Below, in pieces: positions 1-64,000 of a stretch of 64,000 bases of DNA. The stretch is from the sequence record KY555145.1; one strand, given 5' to 3'. Below the pieces are notes generated by a model. It ran no database searches, was not told the DNA's origin, and was given only the letters and a program-made list of their open reading frames with translations. A program made the translations under genes and the position numbers. How positions within the stretch are numbered: the stretch's first letter is position 1; each line of letters starts with the position of its first letter.

Positions 1-2
1 GG

Positions 3-779
3 GCTCTGGGCGAAGTTTTGTGGGACTACTATGACTTGCATTATTTCAAGCGCAAGCGGTCCGAGTGGAAGTACCAAAGATTTGCTTTGGTTTATCAACA
101 ACTTGCCGACGCGGCCTCGGACACCTCCATCGCGTCCAAGTTTCAGACCTACGATCACCTGCCCCACCTGGAGCCGAAGGTGCTCAAGGCCCGGCTTGAC
201 GCGGGTCACGCCGACGAGCGCAGGCGGCCGATTCCGGACCGCAAGGAGCACTTCCGGCGGGTGGTGGTCAGCGTCGACTCGGCCAACAAGCCCGGCGCCC
301 GCAACGACTACAGCGTCGCCCAGGTCTGGGGGGAGACCCACGCCCGCAAGCACTACCTGATCTACCAGGAGCGCAAGAAGGTCGACATCACCGGCCTGAC
401 CGAGATGATCGAGCGGGTGGCCAAGCGCTACGAGGTCGACGCCATCCTGGTCGAAGACAAGGGCAACGGCACCGCCTACATCCAGGCGCGGGGCCAGACC
501 GACAGCCAGCGGCGGCTCGCCCCGGCCCCGATCGAGGCGATCCAGGTCCCGAGCACCTATTCCAAGGAGTTCCGCTTCAACGAGATCGTCCCGATGATCG
601 AGGCCGGCGAGGTCTTCCTGCCGGGCAAGGCTCCGTGGCTCGACCTGCTGATCCGTGAAATCGGTCAGTTCCCCGAAGGCGCCCATGACGACCAAGTCGA
701 CGCCATGACGCAGTACCTCCGCTGGGCCAAGTCCAAGCGCACGCGGTTCGGGGCGCGCAAGGTCGGCTCGATGGGCTGA
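3..779 (+). CDS. terL: terminase large subunit, C-terminal RNase H-like nuclease domain (5' partial)
   Basis: Frame open from the window edge; motifs VSVDSA..DYSVAQVWG, LVEDKGNG, FPEGAHDDQVDAMTQ. Confidence 0.93.
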   Translation, partial: ALGEVLWDYYDLHYFKRKRSEWKYQRFALVYQQLADAASDTSIASKFQTYDHLPHLEPKVLKARLDAGHADERRRPIPDRKEHFRRVVVSVDSANKPGARNDYSVAQVWGETHARKHYLIYQERKKVDITGLTEMIERVAKRYEVDAILVEDKGNGTAYIQARGQTDSQRRLAPAPIEAIQVPSTYSKEFRFNEIVPMIEAGEVFLPGKAPWLDLLIREIGQFPEGAHDDQVDAMTQYLRWAKSKRTRFGARKVGSMG

Positions 780-851
780 CGAGGCCCGTTAACCACGTTT
801 GTTAACCTCCGCCGGGGCCTTAACCCTAACACGGCGAGGGTTAACAGGCCA

Positions 852-1005
852 GGGACCCTGGGGAATTAACCCTCCGGGGACCCTTGGAAATCGAAAGACG
901 GGGACCCTGGGCATTTTCCGCCTGGGGACCCTCCAAAATCCACCGTCGGGGACCCTGGGAAATTCATCTTCCGGGGACCCTGGGAAATTCAAAGCCGGGG
1001 ACCCT
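852..1005 (+). repeat. 7 x GGGACCCT at ~24-bp period
   Basis: Starts at 852, 877, 901, 925, 949, 974, 998. Confidence 0.9.
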
Positions 1006-1013
1006 GGCGAATC

Positions 1014-1217
1014 ATGGAGCCGACGATGGCCGGATTTCTCAACCTGATCCCGAACCTCGCGCCGTTCGCGCTCTGGGGCGTCCTGCTCTGGATCGCGGCC
1101 GAGGTCGTCTGGTCGATCAGCCTGTGGGTCTATGGCCTGCGGACCCTGTTCAAGCTGCACCGCGACGATGTGGCCGAGGCCCTGACCCTGGAGCGGGCTC
1201 TGGCACCGTTCGACTGA
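1014..1217 (+). CDS. small membrane protein
   Basis: 67 aa, hydrophobic LAPFALWGVLLWIAAEVVWSISLW. Confidence 0.7.
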   Translation: MEPTMAGFLNLIPNLAPFALWGVLLWIAAEVVWSISLWVYGLRTLFKLHRDDVAEALTLERALAPFD

Positions 1218-1286
1218 CCCAAGTCACAGACTGTAGGTTTCATGACAAGGTGAGATATTTCACAACGATTTCAAGGGCTTATTGCC

Positions 1287-1523
1287 ATGTCGCTCCGCAC
1301 GTTCTTCCACGATCTGGCCGTCCGCTTCGTCGTTTTGGGGTGGATTTTTGCCCAAAAACCCCGAAAAACCCCTCCAAAAGGGCATAATTTTCAGCCCCAT
1401 CCGCCGGCCCAGGCCCGAGACCCGGACGACATCCTGATCTGGTCGATCTCACTCGCGGCGGCGGCCGTCTGGTTCGCGCTCACAGTCAGGCCGATTCGTC
1501 AAGCCATCTCGACCACCGCCTGA
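1287..1523 (+). CDS. small membrane protein
   Basis: 78 aa, two hydrophobic stretches; IWSISL shared with previous ORF (VWSISL). Confidence 0.6.
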   Translation: MSLRTFFHDLAVRFVVLGWIFAQKPRKTPPKGHNFQPHPPAQARDPDDILIWSISLAAAAVWFALTVRPIRQAISTTA

Positions 1524-1596
1524 CCTAAGTCATAGACCGTGGGCTTCGTGACAGGATCACGCTTTCGTTACCGCTCCAGCCCTTGTGAGGCCTCGG

Positions 1597-1701
1597 ATGT
1601 TCGCCTTTCTCCGCCGGCTCAGCCTCGCCGCCGTCCATGGCGCGCTCTGGGCGATCCTGCTGGCGATGGTCGCCGTGGGCGGCCCGCGCCGCGCGCCCTA
1701 A
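1597..1701 (+). CDS. 34-aa hydrophobic peptide
   Basis: MFAFLRRLSLAAVHGALWAILLAMVAVGGPRRAP; GAGG upstream. Confidence 0.55.
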   Translation: MFAFLRRLSLAAVHGALWAILLAMVAVGGPRRAP

Positions 1702-1783
1702 AGCGCCATATCTGACGCATAAGGCCCTCTAAGGCCTCATCTGTGAGACATTCAACGCCCTCGTGTTCCTCTGAACGCGGGGG

Positions 1784-1895
1784 CGTTTTGACGTCGGCGC
1801 GTTTTCGACTTGACGCGCGAGCGTTTTGACGCGGGCGCATTTTTGATTCGACGCGCGAGCGTTTTGACGTCCGCGCATTTTTCAACTTGACGTCG
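1784..1895 (+). repeat. 3 x 38-bp imperfect tandem repeat with TTGACG motifs and T-tracts
   Basis: CGTTTTGACG units at 1784, 1822, 1860. Confidence 0.85.
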
Positions 1896-1920
1896 TTTCA
1901 TTTACCGGGAGCGCCTTAGG

Positions 1921-2110
1921 GTTAACGCCGGCCGCCGAGCCCTGGGGCGATTTACCACCGCAGCGTTAACCTAACGCCTGTTAACCTATCGGTTGTTAAG
2001 GTTAACGCCCCGTTAGGGTTAACGCCCCGTTAGGGTTAACGCCCCTTAACCCTGCGCCCGTTAAGGTTAACGCGCCCCGGCCCCGGCCCAGGCCGCCGGC
2101 GTTAACCTTA
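1921..2110. repeat. GTTAAC-rich cluster with 17-bp repeats (CtrA half/full sites)
   Basis: GTTAACGCCCC at 2001, 2018, 2035; many more TTAAC. Confidence 0.8.
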
Positions 2111-2232
2111 ACCGCCAGACCCCCGCGCCCAGGCCATACCCGGTAGGGCCTGACGGCCCTACCGGGTATGACTCCGCCCCGGCCGGGGCCAGGGACTCGC
2201 GCGGCGAGCCCGGCGCTGATTTGCGCCCCGCG

Positions 2233-2262
2233 TTTACGGTTTGTTAACGTCTGGCCTCTAGG
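2233..2262 (+). promoter_or_regulatory. early promoter with CtrA-type box
   Basis: TTTA-CGGTTTG-TTAA followed by CTCTAGGG. Confidence 0.7.
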
Positions 2263-2311
2263 GTCGCCCTTGTCCCGGCGCGATCCCGCGCCATGCAAGG
2301 AGCCGCCCGCC

Positions 2312-2497
2312 ATGATCCCCGACTCGATCATGAACCCCCGCGACCATTTCCACCGCCTGCGCGAGGAAACCGCCCGCGCTCTGGTCGAGGCCTTCGCCGA
2401 AACCGACCCCGGCGAGGATTACCGCGCCGAAGAGAAGGCCGGCGCGTGGGTTGTCGCCTATTACGACGAGTCCGGCGCTTTCGTCGCCTATCTCTAG
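2312..2497 (+). CDS. hypothetical early protein
   Basis: AAGGAG RBS, 61 aa acidic. Confidence 0.7.
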   Translation: MIPDSIMNPRDHFHRLREETARALVEAFAETDPGEDYRAEEKAGAWVVAYYDESGAFVAYL

Positions 2498-2520
2498 CCG
2501 CCTTCGCCCCTGGCGCCGCG

Positions 2521-2552
2521 TTAACGGTTTGTTAACATGTTGGCGCCAGGGT
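2521..2552 (+). promoter_or_regulatory. early promoter with CtrA box
   Basis: TTAA-CGGTTTG-TTAA. Confidence 0.75.
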
Positions 2553-2595
2553 CGCCCTTGCCCGGCGCCGCCGCGCGCCTTCGGAGAAAAGCCCC

Positions 2596-3399
2596 ATGCT
2601 CTACACCCCCGCCGCTCGCCGCCTTCGCGCCTATCGCGAAACCGCCGCGAAGAACGCCGAAATTCACGCCCGCCCGCATATGGCCGGCAACGTCGCCGGC
2701 TATAACGAATCGGTTTGGCCGACGACGGCGCTAGGCGTCGCCGCCAAGGCCGGCGCCTTCAAGCGCCCCGAAACCGCCGGCAACTGGTCGGAAGATCGCA
2801 AGGCCTATCACGCCCCCGCGTGGCCGGCCGGCTGGCGCGTGCTGGGCACGGCCGAAGAGGTCTGCCGCAAGGAAGGATCGCGCCGGGTGGAACATTCGGG
2901 ATGGTACACGACGCCCGACGACTACAGCGCCACCCTTTCGGGCTATGTGCTGCAAATCCCCGCCCGCGACGGGGTCGCCCAATACGTCGCCGGGGTCGCC
3001 CATAGCGAGTTTGACAGGGTCACCGTCTACCCCTCGCGCCGTTTCGACAACCCGCTAGACGCGGCGAGCGCCGCCGACCAAATCGCCGAACGCGACGCCG
3101 AAGAGGAACGCGAATATCAAAGCGCGTGGCAAGCGGGCGTGCGCTTCGCCGAACTGGGCGCCGAGGTCAAGGAGGCCCGCGCCGAAGCCCTGGCGATCCT
3201 TGGCGAGCGCCGCAAGGTCAAGGGGCTGGAAACCCCCGCCTTGTGCGGCGCGATCCGGGCGCAAGTCGAGTCCTTGCTGGAGAAGATCGAAGAGGCCCGC
3301 GCCAAGCGCGACGCCCTGGCGCAAGGCAATGACCCCGGCCTCATGTTCTACCCCTCGCCGCGTCTGGTCGCGGCGTTCAATGAGGGGGCCGCGTCGTGA
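2596..3399 (+). CDS. hypothetical early protein
   Basis: 267 aa, GGAG RBS, typical codon bias. Confidence 0.8.
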   Translation: MLYTPAARRLRAYRETAAKNAEIHARPHMAGNVAGYNESVWPTTALGVAAKAGAFKRPETAGNWSEDRKAYHAPAWPAGWRVLGTAEEVCRKEGSRRVEHSGWYTTPDDYSATLSGYVLQIPARDGVAQYVAGVAHSEFDRVTVYPSRRFDNPLDAASAADQIAERDAEEEREYQSAWQAGVRFAELGAEVKEARAEALAILGERRKVKGLETPALCGAIRAQVESLLEKIEEARAKRDALAQGNDPGLMFYPSPRLVAAFNEGAAS

Positions 3400-3605
3400 G
3401 GGTCGCCCGCGATAGCTTCGCCGTGTTCTGGTCGCGTCCTGGCCAGAAATGGGGGTTTCACGCCGACATGAAACGGGCGCTTTACCCGACCCCCAAAGCC
3501 GCCGCCGACGCCTTCCGCGTCATGTTCCCGCGTGACGTGGTTCGGAGCGTCCGCGACGCTTCCGGCCGCTTCCTCGCCTTCAAGGAGTCCGCCCCGTGCG
3601 CCTGA
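3396..3605 (+). CDS. hypothetical protein
   Basis: GTGA overlap with upstream stop. Confidence 0.65.
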   Translation: MRVARDSFAVFWSRPGQKWGFHADMKRALYPTPKAAADAFRVMFPRDVVRSVRDASGRFLAFKESAPCA

Positions 3606-3877
3606 TCAGCTACAACGTCAACGGAACCGGTTTCAAGGGCGGCTCTGCCCCGCCCGCCCCATGCCCTGGCCTCGCCGGTCACGCCGACGACGCGGGGCTA
3701 TGGGTTCCCGACCGTGAGACGGTCGCCGCGCTTCTCCCCCGGCGCTGGCGCCACGCCTTCGCCCGCGCGGCGTTTTGGTATGACGCCCGCGACAACAAAA
3801 AGCCTTGCCGCGCCGACCTCTACGACGCGCGCGGCCGGTACCTGACTCAGGTCTGGGCGCATCCGGTTTTCGCCTGA
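3596..3877 (+). CDS. hypothetical protein
   Basis: AAGGAG RBS; terminator follows. Confidence 0.7.
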   Translation: MRLISYNVNGTGFKGGSAPPAPCPGLAGHADDAGLWVPDRETVAALLPRRWRHAFARAAFWYDARDNKKPCRADLYDARGRYLTQVWAHPVFA

Positions 3878-3883
3878 CCAGAC

Positions 3884-3909
3884 GCCCCGGAAAATCTTCC
3901 GGGGCATTT
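3884..3909 (+). terminator. intrinsic terminator
   Basis: GCCCCGG/CCGGGGC stem then ATTT. Confidence 0.55.
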
Positions 3910-3937
3910 ACCTTTTGTTAAGGAATGGCCTCTAGGT
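3907..3937 (+). promoter_or_regulatory. early promoter with CtrA-type box
   Basis: TTTA-CCTTTTG-TTAA ... CTCTAGGT. Confidence 0.7.
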
Positions 3938-3986
3938 TAGCCCTTGCCGCCGGGCAATCCCGCCCGCCGCTTCGGAGTTTCGGCCC

Positions 3987-4505
3987 ATGCCTCAATTCGT
4001 TCTGGACACGTCGGGCCAAGTCGCCCCGCCCGCTTCGGCCAAGCTTTGGCCCTATCCCCTCGCTTGGGATCAACTGAGCCCCTTCGCGCAAGGCTATATC
4101 GAGGCCCTGTTTTTCACCGAATCGTCGCTGGCCTATAATCGCGCCGAATGGTTCGGCGCCGAGTGTCAAGAGGCCTTGGAGGAAGGCACGTCGGGCGGGA
4201 ACATTCCGGGCGACGTCGGGTTTTCCGACCTCGCGCCCGACACCCTCAACCGCATCTTGAACGATTGCGCCCGCTTCCAACGCGAGCACGCCGACACCCT
4301 GGCCAAGGCCTATAACCACGGGGGCGACGCGGGCGACTATGACGAAACCGCCGCCGGCCGTGATTACTGGTACACCCGCAACGGCCATGGCGTCGGGTTC
4401 TGGGATCGCGGCCTAGGCGAGATTGGCGAGGCCCTGGCCAGCGCCGCCCGCTACAGCGAACAAAACGCCTCTTTTGAAGAGGACGGAAAAGTCTACCTCT
4501 CTTAA
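3987..4505 (+). CDS. conserved phage protein of unknown function
   Basis: Motif GRDYWYTRNGHGVGFWDR, recalled from many phage hypotheticals. Confidence 0.8.
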   Translation: MPQFVLDTSGQVAPPASAKLWPYPLAWDQLSPFAQGYIEALFFTESSLAYNRAEWFGAECQEALEEGTSGGNIPGDVGFSDLAPDTLNRILNDCARFQREHADTLAKAYNHGGDAGDYDETAAGRDYWYTRNGHGVGFWDRGLGEIGEALASAARYSEQNASFEEDGKVYLS

Positions 4506-4532
4506 CCTTTTGTTAAGACTTGTCCTCTAGGT
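4502..4532 (+). promoter_or_regulatory. early promoter with CtrA box
   Basis: TTAA-CCTTTTG-TTAA ... CTCTAGGT. Confidence 0.75.
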
Positions 4533-4588
4533 TTGACTTCGCCGCCGGGCAATCCCGCCCGGCGGTCCTCTTCTCAGGATCGCCCCTT

Positions 4589-5641
4589 ATGACCTCTCAT
4601 TCCATGGTTGCGCACCGTTGGGCGCAGGACGACGAGAACGGCCGCACCGCGCGCGGCTTCAACATGTATTTCGAGCGCTACGGACGCGGCGCCGACCGCG
4701 TCAACGTGATTTTTTCCTACGGGACTCACTTCCCGGCCGCCGCCTTCGTGACCGACGCGCACGGCCGCCGCGTGGTCCTCTACACGACGCGCCGCCGGAG
4801 CGTTTCGACCGCGAAACACCTTTCGCATATCCGCTACGCTATCCCGTCGGGCGTGCCGGTGTTTTCCGTGCCGAACGTGTCGCGGATGCACAAGCCGGGC
4901 GGCGCGGGCGACTTCCACGGGGACAACCTGCGCGCCTATATCGAGAGCGCCGCCGGCCTCGCCGAAAAGGCCAAGCGCGCCCGCGTCAACGGCCCTTGGC
5001 TGCTTAGCCAAGCCCGCGACCAACTCGCCGAAGCGCAACGCTACGCCGACGCCTTCAAGGTCAAGGGCTTCAAGGTCCCGGCCTTGGAAGACGTCGCCGG
5101 CCAATGGGCGAAGATGACGGCCGCCAAGGCGCGGGCCGAAGCCAAGGCCCGCAAGGAAGCCGAAAAGCGCGCCCGCGAAGCCCGCGAAGCCGAACGGCTC
5201 GCCGACGCCGAAGCCTTCGCCGCGTGGATGCGCGGCGAGCGCCAGAGCGCCCCGTTTAGCTACCGGGTGCGCGATGACGGGACCGTCTATCTTCGCCGCT
5301 TCCGGGGCGTGGTCCGCGACCTGCGCAGCCAAGAGCGCGACGGCTCGCGCGTCGATGAACTGCAAACCTCGCAAGGCGCGGCCGTGCCGTGGGAACACGC
5401 GGTCAAGGCCTTCCGGTTCATCAAGCTTTGCCGCGAACGCGGCGAGAGCTTCCACCGCAACGGCCGGGTGATTCGCGTCGGACACTTCCAAGTTGACGCG
5501 ATCAGCCCGAACGGGGACATGACGGCCGGTTGCCACCGGTTCGCGTGGGATGAAATCGAACGCATCGCCAGGGCCGAAGGGGTTTTCGACCTCCCCGCCG
5601 ACGCTGGCGCCGTCGAAACCCGGCAAGCCGAACCGGCCTAA
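4589..5641 (+). CDS. hypothetical early protein
   Basis: 350 aa, AGGA RBS; ATG at 4589 preferred to the upstream TTG. Confidence 0.8.
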   Translation: MTSHSMVAHRWAQDDENGRTARGFNMYFERYGRGADRVNVIFSYGTHFPAAAFVTDAHGRRVVLYTTRRRSVSTAKHLSHIRYAIPSGVPVFSVPNVSRMHKPGGAGDFHGDNLRAYIESAAGLAEKAKRARVNGPWLLSQARDQLAEAQRYADAFKVKGFKVPALEDVAGQWAKMTAAKARAEAKARKEAEKRAREAREAERLADAEAFAAWMRGERQSAPFSYRVRDDGTVYLRRFRGVVRDLRSQERDGSRVDELQTSQGAAVPWEHAVKAFRFIKLCRERGESFHRNGRVIRVGHFQVDAISPNGDMTAGCHRFAWDEIERIARAEGVFDLPADAGAVETRQAEPA

Positions 5642-5660
5642 GCCTCCCCGCCCCTCTCGC

Positions 5661-5686
5661 GCCCCGGCTCCCCGCCGGGGCGTTTT
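5661..5686 (+). terminator. intrinsic terminator
   Basis: GCCCCGGC/GCCGGGGC then GTTTT. Confidence 0.7.
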
Positions 5687-5696
5687 CGTGTACGCG

Positions 5697-5728
5697 GTAA
5701 CCTTTTGTTAACTTCTGGCTTCTAGGGT
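5697..5728 (+). promoter_or_regulatory. early promoter with CtrA-type box
   Basis: GTAA-CCTTTTG-TTAA ... TTCTAGGG. Confidence 0.7.
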
Positions 5729-5776
5729 GACTTTCGCCGCCGGGCAATCCCGCCCGCCGGCCAAGGATCGCAGACT

Positions 5777-6076
5777 ATGAATCTTTTCGTTGTCGCCATT
5801 GACCCCGCCCTCATCCCTTCGGCCGCCGGCTTCGTGGTCGCCTCCCCCTACGGGTGCGGCAAGTGGCGCGCGTGCGTCGGGAGCGAGGCGGACATGATCG
5901 CGCTTCGCGACAAGATGCGCCGCGCGCACCCGGCCCCGGAAGGCTACAGCGTCCAGCCCCTGGCGTCGTTCCTGGCCTATCTGGAGACGGTCGGGCAAAG
6001 CCCCTACGACCAGTTTCGCGCCCGCGACGCCGCCGCCCGCATCCTTGACACCCTGACAACGCACCTCGCCGCCTAG
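5777..6076 (+). CDS. hypothetical protein
   Basis: AAGGA RBS, 99 aa. Confidence 0.75.
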   Translation: MNLFVVAIDPALIPSAAGFVVASPYGCGKWRACVGSEADMIALRDKMRRAHPAPEGYSVQPLASFLAYLETVGQSPYDQFRARDAAARILDTLTTHLAA

Positions 6077-6083
6077 TCCCGCC

Positions 6084-6112
6084 GCCCCCGGCCGCGCGCC
6101 GGGGGCGCTTTT
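6084..6112 (+). terminator. intrinsic terminator
   Basis: GCCCCCGGC/GCCGGGGGC then TTTT. Confidence 0.65.
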
Positions 6113-6133
6113 CCCTCGAAAGGATCGCCGACC

Positions 6134-6442
6134 ATGACAACCCGTCTTATCGCCGTGCGCGGCCCGACCGCCGCCGAACTCGCCGACCCGTCCAGCCGCG
6201 CGGGCGGCGCCGAAGTCGTTTTCGAGCGGCGCGACCGCGAAGGCCGCACGCGCCTTGTGTTCGCCGCGACCTGCTACGGCTCATATCAGCAATGGGGCGA
6301 AACCCGCGACGTGCTCGCCGACAACGTCGAGGCGGTCACGCTCTGGGCCGAAGGCATGGCGGCCGTTGCCGCCCTCATCGACGAGAGCGACGACGACGAG
6401 GGCGACGACGCCCCGGCCGAAGATGACGACGGGGAGGCGTGA
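6134..6442 (+). CDS. hypothetical protein with acidic tail
   Basis: AAGGA RBS, 102 aa. Confidence 0.75.
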   Translation: MTTRLIAVRGPTAAELADPSSRAGGAEVVFERRDREGRTRLVFAATCYGSYQQWGETRDVLADNVEAVTLWAEGMAAVAALIDESDDDEGDDAPAEDDDGEA

Positions 6443-6445
6443 GCC

Positions 6446-6865
6446 ATGCGCACAACCAAGGCTCAACGCTTCGCCGCCATCGCCTTTGACGCCCTGGCCA
6501 AGGCCCTAAGCGAGCCGCGCCAAGCCGTCGCCCGCGTGACCAAATGGGAGGGCGCGGGCCATAGCTTCGCCAACCTGCAACGCGATTATGAGCGGTACGG
6601 CCCCGGCGCCCGCTCATGGTTCGGCCGGGCTGAAATGCGCTTCTTTGGGACGCGCCTAGAGGCCGCGCCGCTGGATTTCCCGGCGCTGGGCTGCACCCTC
6701 TTTCTGACCTCCGAAACCCCGCCCGGCGCCGGCCGGGTCTGGACCCTTCGCGCCTATGTCTGGGCTTCGGCCGATATCACCACGCTAACCCATGGCGACG
6801 AAACCGACGCGGCGACCGCGCAAGCGGCCTTTGACCTGCTTTGGCGGGTCCTTTCGCAGCGGTAA
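6446..6865 (+). CDS. hypothetical protein
   Basis: GGAGG RBS; SWFGRAEMRFFGTRL. Confidence 0.75.
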   Translation: MRTTKAQRFAAIAFDALAKALSEPRQAVARVTKWEGAGHSFANLQRDYERYGPGARSWFGRAEMRFFGTRLEAAPLDFPALGCTLFLTSETPPGAGRVWTLRAYVWASADITTLTHGDETDAATAQAAFDLLWRVLSQR

Positions 6866-6893
6866 CCTTTTGTTAACTTCTGCCCGCTAGGGT
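6862..6893 (+). promoter_or_regulatory. early promoter with CtrA-type box
   Basis: GTAA-CCTTTTG-TTAA ... CGCTAGGG. Confidence 0.7.
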
Positions 6894-6941
6894 CTTCTTG
6901 CGGCCGGGCAATCCCGCCCGGCCGCTCAAGGATTGGATCGC

Positions 6942-7214
6942 ATGACCCGCGCTCAAGCCCTCGCCGACATGAACGCCCTTCCCGGTATCATCGCCTCCTT
7001 TGAGCGCGAGACGGGTGAATATCGCGTCACCCTGCGCTTTGGCCTGCTCCCCATGGGGCGCGGCGCCCAAGAGTGGATGCACGCGCGCCGCGAAGCCGTC
7101 GCCAGCTACAGCGACGACAAGGCCGACGCCCTGGCCACCGCCCGCGACATGTCCGCCCGCTGGGAGGCGATGAGCGCCGAAGAGCGTTCGCGCCTCTATC
7201 ACAACCCCGCCTAA
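6942..7214 (+). CDS. hypothetical protein
   Basis: 90 aa after promoter and hairpin. Confidence 0.7.
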   Translation: MTRAQALADMNALPGIIASFERETGEYRVTLRFGLLPMGRGAQEWMHARREAVASYSDDKADALATARDMSARWEAMSAEERSRLYHNPA

Positions 7215-7279
7215 AGCCCCCGCGCCGCCCTGGCCTTCGCCGGGGCGGCTCCCTCAACCCCTCGCAAGGATCGCACCCC

Positions 7280-7564
7280 ATGACCGCCCGTAAGCCCCTG
7301 ACCAAGGAACAAAAGGCCCGCCGCCGCGCGACCCGTCGCGCCGCCCGCCTCAACTGGTCGGATGAGCGCCGCGCCCGCGAATTCGAGCGTCAAGCCCGCT
7401 TCTTCCTGATGATCGCCACCCGCGCCCAAGGCGCCGGCCAAGGCCGGGAAGCCGCCCGCCTCGCCACGGCCGCACAACGCAAGGTGACTAGCTGGCGCAT
7501 GGCGCAAGCCTGCGCCCGAATTAACGCCCTGGCCGCGCATCCTTGGGCGGGGGTCGCCGCCTGA
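7280..7564 (+). CDS. basic hypothetical protein (copy 1)
   Basis: MTARKPLTKEQKARRR; duplicated at 9825. Confidence 0.75.
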   Translation: MTARKPLTKEQKARRRATRRAARLNWSDERRAREFERQARFFLMIATRAQGAGQGREAARLATAAQRKVTSWRMAQACARINALAAHPWAGVAA

Positions 7565-7746
7565 TGGCCCGCCGCGTCCGCTACATGCCGTCCGAAGCTC
7601 TGGACCTCGCCGACGCGCTCGGCGAGGGGCTGGACCTCGTCAAGGCGATGAGCGAGGCCCGCCGCGCGGGCGCGCCGATCGCCGACACCCTCGCCGCCCT
7701 CGAAGACTGGGCTTTAACCGCCGTCAACCTCATCGAAGAGGACTAA
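7564..7746 (+). CDS. hypothetical protein (copy 1)
   Basis: TGATG coupling; duplicated at 10109. Confidence 0.75.
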   Translation: MARRVRYMPSEALDLADALGEGLDLVKAMSEARRAGAPIADTLAALEDWALTAVNLIEED

Positions 7747-7751
7747 ACCCG

Positions 7752-7934
7752 ATGACGCACCCTCACGCCCTGGCGCTGATCGCCCTCGCGGAAAAGGTGT
7801 TGCCGCTTACCCGGCTGCACCCGCTGGACCAACGCGCCGCCGCCGTCGATCTAATCGGCGACCTCTACGCCCTCGCCGACTCCATCGACGCCGACCCGCA
7901 ACCCGCCGCCTTGGCGCAACCGAAGGCCGCCTAA
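7752..7934 (+). CDS. hypothetical protein (copy 1)
   Basis: GAGGA RBS; duplicated at 10297. Confidence 0.75.
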   Translation: MTHPHALALIALAEKVLPLTRLHPLDQRAAAVDLIGDLYALADSIDADPQPAALAQPKAA

Positions 7935-7937
7935 GCC

Positions 7938-8522
7938 ATGACCGCACGCCCGACCCCCGCCGCCCTTCTCGCCGCGTCCGACACCCTGGCGAATTATCTT
8001 CGCGGTTCCGCCTCGCATCGCGCCTATCCGGCGCCGGTTCTCGCCGCCCTCGAAGTGCTCGAAGATGAGGGCGCAACCGGCGCCTTTGAGCGAGGCGACC
8101 CGGACTCCGAGCCGACCCCCGGCGCCCTGAAGCTCCTAGCCGGCATGGTTTCGGCCGCCGCGTCCAATGAGGCCGAAATCATCGCCGCGAACCTGACCAA
8201 ATCGGCGACACTGGCCGAAGCCGTGGCCAGTTATGACGCGATGAGCGATCTTGCCGCATGGCTGGAATACCAAGGCGAGGACGCCGCCGCCGACGAAATG
8301 CGCGGCTATTATCTCCCTCTGGAGGGCGAAGTGAACGCCGCCCGCGCGACGGGGGAAGCCCTCGCCGCCGCGATCAAGCCCGACCCGGACGCCATGTCAC
8401 GTCTAACGCAATCGCTCGCCGAATTCGTCGGACCCTCGCGCGCCCTGCAAATCGTTGGCGAACTCCCCGCCGCCCTCAATGACGCGGACCTGATTCTAGT
8501 CCGCAAGCCCAAGGAGGCTTAG
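7938..8522 (+). CDS. hypothetical protein, variable slot allele 1
   Basis: 194 aa, coupled. Confidence 0.75.
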   Translation: MTARPTPAALLAASDTLANYLRGSASHRAYPAPVLAALEVLEDEGATGAFERGDPDSEPTPGALKLLAGMVSAAASNEAEIIAANLTKSATLAEAVASYDAMSDLAAWLEYQGEDAAADEMRGYYLPLEGEVNAARATGEALAAAIKPDPDAMSRLTQSLAEFVGPSRALQIVGELPAALNDADLILVRKPKEA

Positions 8523-8525
8523 ACC

Positions 8526-9014
8526 ATGCCCCGCGACGTTTCCCGCTTCGCCACCCCTGAAAAGATCATCGGGGGTTACCTCATGACCGCCCAACGCGAC
8601 GGGGCCATGACTGAGGCCGCCGACGTCATCGCCACCCTAGAGGCGGCCGGCTATGTGATCGCCCGCCGCCGCGACGTCTACACCGACTCCGGGGTCAAGT
8701 TGGGCGACGCCCTGGCGGCGCTTTACGACGCCGTTCCTAACTACGCCGTGCGCTCGCAACGGCTCGCCGACGCCCTGACCCCGGCGCGGGATTACGTCTA
8801 TCAACCCCGGTTCCGGGTTAAGTTGGACGCCGCCCCCGGCGCGCGCCTGACTGACTGCGAAACCGGCGCGTGCGTCTATTTCCAGCCCGGTGACGACGCC
8901 GAAGCCTTCCGCGCCCTCTTCGCCCCCTGGCTTCGCGATAACGACGAGACGGGCGACGGTAAGGCCCTGGCCTCGATGATGAACGCCACGGCCGAAGAAT
9001 ACTTTTCCGGCTAA
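8526..9014 (+). CDS. hypothetical protein, allele 1
   Basis: AAGGAGG RBS; homologous to 11078..11656. Confidence 0.8.
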   Translation: MPRDVSRFATPEKIIGGYLMTAQRDGAMTEAADVIATLEAAGYVIARRRDVYTDSGVKLGDALAALYDAVPNYAVRSQRLADALTPARDYVYQPRFRVKLDAAPGARLTDCETGACVYFQPGDDAEAFRALFAPWLRDNDETGDGKALASMMNATAEEYFSG

Positions 9015-9124
9015 GTCATCATTCCTACCGTCTATGACTTGTCACCGGCCGAACTCTTGCCCGGTGACAGTCTGGGCAAGTAAAGCTCACTCTGGATTTT
9101 ATGACTTAGCGCAAAGGATTGAAA

Positions 9125-9199
9125 TTGCTCGAAAAATTCCTAGAAGCTCACAAAGTCGTTTTCTGGCTGCTCTTGCTGGCCTGTTTGTGGCGCTTTTAA
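9125..9199 (+). CDS. 24-aa membrane peptide (copy 1)
   Basis: AAAGGA RBS plus TTG; MLEKFLEAHKVVFWLLLLACLWRF. Confidence 0.45.
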   Translation: MLEKFLEAHKVVFWLLLLACLWRF

Positions 9200-9227
9200 C
9201 GGTTTGTTAACCCCTGGCCCTCTAGGG
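9196..9227 (+). promoter_or_regulatory. early promoter with CtrA box
   Basis: TTAA-CGGTTTG-TTAA ... CTCTAGGG. Confidence 0.75.
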
Positions 9228-9282
9228 TCGAATTCCCGGCGCGGCAATCCCGCCGCCCCGGCCTTCCTTCGGAGCTTCCAAA

Positions 9283-9729
9283 ATGTTCGCTTCCGTGACC
9301 CTTCCCGCCCATGACGCCCAAGGCCTGAGCCTCGAAACCGTCCACATGGTTTTCGCCCGCGAACTGGCGCAACATTTCGACCACGTGACTTCCGCCCCCG
9401 TGGTCGAAAGCTGGACCGACGAGGAAACCGGCGCCGACCACGCGCAAGCCGCCGTCTGCTTCACCGTTTCGGCGACCCCGGCCGCGTGGGAAGCCAAGGG
9501 CGGGCGGCTCGCGCGCCGGCTGGAAAACCTCGCCGCGCGCTATGCCGCCGACTGCGACGCCCCGGCCCTGACTGTCACCCATTGCGACGGGCAAACGGTC
9601 TATGTCGGCGCTCTGGAAGCCCTGGCGCGCCCCGCTCCGGTGCAAGGCCCGACCCGCGACGCGGACCCGGCTTTCCTCCCCCGCCAGCGTGAGGACAAGG
9701 CCGCCCGCTTCGATCGCCTGACCGCCTAG
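9283..9729 (+). CDS. hypothetical protein (copy 1)
   Basis: GGAG RBS; near-identical to 11925..12371. Confidence 0.8.
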   Translation: MFASVTLPAHDAQGLSLETVHMVFARELAQHFDHVTSAPVVESWTDEETGADHAQAAVCFTVSATPAAWEAKGGRLARRLENLAARYAADCDAPALTVTHCDGQTVYVGALEALARPAPVQGPTRDADPAFLPRQREDKAARFDRLTA

Positions 9730-9746
9730 CCCCTGGCCTTCCCCTA

Positions 9747-9780
9747 GCGCACCGCCCCTAGAAAGGCGGTGCGCTTTTCT
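9747..9780 (+). terminator. intrinsic terminator
   Basis: GCGCACCGCC/GGCGGTGCGC then TTTTCT. Confidence 0.8.
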
Positions 9781-9787
9781 GTGTCTG

Positions 9788-9820
9788 TTTACTTGTTGTT
9801 AAGGAATAGCCTGCTAGTGT
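9788..9820 (+). promoter_or_regulatory. early promoter with CtrA-type box
   Basis: TTTA-CTTGTTG-TTAA ... TGCTAGTG. Confidence 0.65.
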
Positions 9821-9824
9821 CTCC

Positions 9825-10109
9825 TTGACCGCCCGTAAGCCCCTGACCAAGGAACAAAAGGCCCGCCGCCGCGCGACCCGTCGCGCCGCCCGCCTCAACT
9901 GGTCGGATGAGCGCCGCGCCCGCGAATTCGAGCGTCAAGCCCGCTTCTTCCTAATGATCGCCACCCGCGCCCAAGGCGCCGGCCAAGGCCAGGAAGCCGC
10001 CCGCCTCGCCACGGTCGCACAACGCAAGGTGACAAACTGGCGCATGGCGCAGGCCTGCGCCCGGATTAACGCCCTGGCCGTGCATCCTTGGGCGGGGGTC
10101 GCCTCCTAA
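9825..10109 (+). CDS. basic hypothetical protein (copy 2, TTG start at the junction)
   Basis: Homolog of 7280..7564; RBS lost. Confidence 0.6.
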   Translation: MTARKPLTKEQKARRRATRRAARLNWSDERRAREFERQARFFLMIATRAQGAGQGQEAARLATVAQRKVTNWRMAQACARINALAVHPWAGVAS

Positions 10110-10291
10110 TGGCCCGCCGCGTCCGCTACATGCCGTCCGAAGCTCTGGACCTCGCCGACGCGCTCGGCGAGGGGCTGGACCTCGTTAAGGCGATGAGCGA
10201 GGCCCGCCGCGCGGGCGCGCCTATCGCCGACACCCTCGCCGCCCTCGAAGACTGGGCTTTAACCGCCGTCAACCTCATAGAAGAGGACTAA
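10109..10291 (+). CDS. hypothetical protein (copy 2)
   Basis: Identical protein to 7564..7746. Confidence 0.75.
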   Translation: MARRVRYMPSEALDLADALGEGLDLVKAMSEARRAGAPIADTLAALEDWALTAVNLIEED

Positions 10292-10296
10292 ACCCA

Positions 10297-10479
10297 ATGA
10301 CGCACCCTCACGCCCTGGCGCTGATCGCCCTCGCCGAAAAGGTGTTGCCGCTTACCCGGCTGCACCCGCTCGACCAACGCGCCGCCGCCGTCGACCTAAT
10401 CGGCGACCTCTACGCCCTCGCCGACTCCATTGACGCCACCCCGCAAGCCGCCGCCCTGGCGCAACCGAAGGCCGCCTAA
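10297..10479 (+). CDS. hypothetical protein (copy 2)
   Basis: Near-identical to 7752..7934. Confidence 0.75.
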   Translation: MTHPHALALIALAEKVLPLTRLHPLDQRAAAVDLIGDLYALADSIDATPQAAALAQPKAA

Positions 10480-10482
10480 GCC

Positions 10483-11073
10483 ATGAACCCGAACCGCTAC
10501 CGCCTCGCGCCCCGCGACCGCTTCAGCCGCGAGCTTGCCGAAACGCTCTATCAGGCGGCCGAAGCCGTCGCCCGCGTGATTCCGCTAGTGCCGGAGTCCG
10601 TCCCCGATGAGCGCCGCGCGCTGGGCAAGGTCCGCGCCGACCTGCTAACCCATAGCGCCGGCGCCCTTGTTCCCAAGCCGCCGGCCGCCGTGCTCGCAAC
10701 CCTCGTTTGGGTTGTCGAGATGGCGCAAGATCGCGCGACCAACGCCGATTTCAACACCGCCCAAGAGGGACTCGACGAACACGAGTCCCTAGCCTTTGTC
10801 GCCGACTGGCTGGAAGCCGAAGGCCAGGACGTGACGCCGATTCGCAACGCGCAACCGTCCGCCGACGCCCTGGCCGAACTCGCCGCCCGTCGCGACGCCG
10901 AACAAGAGGCGCTAGACGCCTTGGAGGCCGCCGCCCTGGCCGAAGCGCCGGGCGACGTGATCACCGAAGCCTTGCGCCCCTATCTGGGCGCCACCCTGGC
11001 CGAAAACCACGCCGACGACGTGCTAGACGCCCTCACGCGCGCCGGCTTCCAAATCACCCGCAAGGAGGCTTAA
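10483..11073 (+). CDS. hypothetical protein, variable slot allele 2
   Basis: 196 aa in the same slot as 7938..8522 but highly diverged. Confidence 0.75.
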   Translation: MNPNRYRLAPRDRFSRELAETLYQAAEAVARVIPLVPESVPDERRALGKVRADLLTHSAGALVPKPPAAVLATLVWVVEMAQDRATNADFNTAQEGLDEHESLAFVADWLEAEGQDVTPIRNAQPSADALAELAARRDAEQEALDALEAAALAEAPGDVITEALRPYLGATLAENHADDVLDALTRAGFQITRKEA

Positions 11074-11077
11074 GACC

Positions 11078-11656
11078 ATGTCCCGCGCCGTTTCCACCTT
11101 CGCCACCCCTGAAAAGCTCATCGGGGGTTACCTCATGTCGGCGGCCCGTCACGGGGCCATGACCGAAGCCGCCGAAGTCATCGCCACCCTAGAGGCGGCC
11201 GGCTATGTGATCGCCCGCCGCCGCGACGTCTTCACCGATGAGGGCGAGAAGCTGGGCGACCTGTTGGCGGCGCTTTATGACGCCGTCCCGAACTACGCCG
11301 TAAGATCGCAGCGCCTCGCCGACGCCCTCAAGCCGGCGCGAGACTACGTCTATCAGCCCCGGTTCCGGGTCAAGCTGGACGCCGCGCCCGGCGCGCGCCT
11401 GACCGACTGCGACACGGGCGCAACGGTCTATTTCCAGCCGGGCGACGACGCCGACGCCTTCCGGGCCGAATTCGCCCCGTGGGTTCACGACGCCAATGTG
11501 ACGGCCGAAGGCGCGGCCCTGGCCTCGATGATGAACCCGACGGCCGAAGAGTATTTCAGCGCCAGCGGGGAAGATGACGACTTGCCCGGCGCGCTTTCCG
11601 CCTTCGATTCCGCCGGCTCCGGCCAAAGACTGGGCTACGTTCGCCCGCCTCGCTAA
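11078..11656 (+). CDS. hypothetical protein, allele 2
   Basis: Homolog of 8526..9014 with a 30-aa extension. Confidence 0.8.
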   Translation: MSRAVSTFATPEKLIGGYLMSAARHGAMTEAAEVIATLEAAGYVIARRRDVFTDEGEKLGDLLAALYDAVPNYAVRSQRLADALKPARDYVYQPRFRVKLDAAPGARLTDCDTGATVYFQPGDDADAFRAEFAPWVHDANVTAEGAALASMMNPTAEEYFSASGEDDDLPGALSAFDSAGSGQRLGYVRPPR

Positions 11657-11766
11657 GTCATCATTCCTACCGTCTATGACTTGTCACCGGCCGAAGTCTT
11701 ACCCGGTGACAGTCTGGGCAAGTAAAGCTCACTCTGGATTTTATGACTTAGCGCAAAGGATTGAAA

Positions 11767-11841
11767 TTGCTCGAAAAATTCCTAGAAGCTCACAAAGTCG
11801 TTTTCTGGCTGCTCTTGCTGGCCTGTTTGTGGCGCTTTTAA
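11767..11841 (+). CDS. 24-aa membrane peptide (copy 2)
   Basis: Identical to 9125..9199. Confidence 0.45.
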   Translation: MLEKFLEAHKVVFWLLLLACLWRF

Positions 11842-11869
11842 CGGTTTGTTAACCCCTGGCCCTCTAGGG
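11838..11869 (+). promoter_or_regulatory. early promoter with CtrA box (copy 2)
   Basis: TTAA-CGGTTTG-TTAA. Confidence 0.75.
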
Positions 11870-11924
11870 TCGAATTCCCGGCGCGGCAATCCCGCCGCCC
11901 CGGCCTTCCTTCGGAGCTTCCAAA

Positions 11925-12371
11925 ATGTTCGCTTCCGTGACCCTTCCCGCCCATGACGCCCAAGGCCTGAGCCTCGAAACCGTCCACATGGTTTTCGCCC
12001 GCGAACTGGCGCAACATTTCGACCACGTGACTTCCGCCCCCGTGGTCGAAAGCTGGACCGACGAGGAAACCGGCGCCGACCACGCGCAAGCCGCCGTCTG
12101 CTTCACCGTTTCGGCGACCCCGGCCGCGTGGGAAGCCAAGGGCGGCCGGCTCGCGCGCCGGCTGGAAAACCTCGCCGCGCGCTATGCCGCCGACTGCGAC
12201 GCCCCGGCCCTGACTGTCACCCATTGCGACGGGCAAACGGTCTATGTCGGCGCTCTGGAAGCCCTGGCGCGCCCCGCCCCGGTGCAAGGCCCGACCCGCG
12301 CGGCGGACCCGGCTTTCCTCCCCCGCCAGCGCGAGGACAAGGCCGCCCGCTTCGATCGCCTGACCGCCTAG
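11925..12371 (+). CDS. hypothetical protein (copy 2)
   Basis: Near-identical to 9283..9729. Confidence 0.8.
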   Translation: MFASVTLPAHDAQGLSLETVHMVFARELAQHFDHVTSAPVVESWTDEETGADHAQAAVCFTVSATPAAWEAKGGRLARRLENLAARYAADCDAPALTVTHCDGQTVYVGALEALARPAPVQGPTRAADPAFLPRQREDKAARFDRLTA

Positions 12372-12389
12372 CCCCTGGCCTTCCCCCTA

Positions 12390-12423
12390 GCGCACCGCCC
12401 CTAGAAAGGCGGTGCGCTTTTCT
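12390..12423 (+). terminator. intrinsic terminator (copy 2)
   Basis: Same stem as 9747. Confidence 0.8.
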
Positions 12424-12430
12424 GTGTCTG

Positions 12431-12463
12431 TTTACTTGTTGTTAAGGAATAGCCTGCTAGTGT
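12431..12463 (+). promoter_or_regulatory. early promoter with CtrA-type box
   Basis: TTTA-CTTGTTG-TTAA ... TGCTAGTG. Confidence 0.65.
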
Positions 12464-12514
12464 CTCCTTGTCGGCGGACGCATCCCGCGCCCGCCCCTCT
12501 CTGGATCGCTCCCC

Positions 12515-12907
12515 ATGGCCCGCCCCTCTGACCTGCTCAACGTCAACGCCGCCCGCGTCCTGGCTTGCCTTGAGCCTATCGCCGCCGCCGCTAAGACGGC
12601 CCCGGCCGCCGACCGCGCCGCCCTTTCCTACCTGCTCGACGCTGGCGAGTATGTCGCCGCGTGGCGCCGCAACCTCACGGAAACCGACCGCCGCAAGGCC
12701 TATGGCGCGGCCTGCGCCGCCGAAGCCCTGGCGCTCGCCAACGCCTATCAGCCCGCCACCCTGCAAGGCGGCGCCGTCCGCCGCGCTCTGGGCGCCTATG
12801 CCGCCGCCCTAAAGGTCCTGCTAGACGGGGAGCCGGTCAAGGCGGTGCGCGCCGCCGAAGGCGCGGCGCTTTCGGTCCGCGCCCGCTACGCCAACACCCG
12901 CCTTTAA
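12515..12907 (+). CDS. Ala-rich hypothetical protein
   Basis: 130 aa, typical codon bias. Confidence 0.75.
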   Translation: MARPSDLLNVNAARVLACLEPIAAAAKTAPAADRAALSYLLDAGEYVAAWRRNLTETDRRKAYGAACAAEALALANAYQPATLQGGAVRRALGAYAAALKVLLDGEPVKAVRAAEGAALSVRARYANTRL

Positions 12908-12935
12908 CCTCTTGTTAACACCCCCCGGCTATGGT
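12904..12935 (+). promoter_or_regulatory. early promoter with CtrA box
   Basis: TTAA-CCTCTTG-TTAA ... GGCTATGG. Confidence 0.7.
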
Positions 12936-12961
12936 CGGGGGGTCGCAAGGAGACACCCGAC

Positions 12962-13156
12962 ATGACCCGCCCCGGCCCCGCCTCGCTCTTGACCCCGCAA
13001 GCCCGCTTCTCGTCGTCGCGCGTCCTGATCCTTCCGGGCGCGGCGCCTATGCCGATTCGCCAGCCGCGCGGCCTTAGCGCCGTCGAGTGCGTCGCCCTTG
13101 GCGTGACGCTGGGCGCGGCGCTCTACCTCGCCGCCCGCGTGTTCGGTCTGGTCTGA
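12962..13156 (+). CDS. small membrane protein
   Basis: AAGGAG RBS; C-terminal hydrophobic helix. Confidence 0.7.
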   Translation: MTRPGPASLLTPQARFSSSRVLILPGAAPMPIRQPRGLSAVECVALGVTLGAALYLAARVFGLV

Positions 13157-13499
13157 CCAGACCCCCGCCCCGGCCCTACCGGTAGGGCCGGGGGTGTGTC
13201 CCATAATGAGACACCCCCCGCCACCTAGTATCTTTTTTGATTCGGAGGGACCCAAAGGCCCCCTACGTTAACCATTTTTCGCGGCGCCCCCCGGCGCCTA
13301 CGGATCATTTTGAAAAATCGCGTTGACAAAACCAGCAATCAACGTCAAGGATCGTGACGTCGAGCAGCCCCGCCCGACACGGGCGGCCCGCCCCCCATTC
13401 GCCGCCCGACGGCCCCATCTCCGACGTCCACCGGGGGTGGGGCCTTTTCATTTTCCAGCCGGGGGACCCAAGGCCCCCTGGCTTTGTAAATCGGACCGC

Positions 13500-13571
13500 C
13501 AAAAGGTCCCTCCAAAAATTTTCAAAACCAGAAACGACAGGTTGACACTTCCAGACTTGGCTTCTAAGTGT
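13500..13571 (+). promoter_or_regulatory. sigma70-type promoter with A-tract UP element
   Basis: TTGACA 13542, 17 bp, TAAGTG. Confidence 0.7.
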
Positions 13572-13602
13572 TGCGCGACGACACGCAATCGAGGAGCCCG
13601 TC

Positions 13603-14349
13603 ATGACCGACGACATCGCCGCCGCCACCCCGCTGACCAAGTTCCAGCCCTACGACTGGCGCGGCTATATCGAGTTCCCCGCCACGCTCGATCTGGCCAA
13701 GCTGGTCCAGGCCGTCTACGCCCGCTCGGTCCCCAAGGGCCTGGGCTTCCTCCACTTCGCCCCCGGCGATCTGGACGAGGGCCGCGTCACCACCGCCATC
13801 TATGACGCCCAGGAGCGCTTCACCGAGGCCGAAGCCCAGTCGGCGCTCGATTTCAACGGCGAACCCCGCGACAGCCGTCACCGCTTCTTCGACTTCGACT
13901 ATGTCGACGGCCGGGCGGTGAAGTTCAACCTCTACCGCGACCTCAACGATCGCCGCTTCTACAGCGAACTCGACTGGTATGACCATTCCGAGTACGACGT
14001 CTTCGATCTGGTCGCCACCCTGCGCGACCTGTCCGATGCCGACACCAAGGCCTATCTTGACGCGGTCGCCGCCGCCAAGGCCCAGAAAAAGGCCGACGAG
14101 TTCGCCGCGACCGAAGCGCGCGCCCTCCTCCTGGTCCGCGCCCTGAAAAACGTCATGGGCGGCTCGGAGACCATCCCCCGCGAGGAGTTCTATCGCCGCT
14201 ATGGCGGCAAGCCGAGCGTCATGTACGCCGCCGACGCCCAGGATCGCCCCTATTTCGACTACGCGTTCAACCGCGACCACACCATTGTCACCGTCCGGCC
14301 GGACGAGGGCGGCGAGACCCTCTACGCCCGCGACGCCGTCCCGGCCTGA
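13603..14349 (+). CDS. hypothetical protein
   Basis: GAGGAG RBS, 248 aa. Confidence 0.85.
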   Translation: MTDDIAAATPLTKFQPYDWRGYIEFPATLDLAKLVQAVYARSVPKGLGFLHFAPGDLDEGRVTTAIYDAQERFTEAEAQSALDFNGEPRDSRHRFFDFDYVDGRAVKFNLYRDLNDRRFYSELDWYDHSEYDVFDLVATLRDLSDADTKAYLDAVAAAKAQKKADEFAATEARALLLVRALKNVMGGSETIPREEFYRRYGGKPSVMYAADAQDRPYFDYAFNRDHTIVTVRPDEGGETLYARDAVPA

Positions 14350-14353
14350 TCCC

Positions 14354-14581
14354 ATGAGCGACGAACGCGGCCCCGGCCACACCAAGTTCTACGCCTCCGA
14401 GGACGGCAAGCACGTCATGCGCTGCCTGAACAACGACCCGGCCTGGGTCAGTCCGGTCGTCCATGACGAGGCCCCGTTGCCGGCCTGGAAGATCGCCTCG
14501 ATGTTGCAGGACGCCTATAATCTCGGCCGGCGCGAGCAGCAGGAGATCATCCGCCGCGCCATTGGAGCCTCTTCGAAATGA
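14354..14581 (+). CDS. hypothetical protein
   Basis: 75 aa, coupled. Confidence 0.7.
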   Translation: MSDERGPGHTKFYASEDGKHVMRCLNNDPAWVSPVVHDEAPLPAWKIASMLQDAYNLGRREQQEIIRRAIGASSK

Positions 14582-15252
14582 CCGACCTGACCCTTGGCGA
14601 GCGCTATGCGCGGGAGGCCCTGGCGGTCGCCCTGTTCAGTCTGCGGAGCATGCCCGCGACGATTGGCGGCGCCTCGACCGCGTTCTGGCACGAGATCACA
14701 CCCCAGCAGCGCGGAAGCTGGCGCGAGCAGGCCGATCGCCTCGTCGCCGAGCAGGGCGGCGACGCCACGGCCGTCACCAAGGACCAGAAGCGCAAGCTGG
14801 AGCGCTGGGAAGGCGAACTGCTCGCCCTGGCCAGCGGCCTGGACCCGGACGGCTATCACGACGCCAAGGACCACCGCGCCGACAAGGACATCGCCTCCTA
14901 CTATCAGGAGATGCAGCCCTACGACTACAAGCTCTCCAACGAGGTGCTGCTGAACGCCCACTCGCACGCCGACGCCCTGGGCCTGGACCTCCCGGCCTTT
15001 CCGACCGACTACTTCTCGCCCCAAGCGGTCGAGTCGGTCAGCCGGCGCGTCCTGACCGACTGGGAGGCCTGCGTCATGGCCGTGTCGCAGAAAGACATCC
15101 CGCGCCGCTACGAGAACTACAAGTTCTCCGTCCCCTTCGCCTTCCGCTTCACCGAAGAGACCCTGGCCCTCTTCAACGCCGTCATTCCCCTGGGAACCGA
15201 CCGCGACGTCCCCAACCGCACGCCGGCCGACAACAAGAGGTACCCCGCCTGA
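14578..15252 (+). CDS. hypothetical protein
   Basis: 224 aa, ATGA overlap. Confidence 0.8.
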   Translation: MTDLTLGERYAREALAVALFSLRSMPATIGGASTAFWHEITPQQRGSWREQADRLVAEQGGDATAVTKDQKRKLERWEGELLALASGLDPDGYHDAKDHRADKDIASYYQEMQPYDYKLSNEVLLNAHSHADALGLDLPAFPTDYFSPQAVESVSRRVLTDWEACVMAVSQKDIPRRYENYKFSVPFAFRFTEETLALFNAVIPLGTDRDVPNRTPADNKRYPA

Positions 15253-15524
15253 TGCGCCGTCTCGCCATCCTGACCCTCGCCGCGATCACCCTGACCGCCT
15301 GCGCCGAGCAGACCAAGGTGGACGATCAGGTCTACGCCACGCTGGAGAACGGCTGCGTCGTCCACAAGATCGTCCGCCAGGAGAAGGGCAGCATGTTCGT
15401 CGAGGAGGTCTTCACCACCGTCTGCCCCAACGGGGCGACCCGGACGGAGTGGGAGATCACCAAGATGGTCGGCAAGACGGTGACCGTCGAACGACACGCC
15501 ACCGAAACCCCGGCGGTGCGCTAA
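15252..15524 (+). CDS. predicted lipoprotein
   Basis: MRRLAILTLAAITLTA-C: signal peptide with lipobox. Confidence 0.7.
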   Translation: MRRLAILTLAAITLTACAEQTKVDDQVYATLENGCVVHKIVRQEKGSMFVEEVFTTVCPNGATRTEWEITKMVGKTVTVERHATETPAVR

Positions 15525-16060
15525 TGACCGCCGCCCTGACCCTCGCCCGCCGCTTCACCCCCACCGATCTGGCCGGGGCGATGAAAATGGTCGCCCCTTA
15601 CGGCATCCTGGCCGATCCCCGCGCCGCCAGCCTCGCCGCCTCCATGGGGATGGCCTCGGGCGACGCCCGGCACGAAGACACCATCCTGGGCCTCAAGGTC
15701 CTGCTGTTCAAGAACGTCCCGGTCTGGACCGAGGCGGCGCTGACCCTGGCGCCCGAGCCGCCGCTGGGCGAGGTCCTGCGCTTTCTGATCCTCGGCCGCG
15801 CGGCCCACACCAAATTCATCGCCCGCCGGGCCGAGGCCTGGGGCTGGCGCGAGCAGTACGACCCGATGTTCGCCACGCCCGAGAACTACTGCGCCCTGCG
15901 CGACCAGTTCCAAGCCGACTTCCCCGAGCGCCACTTTGGCGGGACCCACGGACTGAACAAGCAGGGCCTCGCCGATCTCCTGGCCCGTGACGATGTCTTG
16001 GATGTCCAGTTCCACGTCCCCGCCGCCCCGGCCGACGCCATCGAAGACTTCAACCCGTAG
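15524..16060 (+). CDS. hypothetical protein
   Basis: 178 aa, TAATG coupling. Confidence 0.75.
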   Translation: MTAALTLARRFTPTDLAGAMKMVAPYGILADPRAASLAASMGMASGDARHEDTILGLKVLLFKNVPVWTEAALTLAPEPPLGEVLRFLILGRAAHTKFIARRAEAWGWREQYDPMFATPENYCALRDQFQADFPERHFGGTHGLNKQGLADLLARDDVLDVQFHVPAAPADAIEDFNP

Positions 16061-16067
16061 GCGTATC

Positions 16068-16439
16068 ATGAGCGTCAACTACTATATCGAGCGCGCCGTC
16101 CGGGCGCCGGAGAAGGGCTTCGCCAGGGTCCGCCACATCGGGCAGTGGGCCGACGGCCGCTTCCTCTTCCAGGGCGCGACCTTCCGGACCACGCGGGCGT
16201 GGCGTGACCATCTCCGAACCCTGACGGACGACGAGCGCATCGCCAGCGAGAACGGCGTGGTCATGACCCCGAACGAGTTCTGGACCATGGTCGGCCAGAC
16301 CCTGGCCAACGACACCACGCTCGACTACGCTCTGAACGTCGCCCAGGGCTTTGAGCAATACAGCCTCGCGCGCGGCTTCCTGGAGGGACGCTACTGGATG
16401 GACGGCCCCTTCGCCTTCACCAGCAACGAATTCCATTGA
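16068..16439 (+). CDS. hypothetical protein
   Basis: 123 aa. Confidence 0.7.
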   Translation: MSVNYYIERAVRAPEKGFARVRHIGQWADGRFLFQGATFRTTRAWRDHLRTLTDDERIASENGVVMTPNEFWTMVGQTLANDTTLDYALNVAQGFEQYSLARGFLEGRYWMDGPFAFTSNEFH

Positions 16440-16864
16440 TGCCCGGATTTTTCGCCCGCCTGCTTTACCGGATCGCCGGCGTCGCCCCGATTAACACGCC
16501 CAGGACCGCCGCCCTGGTCGCGGCGGTCTGGTGGACGACCCGGATGAACATCGACGCCGCCGTCGACCCTGGCACGAGCGATGCCGAAAAGCTCCAACTG
16601 GCCGACGCCTTCCAGGACGAGCTTTGCCGGCTGATCGACGGGCGCCTGGGGCGGATCGGTAAGCGTTCCGAGGGGCTGGCGATCGACTTCGACTACACGC
16701 CCGACCCGTTGCTGGCCGAGGCCCTGCGCAAGGCCGGCGTCTCGCGCAGCGTCTGGAGCGATCTGTGGCTCAACAAGACCCGCATGGTCGTCCAGTCCCA
16801 CCAGATCAGCGTCAAGCCCGGACTGGCGGGCCAGCGCTACACCATCCCCATCGGAGAGGCCTGA
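16436..16864 (+). CDS. hypothetical protein
   Basis: Coupled, typical codon bias. Confidence 0.75.
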   Translation: MMPGFFARLLYRIAGVAPINTPRTAALVAAVWWTTRMNIDAAVDPGTSDAEKLQLADAFQDELCRLIDGRLGRIGKRSEGLAIDFDYTPDPLLAEALRKAGVSRSVWSDLWLNKTRMVVQSHQISVKPGLAGQRYTIPIGEA

Positions 16865-17166
16865 TGCCCTACTACCGCAAGAAGCCCGTCGTGATCGAGG
16901 CGATCACCTTCGACGAACTCGTCGCCCACGGGATCGCCGAGTACAAGGCCGGGCGGGGGAACTACGTCAACGGCATGCCCTGGTCGTTCGACTACAAGGG
17001 CCAGCGGATCACCCACGAGGACGATGACACCTATCTGATCCCGACTCTGGAGGGGACCATGACCTTCAGCCGAGGCGCGATGCTGATCACCGGGGTCCAG
17101 GGCGAAGTCTACCCGTGCGCGATGGACATCTTCGAAGCAACCTACGAGCGCGTGGAGGCCCCGTGA
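16864..17166 (+). CDS. conserved phage protein (YRKKPVVIEA family)
   Basis: YRKKPVVIEA..IPTLEG..GEVYPC..IFEATYE. Confidence 0.8.
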   Translation: MPYYRKKPVVIEAITFDELVAHGIAEYKAGRGNYVNGMPWSFDYKGQRITHEDDDTYLIPTLEGTMTFSRGAMLITGVQGEVYPCAMDIFEATYERVEAP

Positions 17167-17432
17167 GCAAGTCCCAGCCCAGCAAGGCCGAACTGATGGC
17201 GGTCGGCGAGCGCAAGCACGAGACCTGCCGCTACGGCCGCCTGACCGAGATGTGGACCACCAACCTCGTCACCAACAAGGAGACGGCGGGCGTGGCGCCG
17301 CTCTGCACCTTCGATCCGCCCGGCGATCTCCCGCCGGCCCTCAAGCGGGTCTGGGGCGGCATCATCGACCTGGATCGCGACTGCGCCGTCTGTCTGGCCC
17401 ATCGCGAGGTGCCGGCGGAGCCGCTCCCGTGA
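17163..17432 (+). CDS. hypothetical protein
   Basis: GTGA coupling. Confidence 0.65.
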   Translation: MSKSQPSKAELMAVGERKHETCRYGRLTEMWTTNLVTNKETAGVAPLCTFDPPGDLPPALKRVWGGIIDLDRDCAVCLAHREVPAEPLP

Positions 17433-17725
17433 GCAAGACCTGGGACCACCGCGTCTTCTGCCCTTGCGGCCACAATGACGAGCACTATGGCGGCGATCCG
17501 GCCCTGGCCGGGTACTGGTACAAGAACGACGTCTGCCCCCGCTGCGCCACGCGCGGCGACCGCTGGCGCGTCTTCACCGTCCGCTGGGTCTCGAAGGCCA
17601 AGCTCTGGGCGCCGTGGACCTGGGGCCGGGGCTATTGGGAGGCCGACACCGGCGAGGCGCGCAAGCCCCTGACCGAGGTCTGGCCGGTGCTCGCGGGCAA
17701 GGAGGCGATCCATGCCGAAATCTGA
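17429..17725 (+). CDS. putative Zn-binding protein
   Basis: CPCGH ... CPRC. Confidence 0.65.
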   Translation: MSKTWDHRVFCPCGHNDEHYGGDPALAGYWYKNDVCPRCATRGDRWRVFTVRWVSKAKLWAPWTWGRGYWEADTGEARKPLTEVWPVLAGKEAIHAEI

Positions 17726-18113
17726 GGTCGACGGCGTCCTTGACGCGGCCTTCCCGCCGCTGGTCAAGGTCTGGACCTACGACAAGGCCCCGCGCTACCG
17801 CGCCAAGCGAGTCCTGCGCATGGAGCACCACGCCGCCCCAAGGACCATCTGGGTCGTCGGCCGGCGCCTGCCGCTTCCGTGGATCAACCTCTACTGGCCG
17901 CTGCGCTACTGGTATGTCGAGCCGGGCGAGAAGCCCATCAAGCTCGCCGCCCAGTTCAGCACCCCCGAGGCCGCCGCCAAGTTCATCGTCTCCAAGCCGG
18001 ACTTCTTCCCTCACCGCCCGGCCGTGCGCCTGGATGATGTCCACTACTTCACCCAGCGGGGCGATCCGGCCATCCTGGGCGAGCCCAAGCCCCGCAAGGA
18101 GCGTGTCTTTTGA
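17712..18113 (+). CDS. hypothetical protein
   Basis: AAGGAGG RBS. Confidence 0.75.
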   Translation: MPKSEVDGVLDAAFPPLVKVWTYDKAPRYRAKRVLRMEHHAAPRTIWVVGRRLPLPWINLYWPLRYWYVEPGEKPIKLAAQFSTPEAAAKFIVSKPDFFPHRPAVRLDDVHYFTQRGDPAILGEPKPRKERVF

Positions 18114-18775
18114 GCATCCGGATCGGCGAGCGCCACCTCGAATACACCACCGACAAGGTCTACTGGCTCCCGCGCGGCTATTCCAAGCGGAGCGGCCGGT
18201 ACGTCTACCCGCACCAAGGCTGGTCGTGGACCGAGTGGCGCTCGGAGGTCACCGACACCTACGAGACCCTGGAGCGCGCCCAGCAGGCGATCTCCGGCGG
18301 CTATCTCAAGGACATGATCAAGTCCCAGGAGATCGTCGACATCGTCATCCTCCAGGTTCGCACGGTCCGGGAGATCGTCGAGGACCGCACCATCGTGGCC
18401 CATGACCTCGCCGGCAAGCCACTCGACCGAGCCGAGCCGTCGGTGAGCGCCCAGGGTCATGTCCTGGAGCCGGGCGCCTATGTCTTCCTCAACTATGACG
18501 GCGACGCGGACCCGACCACCTATGCGGTCTATGGCAAGGTCCTGGCCATCCACGAGGACCGCGTCAGCCTGTGGGTGGTCAACGGGGCCTGGACCATGGT
18601 CCTGACCGCCGCCGACGGGACCTTGCGGGTCGCGCCCGAGAGCCACGGCCCCGCCGGGCGCGAGGTCTTCATCCTCTATGCCGGCGAGCCGCCCAACCCC
18701 TTGACCGGGTCGGACTTCTACACCGACCAGTTCAACGCCTATCTCAAGTTGCGCGGCCTGGAAGCCGCCGCCTGA
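18110..18775 (+). CDS. hypothetical protein
   Basis: 221 aa, AAGGAG RBS. Confidence 0.75.
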   Translation: MSIRIGERHLEYTTDKVYWLPRGYSKRSGRYVYPHQGWSWTEWRSEVTDTYETLERAQQAISGGYLKDMIKSQEIVDIVILQVRTVREIVEDRTIVAHDLAGKPLDRAEPSVSAQGHVLEPGAYVFLNYDGDADPTTYAVYGKVLAIHEDRVSLWVVNGAWTMVLTAADGTLRVAPESHGPAGREVFILYAGEPPNPLTGSDFYTDQFNAYLKLRGLEAAA

Positions 18776-18783
18776 AGGACATC

Positions 18784-19395
18784 ATGACCGACTCGCCTCT
18801 TCACCCGACCGACCGCGCGATCCTCGACCTCCTCCAGGAGGAGGCCGCCGAGACCCTGCTGGAATTCGCCCCGGTGATCGGCCGGCTGATCAAGATCGCC
18901 TCCAAGGTCAAGCGCTTCGGCAACGGGACCAACCCGTTCGAGCCGGACGCCAAGCCCAACTTCGAACTCCTCGAAGACGAGATCGGCGATCTGGAGGCCC
19001 TGGTCGACCTCCTGTCCGAGCGCGGTCTGGTCTCTCGCGAGCGGATCAACGCCCGCAAGGTCTGGAAGCGCGGCATGCTCAAGGTCCACAAGACCCTTCC
19101 CGAGGACGCCTTCTCGGTCGAAAACCTCCCGCCGCCCACCGTGCAGGGCCTTGACCTGGACCCGTCCAACCCCATTGTCGCTCTGGCGGCGCACGTCCGC
19201 AACGGCGGCTACACCGCCCTCTTTGGCGGTCACGCCCCGTCGGCCGAGCCGCCCGAGCCGGGCAAGCCGCTCTACATCCGCTACATCGACAGCCAGTCGA
19301 TCCATTCCAACCGCTTCCTGTCCTGGGAAGAACTGAGCAGCGCCGACCGCCGGCGGTGGAACGACGCGGCCCAGGCCGGCAAGATCGCTCCGTAA
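18784..19395 (+). CDS. MazG-like NTP pyrophosphohydrolase domain protein
   Basis: LQEEAAE ... SKVKRFG ... LEDEIGDL pattern. Confidence 0.6.
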   Translation: MTDSPLHPTDRAILDLLQEEAAETLLEFAPVIGRLIKIASKVKRFGNGTNPFEPDAKPNFELLEDEIGDLEALVDLLSERGLVSRERINARKVWKRGMLKVHKTLPEDAFSVENLPPPTVQGLDLDPSNPIVALAAHVRNGGYTALFGGHAPSAEPPEPGKPLYIRYIDSQSIHSNRFLSWEELSSADRRRWNDAAQAGKIAP

Positions 19396-19407
19396 CGAGG
19401 ACCCCCC

Positions 19408-19977
19408 ATGACCCAACTTCTCCCCGACACCCTCTATGTGACGGCCCAGGACCTGCCCGAGGGTCCCGTCTACAGCGCCACGACCCAAGAAGGCCTGTCC
19501 GACGCCGTGCGCTACACGCGGTTCGATCACGACCAGCATATCAAGGCCGCTCAAATGCTTCTGGCCGGCGCCACGATCCACGAGGCCCACGGGCAGTACG
19601 GCATCGCCGCCGGTCTGAAGGCGGCCGTGACCGAGGCCGGCGTCAACATCGTCGGCGAGGCCACCGACATCCTCAAGGCCCAGGAACTGACGATCGCCCA
19701 GATGCGTCGCCAGCGCAACGACCTCCTGGTCGCCAACAACCACTATCTGGCCGACGCCCGCGCCGCGCGGGCCGGCGAGCCGTCCCCGCCGGTGACCCCG
19801 GAGGTCGCCGACGCCATCCGGGCGATCGGGATCGACGCCCTTCAGCGCAAGGCCAAGGACTACCTGGAGGACTACGAGTACCGGGGCGAGTTCGGGACCT
19901 TCCAGCCCGGCCCGCAGGAACGGGTCGTGCTCGACGATCTCCTGCAAGGTTTCCTGGCCCTGATCACCGAGGCCTGA
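19408..19977 (+). CDS. hypothetical protein
   Basis: GAGGA RBS, 189 aa. Confidence 0.75.
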   Translation: MTQLLPDTLYVTAQDLPEGPVYSATTQEGLSDAVRYTRFDHDQHIKAAQMLLAGATIHEAHGQYGIAAGLKAAVTEAGVNIVGEATDILKAQELTIAQMRRQRNDLLVANNHYLADARAARAGEPSPPVTPEVADAIRAIGIDALQRKAKDYLEDYEYRGEFGTFQPGPQERVVLDDLLQGFLALITEA

Positions 19978-19978
19978 C

Positions 19979-20209
19979 ATGGACGAGGCGGCCATCCGAG
20001 AGGAGTTCGAGCGCCGGATGTTGACGCTGATGCGCAACGCCCCGCCCGGCTATGTCCAAGCCGCGCTGGAGCGCCGGCCGGATGGTCGCTACGTCCAGAT
20101 GACCATCCAGCGCAACTACCGCCACTTCCGGATCGGCTTCGAGATGGGCTACATCGCCCGCGCCAAGGACGACGCCCTGAAGGGCATGAAGAAGGGCTCC
20201 AAGCGGTGA
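19979..20209 (+). CDS. hypothetical protein
   Basis: 76 aa, coupled. Confidence 0.7.
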   Translation: MDEAAIREEFERRMLTLMRNAPPGYVQAALERRPDGRYVQMTIQRNYRHFRIGFEMGYIARAKDDALKGMKKGSKR

Positions 20210-20424
20210 TCCCCTACGATCTGCGCCGGCAGCATGACGAGTGGGGTAACGCCGAGCACCTCCTGTCGCCGCTCGACGCGGGCAAGCTGCGCGACAACGA
20301 CTGGCGCCGCGTCTCGGGCGATTGCGTCTGCGCGGTCTGTGGCAAGCTCTACTACGACCATCCGCCCGTCCTGGGCGCGCTCTGGCTCAACCGCATCTGC
20401 GATGGGAACTTGGTGAAGCTCTGA
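20206..20424 (+). CDS. small Zn-ribbon protein
   Basis: CVCAVCG ... ICDG. Confidence 0.65.
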   Translation: MIPYDLRRQHDEWGNAEHLLSPLDAGKLRDNDWRRVSGDCVCAVCGKLYYDHPPVLGALWLNRICDGNLVKL

Positions 20425-20591
20425 TGAAGGACGACAAGGGCCTCCCCATGGCCTTCACCCTGATCGGGGCGATCGCCCTGATCATCATCCTGTCGACGAT
20501 CTTCCTCGGGGTCGCGCGGCGCTATGGCTGGACCGAGCCGAAGCTGGACCTGAATCTGGACCCGCCCGAAACTGTGAGGCCCATTCGATGA
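20424..20591 (+). CDS. small membrane protein
   Basis: 55 aa with one TM helix. Confidence 0.6.
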   Translation: MKDDKGLPMAFTLIGAIALIIILSTIFLGVARRYGWTEPKLDLNLDPPETVRPIR

Positions 20592-20794
20592 TCAATCCCG
20601 ACGGCGTTCTGATCAAGACCTGGGAGGTCCACTGTCGGGCCTGCCAGGAGCCCTATCTGGGCATCCGGGGCGACATGTCCCAGGCCCAGGCGGAGCTTCG
20701 CAAGATGGGCTGGCGCACGCGCGGCGGTCGCTGGGTCTGCGCGGACTGCGAGCCGGGCGTGCCGATCGGCCACCGGTGGACAGATGAGCCCTGA
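20588..20794 (+). CDS. small Zn-finger protein
   Basis: CRAC ... CADC. Confidence 0.65.
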   Translation: MINPDGVLIKTWEVHCRACQEPYLGIRGDMSQAQAELRKMGWRTRGGRWVCADCEPGVPIGHRWTDEP

Positions 20795-20885
20795 ATGACT
20801 TACCTGTCGTCCATATAGGGCCATTACGCCTTACCTGTAAGGCGCCCGGAAATGGGCTAGTCGCGGCTCCAAGCCCTCTGGAGGG

Positions 20886-21089
20886 CTACTTTTCCATGAA
20901 TTTCCGCACCTGGAGGTAGCGCCCAAGCAAGTCGTGCAGCACCTCCGCCTCCCGGAGCGTGATGATCTGCTCGCCGAGCGAGGTCGGCCCCTCTAGGGCG
21001 ACCAGTACCTGATCGTCGACCGCATCCTCGATCGTCACCACGATGGGGTTGCCAAGTTCGTTGATGAACGCCTTCTGAAGCTGTCGCAC
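20886..21089 (-). CDS. hypothetical protein
   Basis: AAGGAG RBS on the minus strand, just downstream of the protease gene. Confidence 0.65.
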   Translation of the reverse strand: MRQLQKAFINELGNPIVVTIEDAVDDQVLVALEGPTSLGEQIITLREAEVLHDLLGRYLQVRKFMEK

Positions 21090-21093
21090 GGTG

Positions 21094-21840
21094 CTACTCC
21101 TTGAGGTAGCCGGCGGCGATCGCCTCGGCCCTGGTGTCGGCTTTGCTCAGGACCGAATAGCCCCGCGCCTGGATGAAACGGACGTCCTCGTAAAGCTGGA
21201 CCTCCAGCTTGCCGTCGAGCGCGATGCGCCCCAGCCGAACGGGCGAGGCCACGAACGGCGCCGGCTCTCCGCCCTTCCAGACATTGATCTCGACCTCGCC
21301 GCGATCGGCCGTCGCCACCACCAGCGAGGCGTGGCCGCCGATCCAGTTGGGATTCCAGATTTCCAGCCACATCGTGTCGCCGCCCGCGCCGGCGTCGGCC
21401 AAGCGGCGCGCCAGCGTCAGGGCGTAGTCCTCGCAGTCGCCGCAGAAGGCGTTTTCGGCCCAAAAATCGCTCTTTTGGTACATCGTGCGGTCGGAAGTGT
21501 ACTGAAAAGTGCTCCTGAGCGCCTTGTCTTGCTCAAAAACCTCTGAAAATGCCAATTTTTGCCCCTTCCTGACCTCGCAGAGGGGATTTTTGGCCCATTT
21601 TTCGCAGAAAACCCGCAGATCGGGGATCGCCACCGCCACTTCGCCGCCATAGGCGGGCGTCTCGTCGCCCGAGCCGCTGGATTTCGGGTCGGCGGGGCAT
21701 TGGTGGTCGACGGCGGCCGGCGCGGTGACGAACGGCAAGTCCTGGCCCGGCGCGGCGAGGGAAAGAGCGCTCCAGGCGAACAAGCCCAGGGCGCCAAACA
21801 GGATCGTTGCGATCGCGACGACGACAAGCCAGAAACGCAT
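21094..21840 (-). CDS. transglutaminase-like cysteine protease (BTLCP/LapG family), N-terminal membrane or signal segment
   Basis: GDCEDYAL catalytic Cys motif, GHASLVV His motif; ATG 21840 (or GTG 21849). Confidence 0.75.
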   Translation of the reverse strand: MRFWLVVVAIATILFGALGLFAWSALSLAAPGQDLPFVTAPAAVDHQCPADPKSSGSGDETPAYGGEVAVAIPDLRVFCEKWAKNPLCEVRKGQKLAFSEVFEQDKALRSTFQYTSDRTMYQKSDFWAENAFCGDCEDYALTLARRLADAGAGGDTMWLEIWNPNWIGGHASLVVATADRGEVEINVWKGGEPAPFVASPVRLGRIALDGKLEVQLYEDVRFIQARGYSVLSKADTRAEAIAAGYLKE

Positions 21841-21910
21841 GATCGACACCCCTTAAGTGTCATTAACCATGACACAAGATGTCGTGAATCGCAACATTCG
21901 CGCATAAGAA

Positions 21911-21943
21911 GAGCCCCGCCTGTCGTGATTCCAGGCGGGGCTC
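21911..21943. terminator. 12-bp hairpin
   Basis: GAGCCCCGCCTG/CAGGCGGGGCTC. Confidence 0.6.
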
Positions 21944-21953
21944 GTGCTGCTTA

Positions 21954-22001
21954 GGAGAAACAGAAGAGAAGAGGTCGATCCCTGGGTGGCGGATCAACCT
22001 C
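21954..22001 (-). terminator. intrinsic terminator (minus strand)
   Basis: 11-bp stem 21971-81/21991-22001 then UUCUCUUCUGUUUCU. Confidence 0.65.
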
Positions 22002-22009
22002 TCGACAGT

Positions 22010-22021
22010 TTACTTGAGCAT
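22010..22021 (-). other. minigene Met-Leu-Lys-stop
   Basis: AAGGAAGGAG RBS then ATG CTC AAG TAA. Confidence 0.5.
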
Positions 22022-22083
22022 ACCGGTCTCCTTCCTTGGTCTGGTCTGTCTGGCGGCCTTGCGTGGCCCCTTGTGCAGATTTG

Positions 22084-22112
22084 AAGCTAAACCGGCAACG
22101 AAACGGCGTCAA
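22084..22112 (-). promoter_or_regulatory. sigma70-type promoter (minus strand)
   Basis: TTGACG, 17 bp, TAGCTT. Confidence 0.6.
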
Positions 22113-22142
22113 GACCTAAATGTGCTGATTCACGACTTCGAA

Positions 22143-22159
22143 TGTCGTGAATCTTGACA
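22143..22159 (+). promoter_or_regulatory. late promoter motif upstream of portal
   Basis: TGTCGTGAATCTTGACA. Confidence 0.75.
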
Positions 22160-22267
22160 ACCGGGCGTTAACCATGCCATTTTCCCGCCTACCTGCCCCA
22201 CCGGTAGGGCCTCCAACGTCAACTTGGGGAGGATGCGTGCGTCCTCCCCTCCTTCTCCGGGCGCCGC

Positions 22268-24166
22268 ATGGCCGGTCAGACGCCGAACTCCCTGAACATC
22301 TCGCGGGTCGCCCGCGCGACCTCGCAGGCCATCTATCTGGTCACCCATCCCGAGTACCAGCACTGGCGCTCGGAGTGGACCAAGCTGCGCGACGTCCTGG
22401 CGGGTCAGCGCGAGATCAAGCGCAAGGGCGAGGCCTATCTGCCGGCCATGAAGGGCGCCGACAAGGACGACTACAAAATCTACCTGGAGCGGGCGACCTT
22501 CTTCAACATGCTCGCCCAGACGCGCGATGGCATGACCGGCATGGTCTTCCGCCGCGACCCGTCGATCAAGAACCTGCCGCCCAAGTTCAAGGACGCCGTG
22601 CGGCGCTTCGCCAAGGACGGCTCCTCGCACGCCACTTTCGCCAAGGCGGTCCTGTCGGACCAGTCGGGCATTGGCCGCTACGGCGTCCTGGTCGACGTCA
22701 CCGATTCCCCGGTCCGCAACGCCCAGCCGTCGAGCTTCGCGGTCGGCTACGCGGCCGAAAACATCCTCGACTGGGACGAGGTGGTCGACACCGCCGGCTT
22801 CTATGTCCCCAGCCGCGTCCTGCTGCGCGAATTCGTCCGCGACCTGCGCTGGAAGAGCGACATCGAGCCCCTGACCACCGCCAAGGCCCGCAAGGCGCGC
22901 GCCGAGGCCCTGGCCTCCGGCTCCTCGTCCAGCCCCCTGGTGCGCCAGACCGCCCGCACCCTGGGCGGCTACAGCTACATCACCGTCTATCGGGAACTGA
23001 AGCTCGAAGAGATCGAGTGGCCGTCCGGCGAGGTCAAGCCCGCCTACGTCCAGTACCTCTACGAAGAAGACCCCGAGTCGACGCCGATCGCCCGCCTCGT
23101 CCCCAATGTCCGGGGCGAGCCGCTCGACTTCATCCCCTTCAAGTTCTTCGGCGCCTCGGGCAACACCGCCGACGTCGAAAAGCCGCCGCTGCTCGACATC
23201 TGCGACCTCAACCTGTCGCACTACCGCACCTACGCCGAACTCGAATACGGCCGCCTGTTCACCGCCCTGCCGGTCTATTACGCGCCGGGCACCGACAGCG
23301 AGGGCACCGGCGAATACCACATCGGCCCGAACATGGTCTGGGAAGTCCCGCAGGGCTCCGAGCCGGGCATCCTGGAATATACCGGCCAGGGCCTGAAGGC
23401 CCTCGAAACCGCCCTCAACGACAAGGAGCGGCAGATCGCCGCGATCGGCGGCCGGATGATGCCCGGCGCCTCCAAGTCGGTGTCGGAGAGCAACAACCAG
23501 ACGACCCTTCGCGAGGCCAACGAGCAGTCGCTGCTCCTCAACATCATCCAGGCCTGCGAGGCGGGGATGACCGACGTCGTCCGCTGGTGGCTGATGTGGC
23601 GCGACGTGCCGCTCGCCGAGACCCAGGACCTGCGCTATGAGATCAACACCGACTTCCTGTCGACGCCGATCGGCGCGCGCGAGATGCGGGCGATCCAGCT
23701 TATGGCCAACGACGGCCTGCTGCCCGACCCGGTCTTCTACGAGTACATGCGCAAGGCCGAGGTCATCTCCTCGGACATGACCTTCGAGGAGTTCCAGGAA
23801 CTGCGCGCCGATCCGGATTCGTTCATCAACAACCCGGACGCCCAGGCCCGCCAGCGCGGCTTCACCAACCGCAGCCAGGAACTCGAACAGACCCGCATGG
23901 CGCGCGAGGCCGACTTCACCCAGCAGAAGATCGACATCCAGGAGCGCGCCGTCGCCGTCCAGGAAGGTCACGCCGAAGTCGCCCACTCCGTCGGTTCGAC
24001 CTCGGTTTCGGCCTCGCGCAAGCTGGGCGATCCCGAGCAGGCCAAGCCGGCGCAGGCCGAGGCCGCCCAGATCGCCAACCAGCGCCGCCAGATCAGCAAC
24101 GCCGCCAAGACCCCGCCGGCGGCGCCGGGCGCTCCCCCCGCCCCGAACCCGAGGACCGCCCGATGA
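22268..24166 (+). CDS. portal protein
   Basis: 632 aa; YLERATFFN, PPLLD...NLSHY motifs; position. Confidence 0.88.
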   Translation: MAGQTPNSLNISRVARATSQAIYLVTHPEYQHWRSEWTKLRDVLAGQREIKRKGEAYLPAMKGADKDDYKIYLERATFFNMLAQTRDGMTGMVFRRDPSIKNLPPKFKDAVRRFAKDGSSHATFAKAVLSDQSGIGRYGVLVDVTDSPVRNAQPSSFAVGYAAENILDWDEVVDTAGFYVPSRVLLREFVRDLRWKSDIEPLTTAKARKARAEALASGSSSSPLVRQTARTLGGYSYITVYRELKLEEIEWPSGEVKPAYVQYLYEEDPESTPIARLVPNVRGEPLDFIPFKFFGASGNTADVEKPPLLDICDLNLSHYRTYAELEYGRLFTALPVYYAPGTDSEGTGEYHIGPNMVWEVPQGSEPGILEYTGQGLKALETALNDKERQIAAIGGRMMPGASKSVSESNNQTTLREANEQSLLLNIIQACEAGMTDVVRWWLMWRDVPLAETQDLRYEINTDFLSTPIGAREMRAIQLMANDGLLPDPVFYEYMRKAEVISSDMTFEEFQELRADPDSFINNPDAQARQRGFTNRSQELEQTRMAREADFTQQKIDIQERAVAVQEGHAEVAHSVGSTSVSASRKLGDPEQAKPAQAEAAQIANQRRQISNAAKTPPAAPGAPPAPNPRTAR

Positions 24167-24489
24167 GCTACCTCCTGTCGCCCTACAAGGCCCCCGAGCC
24201 CGACGCGGTCGCCGCCCACGCCAAGACCCTCCTGGCCCAGCAGGGCTACAGCGCCCGTGACGCGCTGATCGGGCGCTGCCAGGAAGCGAGCGTCGATCTG
24301 GCCCGCACCGCCGGTCTCAACGCCGCCGAGGCCGCCGAGGTCGAGGCGGAGATCGCCAACTTGCAGCGGCTGATCGCCGAACTGGTCGCCACCCAAGCCA
24401 AGCTGGAGGCCGAGGGCCGCAGCGCCTACGAAGCCGCCGCCCTCAACGCCGCGACGGCCGTCTATCTGTCGCGCGGCCTGACGCCGTAA
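24163..24489 (+). CDS. hypothetical protein
   Basis: ATGA overlap with portal. Confidence 0.75.
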   Translation: MSYLLSPYKAPEPDAVAAHAKTLLAQQGYSARDALIGRCQEASVDLARTAGLNAAEAAEVEAEIANLQRLIAELVATQAKLEAEGRSAYEAAALNAATAVYLSRGLTP

Positions 24490-24508
24490 CCCTAGCTTGT
24501 AGAGTAAC

Positions 24509-24688
24509 ATGCCCTCGCGCTACGATTCCCTGGAAGACCTGCTGCACGACCTCGATCACGAGGGCATCGTGGACGATGGCTTTGGCGAACTGGACGAGGA
24601 GGACCTATCCCTTCTCGCCCCGCCGGGCAAGAAGACCGCGCCCGCGCCGGCCGCCAAGAAGCGGGGCCGCCCCAAGAAGGCGACCTGA
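24509..24688 (+). CDS. 59-aa acidic protein with AT-hook-like tail
   Basis: D/E-rich N-half, KKRGRPKK C-terminus. Confidence 0.6.
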   Translation: MPSRYDSLEDLLHDLDHEGIVDDGFGELDEEDLSLLAPPGKKTAPAPAAKKRGRPKKAT

Positions 24689-24927
24689 TGCGCCACGCCT
24701 CCGCTCGCTGGAACGTCCTGACCGTCCGCCTGGACGACGTCGCCCATTGGGTCGACGAGGTCGACGTGGTCATCACCGATCTGGAGACGGGCGAGCACCC
24801 GCGCGGCGAGGACGGCGAGTTCCTCCCCATCCTGTCGGCGACTCCTGAAACCATCACCCTCTACAACGGCCACGCCATCGCCGGCCGCTACGAGATCACC
24901 TCCAGCCTTGAGGCGCCCCGTGTCTGA
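24688..24927 (+). CDS. hypothetical protein
   Basis: TGATG coupling. Confidence 0.65.
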   Translation: MRHASARWNVLTVRLDDVAHWVDEVDVVITDLETGEHPRGEDGEFLPILSATPETITLYNGHAIAGRYEITSSLEAPRV

Positions 24928-25093
24928 GACGACCCTGGTCGGCGATCCGAACGCCGAGCGGACCATCGAGGTCCTGGCCATGCACCCCGACGAGGCTGCG
25001 ACCTTCGTCCCCACGCCCGAGCAGGCCGCCAAGATCGCGGCGGGCGACATGATCATCGGGATCATCCGCTACGGCCCCCCGCCGACGTCGTGA
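24920..25093 (+). CDS. hypothetical protein
   Basis: GAGG RBS, 57 aa. Confidence 0.6.
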   Translation: MSETTLVGDPNAERTIEVLAMHPDEAATFVPTPEQAAKIAAGDMIIGIIRYGPPPTS

Positions 25094-25102
25094 ATCTTGA
25101 CA
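25087..25102 (+). promoter_or_regulatory. late promoter motif
   Basis: GTCGTGAATCTTGACA. Confidence 0.7.
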
Positions 25103-25153
25103 CACCATGTCAGGTGTGATGACGTAGCCCTCGTTAACCACGAGGGCTTTTCC

Positions 25154-25411
25154 ATGACCACCGCCGTCGACATCCAAGCCGCCGGGCACAACCTGATCGT
25201 CTACCTGACGGACATCTATGTCGAAGACGGCGAGGCCCAGGAGCGCGACTCCATCGAGTTCGTCCGCAAGGGCGCCAAGCGGACCTTCCACGTTCACCAG
25301 ACCCGCGACCTCTATGTGACCGAGGTCCGCGACGCCGAGACCGATCTCAACGCCCTGATCGACGCCGGCGACGAGGCGGCGGCCCGCCAGTACATCGCCG
25401 AGGCGACTTAA
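25154..25411 (+). CDS. hypothetical protein
   Basis: 85 aa, GAGGG RBS. Confidence 0.7.
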   Translation: MTTAVDIQAAGHNLIVYLTDIYVEDGEAQERDSIEFVRKGAKRTFHVHQTRDLYVTEVRDAETDLNALIDAGDEAAARQYIAEAT

Positions 25412-25601
25412 GTTCATAGCGGCGCCGATTGCCCAGCGGGCGCATGCCGGACACGCGCTGGGAAACCAAATCGGCCGCGATGCGCGCGAGGGCTTTTTGA
25501 TGCAGGCCTAGCGCGTCAACAGGTGGCGCCGGCTCCTGGGTTCCAGGGGTTCCTTTCAACCTGAATCGCGGCAAGTCCGGGCTCCTTTCCCAGAGGGCTC
25601 C

Positions 25602-26180
25602 ATGAGCGACGATTTCGACAAGCGTTTCGACGAGATGAAGGCGGCCCTGGACGGCGTCGCGCCGGGCCAGCTTCGGCTCCCCTTCCCCGGATCGGCCTCG
25701 GCTTCGGCCGAGGAGTTGATCCGCCGCTTCTCGGCCCTCAATCCCGCCCCGGCCTTCGTGCTCGGGGCGGCCGTCAAGCTCTCGGACGCCCCGCCCGAGC
25801 CGCTGCTGCGCGACGGCCACGCCGACGAGGTCTTCGTCGACCTGCCGTTCGACCACAAGACGGTGGCCGACTGCAAGGCCAAGTTCGTCGACAGCCACAA
25901 GGTTCTCCAGGGCTTTTCGGGCGGGGCGGTCGAGGAAGCGGCGCCCAAGATCACGATCCAGGTCTATCTCAAGAACGGGCAGGTGCGCGAGTACGACGTC
26001 GACACCCAGGCCGCCGCCCGCGAGCACGCCTACGAGATCATCCAGACCGGCTACCGCGCCGTCGACGAGGCCGATCCCTGCACCCTGACCCACTGGCCGC
26101 CGCACGAGATCAAGAAGGTCAAGCTCAAGGCCGCCAAGCCGTGGACGACCCGCTTTTTCGACCGCGTGCGGGGCACCTGA
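25602..26180 (+). CDS. hypothetical protein
   Basis: 192 aa, GAGGG RBS. Confidence 0.75.
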   Translation: MSDDFDKRFDEMKAALDGVAPGQLRLPFPGSASASAEELIRRFSALNPAPAFVLGAAVKLSDAPPEPLLRDGHADEVFVDLPFDHKTVADCKAKFVDSHKVLQGFSGGAVEEAAPKITIQVYLKNGQVREYDVDTQAAAREHAYEIIQTGYRAVDEADPCTLTHWPPHEIKKVKLKAAKPWTTRFFDRVRGT

Positions 26181-26416
26181 TGACCACCGCGTTCGACGCC
26201 GTCCTCGCCCGGATCGAGTCCGGCGAGCCCTTTACCTATGCCGGCCTGAGCGCGGTCAACGACGCGGCTGGCGGGAACGAGGCGCGCGACCGGCTGGCCG
26301 ACCGCACGATCCAGAAGTACCGCCGCAAGGGCTGGATCACCTTCACCCGCGAGGGCCGCTACGTGGTCTGGCGTCCGACGCCGGCCGGCGCCGCCCAGTT
26401 CAACCTCCAAGCTTAG
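26180..26416 (+). CDS. hypothetical protein, possibly winged-helix-like
   Basis: TIQKYRRKGWITF. Confidence 0.65.
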   Translation: MTTAFDAVLARIESGEPFTYAGLSAVNDAAGGNEARDRLADRTIQKYRRKGWITFTREGRYVVWRPTPAGAAQFNLQA

Positions 26417-26426
26417 GAGCCCGTCC

Positions 26427-26810
26427 ATGTGCGTTGTTTCCGCCGTGATGGACTACGGCCGCCGGCAATGGCCCGACCTGATGGGGCCGGGCGGTCCGAC
26501 CATTGTGCCGGGCGTGGATCAGCCCTGGTTCGAGATCGTCTCGCCCGGCCTGCCGCCGGCCCCGGTCCGTCCCCAGCCCAAGGTCCCGACCCGCGCCGAG
26601 ATCGAGGCTTTCCGCCGGCTGGTCCAGGCCGCCAATGAATTCGACCAGCAGACCGGCCAGCCGCACTGCGAGGACCCCGAGAAGATCAAGCTGCTCGACG
26701 CGATCAACAAGCTGGCCGATCGCCTCGACGCCATCGAAAAGCGTCTCGCCGCCCAGGACAGCGCCGACGCCGAGGACGCGGCGGCGATCACCGCCTCGGT
26801 CAAGACGTGA
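26427..26810 (+). CDS. hypothetical protein
   Basis: AGGAG RBS. Confidence 0.75.
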   Translation: MCVVSAVMDYGRRQWPDLMGPGGPTIVPGVDQPWFEIVSPGLPPAPVRPQPKVPTRAEIEAFRRLVQAANEFDQQTGQPHCEDPEKIKLLDAINKLADRLDAIEKRLAAQDSADAEDAAAITASVKT

Positions 26811-27052
26811 GCGTCTTTGATCTCCCGGCCGACGGCTTTGATCGCCGCAAGCCGCTCTATCGGGTCTTCAACATCGACGGCGAGAAGCAGTGGTGGACGG
26901 TGATCGCCGCCCTCAACGCGCCGGGCCGCCGCTGCACCAAGCAGGAGGCCATGGGCTGCGAGGACTATGTCGCCGCCCATGCCTGGGCCGAGCACTTCTG
27001 GAACTGTTACGCCGCCACTGGCAAGGCGACCATCTACGAGAGCACGCGATGA
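26807..27052 (+). CDS. hypothetical protein
   Basis: Coupled. Confidence 0.7.
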   Translation: MSVFDLPADGFDRRKPLYRVFNIDGEKQWWTVIAALNAPGRRCTKQEAMGCEDYVAAHAWAEHFWNCYAATGKATIYESTR

Positions 27053-27333
27053 AACTCACCGTCAGCGGTCAGGACATGAGCGGGACCGAGACCGTCTATC
27101 TGATGCTGGTCCCCCGCGTGGGCGTGCGCCTGGAGAGCGACAAGCCCGTCACCCTGACCTTCGATCCGCTGCCCGGCGCGGCCGGCGCCGTCAGGGTCGA
27201 TCCCAAGACCCCCCTGACCCTGGCCGAGAACCCCAAGCCGAGCGAACTGCGGCTGCTGCCGGCCGGCGCCGAGCAGGTCTTCTACCTCAACGCCAATGGC
27301 CGCTGGATGGTGACCTTCCGGGAGGAGCCGTGA
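27049..27333 (+). CDS. hypothetical protein
   Basis: ATGA coupling. Confidence 0.7.
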   Translation: MKLTVSGQDMSGTETVYLMLVPRVGVRLESDKPVTLTFDPLPGAAGAVRVDPKTPLTLAENPKPSELRLLPAGAEQVFYLNANGRWMVTFREEP

Positions 27334-27569
27334 AACCGGCCCAGCCCATGCCCAACGGCATGCCGTTCGGGCGCGACGGCTTCCCGCGCGTCGAGAAGAT
27401 CGACGCGGTGCGCAACATCGTCACCTTCCACACCGGCGAGACGGCCCCGATCACCAGTTACCTCGCCGGCGGCGAGGAGGTCGGCAACCCGCTGCGCGCC
27501 CAGGTCATCGTCTGCGGCCCCTATCGCGGTAAGTGGCTGGTCATTCCGGTCGAGGAGGGTGACATTTGA
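27330..27569 (+). CDS. hypothetical protein
   Basis: GGAGGAG RBS. Confidence 0.7.
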   Translation: MKPAQPMPNGMPFGRDGFPRVEKIDAVRNIVTFHTGETAPITSYLAGGEEVGNPLRAQVIVCGPYRGKWLVIPVEEGDI

Positions 27570-27805
27570 GCCGCCCCCGCAGCGTCACCGAAGTCCTCTG
27601 CGACGACTTCCGCGCCCTCCTGACCACGGGCTTCTACGTCACCGACGAGCATGGCGAGGTCCATGGGCCGGGCACGCCGCTGGGCGATGCGGCCCTGGCG
27701 GCGACCAAGGCGTGGCGCGGCGATCTCTGGAAGGCCTTCCGCCCGATCGACGACAGCATGTGCCCGGTCCGCGTCCACGAGCGCGAAGCCGCCAAGCGTC
27801 CGTGA
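27566..27805 (+). CDS. hypothetical protein
   Basis: GAGGAGG RBS. Confidence 0.7.
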   Translation: MSRPRSVTEVLCDDFRALLTTGFYVTDEHGEVHGPGTPLGDAALAATKAWRGDLWKAFRPIDDSMCPVRVHEREAAKRP

Positions 27806-28173
27806 CCCATCGTCCCTCGGCCTATCTCCGGACCCCGCCGATGCGCTATCCCGGCCCTTCCGGCTTCGACGAACGGCTGCACCGGGCCGACGGGCGCGCG
27901 ACGCGGCTTTTGGTCGCGCCGCATCTGGCCTGGGCGCTCCACCAGCTACGGCGCTATGGTTCGCCGATCGACTGGCTCTTGCCGGCGACGCGCGAGGGCC
28001 TCGCCGCGCCGGGCGATCGCCCATTCGGCCAGAAGACGGTGCGTCTCAAGCTCGGGCGCCGGCGGCTGACCCGCCTGGGCGACTACCTCGAATACATGCA
28101 GTTCGCGAGTGATGTGGACCTTGCAACCTACAAGCAGTGGCTGAAGGAGACGCCGATTTTTCCGGTGTCGTGA
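27802..28173 (+). CDS. hypothetical protein
   Basis: GTGA coupling; start uncertain. Confidence 0.6.
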   Translation: MTHRPSAYLRTPPMRYPGPSGFDERLHRADGRATRLLVAPHLAWALHQLRRYGSPIDWLLPATREGLAAPGDRPFGQKTVRLKLGRRRLTRLGDYLEYMQFASDVDLATYKQWLKETPIFPVS

Positions 28174-28182
28174 TTCTTGACA
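28166..28182 (+). promoter_or_regulatory. late promoter motif
   Basis: TGTCGTGATTCTTGACA. Confidence 0.7.
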
Positions 28183-28218
28183 CCCTATGTCGTCTGTGGT
28201 GACATCCGCTCGTTAACC

Positions 28219-28584
28219 ATGACGGGCTCCCCGATGATCCGCCTGACCAAATCCCAGCACTACACGAACACGGCGGAGAACGACCGTAGCTGGTATCTCG
28301 ATCCGGGCCTGACCTTCGAGGTCCACGGCCTGCCTCCCGTCAAGCCGGAGCAGAAGATTGGCTACCCGGACGCCGGCGCCCTGGTCGTCCTTCATGGCGA
28401 GGCCCACTATGTCGACGAGGATGTCGAAACCATCCTCACCTTGATCAAGATCGCGCGGAACCCGCAGCGCTATCGACTGGCGACGACCGAGGGGAAGCTG
28501 ATCGCCCACGAGGACCTGATCTACCTCGGCTACTCGGACGGCTCGTTCGATTACGGCCTGATGGGCGAGGAGCGCTACCAGTGA
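28219..28584 (+). CDS. hypothetical protein
   Basis: Follows promoter; start uncertain. Confidence 0.65.
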   Translation: MTGSPMIRLTKSQHYTNTAENDRSWYLDPGLTFEVHGLPPVKPEQKIGYPDAGALVVLHGEAHYVDEDVETILTLIKIARNPQRYRLATTEGKLIAHEDLIYLGYSDGSFDYGLMGEERYQ

Positions 28585-29261
28585 TTGGCAACCTCATCGC
28601 GCTTCGTCAGAACGAAGCCCTGGCCCTGGCGCGCGGCGTGCTGTCGAGCCCCGATCCGGTCGGTCACATCACCCGCAAGCTGGCCCAGGCCCTGGTTGAC
28701 GAAGCCGCGCTCTACGAGGACCGGCGCCTCGCCTTCATGCACCCTTCGATCCTTTGCGCCAACGGTGAGTATTACGACTTCACCGATCCGGACGCCTTTT
28801 CCTGGGACATCGAGGTGATCGCCGCTGGCCTGCGCGCCCCGCGCTTCACCGCCCAGACCCGGAGCCTGGGGACCTATTCGATCCTCCAGCACTCGGTCCT
28901 GGCCAGCTACATCGTCCCCAAGGGCTTCGAACTGGAGGCCCTGCTGCACGACGCCCAGGAGAGCGTGCTCGGCGACAAGGCCACGCCGTTCAAAATCCTC
29001 CTGCCCGACTACAAGCACTACGAGGACGCGGCCGAGCGCGCCGTGCGGCGCAAGTACGGCCTGCCCGAGACGATGTCGCGCGAGGTCAAGCACGCCGACG
29101 TCGTCATGCTCGCCACCGAGAAGCGGGACATCATGCCCAACCCCGAGGACGAGTGGGAAATGCTCAGGGATATCAAGCCCTTGGACTTCCCGATCGAGGT
29201 TTGGGACGTCGAGCACGCCCGCAAGGTCTTCCTCGACCGCTTCGCCGATCTGACGGCCTGA
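28581..29261 (+). CDS. HD-domain 5'-deoxynucleotidase (YfdR/YfbR-like)
   Basis: RFTAQT..YSILQHS..ALLHDAQESVLGD..KHAD..LATEKRD. Confidence 0.85.
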   Translation: MIGNLIALRQNEALALARGVLSSPDPVGHITRKLAQALVDEAALYEDRRLAFMHPSILCANGEYYDFTDPDAFSWDIEVIAAGLRAPRFTAQTRSLGTYSILQHSVLASYIVPKGFELEALLHDAQESVLGDKATPFKILLPDYKHYEDAAERAVRRKYGLPETMSREVKHADVVMLATEKRDIMPNPEDEWEMLRDIKPLDFPIEVWDVEHARKVFLDRFADLTA

Positions 29262-29300
29262 CGTCCGCTCCTGACGTAGAACGATACGAGAACATCCGCT

Positions 29301-29825
29301 ATGCGCCATGTCACCCTCACCCTGGATGGTCCGATCGCCGTCGGCAAGTCGCGGCTGCTGCGCACCATCGCCTTCGCCCTGGAGAAGACCTATCCGGGCA
29401 AGTTCGCCTTCACCGGCGACGTGGTCGACTGCGCGCCCCTGGCGGTCAACACCATCGAGCCGATGACCATCACCGTGGTCGAGAAGACCGACGGCCGCGC
29501 CTATCCCGTGACCCAGGCCGCGCTCTTGAGCGCCGAGGCGGCGCGCGAACTGACCGCCGGCCTGACCAGCGACGAACTCGTGGCCGAAATCTCCAAGGCC
29601 GTCGGCGCCGCCGCCCGCGCCGGCCTGAGCCGCGCGGTGATCGGCAAGGACATCGTGCGCGGGGTCTCCGACTGGAACGGCGACGCCAACGACACCGTGA
29701 TCGGCCGGGCCGCCAAGCAGGCGCGCGCCGCCGGCTACGCGGTCAAGAAGGGCATGGATGGCGACCTCGTCATCGAGTGGAAGACCAAGGTCGCTCCGCC
29801 CTTCGCCGGCTATCTGGACCGCTGA
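29301..29825 (+). CDS. hypothetical protein
   Basis: 174 aa. Confidence 0.75.
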   Translation: MRHVTLTLDGPIAVGKSRLLRTIAFALEKTYPGKFAFTGDVVDCAPLAVNTIEPMTITVVEKTDGRAYPVTQAALLSAEAARELTAGLTSDELVAEISKAVGAAARAGLSRAVIGKDIVRGVSDWNGDANDTVIGRAAKQARAAGYAVKKGMDGDLVIEWKTKVAPPFAGYLDR

Positions 29826-29829
29826 GCCG

Positions 29830-30033
29830 ATGTCGACCCGCATCCAGCCGCATGACCTTCGCCTCCAGTCGGCGATCGCCGACTTCCACGAGCGCAACCT
29901 GATGTGCCCGGAGCCGGACTGCGACTGGGGCGTGATCGAGACCGGGGAAGAGGACCCCGACACCTGCATCCCCATCACCAAGACCTGTCCGGTGTGCGCC
30001 GGCCGGGGCTTCCTGCCGAAGAAGGCCGCCTGA
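29830..30033 (+). CDS. small Zn-finger protein
   Basis: CPEPDC ... CPVC. Confidence 0.65.
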   Translation: MSTRIQPHDLRLQSAIADFHERNLMCPEPDCDWGVIETGEEDPDTCIPITKTCPVCAGRGFLPKKAA

Positions 30034-31091
30034 TGACCGACGTCTACGCCCCCGATCTCTGCATCTACCATGGCAACTGCGCCGACGGGTTCACCGCCGC
30101 CTGGGCGGTCTACCGCCGCTTCGAGGGCGCGGTGCAGTTCCTGCCCGGCGTCTACGGCCGCCAGATCAGCGACGACGTCGTGCTGGGCCGCCACGTCCTG
30201 CTGGTCGACTTCTCCTTCAAGAAGGAGGAGTTGAAGCGCATCGCCCAGATCGCCGCCTCGGTGACCATCATCGACCACCACAAGTCGGCGGCCGAGGACC
30301 TCAAGGACTTCATCGTCTCCGAGGCGCTGATGGACCTGACCCCGGCCGAATACGCCGAACTCTGCCATTTCGCCGGGCGCCTGCCGATCCGCGCCCTGTT
30401 CGACATGGATCGCTCGGGCGCGGGCATGACCTGGGACTTCTTCCACCGCGACACCCCGCGCATGAAGATCATCGACTATGTCGAGGACCGCGACCTGTGG
30501 CGCTTCGACCAGGAAGGCTCGCGCGAGGTCTCGGCCTACATCTTCGCCCACGACTACCGCTTCGACAACTGGGACGCCCTGGCCGGCGAGATCGAGATCG
30601 ACCTCCCGACGGTGATCGCCGCCGGCGCGGCGATCGAGAAGAAGCACCACAAGGACATCGGCGAGCTTCTGCGCCAGACCCAGCGCGAGATGATCATCGG
30701 CGGCTACCGCGTGCCGGTCGCCAACATGCCCTACACCCTGGCCAGCGACGCGGCCAACAAGATGGCCTCCACCCCGCGCGCCGACGGCACCCTGCCGGCC
30801 TTCGCCGCCTGCTACTTCGACAACAACGCCGGCAAGCGGGCCTTCTCGCTGCGGGCGATCGATGGCGGCGCCGACGTCTCGCAGATCGCCAGCCAGTACG
30901 GCGGCGGCGGGCACGCCAAGGCCGCCGGCTTCTCGGCCGACCAGGGCTGGGAGGGCGAGGGCGACGAGGCCTATGACGCGTGGCTGAAGACCAGGGTCGC
31001 CGCCAGCATCGCCGAACTGGAAGCCGGCAAGGGCATCCCCGGCGAACTGGTCGAGGCCGAGTTCGCCAAGCGCCGGGCGGGGACGGCGTGA
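30033..31091 (+). CDS. DHH/DHHA1 phosphoesterase with antitoxin-like C-terminal tail
   Basis: YHGNCADG, VDFS, IDHHKSA, GGGGHAKAAGF. Confidence 0.88.
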   Translation: MTDVYAPDLCIYHGNCADGFTAAWAVYRRFEGAVQFLPGVYGRQISDDVVLGRHVLLVDFSFKKEELKRIAQIAASVTIIDHHKSAAEDLKDFIVSEALMDLTPAEYAELCHFAGRLPIRALFDMDRSGAGMTWDFFHRDTPRMKIIDYVEDRDLWRFDQEGSREVSAYIFAHDYRFDNWDALAGEIEIDLPTVIAAGAAIEKKHHKDIGELLRQTQREMIIGGYRVPVANMPYTLASDAANKMASTPRADGTLPAFAACYFDNNAGKRAFSLRAIDGGADVSQIASQYGGGGHAKAAGFSADQGWEGEGDEAYDAWLKTRVAASIAELEAGKGIPGELVEAEFAKRRAGTA

Positions 31092-31264
31092 CCGAGACCC
31101 GCACCCGGATCGCCAAGGCCGTCCACACCCTCGTCAAGGTGCTGACCGCGCCCGACGTCCCGGACGAACTGACCAAGAAGCTCGTCCTCGCCGATATCAA
31201 ACGCGCCCGCTGGGAACTCCAGGAGATCGAGCAAATCTGCCAACAGGAGATCGCCGGTGGCTGA
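31088..31264 (+). CDS. hypothetical protein
   Basis: GTGA coupling, 58 aa. Confidence 0.65.
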   Translation: MTETRTRIAKAVHTLVKVLTAPDVPDELTKKLVLADIKRARWELQEIEQICQQEIAGG

Positions 31265-31733
31265 TCTGACGATCAATCTCGACGCCCTGCCGGCTCCGCC
31301 CGAGCCGCCGGCCTATGATTTCCGGGACGATCACAACCTCGTCCCCCGAGCCCGGATGATCGCCGACGGCCTCCTGGCCGGCCGCCACATCCTCCATGGC
31401 GACGAGCACACCCTGGCGCGCGCCGTGATCGTGCTGCTGGAGGAGCGGGAGAAGAAGGCCAATTCGCCCTGCACCCTGATCGTCGTCGAGGGCGTGGTCG
31501 AGCGCGATCGGCTGCAAAAGCTGCTCGACCCGACCACCAAGGCCTTCCACGTCATCACCCCGATGCAGCGCGGCGACGCCACGCGGGGCCGGCGCTATGC
31601 GGCGATCTTCGTCCGCTATCCCTCGGCCGCGTGGTTCGACGCCAAGAACGTCGAGACCCACCAGTTCCAGGCCTGGGAACGCGAGCACCTTTTCCCCCGC
31701 CTCCTCAAGGGCGGTCACTTCCAGCACATCTAG
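31257..31733 (+). CDS. hypothetical protein
   Basis: AGGAG RBS. Confidence 0.7.
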   Translation: MADLTINLDALPAPPEPPAYDFRDDHNLVPRARMIADGLLAGRHILHGDEHTLARAVIVLLEEREKKANSPCTLIVVEGVVERDRLQKLLDPTTKAFHVITPMQRGDATRGRRYAAIFVRYPSAAWFDAKNVETHQFQAWEREHLFPRLLKGGHFQHI

Positions 31734-31739
31734 GACCCC

Positions 31740-31904
31740 ATGCAACAGCCCGAAACCATCACCGTCGACGTCCAGCCGGCCGAAGTCCCCGCGCCCAAGC
31801 CGCGCCCGCGCGCCAAGGTCCACGAGCCCCAGCGGTTCAACACCTTCAAGGCCGCCCTGTTCGGCACCACGTCCCTGATCCAGATCACCCGCTACGCCGG
31901 ATGA
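31740..31904 (+). CDS. hypothetical protein
   Basis: 54 aa, AGGA RBS. Confidence 0.55.
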   Translation: MQQPETITVDVQPAEVPAPKPRPRAKVHEPQRFNTFKAALFGTTSLIQITRYAG

Positions 31905-32170
31905 ACCCCTCCCGCCGCCGCGCGATGCTGGCCCAGATCGAGACCTGCAAGCAGTCGAGCTTGGTCGTCGAGGAGGCGACCAAGCACTGGCGGCGCGATT
32001 ACGAGGCCTATCACCACGTGATGGTCTCCGGGCAGGTGGGACGCTATTCCGACGAGGCCATGAAGGCGCTTACCCTCCAAGCCTCCGCCACCTATGAGGC
32101 CCTTCTGGACGCGCTCCGCGTACACGCCAACAACCTCGAACGCCTGCGTTCGCTGCGAGGCTCCTTCTGA
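31901..32170 (+). CDS. hypothetical protein
   Basis: ATGA coupling. Confidence 0.65.
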   Translation: MNPSRRRAMLAQIETCKQSSLVVEEATKHWRRDYEAYHHVMVSGQVGRYSDEAMKALTLQASATYEALLDALRVHANNLERLRSLRGSF

Positions 32171-32610
32171 TGCGCTACTATCTCGACACCGAGTTCAATG
32201 GCTTTGGCGGGGAGTTGATCTCCCTGGCCCTGGTCCGCGAGGACGGCAAATGGCTGTACCTCGTCTACGAGACGCCCAAGGCGGTCGATCCGTGGGTCGC
32301 CGAGAACGTGATCCCGATTGTTCACCTGCCGGGCCTGCTGCCGATCCACGTCTCCCACGAGGCGGGGGCGGAATTCCTCGCCCAGTTCCTGGCGGGCGAC
32401 GACTCGGTCGAGATCATCACCGACTGGCCCGACGACATCCGCTACTTCTGTCAGGCGATCATCGCCGGCCCCGGCATGCTATCGCCCATGGTCCCGAATC
32501 TGAAGTTCTCCATGGTGCGGACCGACGCCTACCCGACCACCTTGCCGGGCGCGGTGCAGCACAACGCCGTCTGGGATGCGCGCGCCCTGCGCCACCTCAT
32601 GCTCTCGTGA
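32170..32610 (+). CDS. DEDDh 3'-5' exonuclease
   Basis: YYLDTEF ... DWPDD ... HNAVWDA. Confidence 0.8.
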   Translation: MRYYLDTEFNGFGGELISLALVREDGKWLYLVYETPKAVDPWVAENVIPIVHLPGLLPIHVSHEAGAEFLAQFLAGDDSVEIITDWPDDIRYFCQAIIAGPGMLSPMVPNLKFSMVRTDAYPTTLPGAVQHNAVWDARALRHLMLS

Positions 32611-33137
32611 GGCCCACGGCTCGGCGCCGGCGTAAGAAGCCGGCGCGCAACTTCCGGATGATGGCGGCGACCTCGACCACGAGCGTCGCCACCCACCGCA
32701 CCTATCCGGGCAAGCTGATCGCCCCGGCGCCGGGCCACTGCCGCTGGTGTACTGGCCCCATCCTCAAACCGGACGGCTCGATCAACCGCCGCAAGACCTT
32801 CTGCTCGCAGGTCTGCGTCTCCCACTACCTGCTGCGCGCCGATCCCGCCGAGATGCGCCGCCACGTCTTCTTCCGCGACCAGGGCGTCTGCGCCATGTGC
32901 AAGAAGCGCTGGCTCTACCTCGACGACGCGTGGCAGGCCGACCACATCGAGCCCCTCTTCCTGGCCTTCGGGGACCTCGCCTACTGGGAGCCGGAGAACG
33001 TCCAGGTCCTCTGCACCGACCCCTGCCACAAGCAGAAATCGGCCGACGACATGCGCAAATACGGCTTCGTCCTGAAGCTGACCCGCGAGCAAAAGAAGCC
33101 CCAGGAGCGGCGCCGGTTAGCCGAAAGGTTGGGTTAA
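32607..33137 (+). CDS. HNH endonuclease with N-terminal Zn finger
   Basis: CRWC..CSQVC; RDQGVCAMC..ADHIEP..NVQVLC..CHKQK. Confidence 0.85.
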   Translation: MRPTARRRRKKPARNFRMMAATSTTSVATHRTYPGKLIAPAPGHCRWCTGPILKPDGSINRRKTFCSQVCVSHYLLRADPAEMRRHVFFRDQGVCAMCKKRWLYLDDAWQADHIEPLFLAFGDLAYWEPENVQVLCTDPCHKQKSADDMRKYGFVLKLTREQKKPQERRRLAERLG

Positions 33138-33150
33138 GTCAAGCGCGTAG

Positions 33151-33167
33151 TGTCGTGAATCTTGACA
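33151..33167 (+). promoter_or_regulatory. late promoter motif upstream of head operon
   Basis: TGTCGTGAATCTTGACA. Confidence 0.75.
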
Positions 33168-33295
33168 TTCGGCGTATTTTTTGCTAGGTTCCCCAGCATC
33201 CCGATAGAGGTTGGCACATCCCGACGCCGCCAGCCGTCTCGCAACGCGACGGGTCGTCGCCCATACCACGGGGTCCGTGGGTAGAGAGAAACTGT

Positions 33296-34087
33296 ATGCC
33301 TGTTCTGTCCTACGATACGCTCGACATGGTCCCCGAGGGCCTGCGCGAGTTCGCGAAGCAAGTCGACGGCAGCGAGAAGTTCCAAGTGAACGTCGTCAGC
33401 GCCGCGAAGATCGACGAGTTCCGCGACAACAACATCAAGATTTCGAAGGAGCGTGACGCGCTCCTGGAGAAGGTGGCCCGGCTGGAGCCGATCGTCGGCG
33501 AAGACCCGGACGCCTTCAGCGCCAAGCTGACGGAACTGCAAGCGATCGCTCAGCGCGTCGCCGACGGTGACCTGAAGGAAGGCCGCGCCCTCGAAGAAGC
33601 GCTCCAGAAGCGCACCGAGGAGATGCGGAAGCAGTACGACGACCGTCTCCAGCAGACGGGCAAGGAACGGGCCGCGTGGCAGTCCAAGCACGATGAACTG
33701 GAGCGCCGGTTCAAGCAGTCGCTGGTCAGCAACGCGATCACCGCCGCCGCGATGGCGCAGGGTTCGGGCATCGACCCGACCGCGATCAGCGAGGTGGTCC
33801 GCTCGGGCCTGGACGTGTTCAAGGCCGACGATCAGGGCCGTCTGACCCCCTATGTGGGCGACGCTCCGCTCTACGGCGCCGACGGTGTCACGCCGATGAC
33901 GCCGAAGGAATGGCTGCAAAAGCTGAAGGAGGAGAAGCCGTTCTTCTTCCTCAACAGCAGCGGCGGCGGGGCCGGCGGCGACAAGACCAAGACGGTTCAC
34001 GGCGTCACGCCGGAGCGTCTGAAGGGCATGTCGGCGGCCGAGCGTCTGGCCATCGCCAATGGCGAGAAGTCGGCGCGGCTGCGCTAA
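33296..34087 (+). CDS. head scaffolding protein
   Basis: Coiled-coil 263 aa directly before capsid; ends FF..SSGGGAGG. Confidence 0.7.
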   Translation: MPVLSYDTLDMVPEGLREFAKQVDGSEKFQVNVVSAAKIDEFRDNNIKISKERDALLEKVARLEPIVGEDPDAFSAKLTELQAIAQRVADGDLKEGRALEEALQKRTEEMRKQYDDRLQQTGKERAAWQSKHDELERRFKQSLVSNAITAAAMAQGSGIDPTAISEVVRSGLDVFKADDQGRLTPYVGDAPLYGADGVTPMTPKEWLQKLKEEKPFFFLNSSGGGAGGDKTKTVHGVTPERLKGMSAAERLAIANGEKSARLR

Positions 34088-34350
34088 GTCACGAAACCCT
34101 GGTTTCGTGATCTGATCTAGGCCCCTCGGGGCGGAGTTGCCGGGCTCTCTTGCAAAAGCCCGGACCGATTTCGCCCGCACGGGCCAGAGCTTGAGCGCCG
34201 ATCCTGGCGATCGCTCGAACAAGTCAAGTCACGAAACTCTGGTTTCGTGACAAGAGAATTCCCTCGGTGACGGCCGGTCGACCGAGGGGCAGACCGAGAC
34301 GGGGTCCGTCTCTCAACCAGACCGGTGCGAACACCAAGAGGAGCAAGCCA

Positions 34351-35286
34351 ATGGCTGCTGTGACCCTGCTGCAAGCGTCCGAAATGGCGCTCGGCAACGA
34401 CGAAGTCAAGCGCGCCGCGATCATCGAACTTTTCGCGACGCCCGACATCCTGCGCGTGATCCCGTTCCTGGACATCCAGGGCGGCGCGTACACCTACCTG
34501 CAAGAAGGCCAGCTCTCGGGCGTCGCCTTCCGGGGTATCAACGAGTCCTACGACACGTCGACCGGCGTGATCAACCCGCAAGTCGAGCGCCTGCGCATCG
34601 TCGGCGGTGACCTGGACGTCGACAAGTCCCTGCTGAAGACCCACGGCGCCAACGTGCGTTCGCAGCAGGAGCGCATGAAGGTCAAGGCCCTGAGCCTGTA
34701 CCTCGCCGGCAAGATCATCAACGGCGACTCGGAAGCCGACCCCCGCGAGTTCGACGGTCTGCGCAAGCGCATCACCGGTTCGCAACTGTTCCCGGCCGGC
34801 GCGACCGCTGGCGGTGACGCCCTGTCGCTGGCCGTCCTGGACGAAGCCATCGACGCGGTCGACGGCGCCACGCACCTGATCATGTCGAAGCGCATGCGCA
34901 ACCTGCTCGCGCAGTCGGCCAACAACCCCAACGTCACCGGCTACGTGACCTGGGACAAGGACGAGTTCGGCATGCGCGTGATGCGCTACGCTGACCTGCC
35001 GATCCTGGTCACCGACTACGACGACAAGAACCAGCAGGTCATCGACTTCAACGAAGCCTGCCCTGGCGGCGGCTCGGCGGTCGGCACCTCGATCTACGTC
35101 GTCAACATCGGCGACGAAGGCGTGGTCGGCCTCCAGAACGGCGTCATGGAGATCGAAGACCTCGGCGAGATCGACGCCAAGCCGGTTCTGCGCACCCGCG
35201 TCGAATGGCTGGTCTCGCTGGCCGTCCTGAGCGGTCGCTCCGCCGCTCGCGTCTGGGGCATCAAGAAGGCCGCCGTCACCCGCTAA
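34351..35286 (+). CDS. major capsid protein
   Basis: GAGGAG RBS, 311 aa, HK97-type pattern (FRGINESY, REFDGL), strong codon bias. Confidence 0.88.
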   Translation: MAAVTLLQASEMALGNDEVKRAAIIELFATPDILRVIPFLDIQGGAYTYLQEGQLSGVAFRGINESYDTSTGVINPQVERLRIVGGDLDVDKSLLKTHGANVRSQQERMKVKALSLYLAGKIINGDSEADPREFDGLRKRITGSQLFPAGATAGGDALSLAVLDEAIDAVDGATHLIMSKRMRNLLAQSANNPNVTGYVTWDKDEFGMRVMRYADLPILVTDYDDKNQQVIDFNEACPGGGSAVGTSIYVVNIGDEGVVGLQNGVMEIEDLGEIDAKPVLRTRVEWLVSLAVLSGRSAARVWGIKKAAVTR

Positions 35287-35363
35287 GGGTGATGGCTCAG
35301 GGGGCTCCTAGCCCCCTGACCTTCCTGGTCCTCTCCACCCCCATCTAAGCAGGAAATCCCCAG

Positions 35364-35810
35364 ATGGAATCCAAGATTCGTCACCAGTACGACGCGCTCC
35401 TGGCGCTTCAGCCGGTCGGCACCGCTGCGGTGACCGCCGACGGCTCGTCCGTCAACGCGGTGGACATCTACCGCATCGCCAACGGTCGCGGCGACGTCGC
35501 CGGCCGCTACGGCATCGGTTCGTTCGACATCGTGTTCTACTTCAAGTCGGCCGTCACCGGCGGCGCGACCCCGGAGACCTACACGATCAACGTCGTGACC
35601 ACCGACGCCGACGGCGCCAACCCCGTGGTGCAGGAGACCTTCACGGTCGAAAGCACCATGATCGGCGACCCCTACGTCCTGGCCTTCCACCCGGCCACGC
35701 TGAAGCTGAAGGACGCCGACGCCGCCAAGGTGAAGCTGACCATCGACGTGGCCGGCACCGCGCCGTCGCTCGACTTCTACGCCTTCGTGGCCCCGCACTC
35801 GCACCAGTAA
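35364..35810 (+). CDS. probable minor capsid/decoration protein
   Basis: Beta-rich 148 aa after capsid. Confidence 0.6.
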   Translation: MESKIRHQYDALLALQPVGTAAVTADGSSVNAVDIYRIANGRGDVAGRYGIGSFDIVFYFKSAVTGGATPETYTINVVTTDADGANPVVQETFTVESTMIGDPYVLAFHPATLKLKDADAAKVKLTIDVAGTAPSLDFYAFVAPHSHQ

Positions 35811-35845
35811 TGGGCGAGCCGGGTTCCCGGCGTTCGGTCAAAGTC

Positions 35846-35878
35846 AACCCCCGGACCCTGGTCCGGGGGTTTTCTTTT
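35846..35878 (+). terminator. intrinsic terminator after head genes
   Basis: CCCCGGAC/GTCCGGGG then T-run. Confidence 0.75.
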
Positions 35879-35897
35879 GGGCGATACGGCCCAGAAA

Positions 35898-35914
35898 TGT
35901 CGTGAATCTTGACA
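35898..35914 (+). promoter_or_regulatory. late promoter motif
   Basis: TGTCGTGAATCTTGACA. Confidence 0.75.
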
Positions 35915-36001
35915 CAAGGGCCGTTTCATGCCAGAAGTCAAGTCTCTTTTGAGCGCGGCATAGAAGGGCCGTGCCGGTCTCCCCCGAAACGGAAAATCCC
36001 C

Positions 36002-36388
36002 ATGAGCAACAAGAACCTCGTGCCCGTCTACTCGCCGGAAGGCAAGAAGGAACTGCACACCCGCCTGAACGCCTACGACCTCGTCAATGGCGCCGGCTGG
36101 ACCTGGAAGCCGGGCATCGAGACCACGCCGGCCGCGATCCCGCCCTACCGCGCTCCGGCCGTCGGCGCTGAACCGGCCCAAGCCGTGCTGGATCGCGCCG
36201 GTCACCGCAACGATCGCACCCTGACCGAAGTGGTCGGCGACGAAGCCGAGGCCGACGCTGATCTGGACGTCGCCGAGGACGAAGTCGTCGAGGACGCCGC
36301 TGACGAGGCTCCGGTCGCCGAAGAAGCCCCCGCCGCCCCTGCCGCCCCGGCGGCGCGCGGTCGTGGCCGTAAGCCCACGGCGGCCTAA
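36002..36388 (+). CDS. hypothetical late protein
   Basis: 128 aa, acidic/Ala-rich then basic tail. Confidence 0.7.
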   Translation: MSNKNLVPVYSPEGKKELHTRLNAYDLVNGAGWTWKPGIETTPAAIPPYRAPAVGAEPAQAVLDRAGHRNDRTLTEVVGDEAEADADLDVAEDEVVEDAADEAPVAEEAPAAPAAPAARGRGRKPTAA

Positions 36389-36391
36389 GCC

Positions 36392-36673
36392 ATGGTGGAA
36401 CTCGGCTACTTCAGCAAGACCTGGGTCGTGGACGTCACCTCGACCTCCGACGTCTTCCCCAACCCCGGCAACGGGCAGACCTTCATGCTGCGCGCCGACC
36501 GCAAGATTCACCTCGCGCGGTCGGTGGACAACAACGCCGAGGCCACCACGGGCGACTGCCTCCTCCTGGCCGACGAGCCCGCCAGCTTCGCTATGGAAGT
36601 CGGCGGCTCGATCGCCTTCATCCTGGCCGCCGGCGAGACCGACGGCAAAATCTTCATCACCCAGGTGAACTAA
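36392..36673 (+). CDS. probable virion protein
   Basis: 93 aa in late operon. Confidence 0.65.
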   Translation: MVELGYFSKTWVVDVTSTSDVFPNPGNGQTFMLRADRKIHLARSVDNNAEATTGDCLLLADEPASFAMEVGGSIAFILAAGETDGKIFITQVN

Positions 36674-36676
36674 GCC

Positions 36677-37069
36677 GTGGCGAACCAGTCCTACAAGCTG
36701 CACGACGTGATCATCGCCTACGTCAAGGCCAGCAACCCGGAACTCGGGCTGCTGACCGCCGCCCCGAGCCCGGACGGCACCGGCGTGGTCGAGCCCAACA
36801 GCGTCTTTGGCTACGGACGTCAACCCATCGTGTTTGGCACGACCGTGCGCATGACCGGCGTCGACGCCGGCAAGTCCTCGATCTCCAACACCGTGCCGAT
36901 CGTCTTCGGCCCGACCGTCACCGACGGCTGGCCGACGGTCACCCACTGGGGCGTGTTCGACGAGAACGGCGACCTGCTCGACTACGGCCCGCTGCCGGCG
37001 ACCCGCACCCTGCCGGTCGGCGACTCGATCTCGTTCGGTGTGGGGGCGGTGCAACTCCGCTACGCCTAA
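36677..37069 (+). CDS. probable virion structural protein
   Basis: YGRQPI..N...F....W.TVTHWGVFD pattern of phage tail-associated proteins. Confidence 0.7.
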   Translation: MANQSYKLHDVIIAYVKASNPELGLLTAAPSPDGTGVVEPNSVFGYGRQPIVFGTTVRMTGVDAGKSSISNTVPIVFGPTVTDGWPTVTHWGVFDENGDLLDYGPLPATRTLPVGDSISFGVGAVQLRYA

Positions 37070-37072
37070 GTC

Positions 37073-39016
37073 ATGGCCCGCGTCTGGACCGCACGCGCTG
37101 GCGCCCTGGTCCGCTCCGAAGCGGTCCTGGTCTCCAATCTCCAGCAGGCGACCGAGTTCGTCGGCGAGATCGCGTTCGACGCCACCCTCAAGCCCTATTC
37201 GGGGCAGTCCTCCACCATCGTCGCCGAGTTCGGCCTCGATGGCGACTCGGTCTGGTGGCCGGGCTATCCGGTCGCGTTCGATCCGCCGTTCCTGATCATC
37301 GGCGAGTTCGGGCTGAGCCTGTCGAAGGGCGCCTCGTCGATCTTCCCGTTCGAGTTCGACCGGGGCATCGACGACAAGACCTCCCTGGTCCAGGCCCTGA
37401 ACGACGCCGGCTACACGGGCGGCGGGGGCGGCACGCCCTTCGATGACAGCTTCGACATCGTCCTGAGCGACGGCGACGAGGATGTCTCGCAAGGCGCACT
37501 GGACCTCACCGGCCTGTCGGTCGGCGAGTCGATCGTCAATCTCGACGTCCTGCTCGGCAAGCTGATCCCGCCGATGCCGCCGGCCTTCCCGAACGGCACC
37601 CTGTCGATCAGCAACACCGCCGGCAACGACCCGCGACTGGCGAGCGGCTTCACCGACAACATCGGCTCGGGCCTGACGGCGGGGACCTCGGTCACCCGCA
37701 TCACCGCCGCCGGCGTCTCGACCTTCGCCTTCAACGATGTCGGTCCGGGCAACACCGGCGTCCTACAGGCCCTGCTCAACGGCGCGGTCGCCGCCACCCG
37801 CACCCTGACCGGGACGGATGAAGGGACCTATTCGGGGCTGGTGATCGCCGACCAGAAGGACTACCCGACCGATCGGCCGGGCTTCTGGAAGTCGATGGAC
37901 GTCAGCCTCAACCTGCTGGCGGTTCCGGTCGGGGTCGACAAGATCAGGCTCAATCATACGGCGGCGGGCCAGACCAACGAGGTCGTGTTCATCCGTGACA
38001 CCCTGACGGCGACCCCGACGGTGACGGCCGGCAGCGTGGTGCAGGAGACCGCCGGAACCCTGGCCTATTCGTCGAGCGTGCCTCACTACGGGACGGGCGC
38101 CACCCTGACGGTGGGCATGTCCTACAACAACATCGCAGGGGAGACCTATTACGGCGGCGCGGACCCAGTGTCCATCTCCGGCTCCAACTCGATCATGACG
38201 ACCAAGACGCTGAGCTACGGCGCCATTGGCTTCACCACGCCGTTCGCGCGCAACACCACCGCCGCCCAGGCCATCACGCCCCAATCGGTCGCCATCGACG
38301 GCACCAACGTCCACACCTCGGGCGTGATCCAGGGCACGGCGCGCAACGTCAACGGGGCCTCGGCCACGGCGACCCTGTCGTCGACGGTGATCCTGGTCAA
38401 GCGAGGCACGGCGACCGGCAAGCTCGACGAGCTTTCGATCCCGGTCACGGGCATGGGCTCCACCCCCAACGGCCTCAACGCCATCCGGGTGGGCCTGGGC
38501 GCGGGCGACACCCCGGCCGGCACGCCTCAGTCCTGGGATCAGACGGCGGCGCTCGCCTCGCATGAAGCGGCGGTCGTCGCCGGCATCATGGGGCACAACC
38601 AGAACAACTACGCCACCGGCTACCTCCCGGTGGGTCCCAACCTCTCGGTGGGCCGCACCGGGGCGCAGTACGTCACCCTGTCGTTCAAGCGCGCCTCGCG
38701 TTCGACGTTCCGGATCGCCATCACCGGGTCCTACGCGGGCTGCTGGATCAAGCTGCCGGGCGTCTCGGACGTCCAGCCCAACGCCCCGAACGGCTGGTGG
38801 AATGGCTTCCAGGCCTATGATGGCGCCGGCATCCCCGGCGAGGCCGGCGACCCGAACGCCGGCTGCGCGCTCGGCGCGGTCATGACCGGAGCCTCCGGGA
38901 CGTTCCAGATGACCTTCGGTACGGAGTCCTCGACCAACGCGACCAACAACGAAATCCTGGTCCGCTTGAAGTTCAACGCGGGCCAGAGCCTCACGGCTCT
39001 GTCGTTCACGAGCTAA
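37073..39016 (+). CDS. probable virion structural protein
   Basis: 647 aa Thr/Gly-rich beta protein. Confidence 0.75.
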   Translation: MARVWTARAGALVRSEAVLVSNLQQATEFVGEIAFDATLKPYSGQSSTIVAEFGLDGDSVWWPGYPVAFDPPFLIIGEFGLSLSKGASSIFPFEFDRGIDDKTSLVQALNDAGYTGGGGGTPFDDSFDIVLSDGDEDVSQGALDLTGLSVGESIVNLDVLLGKLIPPMPPAFPNGTLSISNTAGNDPRLASGFTDNIGSGLTAGTSVTRITAAGVSTFAFNDVGPGNTGVLQALLNGAVAATRTLTGTDEGTYSGLVIADQKDYPTDRPGFWKSMDVSLNLLAVPVGVDKIRLNHTAAGQTNEVVFIRDTLTATPTVTAGSVVQETAGTLAYSSSVPHYGTGATLTVGMSYNNIAGETYYGGADPVSISGSNSIMTTKTLSYGAIGFTTPFARNTTAAQAITPQSVAIDGTNVHTSGVIQGTARNVNGASATATLSSTVILVKRGTATGKLDELSIPVTGMGSTPNGLNAIRVGLGAGDTPAGTPQSWDQTAALASHEAAVVAGIMGHNQNNYATGYLPVGPNLSVGRTGAQYVTLSFKRASRSTFRIAITGSYAGCWIKLPGVSDVQPNAPNGWWNGFQAYDGAGIPGEAGDPNAGCALGAVMTGASGTFQMTFGTESSTNATNNEILVRLKFNAGQSLTALSFTS

Positions 39017-39025
39017 GGGGCGGCC

Positions 39026-39724
39026 ATGGCGATCAACAGCACTGAACTCGTCGACCGGCTGATCAAGCTGGTCGCCTTCGGGGTCACCAAGACCGGCAAG
39101 GCCTCCGACAAGACCGGCTCCAACGAGTCGATCCCCTCGCCGACCGTGGTGTTCCCCGAGAACATCTGGAACGAGAAGGCGCTGCTGCCGGCGACGCCGC
39201 CGACGGCCGACACCGCCCAGGTCAAGGTCTATTCAGGCGCCACCCGCATCCGGGCGACCGCCGATCCGACCGCCCAGCCCAACGAGACGTGGCTGGCGAC
39301 CTCGACCTTCGGCACGCCGTCCACCCGGCTGACGAACTTCATCGCCCCCTCGGTGGCGGGCTCGGGCTACGCGGCCCGCGTCTTCATCGGGGACCCCAAT
39401 ACCGGCCCGGCGGCCCGTATCTTCCCCGACACCACGGGCGAGGAATGGACCTTCGACTACATCGCCGGCGTCCTCAACTTCCCGACCGCCGTGCCGGGCT
39501 CCAAGACCGCCACCATCGGTTCGGGGAGCGTGAGCATCGCGGCCAACGGCATCTATCTCGAACTCTACCGCTACATCGGGGCTACCGGCGGCGGCGGAGG
39601 CGGGGTCGACCCCGGCAGTCTCGGCACCATGGCCTACCAGGACGCCGACGCGGTCGCCATCACCGGAGGCGACATCAGCAATGTCGTCTTCACCAACGTC
39701 ACCATCGACGGTGGAACCTTCTAA
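39026..39724 (+). CDS. probable virion structural protein
   Basis: 232 aa, ends LGTMAYQDA..VAITGG fibre-like repeat. Confidence 0.7.
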   Translation: MAINSTELVDRLIKLVAFGVTKTGKASDKTGSNESIPSPTVVFPENIWNEKALLPATPPTADTAQVKVYSGATRIRATADPTAQPNETWLATSTFGTPSTRLTNFIAPSVAGSGYAARVFIGDPNTGPAARIFPDTTGEEWTFDYIAGVLNFPTAVPGSKTATIGSGSVSIAANGIYLELYRYIGATGGGGGGVDPGSLGTMAYQDADAVAITGGDISNVVFTNVTIDGGTF

Positions 39725-39743
39725 CCCCCAGGAGCCCTGAACC

Positions 39744-40160
39744 ATGGCCTCTCTCGTCTATAACTCCATGCTGCACGATCTGGTCAACGGCGACATCGCC
39801 TTTGACACCGACACCTTCAAGGTGATGCTGGTGACCTCGGCCTACACGCCGAACAAGGACACCCACACCCGCAAGAACCAAGTCACCAACGAGGTGACGG
39901 GCGCGGGCTACACCGCTGGCGGACAGAACTCGGCCGTGACCATCACGCCCGACACCGCCAACGACCGCGAGGACCTGTCCTTCGCCACGGTCACCTGGAC
40001 CAGCGCCACCATCACCGCCCGCGCGGCCGTGATCTACAAGGACACCGGCACGGCCGCGACCTCGCCGCTGATCGCCTATGTCGACTTCGGCACGGACGTG
40101 TCGTCGACCAACGCGAACTTCGCCGTGTCGTTCTCGTCGCCGCTGCGCTTCCAGAACTAA
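39744..40160 (+). CDS. probable virion structural protein
   Basis: DTDTFKVML..NEV.G.GYTAGG..ITARAAVIY..LIAYVDF. Confidence 0.75.
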   Translation: MASLVYNSMLHDLVNGDIAFDTDTFKVMLVTSAYTPNKDTHTRKNQVTNEVTGAGYTAGGQNSAVTITPDTANDREDLSFATVTWTSATITARAAVIYKDTGTAATSPLIAYVDFGTDVSSTNANFAVSFSSPLRFQN

Positions 40161-40233
40161 GCCCTAAGTCACGATCCTCTGAGATCGTGACTTAGTCCGC
40201 CTCCTCGTCTCCGCCGCCTCAAGGGTCTTCGCG

Positions 40234-43200
40234 TTGGTCGATATCGTCGCCGGCACGCCTGTGTCCGTCTCCTATTCGGGGGCGTCGACGACCTATGTCG
40301 CGGCGGAAACGGGCCAGATGACCGTCCACCTGTGGGGCGGCGCGGGCGCGGGCGGCTACTATTCGAATGGCGCGGGCGCCGCCAACAAGTACGGCGGCGC
40401 GGGCGGCTACGCCACGCTCTCCTTCCTGGTCAAGCAAGGCGATATCCTGACGATCGAGGTTGGCCAGGGCGGGCAGGTCGCCACGGGCTCGGGCACCACG
40501 GCGACGGCGGGTGGCGCCGGAGGCTGGCCCGATGGCGGCTATGGCGGCAAGTCGACCAACGCCTATATCGGCTTTGGCGGCGGCGGCGGCTCGACCCGCC
40601 TCTACCGCAACGGCGAACTGATCGGCGTCGCGGGCGGCGGCGGCGGCGCGACCGGTCTCTATAACGGCGGCAATGGCGGCGGTGTTGCCGGCTTGGCCTC
40701 GGCCGACGCCAACTCCGGTGCGGGCGGCACCCAGAGCGCGGGGGGCACGGCGGGTACGGGCACCCTGGCGATCCAGACCGGCCTTGGGTTCCAAGGCGGT
40801 CGCGGCGGCACGACCGCCTCGACCGCCCATGCCTATGCTGGCGGCGGCGGCGGCGGCGGCCTTTACGGCGGGGCCTCTAACGGCGGCGGGTCGCTGGGCG
40901 GCGGCTCGGGCGGCGGCGGCTCGGGCTACATCAACCAGAACCTCCTCTACACCGGACGCCTCCAGGCGGCGCGGGCTGATACGAACGGCGTGCCGTTCGA
41001 TGTCGCCGGCATCCGTCCTGCCGGGGTCGCCGAGGGCGGCACGGGACCGACGGTCGCGAGCACCGGCTGGGGCTCGATCACGCCGGGCGGTGACGGTTTC
41101 GCCTATCTGTCCCTGACCTCCGTGGCTTCGGCGACGGCCTTCCCGACCACGGGTACGACCACGCTCGCCTATAGCGGCGCGCGGCAGGTCTACACCGTCA
41201 CCCAGCTTTCCACGGTCGACATCGAGATGTGGGGTGCGGGTGGTGGCGGCGGCTTCTACACCACCGGCGGCGCTTCGCCGCGCTACGGCGGGGCGGGCGG
41301 CTATACCAAGTTCACCAAGGTCTTGTTCCCCGGTGATGTCGTCGAGATCGAGGTGGGTCAGGGCGGGCAGGCCCCGGACGGGGTCGGCGGCAATATCGGC
41401 GGCGCGGGCGGCTGGCCCAATGGCGGGGACGCGGGACGTCCGTCCGCTAACGTCAATGCCTATATGGGCGGCGGCGGCGGCTCGACCAACATCTACGTCA
41501 ACGGGCGGCTGCTGGGCGTGGCCTCGGGCGGCGGCGGCGGGACCGGCTTCCTGAACGGCGGCAACGGCGGTGGCAAGTGGGGCCTCGCCGACGCCAATGG
41601 CGCGTCCGGCACGGCCGCCACCTGGGCGCGGGACAACAGCACCAGCACGGGTCTGGCGCGTGGCTTCCTGCTGCGCGGCGGCCACGGCTCGCCGAACGAA
41701 ACCCGTGACATCGCCCACGCCAATGCGGGCGCGGGCGGCGGCGGCGGTTACTGGGGCGGCGGCGGCGCGCGGGGCAGTGTCGGCGGCGGCGGCGGCGGCT
41801 GCGGCTACATCAACGGCGACCTGACCTGGAATCGCGATTATCAGTGGGGCACCCAAGGCACCGGCCAGCCTTACACCGGCGGCGCCTATGCGTCTGGCGT
41901 GGGCGTGGGAGGCACGTGCGGCACCAGCGCCGGCACCACGACCAATGGCGGCGACGGCCAGATCGTCTTCACCGTCACGGCCGCCAGCACCACGACCCTG
42001 CCGACCGACAAGAACGCCCTGACCTATAGTGGCGCGGTCCAGCACTATGACGTCCCGTCCGCCGGCGTGATCGACCTGAAGATGTGGGGCTCGGGCGGCG
42101 GCTCGGCGGTGCGCTCCACTGGCACGCCAGCGCGGGGCGGCGGTGGCGGCTGCACGCAGGTCCCCTTCATTCCGATCAAGCCGGGTGACATCATCACCTT
42201 CGTCGTGGGGCAGGGGGGACGCGGCGCGGTCGACGCCAACTCCATCTCGCCGGGTGGCTGGCCTAACGGGGGCTATTCGGGACCTTCGGCCTCGGCGGGC
42301 GGCGGCGGTGCCAGCCTGTGCTACCTCAACGGCGAACTGGTCGCGGTCGCCGGCTCGGGCGCGGGCGCGGGTATCTCCAACGGCGGGTTCGCCGGCGGCG
42401 CGGCCTCGTGCGATCCCGGCTATGTCAACTTCACCTCGCATGGCGGCACCCAGACCACCGCCGGCTGGTGCCCGACGCGCGTGCTCGAAGGCACCACCTA
42501 CGGCACCTACATGCTGGGCGGCGATGGCCAGATCGACGGCGTCGCGCCCAACAACGTCAACGTCAACACGGGCGGCGGCGGCGGCGGCGGCTATTATGGC
42601 GGCGGCGGCAACGCCACCAACTCCAGCCGCTATTGGGGCGGCGGTGGCGGCTCGGGCTACATCAACCCGAAGTTCGCCGGCACCATCACCGGCTCGACCA
42701 GCGTCAACGCCGCCAACAACACCGATCCCGACTATGTCGCGGGCGTCGGCGTCGCGGGCGTCGGCTCGACGACCTATAACAACCCCGTCACCAATGGCGG
42801 CGATGGCCGGATCGTCTTCACCTATGATATCCCGCCCAATCTGGTCGAAAGCCTGACCACGGCGGTGCCGGTCGACGGTACGGTCAAGACCTATATCGTT
42901 GGCGCCGACGGCGATCTTGTCCTCGATCTGTGGGGCGGCGGTGGCGGCGCGGCGACCATGTTGGCCGCCGGCGGCAGCGAGCGCGGCGGCGGCGGCGGCT
43001 ATGTCGGCGGTACCTACCCGGTCACCGCCGGGCAGGTCATCCGGTTCTATAATGGTCGCGGCGGCGGCGGTGGGGTCTATACCAGCGGCACGGCCACGAC
43101 CCTGGTCGGGACGGGTGGTCCTGGCGGCTGGCCCGACGGTGGTCCTGGCGGTTATTACGCTGGTGCGGTGAGCCCGGCTCAGAACGGCATCCTGGCGGGC

Positions 43201-46200
43201 GCTGGCGGTGGCTCGTCGCGGGTCTATGTCGACGATCAACTGATCCTGGTGGCTGGTGGTGGAGGCGGCGGCGGTGACGGGGGGACTACCCGCACGCCGG
43301 GCGGCGGCGGCGGCCTGACGGGTGGAGATTCCGATGCGCCGTCGGGGCGTAACTTTGGCGCCACGCAAATTAGAGGGGGCTATAATAGTAACCGACCGAC
43401 TGATCAAACGTCGTCTGGTGGGCTGCTGCGTGGCGGCTCGGGCTTTGCTACTGGTGCTTCGAATAGCACCAGCAGCGCCTCGGCAGGCGGTGGCGGCGGC
43501 GGCGGCCTGTTTGGTGGCGCTGGTTCTGGTAACTCGGTCATCTTCATTGGCGGCTCTGGCGGCTCGGCCTTCATCTACGACGGTCTGACGGTCGCGAAGA
43601 GCGATCCTTTCCGCGCCGAGGTCATCGCCCAGATGACCTTTGAAAGCGGCGGGGTCATTGACGATGGCCGGCTCCGTGAAATCTTGCCGGTCGATACTGC
43701 ACCGACGGCTGTCACCACTTCGCCCAAGTACGGTACCTATTGTGGCAACTACCCCGGTAGCGGCCATACTACCATGTCCGTGCCGGCCTTCGGCTTGCAG
43801 AATTTCACGATCGAAGCTTGGTTCAACCCACCTTCGCTGAGCAATGGCGTGCTGTTCGCCTACGGCAACAGTGGTGTCGGCGGGTTTACGCTGCACTATG
43901 CGGGCACGACGCTCTACCTGCGTCACAATGGTGACGCGGCGACCGATGTGACCTGGGCCGACACGGGGCGCACCGCCAACGTCTGGGCGCACTACGCTGT
44001 CGTGCGCGACATGGCGGGCACCCGCGTCTACAAGGATGGCCGGCTGGTCATTACCTATGTCAACTCGATCGGCACGAGCTTCACCGCCACCCAACTAACC
44101 CTGGCCAACTACACTGGTGCCTCGGGCAACAGCACGCGCTTCACCGGTCGGATCGACGAGTTCCGCGCCACCCTCGGCGCGGCGCGTTATGTCAAGCCGT
44201 TCACCCCGGCGTCGTTCGCGGCGACGTCCCCGGCGGTTCCGACGTTGACGTCCACCGTCCAGGCCCCGCAGGGCTCGTCGGGCAACGCAGCCAACAATAC
44301 CTCGCCCAATTATATCGCCGGACGCGGCGTCGGCGCTCAGACGCGTCTGTCGGCGGGCACCGCCCCGTCGGGCGGCGATGGTCAGATCAGTTATTTCATC
44401 GCCACCTCGACCATCTCGGCGTCCGGGCCGATCGGCACGGTCACGGTCTCGGGCCTGACCGACGCCGCCGCCGGCGCCTTCTATCCCCTGCCCGGCGTGG
44501 GCTCGGTCGTCGTCGAGCCCTACACGGGCGCACGCGTCAACTACGAGGTCACCGAGCCCGGCGGCGCGCGGATCAAGGTCGAGATGTGGGGTGCCGGGGG
44601 CGGCGGCAGTTCGGCCAATAACACCCTGACCACCAACGGCGGCGGCGGCGGCGGGTACACCGTCATCGAACTCGATCTCGTCCAGGGCGACCGGATCACC
44701 GTCCAGACGCCGTCGGGCGGCGCGGGCGGCGTCAACGCCGGCAGTGGTTCGGCGATCAACCTCGGCGGCTACCCCGACGGTGGCGATGGTTATCGTCCGG
44801 CCTTCACGGCGCTCAACTGCGGCGGCGGCGGCTCGGCGCGCCTGTGGGCGCAAGGCAATCTGGCGGCGGTCGCCGGCGGCGGCGGCGGCGCGGCCTATGG
44901 CGGCGGCGGCTATGACTTCCCTGGCGGCGCGGGCGGCGGCAACCTCGGCGGCCCTGGCGCCTATGACGGCGTCAACGCCCCCTTCCCCAATGGCGGCGGC
45001 ACCCAGGTCGCGGGCGGCGCGGGTACGGCCAACGGCGTCAATGGGACGTCGCTGCAAGGCGGGCACGGCGGCACCGTTTCGGGGATCGCCAACAACGGCT
45101 GCGGCGGCGGCGGCGGCTATTATGGCGGCGGCGGCGGCGGCGCCTATAAGTCGGGTGGCGGCGGCTCGGGCTACGTCAACACGGGCCTGCCGGGCTACCG
45201 CACGGGCTCCACCACGGGCGGCTCGGGCAACTTGCCGGCCGGCATGTCCTCGCCCAACTACGTTTCGGGCATTGGCGTCGGCTCGAACGGCAAGGGCGGG
45301 GCGTTCACCAACGGCGGCAACGGCCGGATCGTCATCTCGGTCATCACCCCGACGCCGGGCAACGCGTCGGGCTCGATCGGCACCGTCAACGTCTCGGGCC
45401 TGAACAATTTCGGTCTGTTGATCGGCGTTCCGACCGGGCCGCTCGACACCATCGACGTCGTTGTTCCGGTCGGCGTCTCGGGCCAGCCCGGTTTCGCCGA
45501 AGGCCCGCTGACCACCATTGGCGTCGGCCCGGCCGAGACGATTCCCCGGGCCCAGGCGATCGTCATCGTCCCGATCAACGATCAGACCTCGATCCTGATC
45601 GAACCGCCGATCAACGCGCCACTGGAGGTCCCTGGCGACGGGATCGGCGAGCTTGACACGATCCTCGTCTCGCCGTTCGATTCGACCCAGACGGCGGGTG
45701 TCGCCTTCGATGTGGCGGACCTGCCGACCATCATCCTGACCGCGCCCGAGGGCGAGGCGGTCGAGATTCCCCCGGTCTTGACGTCCGGCGATATCGGCAC
45801 GGTCGTGGTCACCACGCCCGAGGCGACGACCCAGATCATTCCGCCGGTCGAGACCAGCGGGGCCATCGGCACCATCACCGTGGTGACGGTGACGGGCGAG
45901 GCGTCGTGGAATAACAACGTCTCGGCCTCGGGCGATATCGGCACGATCACCCTCGCCGCGCCGACCGCCGACGCCGTGGGCGACGATCTAGCCATGGGCG
46001 ATATCGGCACGATCACGGTGATCGCGCCCGAGGGCGTGGCGCTCCAGGACGCCGCCGTCGCGGCCGACATCGGCACCATCTCGGTCTATCCGATCGAGGG
46101 TGGTCAACCCGGCGACGCGGTCGGCGACATCCCCTATATTCAGGTGGTCACGCCGGGCGCGACGGTCAACGCCTCGTCGGGCGACGACATCTCGCTCTAC

Positions 46201-47787
46201 GCCGATATCGGCACGATCTATGTCCTTCAGGTCTACGGCCAGGGCTTCTGGATTTCCGAGGACAACTACGTCCACGCCCTGCCGGACCCGCTGATCGTCA
46301 GCATCACCGCCGCGCCGCAAGCCTCGGCGCGCGGCGACGTCCATATCGTCCAGCCGCTGCCGACCATCGTCGTCACCGCGCCGGTCCCGGTCGCGGCCGG
46401 TAATGCCCTGGCCGACGCCTATACGGGCGATTTCATCATCCTGGTCGCCGCGCCGGTTCCGCAAACGGAACTGAACGCGAACGTCAACGTGGCGATGCCG
46501 CCGCCGATCGTCATCAACGGCAATGACGCGGAAGCCTCGCTTGACGTCACCGTCCCGTTCAGCGACACGGCGGTGTTCATCACCGGCCCCGAGGCTCTGG
46601 GTCTGGGCTTCCACGGGGCGGACCTTGGTCCGCCGATCGTGGTCACGCCGCCGCAGGGCGGTCCGGAGATTTCGGTCGAAATCTTTGTCGATCCCGGCAC
46701 GATCCTGGTGGAGGCCCCGCGCTTCCACTATATCCCGCCGATCACGGTTCTGCCGCCCGAAGGCGTGGCGCTCGACGCCAAGTCGGCCGAGGCCTCCGGT
46801 GATCTCGGCACCATCACCATCGGGGTCCCGACCGGCGGCTACCAAGCCAACGTCGCCATCAACCTGCCGCTGCCGACGATCTTCGTCAACGTCCCGCAGG
46901 TCATGGTCTTCGCCTCGGTCGCCGTCTCGGGCGACATCGGGACGATCACCCTCACCCCGCCGGCCGCCACCCTGACCACCGGCGCGGACGCGGCCTTCAC
47001 CCTGCCCGGCCCGATCGTCGTCACCGCGCCCGAGGCGACGGCGACGGCGGGCACGGCGGCGGCGACCTCCGGCGCCCTGACCACGATCACCCTGACGTCA
47101 ACGCCGGTAGTGGCTCGGCGATCAACCTCGGTGGTTATCCCGACGGCGGTGACGGTTATCGGCCGGCCTTCACGGCGCTCAACTGCGGTGGCGGCGGCTC
47201 GGCGCGTCTGTGGGCGCAAGGCAATCTGGCGGCCGTCGCCGGCGGCGGCGGCGGCGCGGCCTATGGCGGCGGCGGCTATGACTTCCCTGGCGGCGCGGGC
47301 GGCGGCAACCTCGGCGGCCCTGGCGCCTATGACGGCGTCAACGCCACCTTCCCCAATGGCGGCGGCACCCAGATCGCCGGCGGCGTCGGCACGGCCAACG
47401 GCGTCAACGGAACGTCGCTGCAAGGCGGTCACGGCGGCACCGTTTCGGGGATCGCCAACAACGGCTGCGGCGGCGGCGGAGGCTATTACGGCGGCGGCGG
47501 CGGCGGCGCCTACAAATCTGGCGGCGGCGGCTCGGGCTACGTCAACACCGGCCTGCCGGGCTACCGCACGGGCTCGACCACGGGTGGCTCTGGCAACCTG
47601 CCGGCCGGCATGTCCTCGCCCAACTATGTCTCGGGCATCGGCGTCGGCTCGAACGGCAAGGGCGGGGCGTTCACCAACGGCGGCAACGGCCGTATCGTCA
47701 TCTCGGTCATCACCCCGACCCCCGGCAATGCCTCAGGTACGATCGGCACTGTTGACGTCTCGGGCCTGGACAACTTCGGCCTGCTGA
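40234..47787 (+). CDS. giant Gly-rich fibre protein with LamG-like domain, N-terminal part (out of frame after 47096)
   Basis: Five W-G-x-GGG modules, LamG-like FTIEAWFNP..WAHYAVVR..GRIDEFR; last ~230 codons are frameshifted. Confidence 0.75.
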   Translation: MVDIVAGTPVSVSYSGASTTYVAAETGQMTVHLWGGAGAGGYYSNGAGAANKYGGAGGYATLSFLVKQGDILTIEVGQGGQVATGSGTTATAGGAGGWPDGGYGGKSTNAYIGFGGGGGSTRLYRNGELIGVAGGGGGATGLYNGGNGGGVAGLASADANSGAGGTQSAGGTAGTGTLAIQTGLGFQGGRGGTTASTAHAYAGGGGGGGLYGGASNGGGSLGGGSGGGGSGYINQNLLYTGRLQAARADTNGVPFDVAGIRPAGVAEGGTGPTVASTGWGSITPGGDGFAYLSLTSVASATAFPTTGTTTLAYSGARQVYTVTQLSTVDIEMWGAGGGGGFYTTGGASPRYGGAGGYTKFTKVLFPGDVVEIEVGQGGQAPDGVGGNIGGAGGWPNGGDAGRPSANVNAYMGGGGGSTNIYVNGRLLGVASGGGGGTGFLNGGNGGGKWGLADANGASGTAATWARDNSTSTGLARGFLLRGGHGSPNETRDIAHANAGAGGGGGYWGGGGARGSVGGGGGGCGYINGDLTWNRDYQWGTQGTGQPYTGGAYASGVGVGGTCGTSAGTTTNGGDGQIVFTVTAASTTTLPTDKNALTYSGAVQHYDVPSAGVIDLKMWGSGGGSAVRSTGTPARGGGGGCTQVPFIPIKPGDIITFVVGQGGRGAVDANSISPGGWPNGGYSGPSASAGGGGASLCYLNGELVAVAGSGAGAGISNGGFAGGAASCDPGYVNFTSHGGTQTTAGWCPTRVLEGTTYGTYMLGGDGQIDGVAPNNVNVNTGGGGGGGYYGGGGNATNSSRYWGGGGGSGYINPKFAGTITGSTSVNAANNTDPDYVAGVGVAGVGSTTYNNPVTNGGDGRIVFTYDIPPNLVESLTTAVPVDGTVKTYIVGADGDLVLDLWGGGGGAATMLAAGGSERGGGGGYVGGTYPVTAGQVIRFYNGRGGGGGVYTSGTATTLVGTGGPGGWPDGGPGGYYAGAVSPAQNGILAGAGGGSSRVYVDDQLILVAGGGGGGGDGGTTRTPGGGGGLTGGDSDAPSGRNFGATQIRGGYNSNRPTDQTSSGGLLRGGSGFATGASNSTSSASAGGGGGGGLFGGAGSGNSVIFIGGSGGSAFIYDGLTVAKSDPFRAEVIAQMTFESGGVIDDGRLREILPVDTAPTAVTTSPKYGTYCGNYPGSGHTTMSVPAFGLQNFTIEAWFNPPSLSNGVLFAYGNSGVGGFTLHYAGTTLYLRHNGDAATDVTWADTGRTANVWAHYAVVRDMAGTRVYKDGRLVITYVNSIGTSFTATQLTLANYTGASGNSTRFTGRIDEFRATLGAARYVKPFTPASFAATSPAVPTLTSTVQAPQGSSGNAANNTSPNYIAGRGVGAQTRLSAGTAPSGGDGQISYFIATSTISASGPIGTVTVSGLTDAAAGAFYPLPGVGSVVVEPYTGARVNYEVTEPGGARIKVEMWGAGGGGSSANNTLTTNGGGGGGYTVIELDLVQGDRITVQTPSGGAGGVNAGSGSAINLGGYPDGGDGYRPAFTALNCGGGGSARLWAQGNLAAVAGGGGGAAYGGGGYDFPGGAGGGNLGGPGAYDGVNAPFPNGGGTQVAGGAGTANGVNGTSLQGGHGGTVSGIANNGCGGGGGYYGGGGGGAYKSGGGGSGYVNTGLPGYRTGSTTGGSGNLPAGMSSPNYVSGIGVGSNGKGGAFTNGGNGRIVISVITPTPGNASGSIGTVNVSGLNNFGLLIGVPTGPLDTIDVVVPVGVSGQPGFAEGPLTTIGVGPAETIPRAQAIVIVPINDQTSILIEPPINAPLEVPGDGIGELDTILVSPFDSTQTAGVAFDVADLPTIILTAPEGEAVEIPPVLTSGDIGTVVVTTPEATTQIIPPVETSGAIGTITVVTVTGEASWNNNVSASGDIGTITLAAPTADAVGDDLAMGDIGTITVIAPEGVALQDAAVAADIGTISVYPIEGGQPGDAVGDIPYIQVVTPGATVNASSGDDISLYADIGTIYVLQVYGQGFWISEDNYVHALPDPLIVSITAAPQASARGDVHIVQPLPTIVVTAPVPVAAGNALADAYTGDFIILVAAPVPQTELNANVNVAMPPPIVINGNDAEASLDVTVPFSDTAVFITGPEALGLGFHGADLGPPIVVTPPQGGPEISVEIFVDPGTILVEAPRFHYIPPITVLPPEGVALDAKSAEASGDLGTITIGVPTGGYQANVAINLPLPTIFVNVPQVMVFASVAVSGDIGTITLTPPAATLTTGADAAFTLPGPIVVTAPEATATAGTAAATSGALTTITLTSTPVVARRSTSVVIPTAVTVIGRPSRRSTAVAAARRVCGRKAIWRPSPAAAAARPMAAAAMTSLAARAAATSAALAPMTASTPPSPMAAAPRSPAASARPTASTERRCKAVTAAPFRGSPTTAAAAAEAITAAAAAAPTNLAAAARATSTPACRATARARPRVALATCRPACPRPTMSRASASARTARAGRSPTAATAVSSSRSSPRPPAMPQVRSALLTSRAWTTSAC

Positions 47788-49462
47788 TTGGTGTCCCGAC
47801 GGGTGACATCGGGACGATCGATGTCGTCGTTCCGGTGGGGCAGTCGGGCCAGCCGGGCTTTGCCGAAGGTCCGCTGACCACCATTGGCGTGGGTCCGCCG
47901 GAAACGATTCCCCAGGCCCAGGCCGTCGTCATCGTTCCGATCAACGATCAGACCTCGATCCTGATCGAGCCGCCGATCAACGCGCCGCTGGAGGTTCCTG
48001 GCGAGGGCATTTGCGAGCTTCCGACGATCGTCGTCACGGGATTTGAGTCCAGCCTCGAAGCGGGCGCGACCTTCGACGCCACCGATCTCGGGACGATCCT
48101 CCTCGTCGCCCCTGAGGCCGATGCGGTCGAGATTCCGCCGGTCGAAACCAGCGGCGCCATCGGCACGGTCATCGTCACCGCGCCCGAGGCGTCGACCCAG
48201 GTCATTCCGCCGGTCGAAACCAGCGGCGACATCGGCACCATCACCGTTGTGACGGTGACGGGCGCGGCGTCGTGGAACAACGATGTCTCGACCAGCGGCG
48301 ACATCGGCACGATCGTCGTCACCTCGCCGGAGGCCGATGCCGTTGGCGACGATCTGGCCACGGGGGACCTCGGCACGATCATCGTGACCGCGCCCGAAGG
48401 CGTCGCACATCAGGACGCCAATGTTTCGAGTGACATCGGCACCATCTCGGTCTATCCGATCGAGGGTGGCCAGCCTGCCGACGTGGTCGGTGATGTTCCT
48501 TATATTCAGGTCGTCACGCCGGGCGCCACGGTTAGTGCCTCGTCGGGCGACGATATCGCGCTCTATGCCGACATCGGCACGATCTATCTTCTGCAAGTCT
48601 ACGGCCAGGGCTACATCATCTCGGACGACAACTTCGTCCACGCCCTGCCCGACCCGCTGATCATCAGCATCACGGCCGCACCCGAGGCCTCGGCGCGCGG
48701 CGACGTCCACGTCGTCCAGTCGCTGCCGGTCATTAACGTCGACCCGCCGGTCCCGCTGTCGACGGGCGAGGGTTTTGTTGACGGTTACACGGGCGACTTC
48801 ATCATCCTGGTCGACCCGCCGGTTCCGCTGACGGAACTGAACGCGAACGTCAACGTGGCGATGCCGCCGCCGATCGTCATCAATGGCAATGACGCGGAAA
48901 CCTCGCTCGACGTCACGATCCCGTTCAGCGATACGGCGGTGTTCGTCTCCGGTCCCGAGGCCCTGGGCCTGGGCTTCCATGGCGGCGAGATGGGGCCGCC
49001 GATCCTGGTCACGCCGCCGGAAGGCGGGCCTGAGATTTCGGTCGAAATCTTTGTTGACCCCGGCACGATCCTGGTGGAGGCCCCGCGCTTCCACTACATC
49101 CCGCCGATCACGGTGCTCCCGCCTGAAGGGGTGGCGCTGGACGCGCACTCGGCCGAGGCCTCCGGCGATCTGGGCACCATCACCATCGGGGTCCCGACTG
49201 GCGGCTATCAAGCCAACGTCGCCATCAACCTGCCGCTGCCGACGATCTTCGTCAATGTCCCGCAGGTCGTGGTCTTCGCCTCGGTCGCCGTCTCAGGTGA
49301 CGTCGGGACCATCACGCTCACGCCGCCTGACGCCACGCTGACGGCGGGCGTCGATGCGTCGTTCGCCCTGCCCGGCCCGATTGTCGTCTCGACGCCCGAA
49401 GCCACGGCGACGGCGGGCTCCTCGGCGGCGACGTCCGGCGCCCTGGGCACGATCACGATCAC
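44731..49462 (+). repeat. 2366-bp tandem duplication of diverged alleles inside the fibre gene
   Basis: Offset 2366 at 44731/47097, 45244/47610 and 47074/49440. Confidence 0.92.
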
Positions 49463-50993
49463 GCCGCCCGAGGGCTTGGTCTCGACCGGCACGGCAGCGG
49501 CGACCTCGGGCGCGATCGGCACGATCGTCGTGTCGCCGTTCGACGGCAGCGTCTTCATCTCCTATCCGGGCAACGCGTCGGGCGCGATCGGCACGATCAT
49601 CGTCACCCCGCCGGCGGTGAGCCTCACCCACGGGCACGACCTGTCGATCGCCCTGCCCGGCCCGATTATCATCACCGCGCCTGAGGCTCAACCGCAGGCG
49701 GGCGCGACGGTCTCGGGTGATATCGGCACGATCATCGTCACCCCGCTCGACGGGCATGCCACCGGCGATACCGTCCTGGCTTCGGGGGATATCGGCACGA
49801 TCGTCGTCTCCACCCCGGACGGCGAGGCGACGGGACGTGGTCTGGGCTCGGGTGCGATCGGCACGATCGTCATCACCCCGCCGGCCGCGACCCTGACGGC
49901 GGAGGCCAACAAGGCGGTCGCCCTGCCCGGCCCGATCATCGTCACCCCGCCGACCGGCGTGGGTCAGGTCCCCGCTGCGGCGGCGGGTGATCTGGCGACG
50001 ATCACGATCACCAGCGTCCCCGAGGCGACGCTGTCGATCGGCCAGGACATCTCGGGCCAGATCGGAACCATCACGGTCACCCCGCCTGAGGCGTTCCCGC
50101 AAGGCTCGGTGTTCGTCGATCCGACCGACGAGATGGTCGTGCAGCTTCTGCCGCCGCAGGCCATCCTCTTCCAGGAAGCCACGGTCATCGTCGGCTTCCC
50201 GACGGTCTACCTGATCGCGCCCGAGGCCATCACCTATTCGCTGGCCGAGTTCGCCTCGATCACCTTGCTGCCGCCGGACGCCTATGTCGACGTTCCGCTG
50301 CCGCTGGGCAAGAACCGCATCCGCTATCGCCGCAACAACACCGCCGGGCTCGCTCCGACCAGCCTGCGGCCCAACGAAATCGCGCTGAACGAGACCGACG
50401 GCCTGCTGTTCACGCGTGACGGGTCCGGCGCGGTCAAGGCCACGCCGCTGGGCTTCCTGACTGGCGCAGGCGTGCCGCCGCCGGTCACCGACAACGGCAA
50501 GGTCCTGTCGGGCGGCCTGTCGTGGGAAACGCCCAACACCCGCTATCTCCTGCCGGTGCGCAACGCGCCGCCGGCTGGTACGCGCATCGCCCTGGGCGAG
50601 GGCGTCGTGGGGGTCTCGACCTTCACCCCGACGGTCGACGTCGTCTATACGCGGCCGTTCTTCGTGGCCAAGACCATCGACATCCAGGCGCTGTCGGTCG
50701 ACGTCGTCACCGCCGCCGCCGCCACCGCCGAACTTGGGCTGATCGGCTGGTCCCTGGCCGGCGCGCCCGGCGCGACCCTGGCTCTGGGCACGGTCAGCAC
50801 GGCGACCACGGGGATCAAGACCGCGACCGGCACGGCCGTGACCTTGACGCCGGGCTGGTATGCCTCCACCTTCAAGGTCACCGGCGCGGCGGGGGCGGCG
50901 TTCCGGGCTCCGACCGCACCGACGGCGATCGCGCCGGACTTCACCGTGACGCCGGGCGCCCCGGCGCCGGTCATGGCTGACCTGGAGGCCTAA
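47610..50993 (+). CDS. giant fibre protein, C-terminal part (frame open from 47097)
   Basis: Second allele continues into SGDIGTITV repeats and the C-terminal domain. Confidence 0.7.
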   Translation: MSSPNYVSGIGVGSNGKGGAFTNGGNGRIVISVITPTPGNASGTIGTVDVSGLDNFGLLIGVPTGDIGTIDVVVPVGQSGQPGFAEGPLTTIGVGPPETIPQAQAVVIVPINDQTSILIEPPINAPLEVPGEGICELPTIVVTGFESSLEAGATFDATDLGTILLVAPEADAVEIPPVETSGAIGTVIVTAPEASTQVIPPVETSGDIGTITVVTVTGAASWNNDVSTSGDIGTIVVTSPEADAVGDDLATGDLGTIIVTAPEGVAHQDANVSSDIGTISVYPIEGGQPADVVGDVPYIQVVTPGATVSASSGDDIALYADIGTIYLLQVYGQGYIISDDNFVHALPDPLIISITAAPEASARGDVHVVQSLPVINVDPPVPLSTGEGFVDGYTGDFIILVDPPVPLTELNANVNVAMPPPIVINGNDAETSLDVTIPFSDTAVFVSGPEALGLGFHGGEMGPPILVTPPEGGPEISVEIFVDPGTILVEAPRFHYIPPITVLPPEGVALDAHSAEASGDLGTITIGVPTGGYQANVAINLPLPTIFVNVPQVVVFASVAVSGDVGTITLTPPDATLTAGVDASFALPGPIVVSTPEATATAGSSAATSGALGTITITPPEGLVSTGTAAATSGAIGTIVVSPFDGSVFISYPGNASGAIGTIIVTPPAVSLTHGHDLSIALPGPIIITAPEAQPQAGATVSGDIGTIIVTPLDGHATGDTVLASGDIGTIVVSTPDGEATGRGLGSGAIGTIVITPPAATLTAEANKAVALPGPIIVTPPTGVGQVPAAAAGDLATITITSVPEATLSIGQDISGQIGTITVTPPEAFPQGSVFVDPTDEMVVQLLPPQAILFQEATVIVGFPTVYLIAPEAITYSLAEFASITLLPPDAYVDVPLPLGKNRIRYRRNNTAGLAPTSLRPNEIALNETDGLLFTRDGSGAVKATPLGFLTGAGVPPPVTDNGKVLSGGLSWETPNTRYLLPVRNAPPAGTRIALGEGVVGVSTFTPTVDVVYTRPFFVAKTIDIQALSVDVVTAAAATAELGLIGWSLAGAPGATLALGTVSTATTGIKTATGTAVTLTPGWYASTFKVTGAAGAAFRAPTAPTAIAPDFTVTPGAPAPVMADLEA

Positions 50994-50996
50994 GAC

Positions 50997-51665
50997 ATGC
51001 CGACCAACATCAACATGCCGCCGGACTCCACCCTGCTGGCGGACATCCTGCTCAATGGTGGGGCGGGCGCGCCGGCGGACCTGGAGGACGGCGAACTCTA
51101 CATCGACGAGGCGGGCCGCACGCTCTATGTCGAGACCGTGGTCGGCGTCCAGCCTATCCCACTCGACGTCGGCTATGTCCCGCGCCGCCCCAGCGGCACG
51201 CCGCTCGACTACGTGGTCAACAAGACCGAGACGGGCGCCGAGTGGGGGCCGCTGGACGGCGGCGCGGGCGGCTCGCCGTTCGATGCGGCCGAGTTCCGCG
51301 TCCCCGGTCTGGCTCCCACGGGCCTGGACACGGTCGTCATGCCCGGCGCGTCCGGTGGGCTGGGATTGTTCGAGATGCCGATCCAGGACGTGCTCCTGAG
51401 CATCCGCGTACACGCTTCGGCCGGCGCGGGGTCCGTCACCGTCGCGCTCTACCCGTTCAACGGCTCGCTGGGCTCGTTGATCTTCAGCCAGACCCTGACG
51501 TTCGCCGCGCCCGAAGCCCAGGTCGTGCCTGTGTCCGTGCCTCTCCCTCCCGGAATCTACGCCTGGGTCTGGACCGGGACCGATGGGCTGACCCTCGACG
51601 CGGTCAAGGGATCGTTGCCCTGGGCGACGCGCGAGCAAGTCCATCCCGTGGCGATGAAGTTCTAA
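50997..51665 (+). CDS. fibre-associated protein
   Basis: GGAGG RBS; DGELYIDE..LY motif. Confidence 0.7.
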   Translation: MPTNINMPPDSTLLADILLNGGAGAPADLEDGELYIDEAGRTLYVETVVGVQPIPLDVGYVPRRPSGTPLDYVVNKTETGAEWGPLDGGAGGSPFDAAEFRVPGLAPTGLDTVVMPGASGGLGLFEMPIQDVLLSIRVHASAGAGSVTVALYPFNGSLGSLIFSQTLTFAAPEAQVVPVSVPLPPGIYAWVWTGTDGLTLDAVKGSLPWATREQVHPVAMKF

Positions 51666-51667
51666 AG

Positions 51668-52444
51668 ATGGCCATCCAGAACCCCCATTCCACGACGCCG
51701 GGCGTGATGCCGCACCTGACTCCCGGAGAGGTCGGCGTCAACAAGGCCGACGACATTCTCTGGTTCCGCTCCCAGGGCCGGCGCGTGCCGATCATCCTGA
51801 GCGACCTCACCCGCGCCCCGCCGGCGGACGGCTATGTGGGCGCGCCCCTGGCCCTGGAGGGCGGCGCGCCGGTCTGGAACGTCAAGCTCTTGCCGTCCTC
51901 GATTGTCGCCGGCGCGGTCAAGGTCGACCTGCCGCCCGCCGCCGGCCTGCACGCCATGCCCAGCGTCCTGCTCCAAGGCCTGGGAACCGACCGCGTCCTG
52001 GCGGCCAACGACCTGGACCTCACCCCCTTCTATGTCCGCTCCGACTCCATCACCCTGACCCATCTGGCCTTCAGCGTGCGCTCGGCGGGCGCGCCGGCCA
52101 TGCGCGTGGGGATCGTCGATAGCTTCGGCGTCGTCCAGGCCGACATCCTGGTCGCCGCGCCGGTCGTGGGGGCCAATGTCGTGGCGCTCTCGCCGGTCCT
52201 GACCCTCCAGCGCGGCGTCTACCGCACCATCCTGGCGACGACCGGAGCGGTGACCGTGGGGATCGCCACGGGCGCGCGCATGGAACAGGGCTGGGACATC
52301 ATCGCCGACGCCCCGTCGTTCATCCACGGCTACAGCGGCAGCAAGAACACCGCTGGCGGCATCGGGAGCCTGCCGGCGCTGACCCCGCGCCGCGACCCCG
52401 CGCCGGGCCAGGATCACGCCGTCCTCCTGCGCTGGACGGCGTGA
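51668..52444 (+). CDS. fibre-associated protein
   Basis: PGEVGVNKADDILWF motif, paralogous C-domain. Confidence 0.7.
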   Translation: MAIQNPHSTTPGVMPHLTPGEVGVNKADDILWFRSQGRRVPIILSDLTRAPPADGYVGAPLALEGGAPVWNVKLLPSSIVAGAVKVDLPPAAGLHAMPSVLLQGLGTDRVLAANDLDLTPFYVRSDSITLTHLAFSVRSAGAPAMRVGIVDSFGVVQADILVAAPVVGANVVALSPVLTLQRGVYRTILATTGAVTVGIATGARMEQGWDIIADAPSFIHGYSGSKNTAGGIGSLPALTPRRDPAPGQDHAVLLRWTA

Positions 52445-52453
52445 ATCTTGACA
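52439..52453 (+). promoter_or_regulatory. late promoter motif
   Basis: GCGTGAATCTTGACA, TTAACC downstream. Confidence 0.7.
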
Positions 52454-52506
52454 CTCGGTCGAAATACGGTTAACCTGCGCGCTCATCTGGAGTTTCGAGC
52501 GCCAAC

Positions 52507-52773
52507 ATGGCCGAGCTTGTCCGCATCTATCACCCCGAGACGAACGAGCCGTTCGACGTGATTCCGTCGACCGCCGAACGTCTGCGCCTGGGTCAAGGTC
52601 TGGACGGTCTGGTGTGGCTCTCGCAGCCCTTCTCCCGCGCCGCTGCCGAAGAGCCGGCGCCGGAAGCCCCCAAGGGGCGAGGTCGTAAGCGCGTCGCCGC
52701 GCCCGTCTCGGACGAAGCCGAAGACGATGGCTGGCGTGACGCGCCGACCGAGGACGCTTCCGAAGCCGCGTAA
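52507..52773 (+). CDS. hypothetical protein
   Basis: 88 aa. Confidence 0.7.
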   Translation: MAELVRIYHPETNEPFDVIPSTAERLRLGQGLDGLVWLSQPFSRAAAEEPAPEAPKGRGRKRVAAPVSDEAEDDGWRDAPTEDASEAA

Positions 52774-52817
52774 GGCGCTTCCCCGTCCACTCTGCTGAAA
52801 TTCGGTCTCAGTCCCAT

Positions 52818-52893
52818 GTCGGTCTAGCTCATGGGGTAGAGCGGCGGTCTCCAAAACCGCGCGTGGCAGGTTCGAGTCCTGCGACCGGCGCCA
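52818..52893 (+). tRNA. tRNA-Trp(CCA)
   Basis: Cloverleaf, loop CT-CCA-AA, CCA end. Confidence 0.9.
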
Positions 52894-52898
52894 TTTCC

Positions 52899-52973
52899 GC
52901 GTCCATCGTATATGGGTTATTGCTTCGCGTTGCCAACGCGACGAACCGGGTTCGAGTCCCGGTGGACGCTCCA
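52899..52973 (+). tRNA. tRNA-Gly(GCC)
   Basis: Loop TT-GCC-AA, CCA end. Confidence 0.9.
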
Positions 52974-52979
52974 ATTCAT

Positions 52980-53053
52980 GCGGGTATAGCTCAAAGGGAG
53001 AGCTACTGCCTTCCAAGCAGAAGATGCGGGTTCGAGCCCCGCTATCCGCTCCA
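52980..53053 (+). tRNA. tRNA-Gly(TCC)
   Basis: Loop CT-TCC-AA, CCA end. Confidence 0.9.
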
Positions 53054-53074
53054 AATTTTTCTTCCACGACAAGC

Positions 53075-53103
53075 TTGACAGCCGTCGAGTTTTGTGAGAG
53101 CCT
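53075..53103 (+). promoter_or_regulatory. sigma70-type promoter, tRNA operon 1
   Basis: AAATTTTT UP tract, TTGACA, TTGTGAGAGCCT. Confidence 0.65.
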
Positions 53104-53112
53104 TCAACCACT

Positions 53113-53175
53113 ATGACGCACCTCCTGACCCGTTACGAACGCGAGGCCACCGGCCTCGATACCACCACCGCCTAA
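53113..53175 (+). CDS. leader peptide 1 (20 aa)
   Basis: MTHLLTRYEREATGLDTTTA overlapping the terminator hairpin. Confidence 0.6.
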   Translation: MTHLLTRYEREATGLDTTTA

Positions 53176-53202
53176 AAGCGGTTCTGGTAACCGAGGCCTT
53201 TT
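53152..53202 (+). terminator. attenuator terminator 1
   Basis: GGCCTCG/CGAGGCC outer stem, ACCA/TGGT and ACCGC/GCGGT inner stems, TTTT. Confidence 0.6.
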
Positions 53203-53209
53203 GTCATGT

Positions 53210-53287
53210 GGCCCGGTCGTCTAGCGGTTTGCAGGATTCGTGACTTTCAATCACGAGAGCGGAGTTCGAGTCTCCGTCGGGCCTCCA
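53210..53287 (+). tRNA. tRNA-Glu(TTC)
   Basis: Loop CT-TTC-AA, CCA end. Confidence 0.9.
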
Positions 53288-53308
53288 CCCAAAGTCTCCT
53301 CTGAGCTT

Positions 53309-53383
53309 GGTGCGTTCGTATATCGGTCAATACTCCGGATTGTCGATCCGGCAAGAGGGGTTCGATTCCCCTACGCACCGCCA
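53309..53383 (+). tRNA. tRNA-Asp(GTC)
   Basis: Loop TT-GTC-GA, CCA end. Confidence 0.9.
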
Positions 53384-53395
53384 GGGCTCCTCCCT

Positions 53396-53554
53396 ATGCC
53401 TCTTCAGTCGGGTTCGAGCGACGCCGTCGTCTCGCACAACATCGCCAAGCTGATCGACGAAGGCTACTCCAAGGAGCAGGCCGTGGCGATCGCCCTGTCC
53501 CAGGCGCGCAAGCCGCGCCGTCCGAAGGTCTCGCGCGGCTCACGCCGGCGCTGA
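53396..53554 (+). CDS. small basic protein (52 aa)
   Basis: [31 protein letters not shown], recalled phage family. Confidence 0.7.
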
Positions 53555-53623
53555 CCTCGCCTCGCTAAAGCACCCCAGTTCCCGGCCTCGTCGTGAGGCC
53601 GCCTGCGGTCGCGCGAGGCTTCC

Positions 53624-53848
53624 ATGACCTTTCTTGATCTTCGTTCGCAGTCGAGCGCCGCGCTCCTGCGCCATGTGTCTTCCCGATCCCCGATGGCGGA
53701 AGCGGCTCGCACCGAGTTGCTGACCCGAGGCCTCGTCCCGCTCCTCACGCGGCACAACGGCTGGCGCCTCGCCCCGAGCGAGCCCTTTCCGCAGCATCTC
53801 ATCCCGCGCCCCGATCCGCTCGCGAGGTTCACGTGGCGGGCGGGATGA
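53624..53848 (+). CDS. hypothetical protein
   Basis: GAGG RBS, 74 aa. Confidence 0.55.
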   Translation: MTFLDLRSQSSAALLRHVSSRSPMAEAARTELLTRGLVPLLTRHNGWRLAPSEPFPQHLIPRPDPLARFTWRAG

Positions 53849-53868
53849 AGATTTTTCTCACGACATGC

Positions 53869-53897
53869 TTGACATCCGTCTGAAGTTGTGAGAGCCT
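53869..53897 (+). promoter_or_regulatory. sigma70-type promoter, tRNA operon 2
   Basis: TTGACA ... TTGTGAGAGCCT, same design as 53075. Confidence 0.65.
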
Positions 53898-53991
53898 GTC
53901 CAACGTCACGGGTCACGACACTCCTCGTAGTGCAAAAGCGCGATCCTTCGTTATTCCCAGGCCGCCAGCGGGCGGCCGTTCGAGAGTCATC

Positions 53992-54138
53992 ATGTTCGCC
54001 TTGTCGCATAACAGCCTGAGCCTGAAAGCCGCCTCTCCGGCGACGCTTTCGCTTGCGCTGTCTCCGACGGCCGCGACGGCCGCGACGCCCTCGACCAAGC
54101 CGACCCACTCGGCCTCGCACTCGACGGATCACCTCTAG
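53992..54138 (+). CDS. leader peptide 2 (48 aa)
   Basis: MFALSHNSLSLKAASPATLSLALSPTAATAATPSTKPTHSASHSTDHL. Confidence 0.65.
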   Translation: MFALSHNSLSLKAASPATLSLALSPTAATAATPSTKPTHSASHSTDHL

Positions 54139-54203
54139 GGTATCTCGTCTCAGGTGCAGGCCTTGGAGCCGCACCCGCTACCAACATCCTGTTGACCTAG
54201 CGC

Positions 54204-54240
54204 AAGGCGGCTCCCAGCAAGGAGACCGCCTTTTCTTTTT
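54204..54240 (+). terminator. attenuator terminator 2
   Basis: AAGGCGGCTCC/GGAGACCGCCTT then TTCTTTTT. Confidence 0.8.
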
Positions 54241-54252
54241 CGCGTTGATCAT

Positions 54253-54328
54253 CGGGGTGTAGCTCAGTCGGTAGAGCGCTCGGTTCGGGACCGAGAGGCC
54301 GTGGGTTCGAGTCCCGCCACCCAGACCA
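54253..54328 (+). tRNA. tRNA-Pro(CGG)
   Basis: Loop TT-CGG-GA, CCA end. Confidence 0.9.
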
Positions 54329-54335
54329 ACGCCAT

Positions 54336-54410
54336 CGGGATGTAGCTCAGCGGTAGAGCGCGCGGCTGGGGGCCGCGAGGCCGCAGGTTCGAGACCTGCC
54401 ACCCCGACCA
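54336..54410 (+). tRNA. tRNA-Pro(GGG)
   Basis: Loop CT-GGG-GG, CCA end. Confidence 0.88.
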
Positions 54411-54415
54411 ACAAC

Positions 54416-54488
54416 GCTGCTGCGCCTGGATCGGCGCCGGCCCCTTGGTATGGGGAAGTAGAAGGTTCAATTCCTTCCAGCAGCACCA
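54416..54488 (+). tRNA. atypical tRNA-Thr(GGT)
   Basis: Perfect 7-bp acceptor G1-C72/C2-G71, loop TT-GGT-AT, aberrant D-arm. Confidence 0.6.
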
Positions 54489-54493
54489 ACAAC

Positions 54494-54563
54494 GCCGATG
54501 CCTCTAGGAGGACACGTCTTTCGTAATGACGTCAGGTGGGTGCGATCCCCACTTTCGGCTCCA
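54494..54563 (+). tRNA. atypical tRNA-Thr(CGT)
   Basis: GCC/GGC acceptor, ACGTC/GACGT stem, TT-CGT-AA closed by a T.T pair, small D-arm, CCA end. Confidence 0.55.
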
Positions 54564-54600
54564 TCAAGAGATGATCAAGGAGAGATCAGACGAAACAAAT

Positions 54601-54687
54601 GGATGTGTCACCTCAGTGGCGAGAGGACCGGGCTCTTAATCCGGCAGCGAAAGCTCATCGTGGGTTCGAGTCCCACCACATCCTCCA
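54601..54687 (+). tRNA. tRNA-Lys(CTT) with long variable arm
   Basis: Loop CT-CTT-AA; variable arm AGC-GAAA-GCT. Confidence 0.8.
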
Positions 54688-54692
54688 ATAAT

Positions 54693-54783
54693 GCACGAGT
54701 GACCCGAGTGGCGAAGGGCGTCGACTTTTAATAGACTAGGCGTCCGCGCCTCACCGAGGGTTCGAGTCCCTCCTCGTGCTCCA
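54693..54783 (+). tRNA. tRNA-Lys(TTT) with long variable arm
   Basis: Loop CT-TTT-AA; variable arm AGGCG-TCCG-CGCCT. Confidence 0.8.
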
Positions 54784-54789
54784 GGTTGT

Positions 54790-54873
54790 GCGAAAGTGGC
54801 GGAACGGCAGACGCACTGGTCTCAGGTACCAGCGACTTCGGTCATGAGGGTTCGAATCCCTCCTTTCGTACCA
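54790..54873 (+). tRNA. tRNA-Leu(CAG)
   Basis: Class II cloverleaf, CCA end. Confidence 0.9.
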
Positions 54874-54880
54874 ACGACAT

Positions 54881-54965
54881 GCCGGTCTGGCGGAAATGGC
54901 AGACGCAGTGGCTTCAAGTCCCACCGCCTTCGGGCGTCCCGGTTCGAGGCCGGGGACCGGCACCA
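54881..54965 (+). tRNA. tRNA-Leu(CAA)
   Basis: Class II cloverleaf, CCA end. Confidence 0.88.
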
Positions 54966-54970
54966 TTTGA

Positions 54971-55059
54971 TGCGAAGTGGCGGAACTTTGGTAGACGCAC
55001 CGGCATGAGAGGCCGGCGCCCTTCGGGGCGTGAGGGTTCGAGTCCCTTCTTCGCGACCA
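54971..55059 (+). tRNA. tRNA-Leu(GAG)
   Basis: Class II cloverleaf, loop AT-GAG-AG. Confidence 0.88.
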
Positions 55060-55066
55060 ATATAAT

Positions 55067-55138
55067 GCCGGACGGCGCAGGCGCGCGGGGGAGGTTGTGT
55101 CCCTCCTTGGCTCCGATCGTTACGGAGGTTCGGTTCCA
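55067..55138 (+). tRNA. atypical tRNA-His(GTG)
   Basis: GGAGG/CCTCC stem, loop TT-GTG-TC; non-canonical T-loop ATCGTTA. Confidence 0.55.
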
Positions 55139-55142
55139 TTAC

Positions 55143-55213
55143 GGGGTATGCGCAGGGCGCAGGCATCCTTTGCAAGGAAGTCGGGGTGGGTTCGAGTCCC
55201 ACATACTCCACCA
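55143..55213 (+). tRNA. tRNA-Ala(TGC)
   Basis: G3:U70 identity pair, loop TT-TGC-AA. Confidence 0.82.
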
Positions 55214-55217
55214 ACAT

Positions 55218-55305
55218 GGTAGGTTGGCTGAGAGGCCGAAGGCGCCCGTTTCGAAAACGGGAGGACCGCAAGGTTCCGTGGGTTCGAATCCCACACCTAC
55301 CTCCA
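55218..55305 (+). tRNA. tRNA-Ser(CGA)
   Basis: Class II cloverleaf. Confidence 0.9.
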
Positions 55306-55309
55306 ACAT

Positions 55310-55397
55310 GGATGTATGGCTGAGAGGCCGAAGGCGCCCGCTTGGAAAGCGGGTGAACCGCAAGGTTCCGTAGGTTCGAATCCTACTGCATCCGCCA
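55310..55397 (+). tRNA. tRNA-Ser(GGA)
   Basis: Class II cloverleaf. Confidence 0.9.
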
Positions 55398-55401
55398 ATA
55401 T

Positions 55402-55488
55402 GGTAGGTGGTTCCGGCCTGGGGCCGGACCCGGTTGCTAACCGGCCGGAGCCGCAAGGCTTGGGGTTCGATTCCTCCTCCTACCGCCA
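55402..55488 (+). tRNA. tRNA-Ser(GCT)
   Basis: Class II cloverleaf. Confidence 0.85.
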
Positions 55489-55531
55489 CTTCGATGTTGA
55501 CACCCGCAACGCGGCCTGTCATACGTCACGA

Positions 55532-55745
55532 CAGAGCGAACACCCCCCGGCCGGGTTTGTTGTCATACCGGGTCGTCACGCCCCGTCGGGGCTCTAGTAG
55601 CTCTTCGTGTGGAGTTTTCCGCCTCCCTCCCAGACAAGGAGGCGGACCCAACCAACATCGCGATCTCCCGTGATCGTCGGCGACGGGCGCCGTCAGAGAC
55701 CTTTGCCTGCGCGGCTTCGCTGCGGCCCTGGTCTCGTCCCGACCA
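55532..55745 (+). ncRNA. candidate structured small RNA
   Basis: Own promoter (TTGACA 55497, CATACG 55520); several hairpins; no convincing ORF. Confidence 0.4.
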
Positions 55746-55764
55746 AATTTTTTCGTCGTGGTGC

Positions 55765-55793
55765 TTGACACTGCGAAACTGTTCTGCTAGGGT
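55765..55793 (+). promoter_or_regulatory. sigma70-type promoter, tRNA operon 3
   Basis: AAATTTTTT, TTGACA, GCTAGGGT. Confidence 0.7.
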
Positions 55794-55800
55794 TCACGTC

Positions 55801-55899
55801 ATGAGCAAGACCTATCGTCAATTTGTGCGCCAGATTCAGGTCGTCCGGAATATCCGGGCGGGCCGCTCGCGCATGGCTGACGAAGGGTTCCGGGACTAG
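55801..55899 (+). CDS. leader peptide 3 (32 aa)
   Basis: MSKTYRQFVRQIQVVRNIRAGRSRMADEGFRD, nearly leaderless ATG. Confidence 0.7.
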   Translation: MSKTYRQFVRQIQVVRNIRAGRSRMADEGFRD

Positions 55900-55928
55900 G
55901 TCCCACTCCACGTTCAACCAGTTTCGCG

Positions 55929-55960
55929 AAGGCCCGCCTGGACACCCAGGCGGGCCTTTT
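55929..55960 (+). terminator. attenuator terminator 3
   Basis: AAGGCCCGCCTGG/CCAGGCGGGCCTT then TT. Confidence 0.85.
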
Positions 55961-56001
55961 CGCATTTCAGCTTCAGATCACGGAGATCGCCAAACAGACA
56001 C

Positions 56002-56086
56002 GGATGCTTAAAGCTGGAGGGCTCCAGCCGGGGACTGTAAATCCCCTCTCTTCGGAGGAGTGGTTCGATCCCACAAGCATCCACCA
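56002..56086 (+). tRNA. tRNA-Tyr(GTA)
   Basis: Loop CT-GTA-AA, long variable arm. Confidence 0.85.
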
Positions 56087-56091
56087 ACCAC

Positions 56092-56167
56092 GGACTCGTA
56101 GCTCAGCAGGTAGAGCGCCGGCTTGAAACCCCGGAGGTCGGAGGTTCGACTCCTCCCGTTTCCACCA
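56092..56167 (+). tRNA. tRNA-Phe(GAA)
   Basis: Cloverleaf, two acceptor mismatches. Confidence 0.85.
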
Positions 56168-56172
56168 ACAAC

Positions 56173-56248
56173 GCCCGATGAGCCAGATGGGAAGGCGCCG
56201 CCGCGACATGGCGGGATTGAGAAGGTTCGATTCCTTCATCAGGCACCA
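56173..56248 (+). tRNA. tRNA-Val(GAC)
   Basis: Loop GC-GAC-AT. Confidence 0.85.
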
Positions 56249-56250
56249 AT

Positions 56251-56326
56251 GCAAGTGTAGCTCAGTTGGTAGAGCAGCGGACCGATAATCCGCCCGTCCC
56301 TGGTTCGAGTCCAGGCATTTGCACCA
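56251..56326 (+). tRNA. tRNA-Ile(GAT)
   Basis: Loop CC-GAT-AA. Confidence 0.88.
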
Positions 56327-56333
56327 ATTCTGA

Positions 56334-56408
56334 TGTGGCATAGCTCAGGGGTAGAGCGCGCGCTTGATAAGCGTGAGGACGGGGGTTCGAAGCCCTCTGC
56401 CACTACCA
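56334..56408 (+). tRNA. tRNA-Ile(GAT)
   Basis: Loop TT-GAT-AA. Confidence 0.88.
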
Positions 56409-56441
56409 GTTTCCAGGCCGGCGGAGATGCGCCGGACCTGA

Positions 56442-56517
56442 TGGCGTTTAGCATAGTGGGAGTGCAGGGGTGTCACATACCTCGATCGAACTGGTTCGAT
56501 TCCAGTAACGCCAACCA
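56442..56517 (+). tRNA. tRNA-Val(CAC)
   Basis: Loop GT-CAC-AT. Confidence 0.85.
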
Positions 56518-56522
56518 ATCGT

Positions 56523-56596
56523 TGAGGGTTCGTCTAACGGTAGGACGGCTGGGTCTGGTCCAGCTAATCTAGGTTCGAGTCCTAGCCCCTCATCCA
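56523..56596 (+). tRNA. tRNA-Gln(CTG)
   Basis: Loop GT-CTG-GT. Confidence 0.87.
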
Positions 56597-56604
56597 AATA
56601 CTGT

Positions 56605-56680
56605 TCAGGGTTAGTTTAGCTGGTAAAACACTGGGTTTTGGCCCCGGCGTCGCTAGGTTCGAAGCCTGCACCCTGATCCA
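56605..56680 (+). tRNA. tRNA-Gln(TTG)
   Basis: Loop TT-TTG-GC. Confidence 0.85.
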
Positions 56681-56691
56681 TTTGAGTTTAT

Positions 56692-56766
56692 TCCAGTCAA
56701 TGCACAAGGTGTGCAGCGGCACTGTTAATGCCTGTGAGCCCGGTTCGATTCCGGGGTCTGGAGCCA
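56692..56766 (+). tRNA. tRNA-Asn(GTT)
   Basis: Loop CT-GTT-AA. Confidence 0.87.
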
Positions 56767-56792
56767 ACACGCCGGCCGAGGCCGGCACAAGC

Positions 56793-56875
56793 GCCCTGGT
56801 AACCGAGGGGGACTACGAATCCCTTAGTCGTAGCAGGAGTTGAAAAGGGTGGTTCGAATCCACTCCAGGGTGCCA
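56793..56875 (+). tRNA. atypical tRNA-Arg(ACG)-like, D-arm-less
   Basis: 7-bp acceptor, GGGGA/TCCCT with loop CT-ACG-AA, canonical T-loop, CCA end. Confidence 0.5.
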
Positions 56876-56882
56876 AATTCAT

Positions 56883-56965
56883 AGCGCGCAGGCCGAGCAG
56901 GATCATCGTCAGGCGTCGCCCTCCGAAGGCGAAGAGGCCCGGTTCGAGTCCGGGGCGCGCTGCCA
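56883..56965 (+). tRNA. tRNA-Arg(CCG) with enlarged D-loop
   Basis: Loop CT-CCG-AA; 17-nt D-loop. Confidence 0.8.
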
Positions 56966-56968
56966 TTC

Positions 56969-57046
56969 GCGCAGGTAGCTCAACGGACCCAGAGCGACCG
57001 TCTTCTACACGGAGGGTTGGGGGTTCGAATCCCTCCCTGCGCGCCA
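56969..57046 (+). tRNA. tRNA-Arg(TCT)
   Basis: Loop CT-TCT-AC. Confidence 0.9.
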
Positions 57047-57327
57047 AGCTTGACGAGTGATGCCGAATCGCTCAGCCTCCCGATCGGCTCTCGATGGGCC
57101 TCCACAAACCCAGTTCCGGACGATCTTCGAACGCGGCCTGCCGTGGAGGGGTGCTGGAAGGGCCGGGGTTGTGGAAACCGTCGAGCATCTCCTACATCCG
57201 GATCGGGCCTCCTGGGGGCTCCTCCGGTCAACCAGGGCCTGACCCGACCCCGGAGATGCGCCGTCTACGATCACCCAGGACCGTCCTGGCGGTGGAAAGG
57301 GTCTGAAATTTTTCTGGCGCTGATGTG

Positions 57328-57460
57328 TTGACACTCCTCGGAGGTTCGTCTAAAACCAGCAGCGTCAGAGCGGCGTTGGACCACGAGGTCCGCCGCGAGC
57401 TTCTGCGTTGTCGTCAGGAACGGCCCGTCAGCAATCCCGCTGGCGGGTCGTTTCGTTTTG
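57328..57460 (+). ncRNA. candidate ~100-nt small RNA with promoter and AAUCCC-loop terminator
   Basis: TTGACA, 17 bp, TAAAAC; hairpin CCCGTCAGC-AATCCC-GCTGGCGGG then T-rich tail. Confidence 0.5.
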
Positions 57461-57494
57461 GGCGCAATGCGACGTTCAGTCCAACCATGGGTAG

Positions 57495-57511
57495 TGTCAT
57501 GAATCTTGACT
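57495..57511 (+). promoter_or_regulatory. late promoter motif
   Basis: TGTCATGAATCTTGACT. Confidence 0.65.
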
Positions 57512-57579
57512 TTCGGCACTTATTCCGGTAGCTTTCCCGACATCAGCAAACGCTCACAAGTCGGGGACCGAGAGCCGTC

Positions 57580-57996
57580 ATGTCGCAAGACCACAACGGC
57601 TCGTCCTCGGGCCAAGAACGCATCTACCAGAAACTGGATGAGCTTGGCTCCATGCACGCGCGCACCCGTGAAGATATTGCCCGCATCCAGGAGATGATGC
57701 GAGCGGTCGGTTCGTCGCAGGAGCGGATCGAAAAGCGCCAGGATCATTTCGAGCGCGAAATCTGGCGTGAGATGGAAGACCGCGCCGCGCGCACGAGCGC
57801 CCAACTCGACGAAATCAAGAGCCACACCAACCTGCGCATCGAGGAGATCGAGGCCAAGGTCGACACGATCCGCGAGGAACGGATCGCCGAGAAGGCCCAG
57901 TGGCGCGGCCCCGAGAAGGCCATCGCCGCCCTGGTCGCCGTCGCCGGGGCCATCGCCGCCTTCGCCACGATCCTCACTTTCCTGAAGGGACACTAA
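57580..57996 (+). CDS. coiled-coil protein with C-terminal TM helix (holin/XhlA-like candidate)
   Basis: Coiled coil plus AIAALVAVAGAIAAFATILTFL. Confidence 0.6.
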   Translation: MSQDHNGSSSGQERIYQKLDELGSMHARTREDIARIQEMMRAVGSSQERIEKRQDHFEREIWREMEDRAARTSAQLDEIKSHTNLRIEEIEAKVDTIREERIAEKAQWRGPEKAIAALVAVAGAIAAFATILTFLKGH

Positions 57997-58088
57997 GGCT
58001 TATAGTCAAGCTTGCGCACCTGCGGCCAGAAGTCGCGCTTCTTGACACCCGATCTGGGCCGGCATAACCATAGGGCCATCGTTCCTGG

Positions 58089-58310
58089 GTGGAGTTTTCC
58101 CTAATGGCTGTCGCGCTTACTGTCGTCTCGGTTGAGACCGAATCTACCATCCAAGGTGTTGACCCCGACGCGGCGCATGGGCGCCTGATCGAGGTCCTGC
58201 ATACCGCCGCAGAAGCGGGTCTTGGGGAAATGACGTTGGAAGTCAAAGCGGAGATCGCGGCGCTGCTCCAGCAGGCGTCCGTGGAACTCTCCCACTGCCG
58301 GCCGGTGTAG
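58089..58310 (+). CDS. hypothetical protein
   Basis: 73 aa; start may be ATG 58104. Confidence 0.5.
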   Translation: MEFSLMAVALTVVSVETESTIQGVDPDAAHGRLIEVLHTAAEAGLGEMTLEVKAEIAALLQQASVELSHCRPV

Positions 58311-58344
58311 GGGTCCCGTAAATCGCCATCCCAGAGGGAGCGAC

Positions 58345-59211
58345 GTGTCCGAGTCTGCTGAGTTCAACCCGCTCGACCAAAATCAGTTCCCTCCTCGCCT
58401 CACCAAGGCTGCTGCGCGACAGGCGCGGCGCCAGGAGCGCAGCCAGAAAAAGGACCCCACGGCCAACAAGCCGAACTACAAGGCGCTCGAAGCCAAGACC
58501 GAACGCCAACGTCGCTATATCCAGGCCCTCAAGGCCGGTGAAAGCGTCATCGCCATTGGCGGAGCCGGCACGGGGAAGACCTATATCCCGTCCCGGCTCT
58601 TCGCCAAGAAGCTGATCGAGGCGAAGATCGAACGCCTGATCATCGCCCGCGTCACCGCCTCGCGCCCCAAGCACGCCCTGGGCTTCCTGCCCGGCAAGCT
58701 GGAAGCCAAGCTCGCGCCGTGGCTCGTCCCGGTGATCGAGGGCGTCAAGGCCGAGATGAACGCCCAGACCTACACGCAGTTGCAGGAAGCCGGCAAGATC
58801 GAGTTCGCCTCGTTCGAGCACATGCGCGGGCGGACTTTCGCCGAGTGCTGCGTCCTGCTCGACGAGGCCCAGAACGCCGACTACAAGGACCTGAAGATGG
58901 TCCTGACCCGCTGGGGCGAGAACGCCCAATACGCGGTCACCGGCGACATCGACCAGATCGACGTCGACGATTCGGGCCTGGAGACGGTCGTCGACATCGT
59001 CGAGACCCACGACATCCCGATCCACGTGATCGAGTTCACCGACGAGGACGTGGTCCGCTCGCCCATGGCCAAGGCCTGGGTCAAGGCGTTCTCCGCCCAC
59101 GAAGGCAAGGACGAACGGGCGCGGCGCTTCCACCGTCCCGCTGTCAGGAATCTTGACGTCCTGCCAGCTTTTATCGATAATGGCCGTGTCACGAAACCCG
59201 TGGCGTCGTGA
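58345..59211 (+). CDS. phoH: PhoH-family ATPase
   Basis: GGAGTGKT Walker A, LGFLPG, HMRGRTF, LDEAQNA, TRWGE, GDIDQID, DVVRS. Confidence 0.93.
   Translation: MSESAEFNPLDQNQFPPRLTKAAARQARRQERSQKKDPTANKPNYKALEAKTERQRRYIQALKAGESVIAIGGAGTGKTYIPSRLFAKKLIEAKIERLIIARVTASRPKHALGFLPGKLEAKLAPWLVPVIEGVKAEMNAQTYTQLQEAGKIEFASFEHMRGRTFAECCVLLDEAQNADYKDLKMVLTRWGENAQYAVTGDIDQIDVDDSGLETVVDIVETHDIPIHVIEFTDEDVVRSPMAKAWVKAFSAHEGKDERARRFHRPAVRNLDVLPAFIDNGRVTKPVAS
59142..59158 (+). promoter_or_regulatory. late promoter motif inside phoH
   Basis: TGTCAGGAATCTTGACG. Confidence 0.55.
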
Positions 59212-59228
59212 CAAAGACGTAGCGCACC

Positions 59229-59750
59229 ATGGCCTTCACCTTCGTTGTTGAGACTGGCGCCGGGGACCCGGCCGCGAACTCGTACTGCGACGTGCAGTTC
59301 GCGGACGACTACATCTACGCCAATGTCTACGCCAACACCGCCTGGGACGCGCTGGATCAGGACGGCAAGGAACGCTTCCTGGTCCGGGCGTCCAAGTACC
59401 TGGACCGGTCGATCGCCTGGGCCGGGGAGAAGGTCGATGAGGACTCCGGCCTGCGCTGGCCGCGCGCTGGCGTCTATGACGTCGACGGCTTCCTGATCCC
59501 CAGCGACGCCATCCCGCAGCAACTCATGGAGGCCACCGCCGAGATGGCGGCGGCCCTCATGAACAACGACTGGACCTCGCCGCAGACCACGCGCGGCATG
59601 AAGGAAATCCAGGTCGACGTCATCGAACTGAAGTTCGACAGCGAAATCCAGCGCGGCTCCATGCCCGACATCGTCATGTCGATCCTCGAAGGTCTGGGGG
59701 TCGTCAAGACCGGCACCCGTCCGGCCTTCAAGAAGATCATCCGCCACTAA
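59229..59750 (+). CDS. head-tail adaptor (DnaT-like family)
   Basis: ANSYCDV..ADDY..RASKYLD..GLRWPR..IPQQLMEAT. Confidence 0.8.
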   Translation: MAFTFVVETGAGDPAANSYCDVQFADDYIYANVYANTAWDALDQDGKERFLVRASKYLDRSIAWAGEKVDEDSGLRWPRAGVYDVDGFLIPSDAIPQQLMEATAEMAAALMNNDWTSPQTTRGMKEIQVDVIELKFDSEIQRGSMPDIVMSILEGLGVVKTGTRPAFKKIIRH

Positions 59751-60142
59751 TGGCCCTCGAAGCCTTCATCCGTTCGCAGGTCGTCGTCGCCTTCAACCAG
59801 CTAGACGACATCGCCAAGCGTTGGACCTACGTCCAGCGCTCGGGCGATCCGGTGCGTGACGTCGAGACCGGCGTGACCACCTACCCGTCGACCGAGATCG
59901 TCATTCCCAAGGCGGTCAAGGTCCGGTTCAAGAAGGACGAGAAGGACGCCCACGGCCAGACCCTGGTGGGCGAGAAGGTCCTGTTCCCCCGCGTCTACCT
60001 GCCGGGGGATTTCGAGACCGCCACGTCCGACTATCTCGTCGACGAGAAGGACATCATCTGGGAGATCATGAGCGACCTGGGCGACCCGGCCTCGGCGCTG
60101 GCGATGTTCCAGGTCCGCAGCACGCGGAAGAAGACCCCGTGA
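59750..60142 (+). CDS. head-closure/head-tail joining protein
   Basis: Position and size. Confidence 0.6.
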   Translation: MALEAFIRSQVVVAFNQLDDIAKRWTYVQRSGDPVRDVETGVTTYPSTEIVIPKAVKVRFKKDEKDAHGQTLVGEKVLFPRVYLPGDFETATSDYLVDEKDIIWEIMSDLGDPASALAMFQVRSTRKKTP

Positions 60143-60612
60143 AGACGGGCGGAGCCAAGCTCAGCTTCTACACCGACGGGAACCTGGAGGCGGCGTTCAA
60201 GCGCTTCTTCGCCACCGCCGAGAAGCGCTATGACGAGCGCGCCGATCGCCTGCTGATCAAGCTGAACGAACTGATCCTGGCGCGCACGCCCGTCTGGGAG
60301 GGCGACACGATCCACAACTGGCGCTGGTCGACGCGGGCGCCGGACATGCGTCACGAAGCCCCGCTCGACAATGGCGATCCGGGCCGCACGAGCGAGATGA
60401 GCCTGGGCGAGGAGCCGCGCCGCCGCGTCAACGAGACGCGCCCGCGCCAGTCTCTGGCCGGCGCGCTGCGCGCCAAGGAGCCGATCGACATCTATCTGAC
60501 CAACACCGCCGAGAGCGCGGTCGATCTCGAATACGGCCTGCTCCCGACCAGGGCGCAGAGCCGAAACAAAATGGGCATGGTCCGAATCTCCATTAAAGAG
60601 GTGTTCGGGTGA
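60139..60612 (+). CDS. neck/tail completion protein (HK97 gp10-like)
   Basis: RTPVWEG...NW..S ... IYLTN...Y/LEYG. Confidence 0.7.
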   Translation: MKTGGAKLSFYTDGNLEAAFKRFFATAEKRYDERADRLLIKLNELILARTPVWEGDTIHNWRWSTRAPDMRHEAPLDNGDPGRTSEMSLGEEPRRRVNETRPRQSLAGALRAKEPIDIYLTNTAESAVDLEYGLLPTRAQSRNKMGMVRISIKEVFG

Positions 60613-60683
60613 TCCCCGCCCTCATCATTCTGCCGCGCGTCTATCTCGCCGCGTGGCTGTCGTTCTGGCTGGGAGAGGACTGA
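60609..60683 (+). CDS. 24-aa hydrophobic peptide
   Basis: MIPALIILPRVYLAAWLSFWLGED, coupled at both ends. Confidence 0.4.
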   Translation: MIPALIILPRVYLAAWLSFWLGED

Positions 60684-61138
60684 TGCTCGAACACGACATG
60701 CTCCGGCAAGTCCTGGAGCAGCAGGCGGTCACCGCCGCCCCGACGATCGGGCTGAAGCTGAGCTTCGACAACTCCGAATTCGTCCAGCCGAAGGATGGCC
60801 TGCACTGGGCCGAGTTCTGGGTCCAGACGGGCAACACCGTCCCGTGCGAGGTCGCCGGCCCGCGCGGCTACGAAAAGACCTCCGGGCTGATCCAGTTCAC
60901 CCTCAAGGCTCCGGAGGAAGAGGGCAACGGCGCGATCCTCAAGAAGGCGGGCGCGCTCAAGAAGGTCTTCAACCGCCGGCAATGGGTCGTGCCGCCGGAT
61001 GGCTATGTCACCCTCGACCCGATCTCGGTTCAGTCGCACGGCAAGCCGATCGACGGCTTCTATAATGTCGTGGTCTGGGCGACCCTCTGGTTCCACCACC
61101 GCGATCCCGACGCCGACGATCGCTGGATTCGCGGTTGA
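60683..61138 (+). CDS. tail terminator protein
   Basis: DNSEF..P, G.IQFTLKAP..EG; position before tail tube. Confidence 0.7.
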   Translation: MLEHDMLRQVLEQQAVTAAPTIGLKLSFDNSEFVQPKDGLHWAEFWVQTGNTVPCEVAGPRGYEKTSGLIQFTLKAPEEEGNGAILKKAGALKKVFNRRQWVVPPDGYVTLDPISVQSHGKPIDGFYNVVVWATLWFHHRDPDADDRWIRG

Positions 61139-61160
61139 CCACGTCTTTCACGCCGGCTAA

Positions 61161-61177
61161 GGTCGTGAATCTTGACA
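61161..61177 (+). promoter_or_regulatory. late promoter motif upstream of tail tube
   Basis: GGTCGTGAATCTTGACA. Confidence 0.75.
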
Positions 61178-61281
61178 TTTCCCAAAGTCTAGGGTAGGGT
61201 CACCACACTTGCGATGCAGGGCCGGGTCGGCACGCTCGCTGACCCCCTTTTGTCACAAAACCGTGGATTGGTGACCTGCCC

Positions 61282-63114
61282 ATGGCTGCATCGTTCTTCG
61301 CCGACTCCAACCGCGCGCGGATGCGCTACATCAAGGAGAACAACGTTGTCTGGGGCGTGACCCCCGCCAGCGGCGTCTCCCGTGAACTGCGGTACACCGG
61401 CTCCACCGTCAACGCCCAGAAGGACACGACCCTCTCGGAAGAAATCCGTGCTGACCGCATGGTGTCCGAGATCGTCGAGGTCGCCGCGCGCACGACGGGC
61501 GAAATCAACATCGAATTCTCGGCCGGCTCGCACGACGACCTGCTGGAAGCCTTCATGTATGGCGCCTGGACGCGCCCGATGACCTTCGACTCGGTCCAAG
61601 GCGTCTCGCTCGAATGGGGCGACACCGACACCCTGTACGTCAAGGGCAAGAACGTCACGCCCTACTTCTTCGCCGGCCGCCGCGTCCGCACCCAGGGCTT
61701 CATCAACGTCGCCAACAACGGCTACTGGCAGATCGACACGATCACCTTCAACGCCGGCGCCAACCGCACCGAGATCAACATGTCGACGTCGACCGCTGTC
61801 GCTGAGCGCGGCACGGCCTACTCGGCGCTGTACGACGCCAACGACGTCATCGTGCTGAACAACACCGCCATCCGCGCCGGCACCGCCGGCGAGGCGGCGT
61901 TCGACTCCAACGGCTCCAACGCCTTCGCTGCGGCGATCGCGGCGGGCCAACTGTCGGTCGGCCAGAAGATTTTCGTCGAAGGCCTGGGCTTCGAGACCGG
62001 CACGGTCGTCCTGGCTGGTCTGCCGACCGCCGGAGCCCGCGTCCAGATCAGCGACGGCGTCAAGACGGTGCCCTTCCAGTTCGGCGGCTCGGCGGCTCAG
62101 CCGACCGTGGTCGTCACCCTCGGCGCCGACGAGACGGAGACCGCCCAGAACCTCGCCGACGCGATCAACAAGCTGCGCGTGCGCAAGCAACTGGAAGTCG
62201 GGGCCTCGGCCGCGACCGGCACCGTGACCCTGCGCAACCTGCTGGTCACCGGCGGCTCGATCATCGAGACCGTGGCCGACGCCAATGTCACCGTGACCAA
62301 CTTCTCGGGCGGCGACGCCTCGCTGCGCGGCGTGTTCACGATCGAAGCGCTGACCGACGACAAGATCACCGTCAACCCCGCGCCCGCGACCCTGGCCAAC
62401 ACGACGGCCAAGGTCAACATCAAGGGCTCGATGCTCCGCAACCCGTTCGACCCGGACGTGATCACGGCGCAGTCGTTCACCTTCGAGACCGGCTTCGAGG
62501 ACGTCGACCAATACTACCTCGCCGACGGCATGCGGATCGGCACGATCGCGCTGAACATCGCCGCCAACTCGATCCTGACGGGCTCGTTCGGTCTGCAAGG
62601 CCGCGCCTCGACCCGCCAGAACACCTCCAAGCTCGGCGAAGCGCCCTACACCGCGCTCCAGACGACCGCGACGCCCGTGGCCAACGCCACCGTCAACGTC
62701 GGCAAGATCGCGATGAACGGCGAAGAACTGTCGACCGCCGTGCAGTCGATCGCCATCAACGGCACGAACAACCTGCGTGACCAGATGGCCGTGGGCTACA
62801 AGTTCCCCGCCGGCATCGGCGCGGGCCGCATGGAAATCTCCGGCTCGCTGGTCGCCTACTTCGCCGACGGCAACCTGTGGGACAAGTTCATCAACCACGA
62901 GACCGTCTCGGTGAGCTTCCCGCTGACCGACGTGCTGGGCAACCACTACGAGTTCACGATCCCGGCGGCGAACTTCTCGACCGACACCGTGAACCCGGCC
63001 GGCGGCAACCAGGACATCATGGAGAACCTGGAATACACCGCCAAGCGCGACCCGGTCACCGACTGCCAGTTCCAGATCGACCGCTACTCGTCGATCTTCG
63101 CGAACACGAACTAA
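61282..63114 (+). CDS. major tail tube protein
   Basis: 610 aa; WGVTP..LRYTG, SEEIRADR, GRMEISGSL..YF. Confidence 0.85.
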   Translation: MAASFFADSNRARMRYIKENNVVWGVTPASGVSRELRYTGSTVNAQKDTTLSEEIRADRMVSEIVEVAARTTGEINIEFSAGSHDDLLEAFMYGAWTRPMTFDSVQGVSLEWGDTDTLYVKGKNVTPYFFAGRRVRTQGFINVANNGYWQIDTITFNAGANRTEINMSTSTAVAERGTAYSALYDANDVIVLNNTAIRAGTAGEAAFDSNGSNAFAAAIAAGQLSVGQKIFVEGLGFETGTVVLAGLPTAGARVQISDGVKTVPFQFGGSAAQPTVVVTLGADETETAQNLADAINKLRVRKQLEVGASAATGTVTLRNLLVTGGSIIETVADANVTVTNFSGGDASLRGVFTIEALTDDKITVNPAPATLANTTAKVNIKGSMLRNPFDPDVITAQSFTFETGFEDVDQYYLADGMRIGTIALNIAANSILTGSFGLQGRASTRQNTSKLGEAPYTALQTTATPVANATVNVGKIAMNGEELSTAVQSIAINGTNNLRDQMAVGYKFPAGIGAGRMEISGSLVAYFADGNLWDKFINHETVSVSFPLTDVLGNHYEFTIPAANFSTDTVNPAGGNQDIMENLEYTAKRDPVTDCQFQIDRYSSIFANTN

Positions 63115-63264
63115 GGGCTTAGTCACGATTCCCCCGAATCGTGACAGCCCCACCCGCTTCCCCCGATAGACCAAAGTCCCCAGGACAGAAGTCTCAGCGC
63201 TGAGCAGGGCCGCCCGGAAATCGGGGCCGGGCGGCCCACCCTCCCCGATACGGAATCCCCGAAC

Positions 63265-63693
63265 ATGACCGACAAGATCAAGATCGACATGCTGGACCTC
63301 TTCTCGACCGATCGCGAGTCGGAAGAAGCGGGCGTCTGGATTTACCTGGACGAGGCCGAGCAGACCGGTTTCAAGATTCGCGCCCTGGGCGCCAAGGCGG
63401 TCCTCGACCTGCGCGAGGAACTGACCAAGAAGTACCAGTCTCTGATCCGCGCGGGCGGCAAGCTCCCGGACGAGAAGGTCGAGGAAATCAACCTGAAGGT
63501 CATCGCCGGCGGCGTGCTGGCGGACTGGAAGGGTATCATCGTCGGCGGCGAGGAAATCCCCTACAGCGCCGAGGCGGCCTATACGGTCCTGAGCAACCCG
63601 AAGCTGGGCAAGATGTCCGCCTTCATCGCCCAGCACTCGATGGACGCCCAGAACTATCGCGACGACGCCCGTGAGGACGCCGCAAAAAACTAA
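63265..63693 (+). CDS. tail assembly chaperone (gpG-like)
   Basis: After tail tube; ends GCA AAA AAC TAA. Confidence 0.8.
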   Translation: MTDKIKIDMLDLFSTDRESEEAGVWIYLDEAEQTGFKIRALGAKAVLDLREELTKKYQSLIRAGGKLPDEKVEEINLKVIAGGVLADWKGIIVGGEEIPYSAEAAYTVLSNPKLGKMSAFIAQHSMDAQNYRDDAREDAAKN

Positions 63694-64000
63694 CGGCGGC
63701 TCTGGAGTTCACGCTCAGCCAGAAGCACGGGGGCAGTGGGCGCGTCAAGTCGGCGGCCCGCGCCCCCAATGCTGAATCGCCTGACGACTGGCTGGCGCGG
63801 ATCAAGGCTCAGAACTCCGCTCCTCCGCCGAGCGCGGACGACGAGTTCGACCTGAACGCAGAGCCGAAGGGGATTGAGCCCTATCCGGACCTCCTGTGGG
63901 TCTGGGACGGTTTCTGGCGCCTCTCGAACAAACGCCCCAACGGCATGTCCGGCCCGATGCGGATTCCGACCTCGGAGATCGAGGCCTTCACCCGCATCCG
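63684..64000 (+). CDS. -1 frameshift extension (gpGT-like), 3' partial
   Basis: Slippery A-AAA-AAC; -1 frame open to the window end, WDGFWRLSNKRPNGMSGPMRIPTSEI. Confidence 0.8.

Follow-up and report, generated by a model that had tools for sequence, protein, structure and literature searches.

A candidate small RNA gene in phiCbK-like Caulobacter phages, with an open linker complementary to a leader shared by about 20 operons

INTRODUCTION

Most known phage regulatory RNAs are cis-antisense or prophage-derived (PMC12197685). The c4 RNA of phages P1 and P7 is a short structured RNA whose exposed segments pair in trans at a ribosome binding site and so govern a gene block (PMC12197685). It is cut from a longer transcript of its own operon, acts on one mRNA and belongs to temperate phages. 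OOP of lambda and sar of P22 are small phage RNAs that have their own promoter and intrinsic terminator and base-pair with phage mRNAs; both are cis-antisense, with a single opposite target. Hfq-type seed sRNAs, such as the prophage RNA DicF, combine their own promoter with stem-loops around an open seed and a U-tail terminator, and pair with the Shine–Dalgarno (SD) region of several mRNAs. Phage T4 uses proteins, RegB and RegA, to inactivate early phage messages at their SD regions.

Here we describe a locus of Caulobacter phage Ccr29 that resembles these RNAs in part. Judged by analogy, the anatomy of its predicted product is that of a trans-acting seed sRNA, and c4 appears to be the nearest phage RNA in logic. 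Unlike c4, the Ccr29 RNA would have its own promoter and terminator and would reach distant targets, about 20 operons with a common leader, in a virulent phage; the two RNAs have no sequence or Rfam relation. Unlike the single opposite target of OOP or sar, its putative targets number about 20 and lie 60–140 kb away. It would also differ from Hfq-type sRNAs in that the targets share a near-identical leader, seemingly built to match the seed, and that RNA and targets have the same type of promoter.

phiCbK is a classic Caulobacter phage. The phiCbK genome paper reports tRNAs as the only functional RNA (PMC3556154), and the transcriptome paper analyses expression gene by gene (PMC10688885). In publications on phiCbK-like phages we found no report of the small RNA, the leader motif or the early hairpins described below. 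The window, by which we mean the whole 64,000-nt stretch analyzed, comprises bases 1–64000 of Ccr29 (KY555145.1), a phiCbK-like siphophage (Shapirovirus) with a 229-kb genome and 13.3-kb direct terminal repeats. The 4 kb from 56000 to 60000 are 100% identical to that record at the same positions, and the GenBank annotation agrees. Genome-wide counts of motifs and hairpins in Ccr29 use the 216-kb unit genome. The best reading of 57306–57460, to which we give about an even chance on the basis of sequence patterns, is a self-contained small RNA gene whose product would be an antisense regulator of one promoter class.

RESULTS

A predicted small RNA gene between the tRNA cluster and gp090

The unit separates the end of a large tRNA cluster from gp090, a gene annotated at the head of a block that continues with PhoH, head-tail and tail genes. 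Its parts and neighbours, all on the + strand, are as follows.

56969–57046, + strand: tRNA-Arg(tct), last tRNA of the large cluster and left neighbour of the unit (ARAGORN and Rfam-type RNA searches)
57306–57356, + strand: promoter P1, from the A/T tract to the -10 hexamer (sequence; elements invariant in nine phages)
57306–57313, + strand: A/T tract of P1 (sequence)
57315–57318 and 57325–57327, + strand: TGGC and GTG of P1 (sequence)
57328–57333 and 57351–57356, + strand: -35 hexamer TTGACA and -10 hexamer TAAAAC of P1, separated by a 17-nt spacer (sequence)
57362–57460, + strand: predicted small RNA of about 99 nt (5' end inferred from the -10 hexamer, 3' end set by the T tract)
57362–57408, + strand: SL1, imperfect 5' stem-loop, apical loop of 4 nt (predicted fold, compensatory pairs)
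57406–57416, + strand: seed, CGTTGTCGTC(A) (unpaired probability, invariance, complement of the leader)
57417–57459, + strand: SL2, intrinsic terminator (sequence, fold, annotations of homologues)
57484–57534, + strand: P2, promoter of gp090 (invariant flanks, variable spacer, promoter family)
57580–57996, + strand: Ccr29_gp090, first gene past the unit, encoding a 138-aa hypothetical protein (annotation)

An earlier note, made from the letters alone, had proposed a stand-alone small RNA of about 100 nt here, driven by a sigma70-type promoter and ending in a hairpin with the loop AAUCCC plus a U-rich tail. The promoter sequence TTGACA-17-TAAAAC is present at 57328–57356, and the predicted RNA at 57362–57460 has the hairpin and tail at its 3' end. 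The last base of the -10 hexamer is C, and a scan with E. coli-type consensus models called neither P1 nor SL2. The note's further statement, that P1 has the same design as the tRNA-operon promoters, holds for the AAATTTTT tract and TTGACA, which P1 has in common with the tRNA-block promoters at 53075, 53869 and 55765; it fails for TGGC-N6-GTG and the -10 hexamer, which assign P1 to a different promoter family. We sorted Ccr29 promoters into three sequence families, which can be checked directly against existing RNA-seq data. The architecture of P1 recurs at about 20 gene-proximal promoters between 118 and 200 kb, and its TGGC-N6-GTG-TTGACA arrangement is that of the target-leader promoters considered below.

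The small RNA is predicted to fold into three parts, SL1, an open 8-nt linker (57409–57416) and the SL2 terminator hairpin with its U tail, with a minimum free energy (MFE) of -54.8 kcal/mol and z = -5.3 in Ccr29. At the 3' base of SL1 lies an anti-SD-like CTTCTG (57400–57405). Neither Rfam covariance models at gathering score nor ARAGORN matched the small RNA, and a permissive Rfam search returned only Hammerhead_II, on the opposite strand and at chance level (E = 6.8).

The unit is conserved throughout the phiCbK group

The small RNA unit was found in 26 of 26 phiCbK-like records, and other phage records gave no match; its counterpart in phiCbK (NC_019405) is at about 52951–53049. We aligned nine phages, from Shapirovirus, Poindextervirus (Rogue and BL10) and BL57. 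Invariant in all nine are TTCTGGC..ATGTG, both P1 hexamers, a 12-nt block at 57406–57417 and the lower SL2 stem, while the P1 spacer and SL1 diverge. Indels of 1, 3 and 1 nt separate the genera, which rules out a coding role for the two overlapping open reading frames, 57325–57531 (+ strand) and 57271–57519 (- strand); neither frame is conserved among relatives.

The fold is conserved as well. Four sequence types, those of phiCbK, BL57, Rogue and BL10, give the same order of SL1, linker and SL2, with z from -3.8 to -6.4 and an open linker of 8–10 nt. In a model-guided alignment, 97.6% of cells were paired, versus 37–49% in slid controls, and a covariance model finds all nine loci at 71–128 bits. 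There are three compensatory pairs, two in the apical helix of SL1 and one in the upper stem of SL2. The set holds only five distinct sequences, all from one clade, so conservation and co-occurrence are not independent tests; the compensatory and pairing evidence from these five sequences is supportive, not decisive.

Searches for more distant relatives added no sequences. An exact-pattern scan of IMG/VR for the unit returned only Karma, Rogue and BL10, and gp090-guided searches of IMG/VR and metagenomes yielded no new relatives. Twenty pattern matches in metagenomes were rejected as chance; none had the architecture of the small RNA.

As in trans-acting base-pairing sRNAs, the unit has its own promoter and terminator with no conserved reading frame, and a conserved structure with an exposed, conserved seed. 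The stand-alone RNA that the note had proposed is well supported by the relatives: an independent RNA of about 99 nt at 57362–57460 is very likely because promoter, fold and terminator are conserved, no frame is kept, and gp090 has a separate promoter.

SL2 has terminator features, and gp090 has its own promoter

SL2 has the G+C-rich stem and short loop of a rho-independent terminator. Its core consists of a stem CCCGTCAGC (57424–57432), the loop AATCCC (57433–57438) and the opposing stem GCTGGCGGG (57439–57447), which form nine pairs, eight of them Watson–Crick (seven G-C) and one U.G (T57428 with G57443). The stem can be extended to 16 pairs (57417–57454). The tail TCGTTTCGTTTT (57448–57459) has 8 T in 12 bases but is interrupted; it falls below the 5 T in 8 rule of our scanner, yet TransTermHP accepts the terminator in three GenBank records: those of phiCbK, Karma and Swift label the homologous hairpin (53010–53047 in phiCbK) 'predicted rho-independent terminator' on the basis of that program (PMC3556154). 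Because the T tract is interrupted, and weaker still in Rogue and BL10, some read-through into gp090 is possible.

These features raise a simpler explanation: SL2 ends tRNA transcription, P1 and SL2 together attenuate gp090 and the structural genes, and the RNA has no role in trans. In the existing annotation the hairpin is just a rho-independent terminator. In a consensus scan there was no terminator-like site between tRNA-Arg(tct) and SL2; the structural module begins 120 nt downstream, and read-through is plausible with such a tail. Yet a terminator has no need of a conserved promoter 95 nt upstream, a conserved SL1 or an invariant open linker. Moreover, gp090 has a conserved promoter of a different family. 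P2 consists of a conserved GGGTAGTGTCATGAATC at 57490–57505 (with GAATC at 57501–57505), TTGACT at 57506–57511, a 17-nt spacer and TAGCTT at 57529–57534, and belongs to a GTCGT-GAATC-TTGAC family of about 20 sites in structural, lysis and replication regions. With this conserved promoter between SL2 and gp090, the gene does not depend on P1. Nor is an anti-terminator fold predicted: MFE structure and centroid coincide in Ccr29, phiCbK, Rogue and BL10, with a slight difference in BL57. Thus, looking for the marks of an attenuator, we found neither reliance of gp090 on P1 nor alternative folds, only a separate P2 and a single dominant fold. We consider a purely local role for SL2 unlikely.

The note had also suggested an orphan attenuator whose tRNAs were lost, as no Met or Cys tRNA is present. 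That is correct for the window but not for the Ccr29 genome, which has two tRNA-Met and one tRNA-Cys at 106–108 kb, outside the window. With these tRNAs kept elsewhere in the phage, and the unit conserved as it is, the suggestion loses its footing.

The open linker is complementary to a leader shared by distant operons

Extended by one base at either end, the linker reads CGUUGUCGUC (57406–57415) and is the exact reverse complement of a leader sequence, GACGACAACG, and thus of the motif GACGACAAC(G). In the Ccr29 fold the linker is unpaired with a probability of 0.87–1.0, and it is invariant in the nine phages. The unit genome contains 20 copies of GACGACAAC: one in the sRNA gene, two intragenic and 17 in leader context. 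Outside the sRNA gene, this amounts to 19 copies observed versus 1.4 expected, and when 9-mers were scanned along the whole small RNA, the ratio of observed to expected was highest exactly at 57407–57415.

All 17 leader copies are found 5–9 nt past the -10 hexamer of promoters of the TGGC-N6-GTG-TTGACA-17-TAGAA type, and directly precede GAGGAGG and a start codon; nearly all of these starts are annotated in Ccr29. Within the leader, GACGACAACG is followed by one base and GGAGG. Judged from promoter geometry, the motif would occupy about +1 to +10, adjoining the SD. Variants with one changed base at 118731 and 172742, and a shortened form, ACGACAGC, before the start of gp188 (146788), bring the total to 20 leaders. 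The corresponding operons (class 2 below), also about 20, are at 118–161 kb on the - strand, but for 118731 on the + strand, and at 169–200 kb on the + strand. Above-chance complementary sites at distant translation initiation regions are what a trans-acting sRNA would have, and they are present here.

The predicted duplex extends beyond the motif. CUUCUG-CGUUGUCGUC (57400–57415) forms 10 Watson–Crick pairs with the leader, then, past a mismatch, 5–6 pairs across the SD, which CUUCUG (57400–57405; CCUCUG in Rogue and BL10) faces. Duplex energies for motif leaders average -28 kcal/mol, versus -16.4 (sd 3.4) for about 820 other SD-start windows, a difference of about 3.4 sd, and 13 of the 16 best windows are motif leaders. 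After the cost of opening the sRNA structure at the SL1 base, the net gain would be -17 to -24 kcal/mol.

Rogue, BL10 and Karma preserve the motif as well as the seed, though the promoter spacers differ, and the set of 26 records with the leader cassette is identical to that with the sRNA. Among 2.9 million IMG/VR contigs, a 17-mer of the leader was multi-copy only in three phiCbK-like contigs. A looser IMG/VR scan, for promoter plus motif, was dominated by chance matches.

The same motif could instead act in DNA, as a protein site at +1 of class-2 promoters, in which case the copy in the sRNA gene would either be one more protein site or be left over, without function, from an inverted leader duplication. 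A position about +1 would suit an operator or a signal in the initially transcribed region, the spacing from the -10 hexamer is fixed at 5–9 nt, and about 11 of the 19 motif sites are flanked by CCTC...GAGG, which makes a DNA palindrome. Likeness between the sRNA complement and the leader also runs to about 19 nt, which is what an inverted duplication would produce. The 3' arm of the palindrome, however, is the SD itself. The promoter-linked copies all have one orientation, whereas the sole inverted copy coincides with the single-stranded linker that joins two stable hairpins of an RNA supported on other grounds, and it has stayed invariant while the adjacent SL1 diverged, which speaks against a fossil. 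We regard action at the DNA level as having a low probability, and pairing between RNA and leader as the better account of the motif.

The AAUCCC loop recurs in early leaders

The loop of SL2 had been the starting point of the earlier note. Six further hairpins with the same loop lie in the terminal repeat.

3951–3966, + strand: early 5'-UTR hairpin, loop AATCCC, 3' of a CtrA-box promoter (hairpin scan, relatives)
4541–4566, + strand: early 5'-UTR hairpin, 10-bp stem, loop AATCCC (hairpin scan, relatives)
5741–5756, + strand: early 5'-UTR hairpin, loop AATCCC (hairpin scan)
6900–6925, + strand: early 5'-UTR hairpin, 10-bp stem, loop AATCCC (hairpin scan, relatives)
9241–9256, + strand: early 5'-UTR hairpin, loop AATCCC (hairpin scan, relatives)
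11883–11898, + strand: early 5'-UTR hairpin, identical duplicate of the copy at 9241 (hairpin scan)

All six are on the + strand and have the same G-C/C-G closing pairs as SL2. Their stems are unrelated to that of SL2, and the nearest is 45.5 kb away; the identical loop, unrelated stem, U.G pair and 45-kb distance reported in the note are therefore all present. In the unit genome there are eight AATCCC hairpins with a stem of at least 5 pairs: the six early ones, SL2 and a weak intragenic one at 78001. Calculated post hoc, about 0.005 AATCCC loops would be expected by chance among 29 terminator-like hairpins with 6-nt loops, and about 0.07 when all 400 hairpins with 7 bp or more and a 6-nt loop are considered. 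Taken alone, the 10-mer GCAATCCCGC stays at chance level, with about 0.9 copies expected and two non-hairpin copies, at 106428 and 106714, one of which is the antisense of the tRNA-Cys anticodon arm. The loop coincidence between SL2 and the early hairpins, spotted after the fact, is moderately significant.

The early hairpins lie about 10 nt past a TTAAC-N6-GTTAA box that is followed by a CTCTAGGGT-like element, and 15–40 nt before a start codon. The box is a CtrA site; at the phiCbK terminal-repeat promoters of gp005 and gp018, CtrA has been shown to bind and expression to depend on it, in a paper that does not mention the hairpins (PMC9437464). Hairpins again follow these promoters in Rogue, BL10 and BL57, with loops that are mostly AATCCC; the others are ATCCC (three), ACTTCC, CTGGAAA or CTGGATA, and ATCG. 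Some orthologous loops are altogether different, ATCG in BL57 and CTGGAAA and ACTTCC in Rogue; in BL57 the orthologue of the hairpin at 6900 is an unrelated hairpin with the loop ATCG. Comparison of these sequences suggests that a stable 5' hairpin is obligatory for early leaders and that the AATCCC loop seems preferred, not required.

The note had read the small RNA as a sponge that titrates a factor bound to the early hairpins, or its terminator as one opened by that factor, and had named variation of the loop in relatives as an outcome that would refute it. In part, this is what the relatives show. The SL2 loop is AATCCC in Shapirovirus and BL57, ATCCC in Rogue and TTCCC in BL10, where the upper stem is rebuilt, while the core GC-(A/U)UCCC-GC is kept in every relative and may be a shared recognition feature. 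Since the SL2 loop has changed in Rogue and BL10, where early hairpins mostly keep AATCCC, it does not track the early loops.

A decoy for a protein that binds AAUCCC hairpins, or an SL2 terminator opened by such a protein, would account for GC-AAUCCC-GC in six early 5'-UTR hairpins with unrelated stems, a match improbable by chance, and for survival of the GC-(A/U)UCCC-GC core in Rogue and BL10 despite an altered upper stem; ATCCC variants occur among the early hairpins too. The constant loops and variable stems of these hairpins recall boxB of the lambda nut sites, and an RNA with the same loop recalls a decoy of the CsrB/RsmZ kind. But known protein sponges bear many sites, whereas this RNA has a single AAUCCC hairpin, the 4-nt loop of SL1 being unrelated. 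The Ccr29 hairpins also differ from nut/boxB in lacking both a boxA-like partner and an N-like protein, and in not preceding any terminator that has to be overridden. Within the RNA, the loop is one of the more variable segments (ATCCC and TTCCC in Poindextervirus, where early hairpins are mostly AATCCC), and unrelated loops in orthologous early hairpins indicate that the constrained feature there seems to be a stable 5' hairpin. No known RNA-binding domain was recognized in ten terminal-repeat proteins, all of unknown function, for which a new fold is conceivable. A search for an exposed complement of the AAUCCC loop in another RNA gave chance-level 8-mers only, including the tRNA-Cys anticodon arm antisense. 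Finally, a sponge leaves the invariant linker and its 19 complementary sites unexplained. Together these points weaken the sponge proposal, and we hold a decoy, or a protein-opened terminator, to be quite improbable. The hairpin loop is real, yet probably not the main point of the locus; an antisense RNA directed at the class-2 leaders fits the linker better.

DISCUSSION

We propose that the unit encodes an antisense regulator of class-2 operons, a trans-acting reading that rests on sequence evidence only. Host RNA polymerase would transcribe an RNA of about 99 nt from P1, and SL2 would end the transcript; SL2 would also keep the structural module insulated from P1 and from the tRNA cluster. 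The two strong hairpins would stabilize the RNA. Class-2 mRNAs would begin at or just before the motif, judging from promoter geometry only, and motif and SD together would form a 5' leader that is short and open. The linker, along with the bases 5' of it, would then pair with this common leader across the SD, and pairing may block ribosome binding or open the mRNAs to decay. As the RNA accumulates, it would damp or shut off class-2 translation, a delayed negative feedback on the whole class. In this model we infer expression of the RNA, the starts of the target mRNAs, repression rather than activation, and the timing.

Two features of the leaders bear on the model. If transcription started 3' of the motif, the small RNA would have no target. 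In two of the leaders flanked by CCTC...GAGG, the palindrome around the motif is complete and terminator-like and has a T run. Read-through transcripts would there fold the motif into a hairpin loop with the SD concealed, and pairing could instead open that hairpin; the direction of the effect is therefore uncertain. Given that pairing occurs, the model leans moderately towards repression.

Co-expression from the same promoter class fits delayed feedback, whereas a simple early-to-late switch, as the sponge proposal envisaged, would not predict co-expression. tgrL lies in a minus-strand array among the class-2 operon arrays. It is an early gene; in phiCbK, expression of about 41% of genes peaks at 15 min and falls thereafter (PMC10688885).

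The outcome proposed here is likely the same as for RegB and RegA of T4, with the difference that the agents there are proteins and the proposed agent here is an RNA.

A broader picture can be offered tentatively. One leader may tag a temporal class of operons, and one sRNA from the same promoter type may set the translation window of the whole class. GC-(A)AUCCC-GC might then be a second label, carried by the sRNA at its 3' end and by the immediate-early mRNAs that CtrA drives, that joins both early classes to a shared RNA-binding partner. If true, this would be an unusual design among phage regulatory RNAs, and a single sRNA acting against a shared leader would offer a simple, testable explanation for how phiCbK switches off its large arrays of small early genes.

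Neighbourhood of the small-RNA unit

In the spacer between tRNA-Arg and P1, the promoter of the predicted small RNA (57047–57300 for the spacer), the Ccr29/phiCbK type shares no homology with the Karma/Swift/Magneto type. Homology between the two types restarts at ~57297, ~30 nt 5' of the P1 –35 hexamer. Within the tRNA cluster, ARAGORN calls tRNAs that are absent from the Ccr29 record, and Rfam models give scores to tRNA-like elements called as tRNAs neither by ARAGORN nor in GenBank:

54416–54488, tRNA-Thr, ARAGORN call absent from the record
55143–55213, tRNA-Ala, ARAGORN call absent from the record
56692–56766, tRNA-Ile(aat), ARAGORN call absent from the record
55402–55484, tRNA-like element, Rfam tRNA-Sec-like (44 bits versus a cut-off of 47)
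56792–56872, tRNA-like element, Rfam (25 bits)

In the stretch at 55765–55969, a tRNA-block-type promoter (A/T tract with TTGACA) is followed by a short ORF from 55801 and then by a hairpin that is a terminator in the phiCbK annotation. The stretch weakly matches the covariance model of the small RNA (21.9 bits, E ~0.05). It may be a second small RNA or a small-protein unit.

Farther along KY555145.1, 2.5 kb (106282–108826) lack an annotated protein gene. This stretch contains tRNA-Cys, tRNA-Gly and two tRNA-Met, with tRNAs on both strands, and several promoter-like and terminator-like elements. It also carries two + strand copies of GCAATCCCGC, one of them antisense to the tRNA-Cys anticodon arm.

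Early leaders and the terminal repeat

Loop and Shine–Dalgarno (SD) region were compared in the 5'-UTR hairpins of the terminal-repeat genes:

4541–4590, 5741–5780 and 6900–6945, early leaders with loop/SD complementarity

Among leaders with an (A)AUCCC loop, from four phages, 6 of 13 have GGAU(U/C) as the SD region, complementary to 4–5 bases of the loop immediately 5'; the four leaders whose loops differ all lack such complementarity. These numbers are small. A loop-to-SD contact inside one leader is conceivable.

Promoter, hairpin and gene start occur as two identical copies (9196–9300 and 11838–11940). The Ccr29 terminal repeat contains an internal duplication of ~2.6 kb (gp014–019 and gp020–025), which explains its greater length (13.3 kb, versus 10.3 kb in phiCbK).

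Two further promoter families

A leader, GACGACAAC, plus an SD follows each class-2 promoter:

118731–200379 (+) and 137837–161298 (–), KY555145.1, ~20 promoters TGGC-N6-GTG-TTGACA-17-TAGAA

At 137837 and 193411, the leader motif lies within a palindrome that resembles a terminator (GGGCCTCC..GGAGGCCC, with a T run), so the upstream operon's terminator, the start region of the following promoter and the next SD overlap.

The third family, (T)GTCGT-GAATC-TTGAC(A), precedes genes for structure, lysis and replication in KY555145.1:

22149, 25092, 28172, 33157, 35904, 52443, 57501, 59148 and 61167 (+), sites in the window
70–120 kb (~10 sites) and 210786 (one site), beyond the window

The GAATC pentamer fits the site recognised by the CcrM methyltransferase of the host, and phage-encoded gp235 is a GcrA homologue. 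Together, these features suggest that the GAATC promoters may be methylation- and GcrA-linked.
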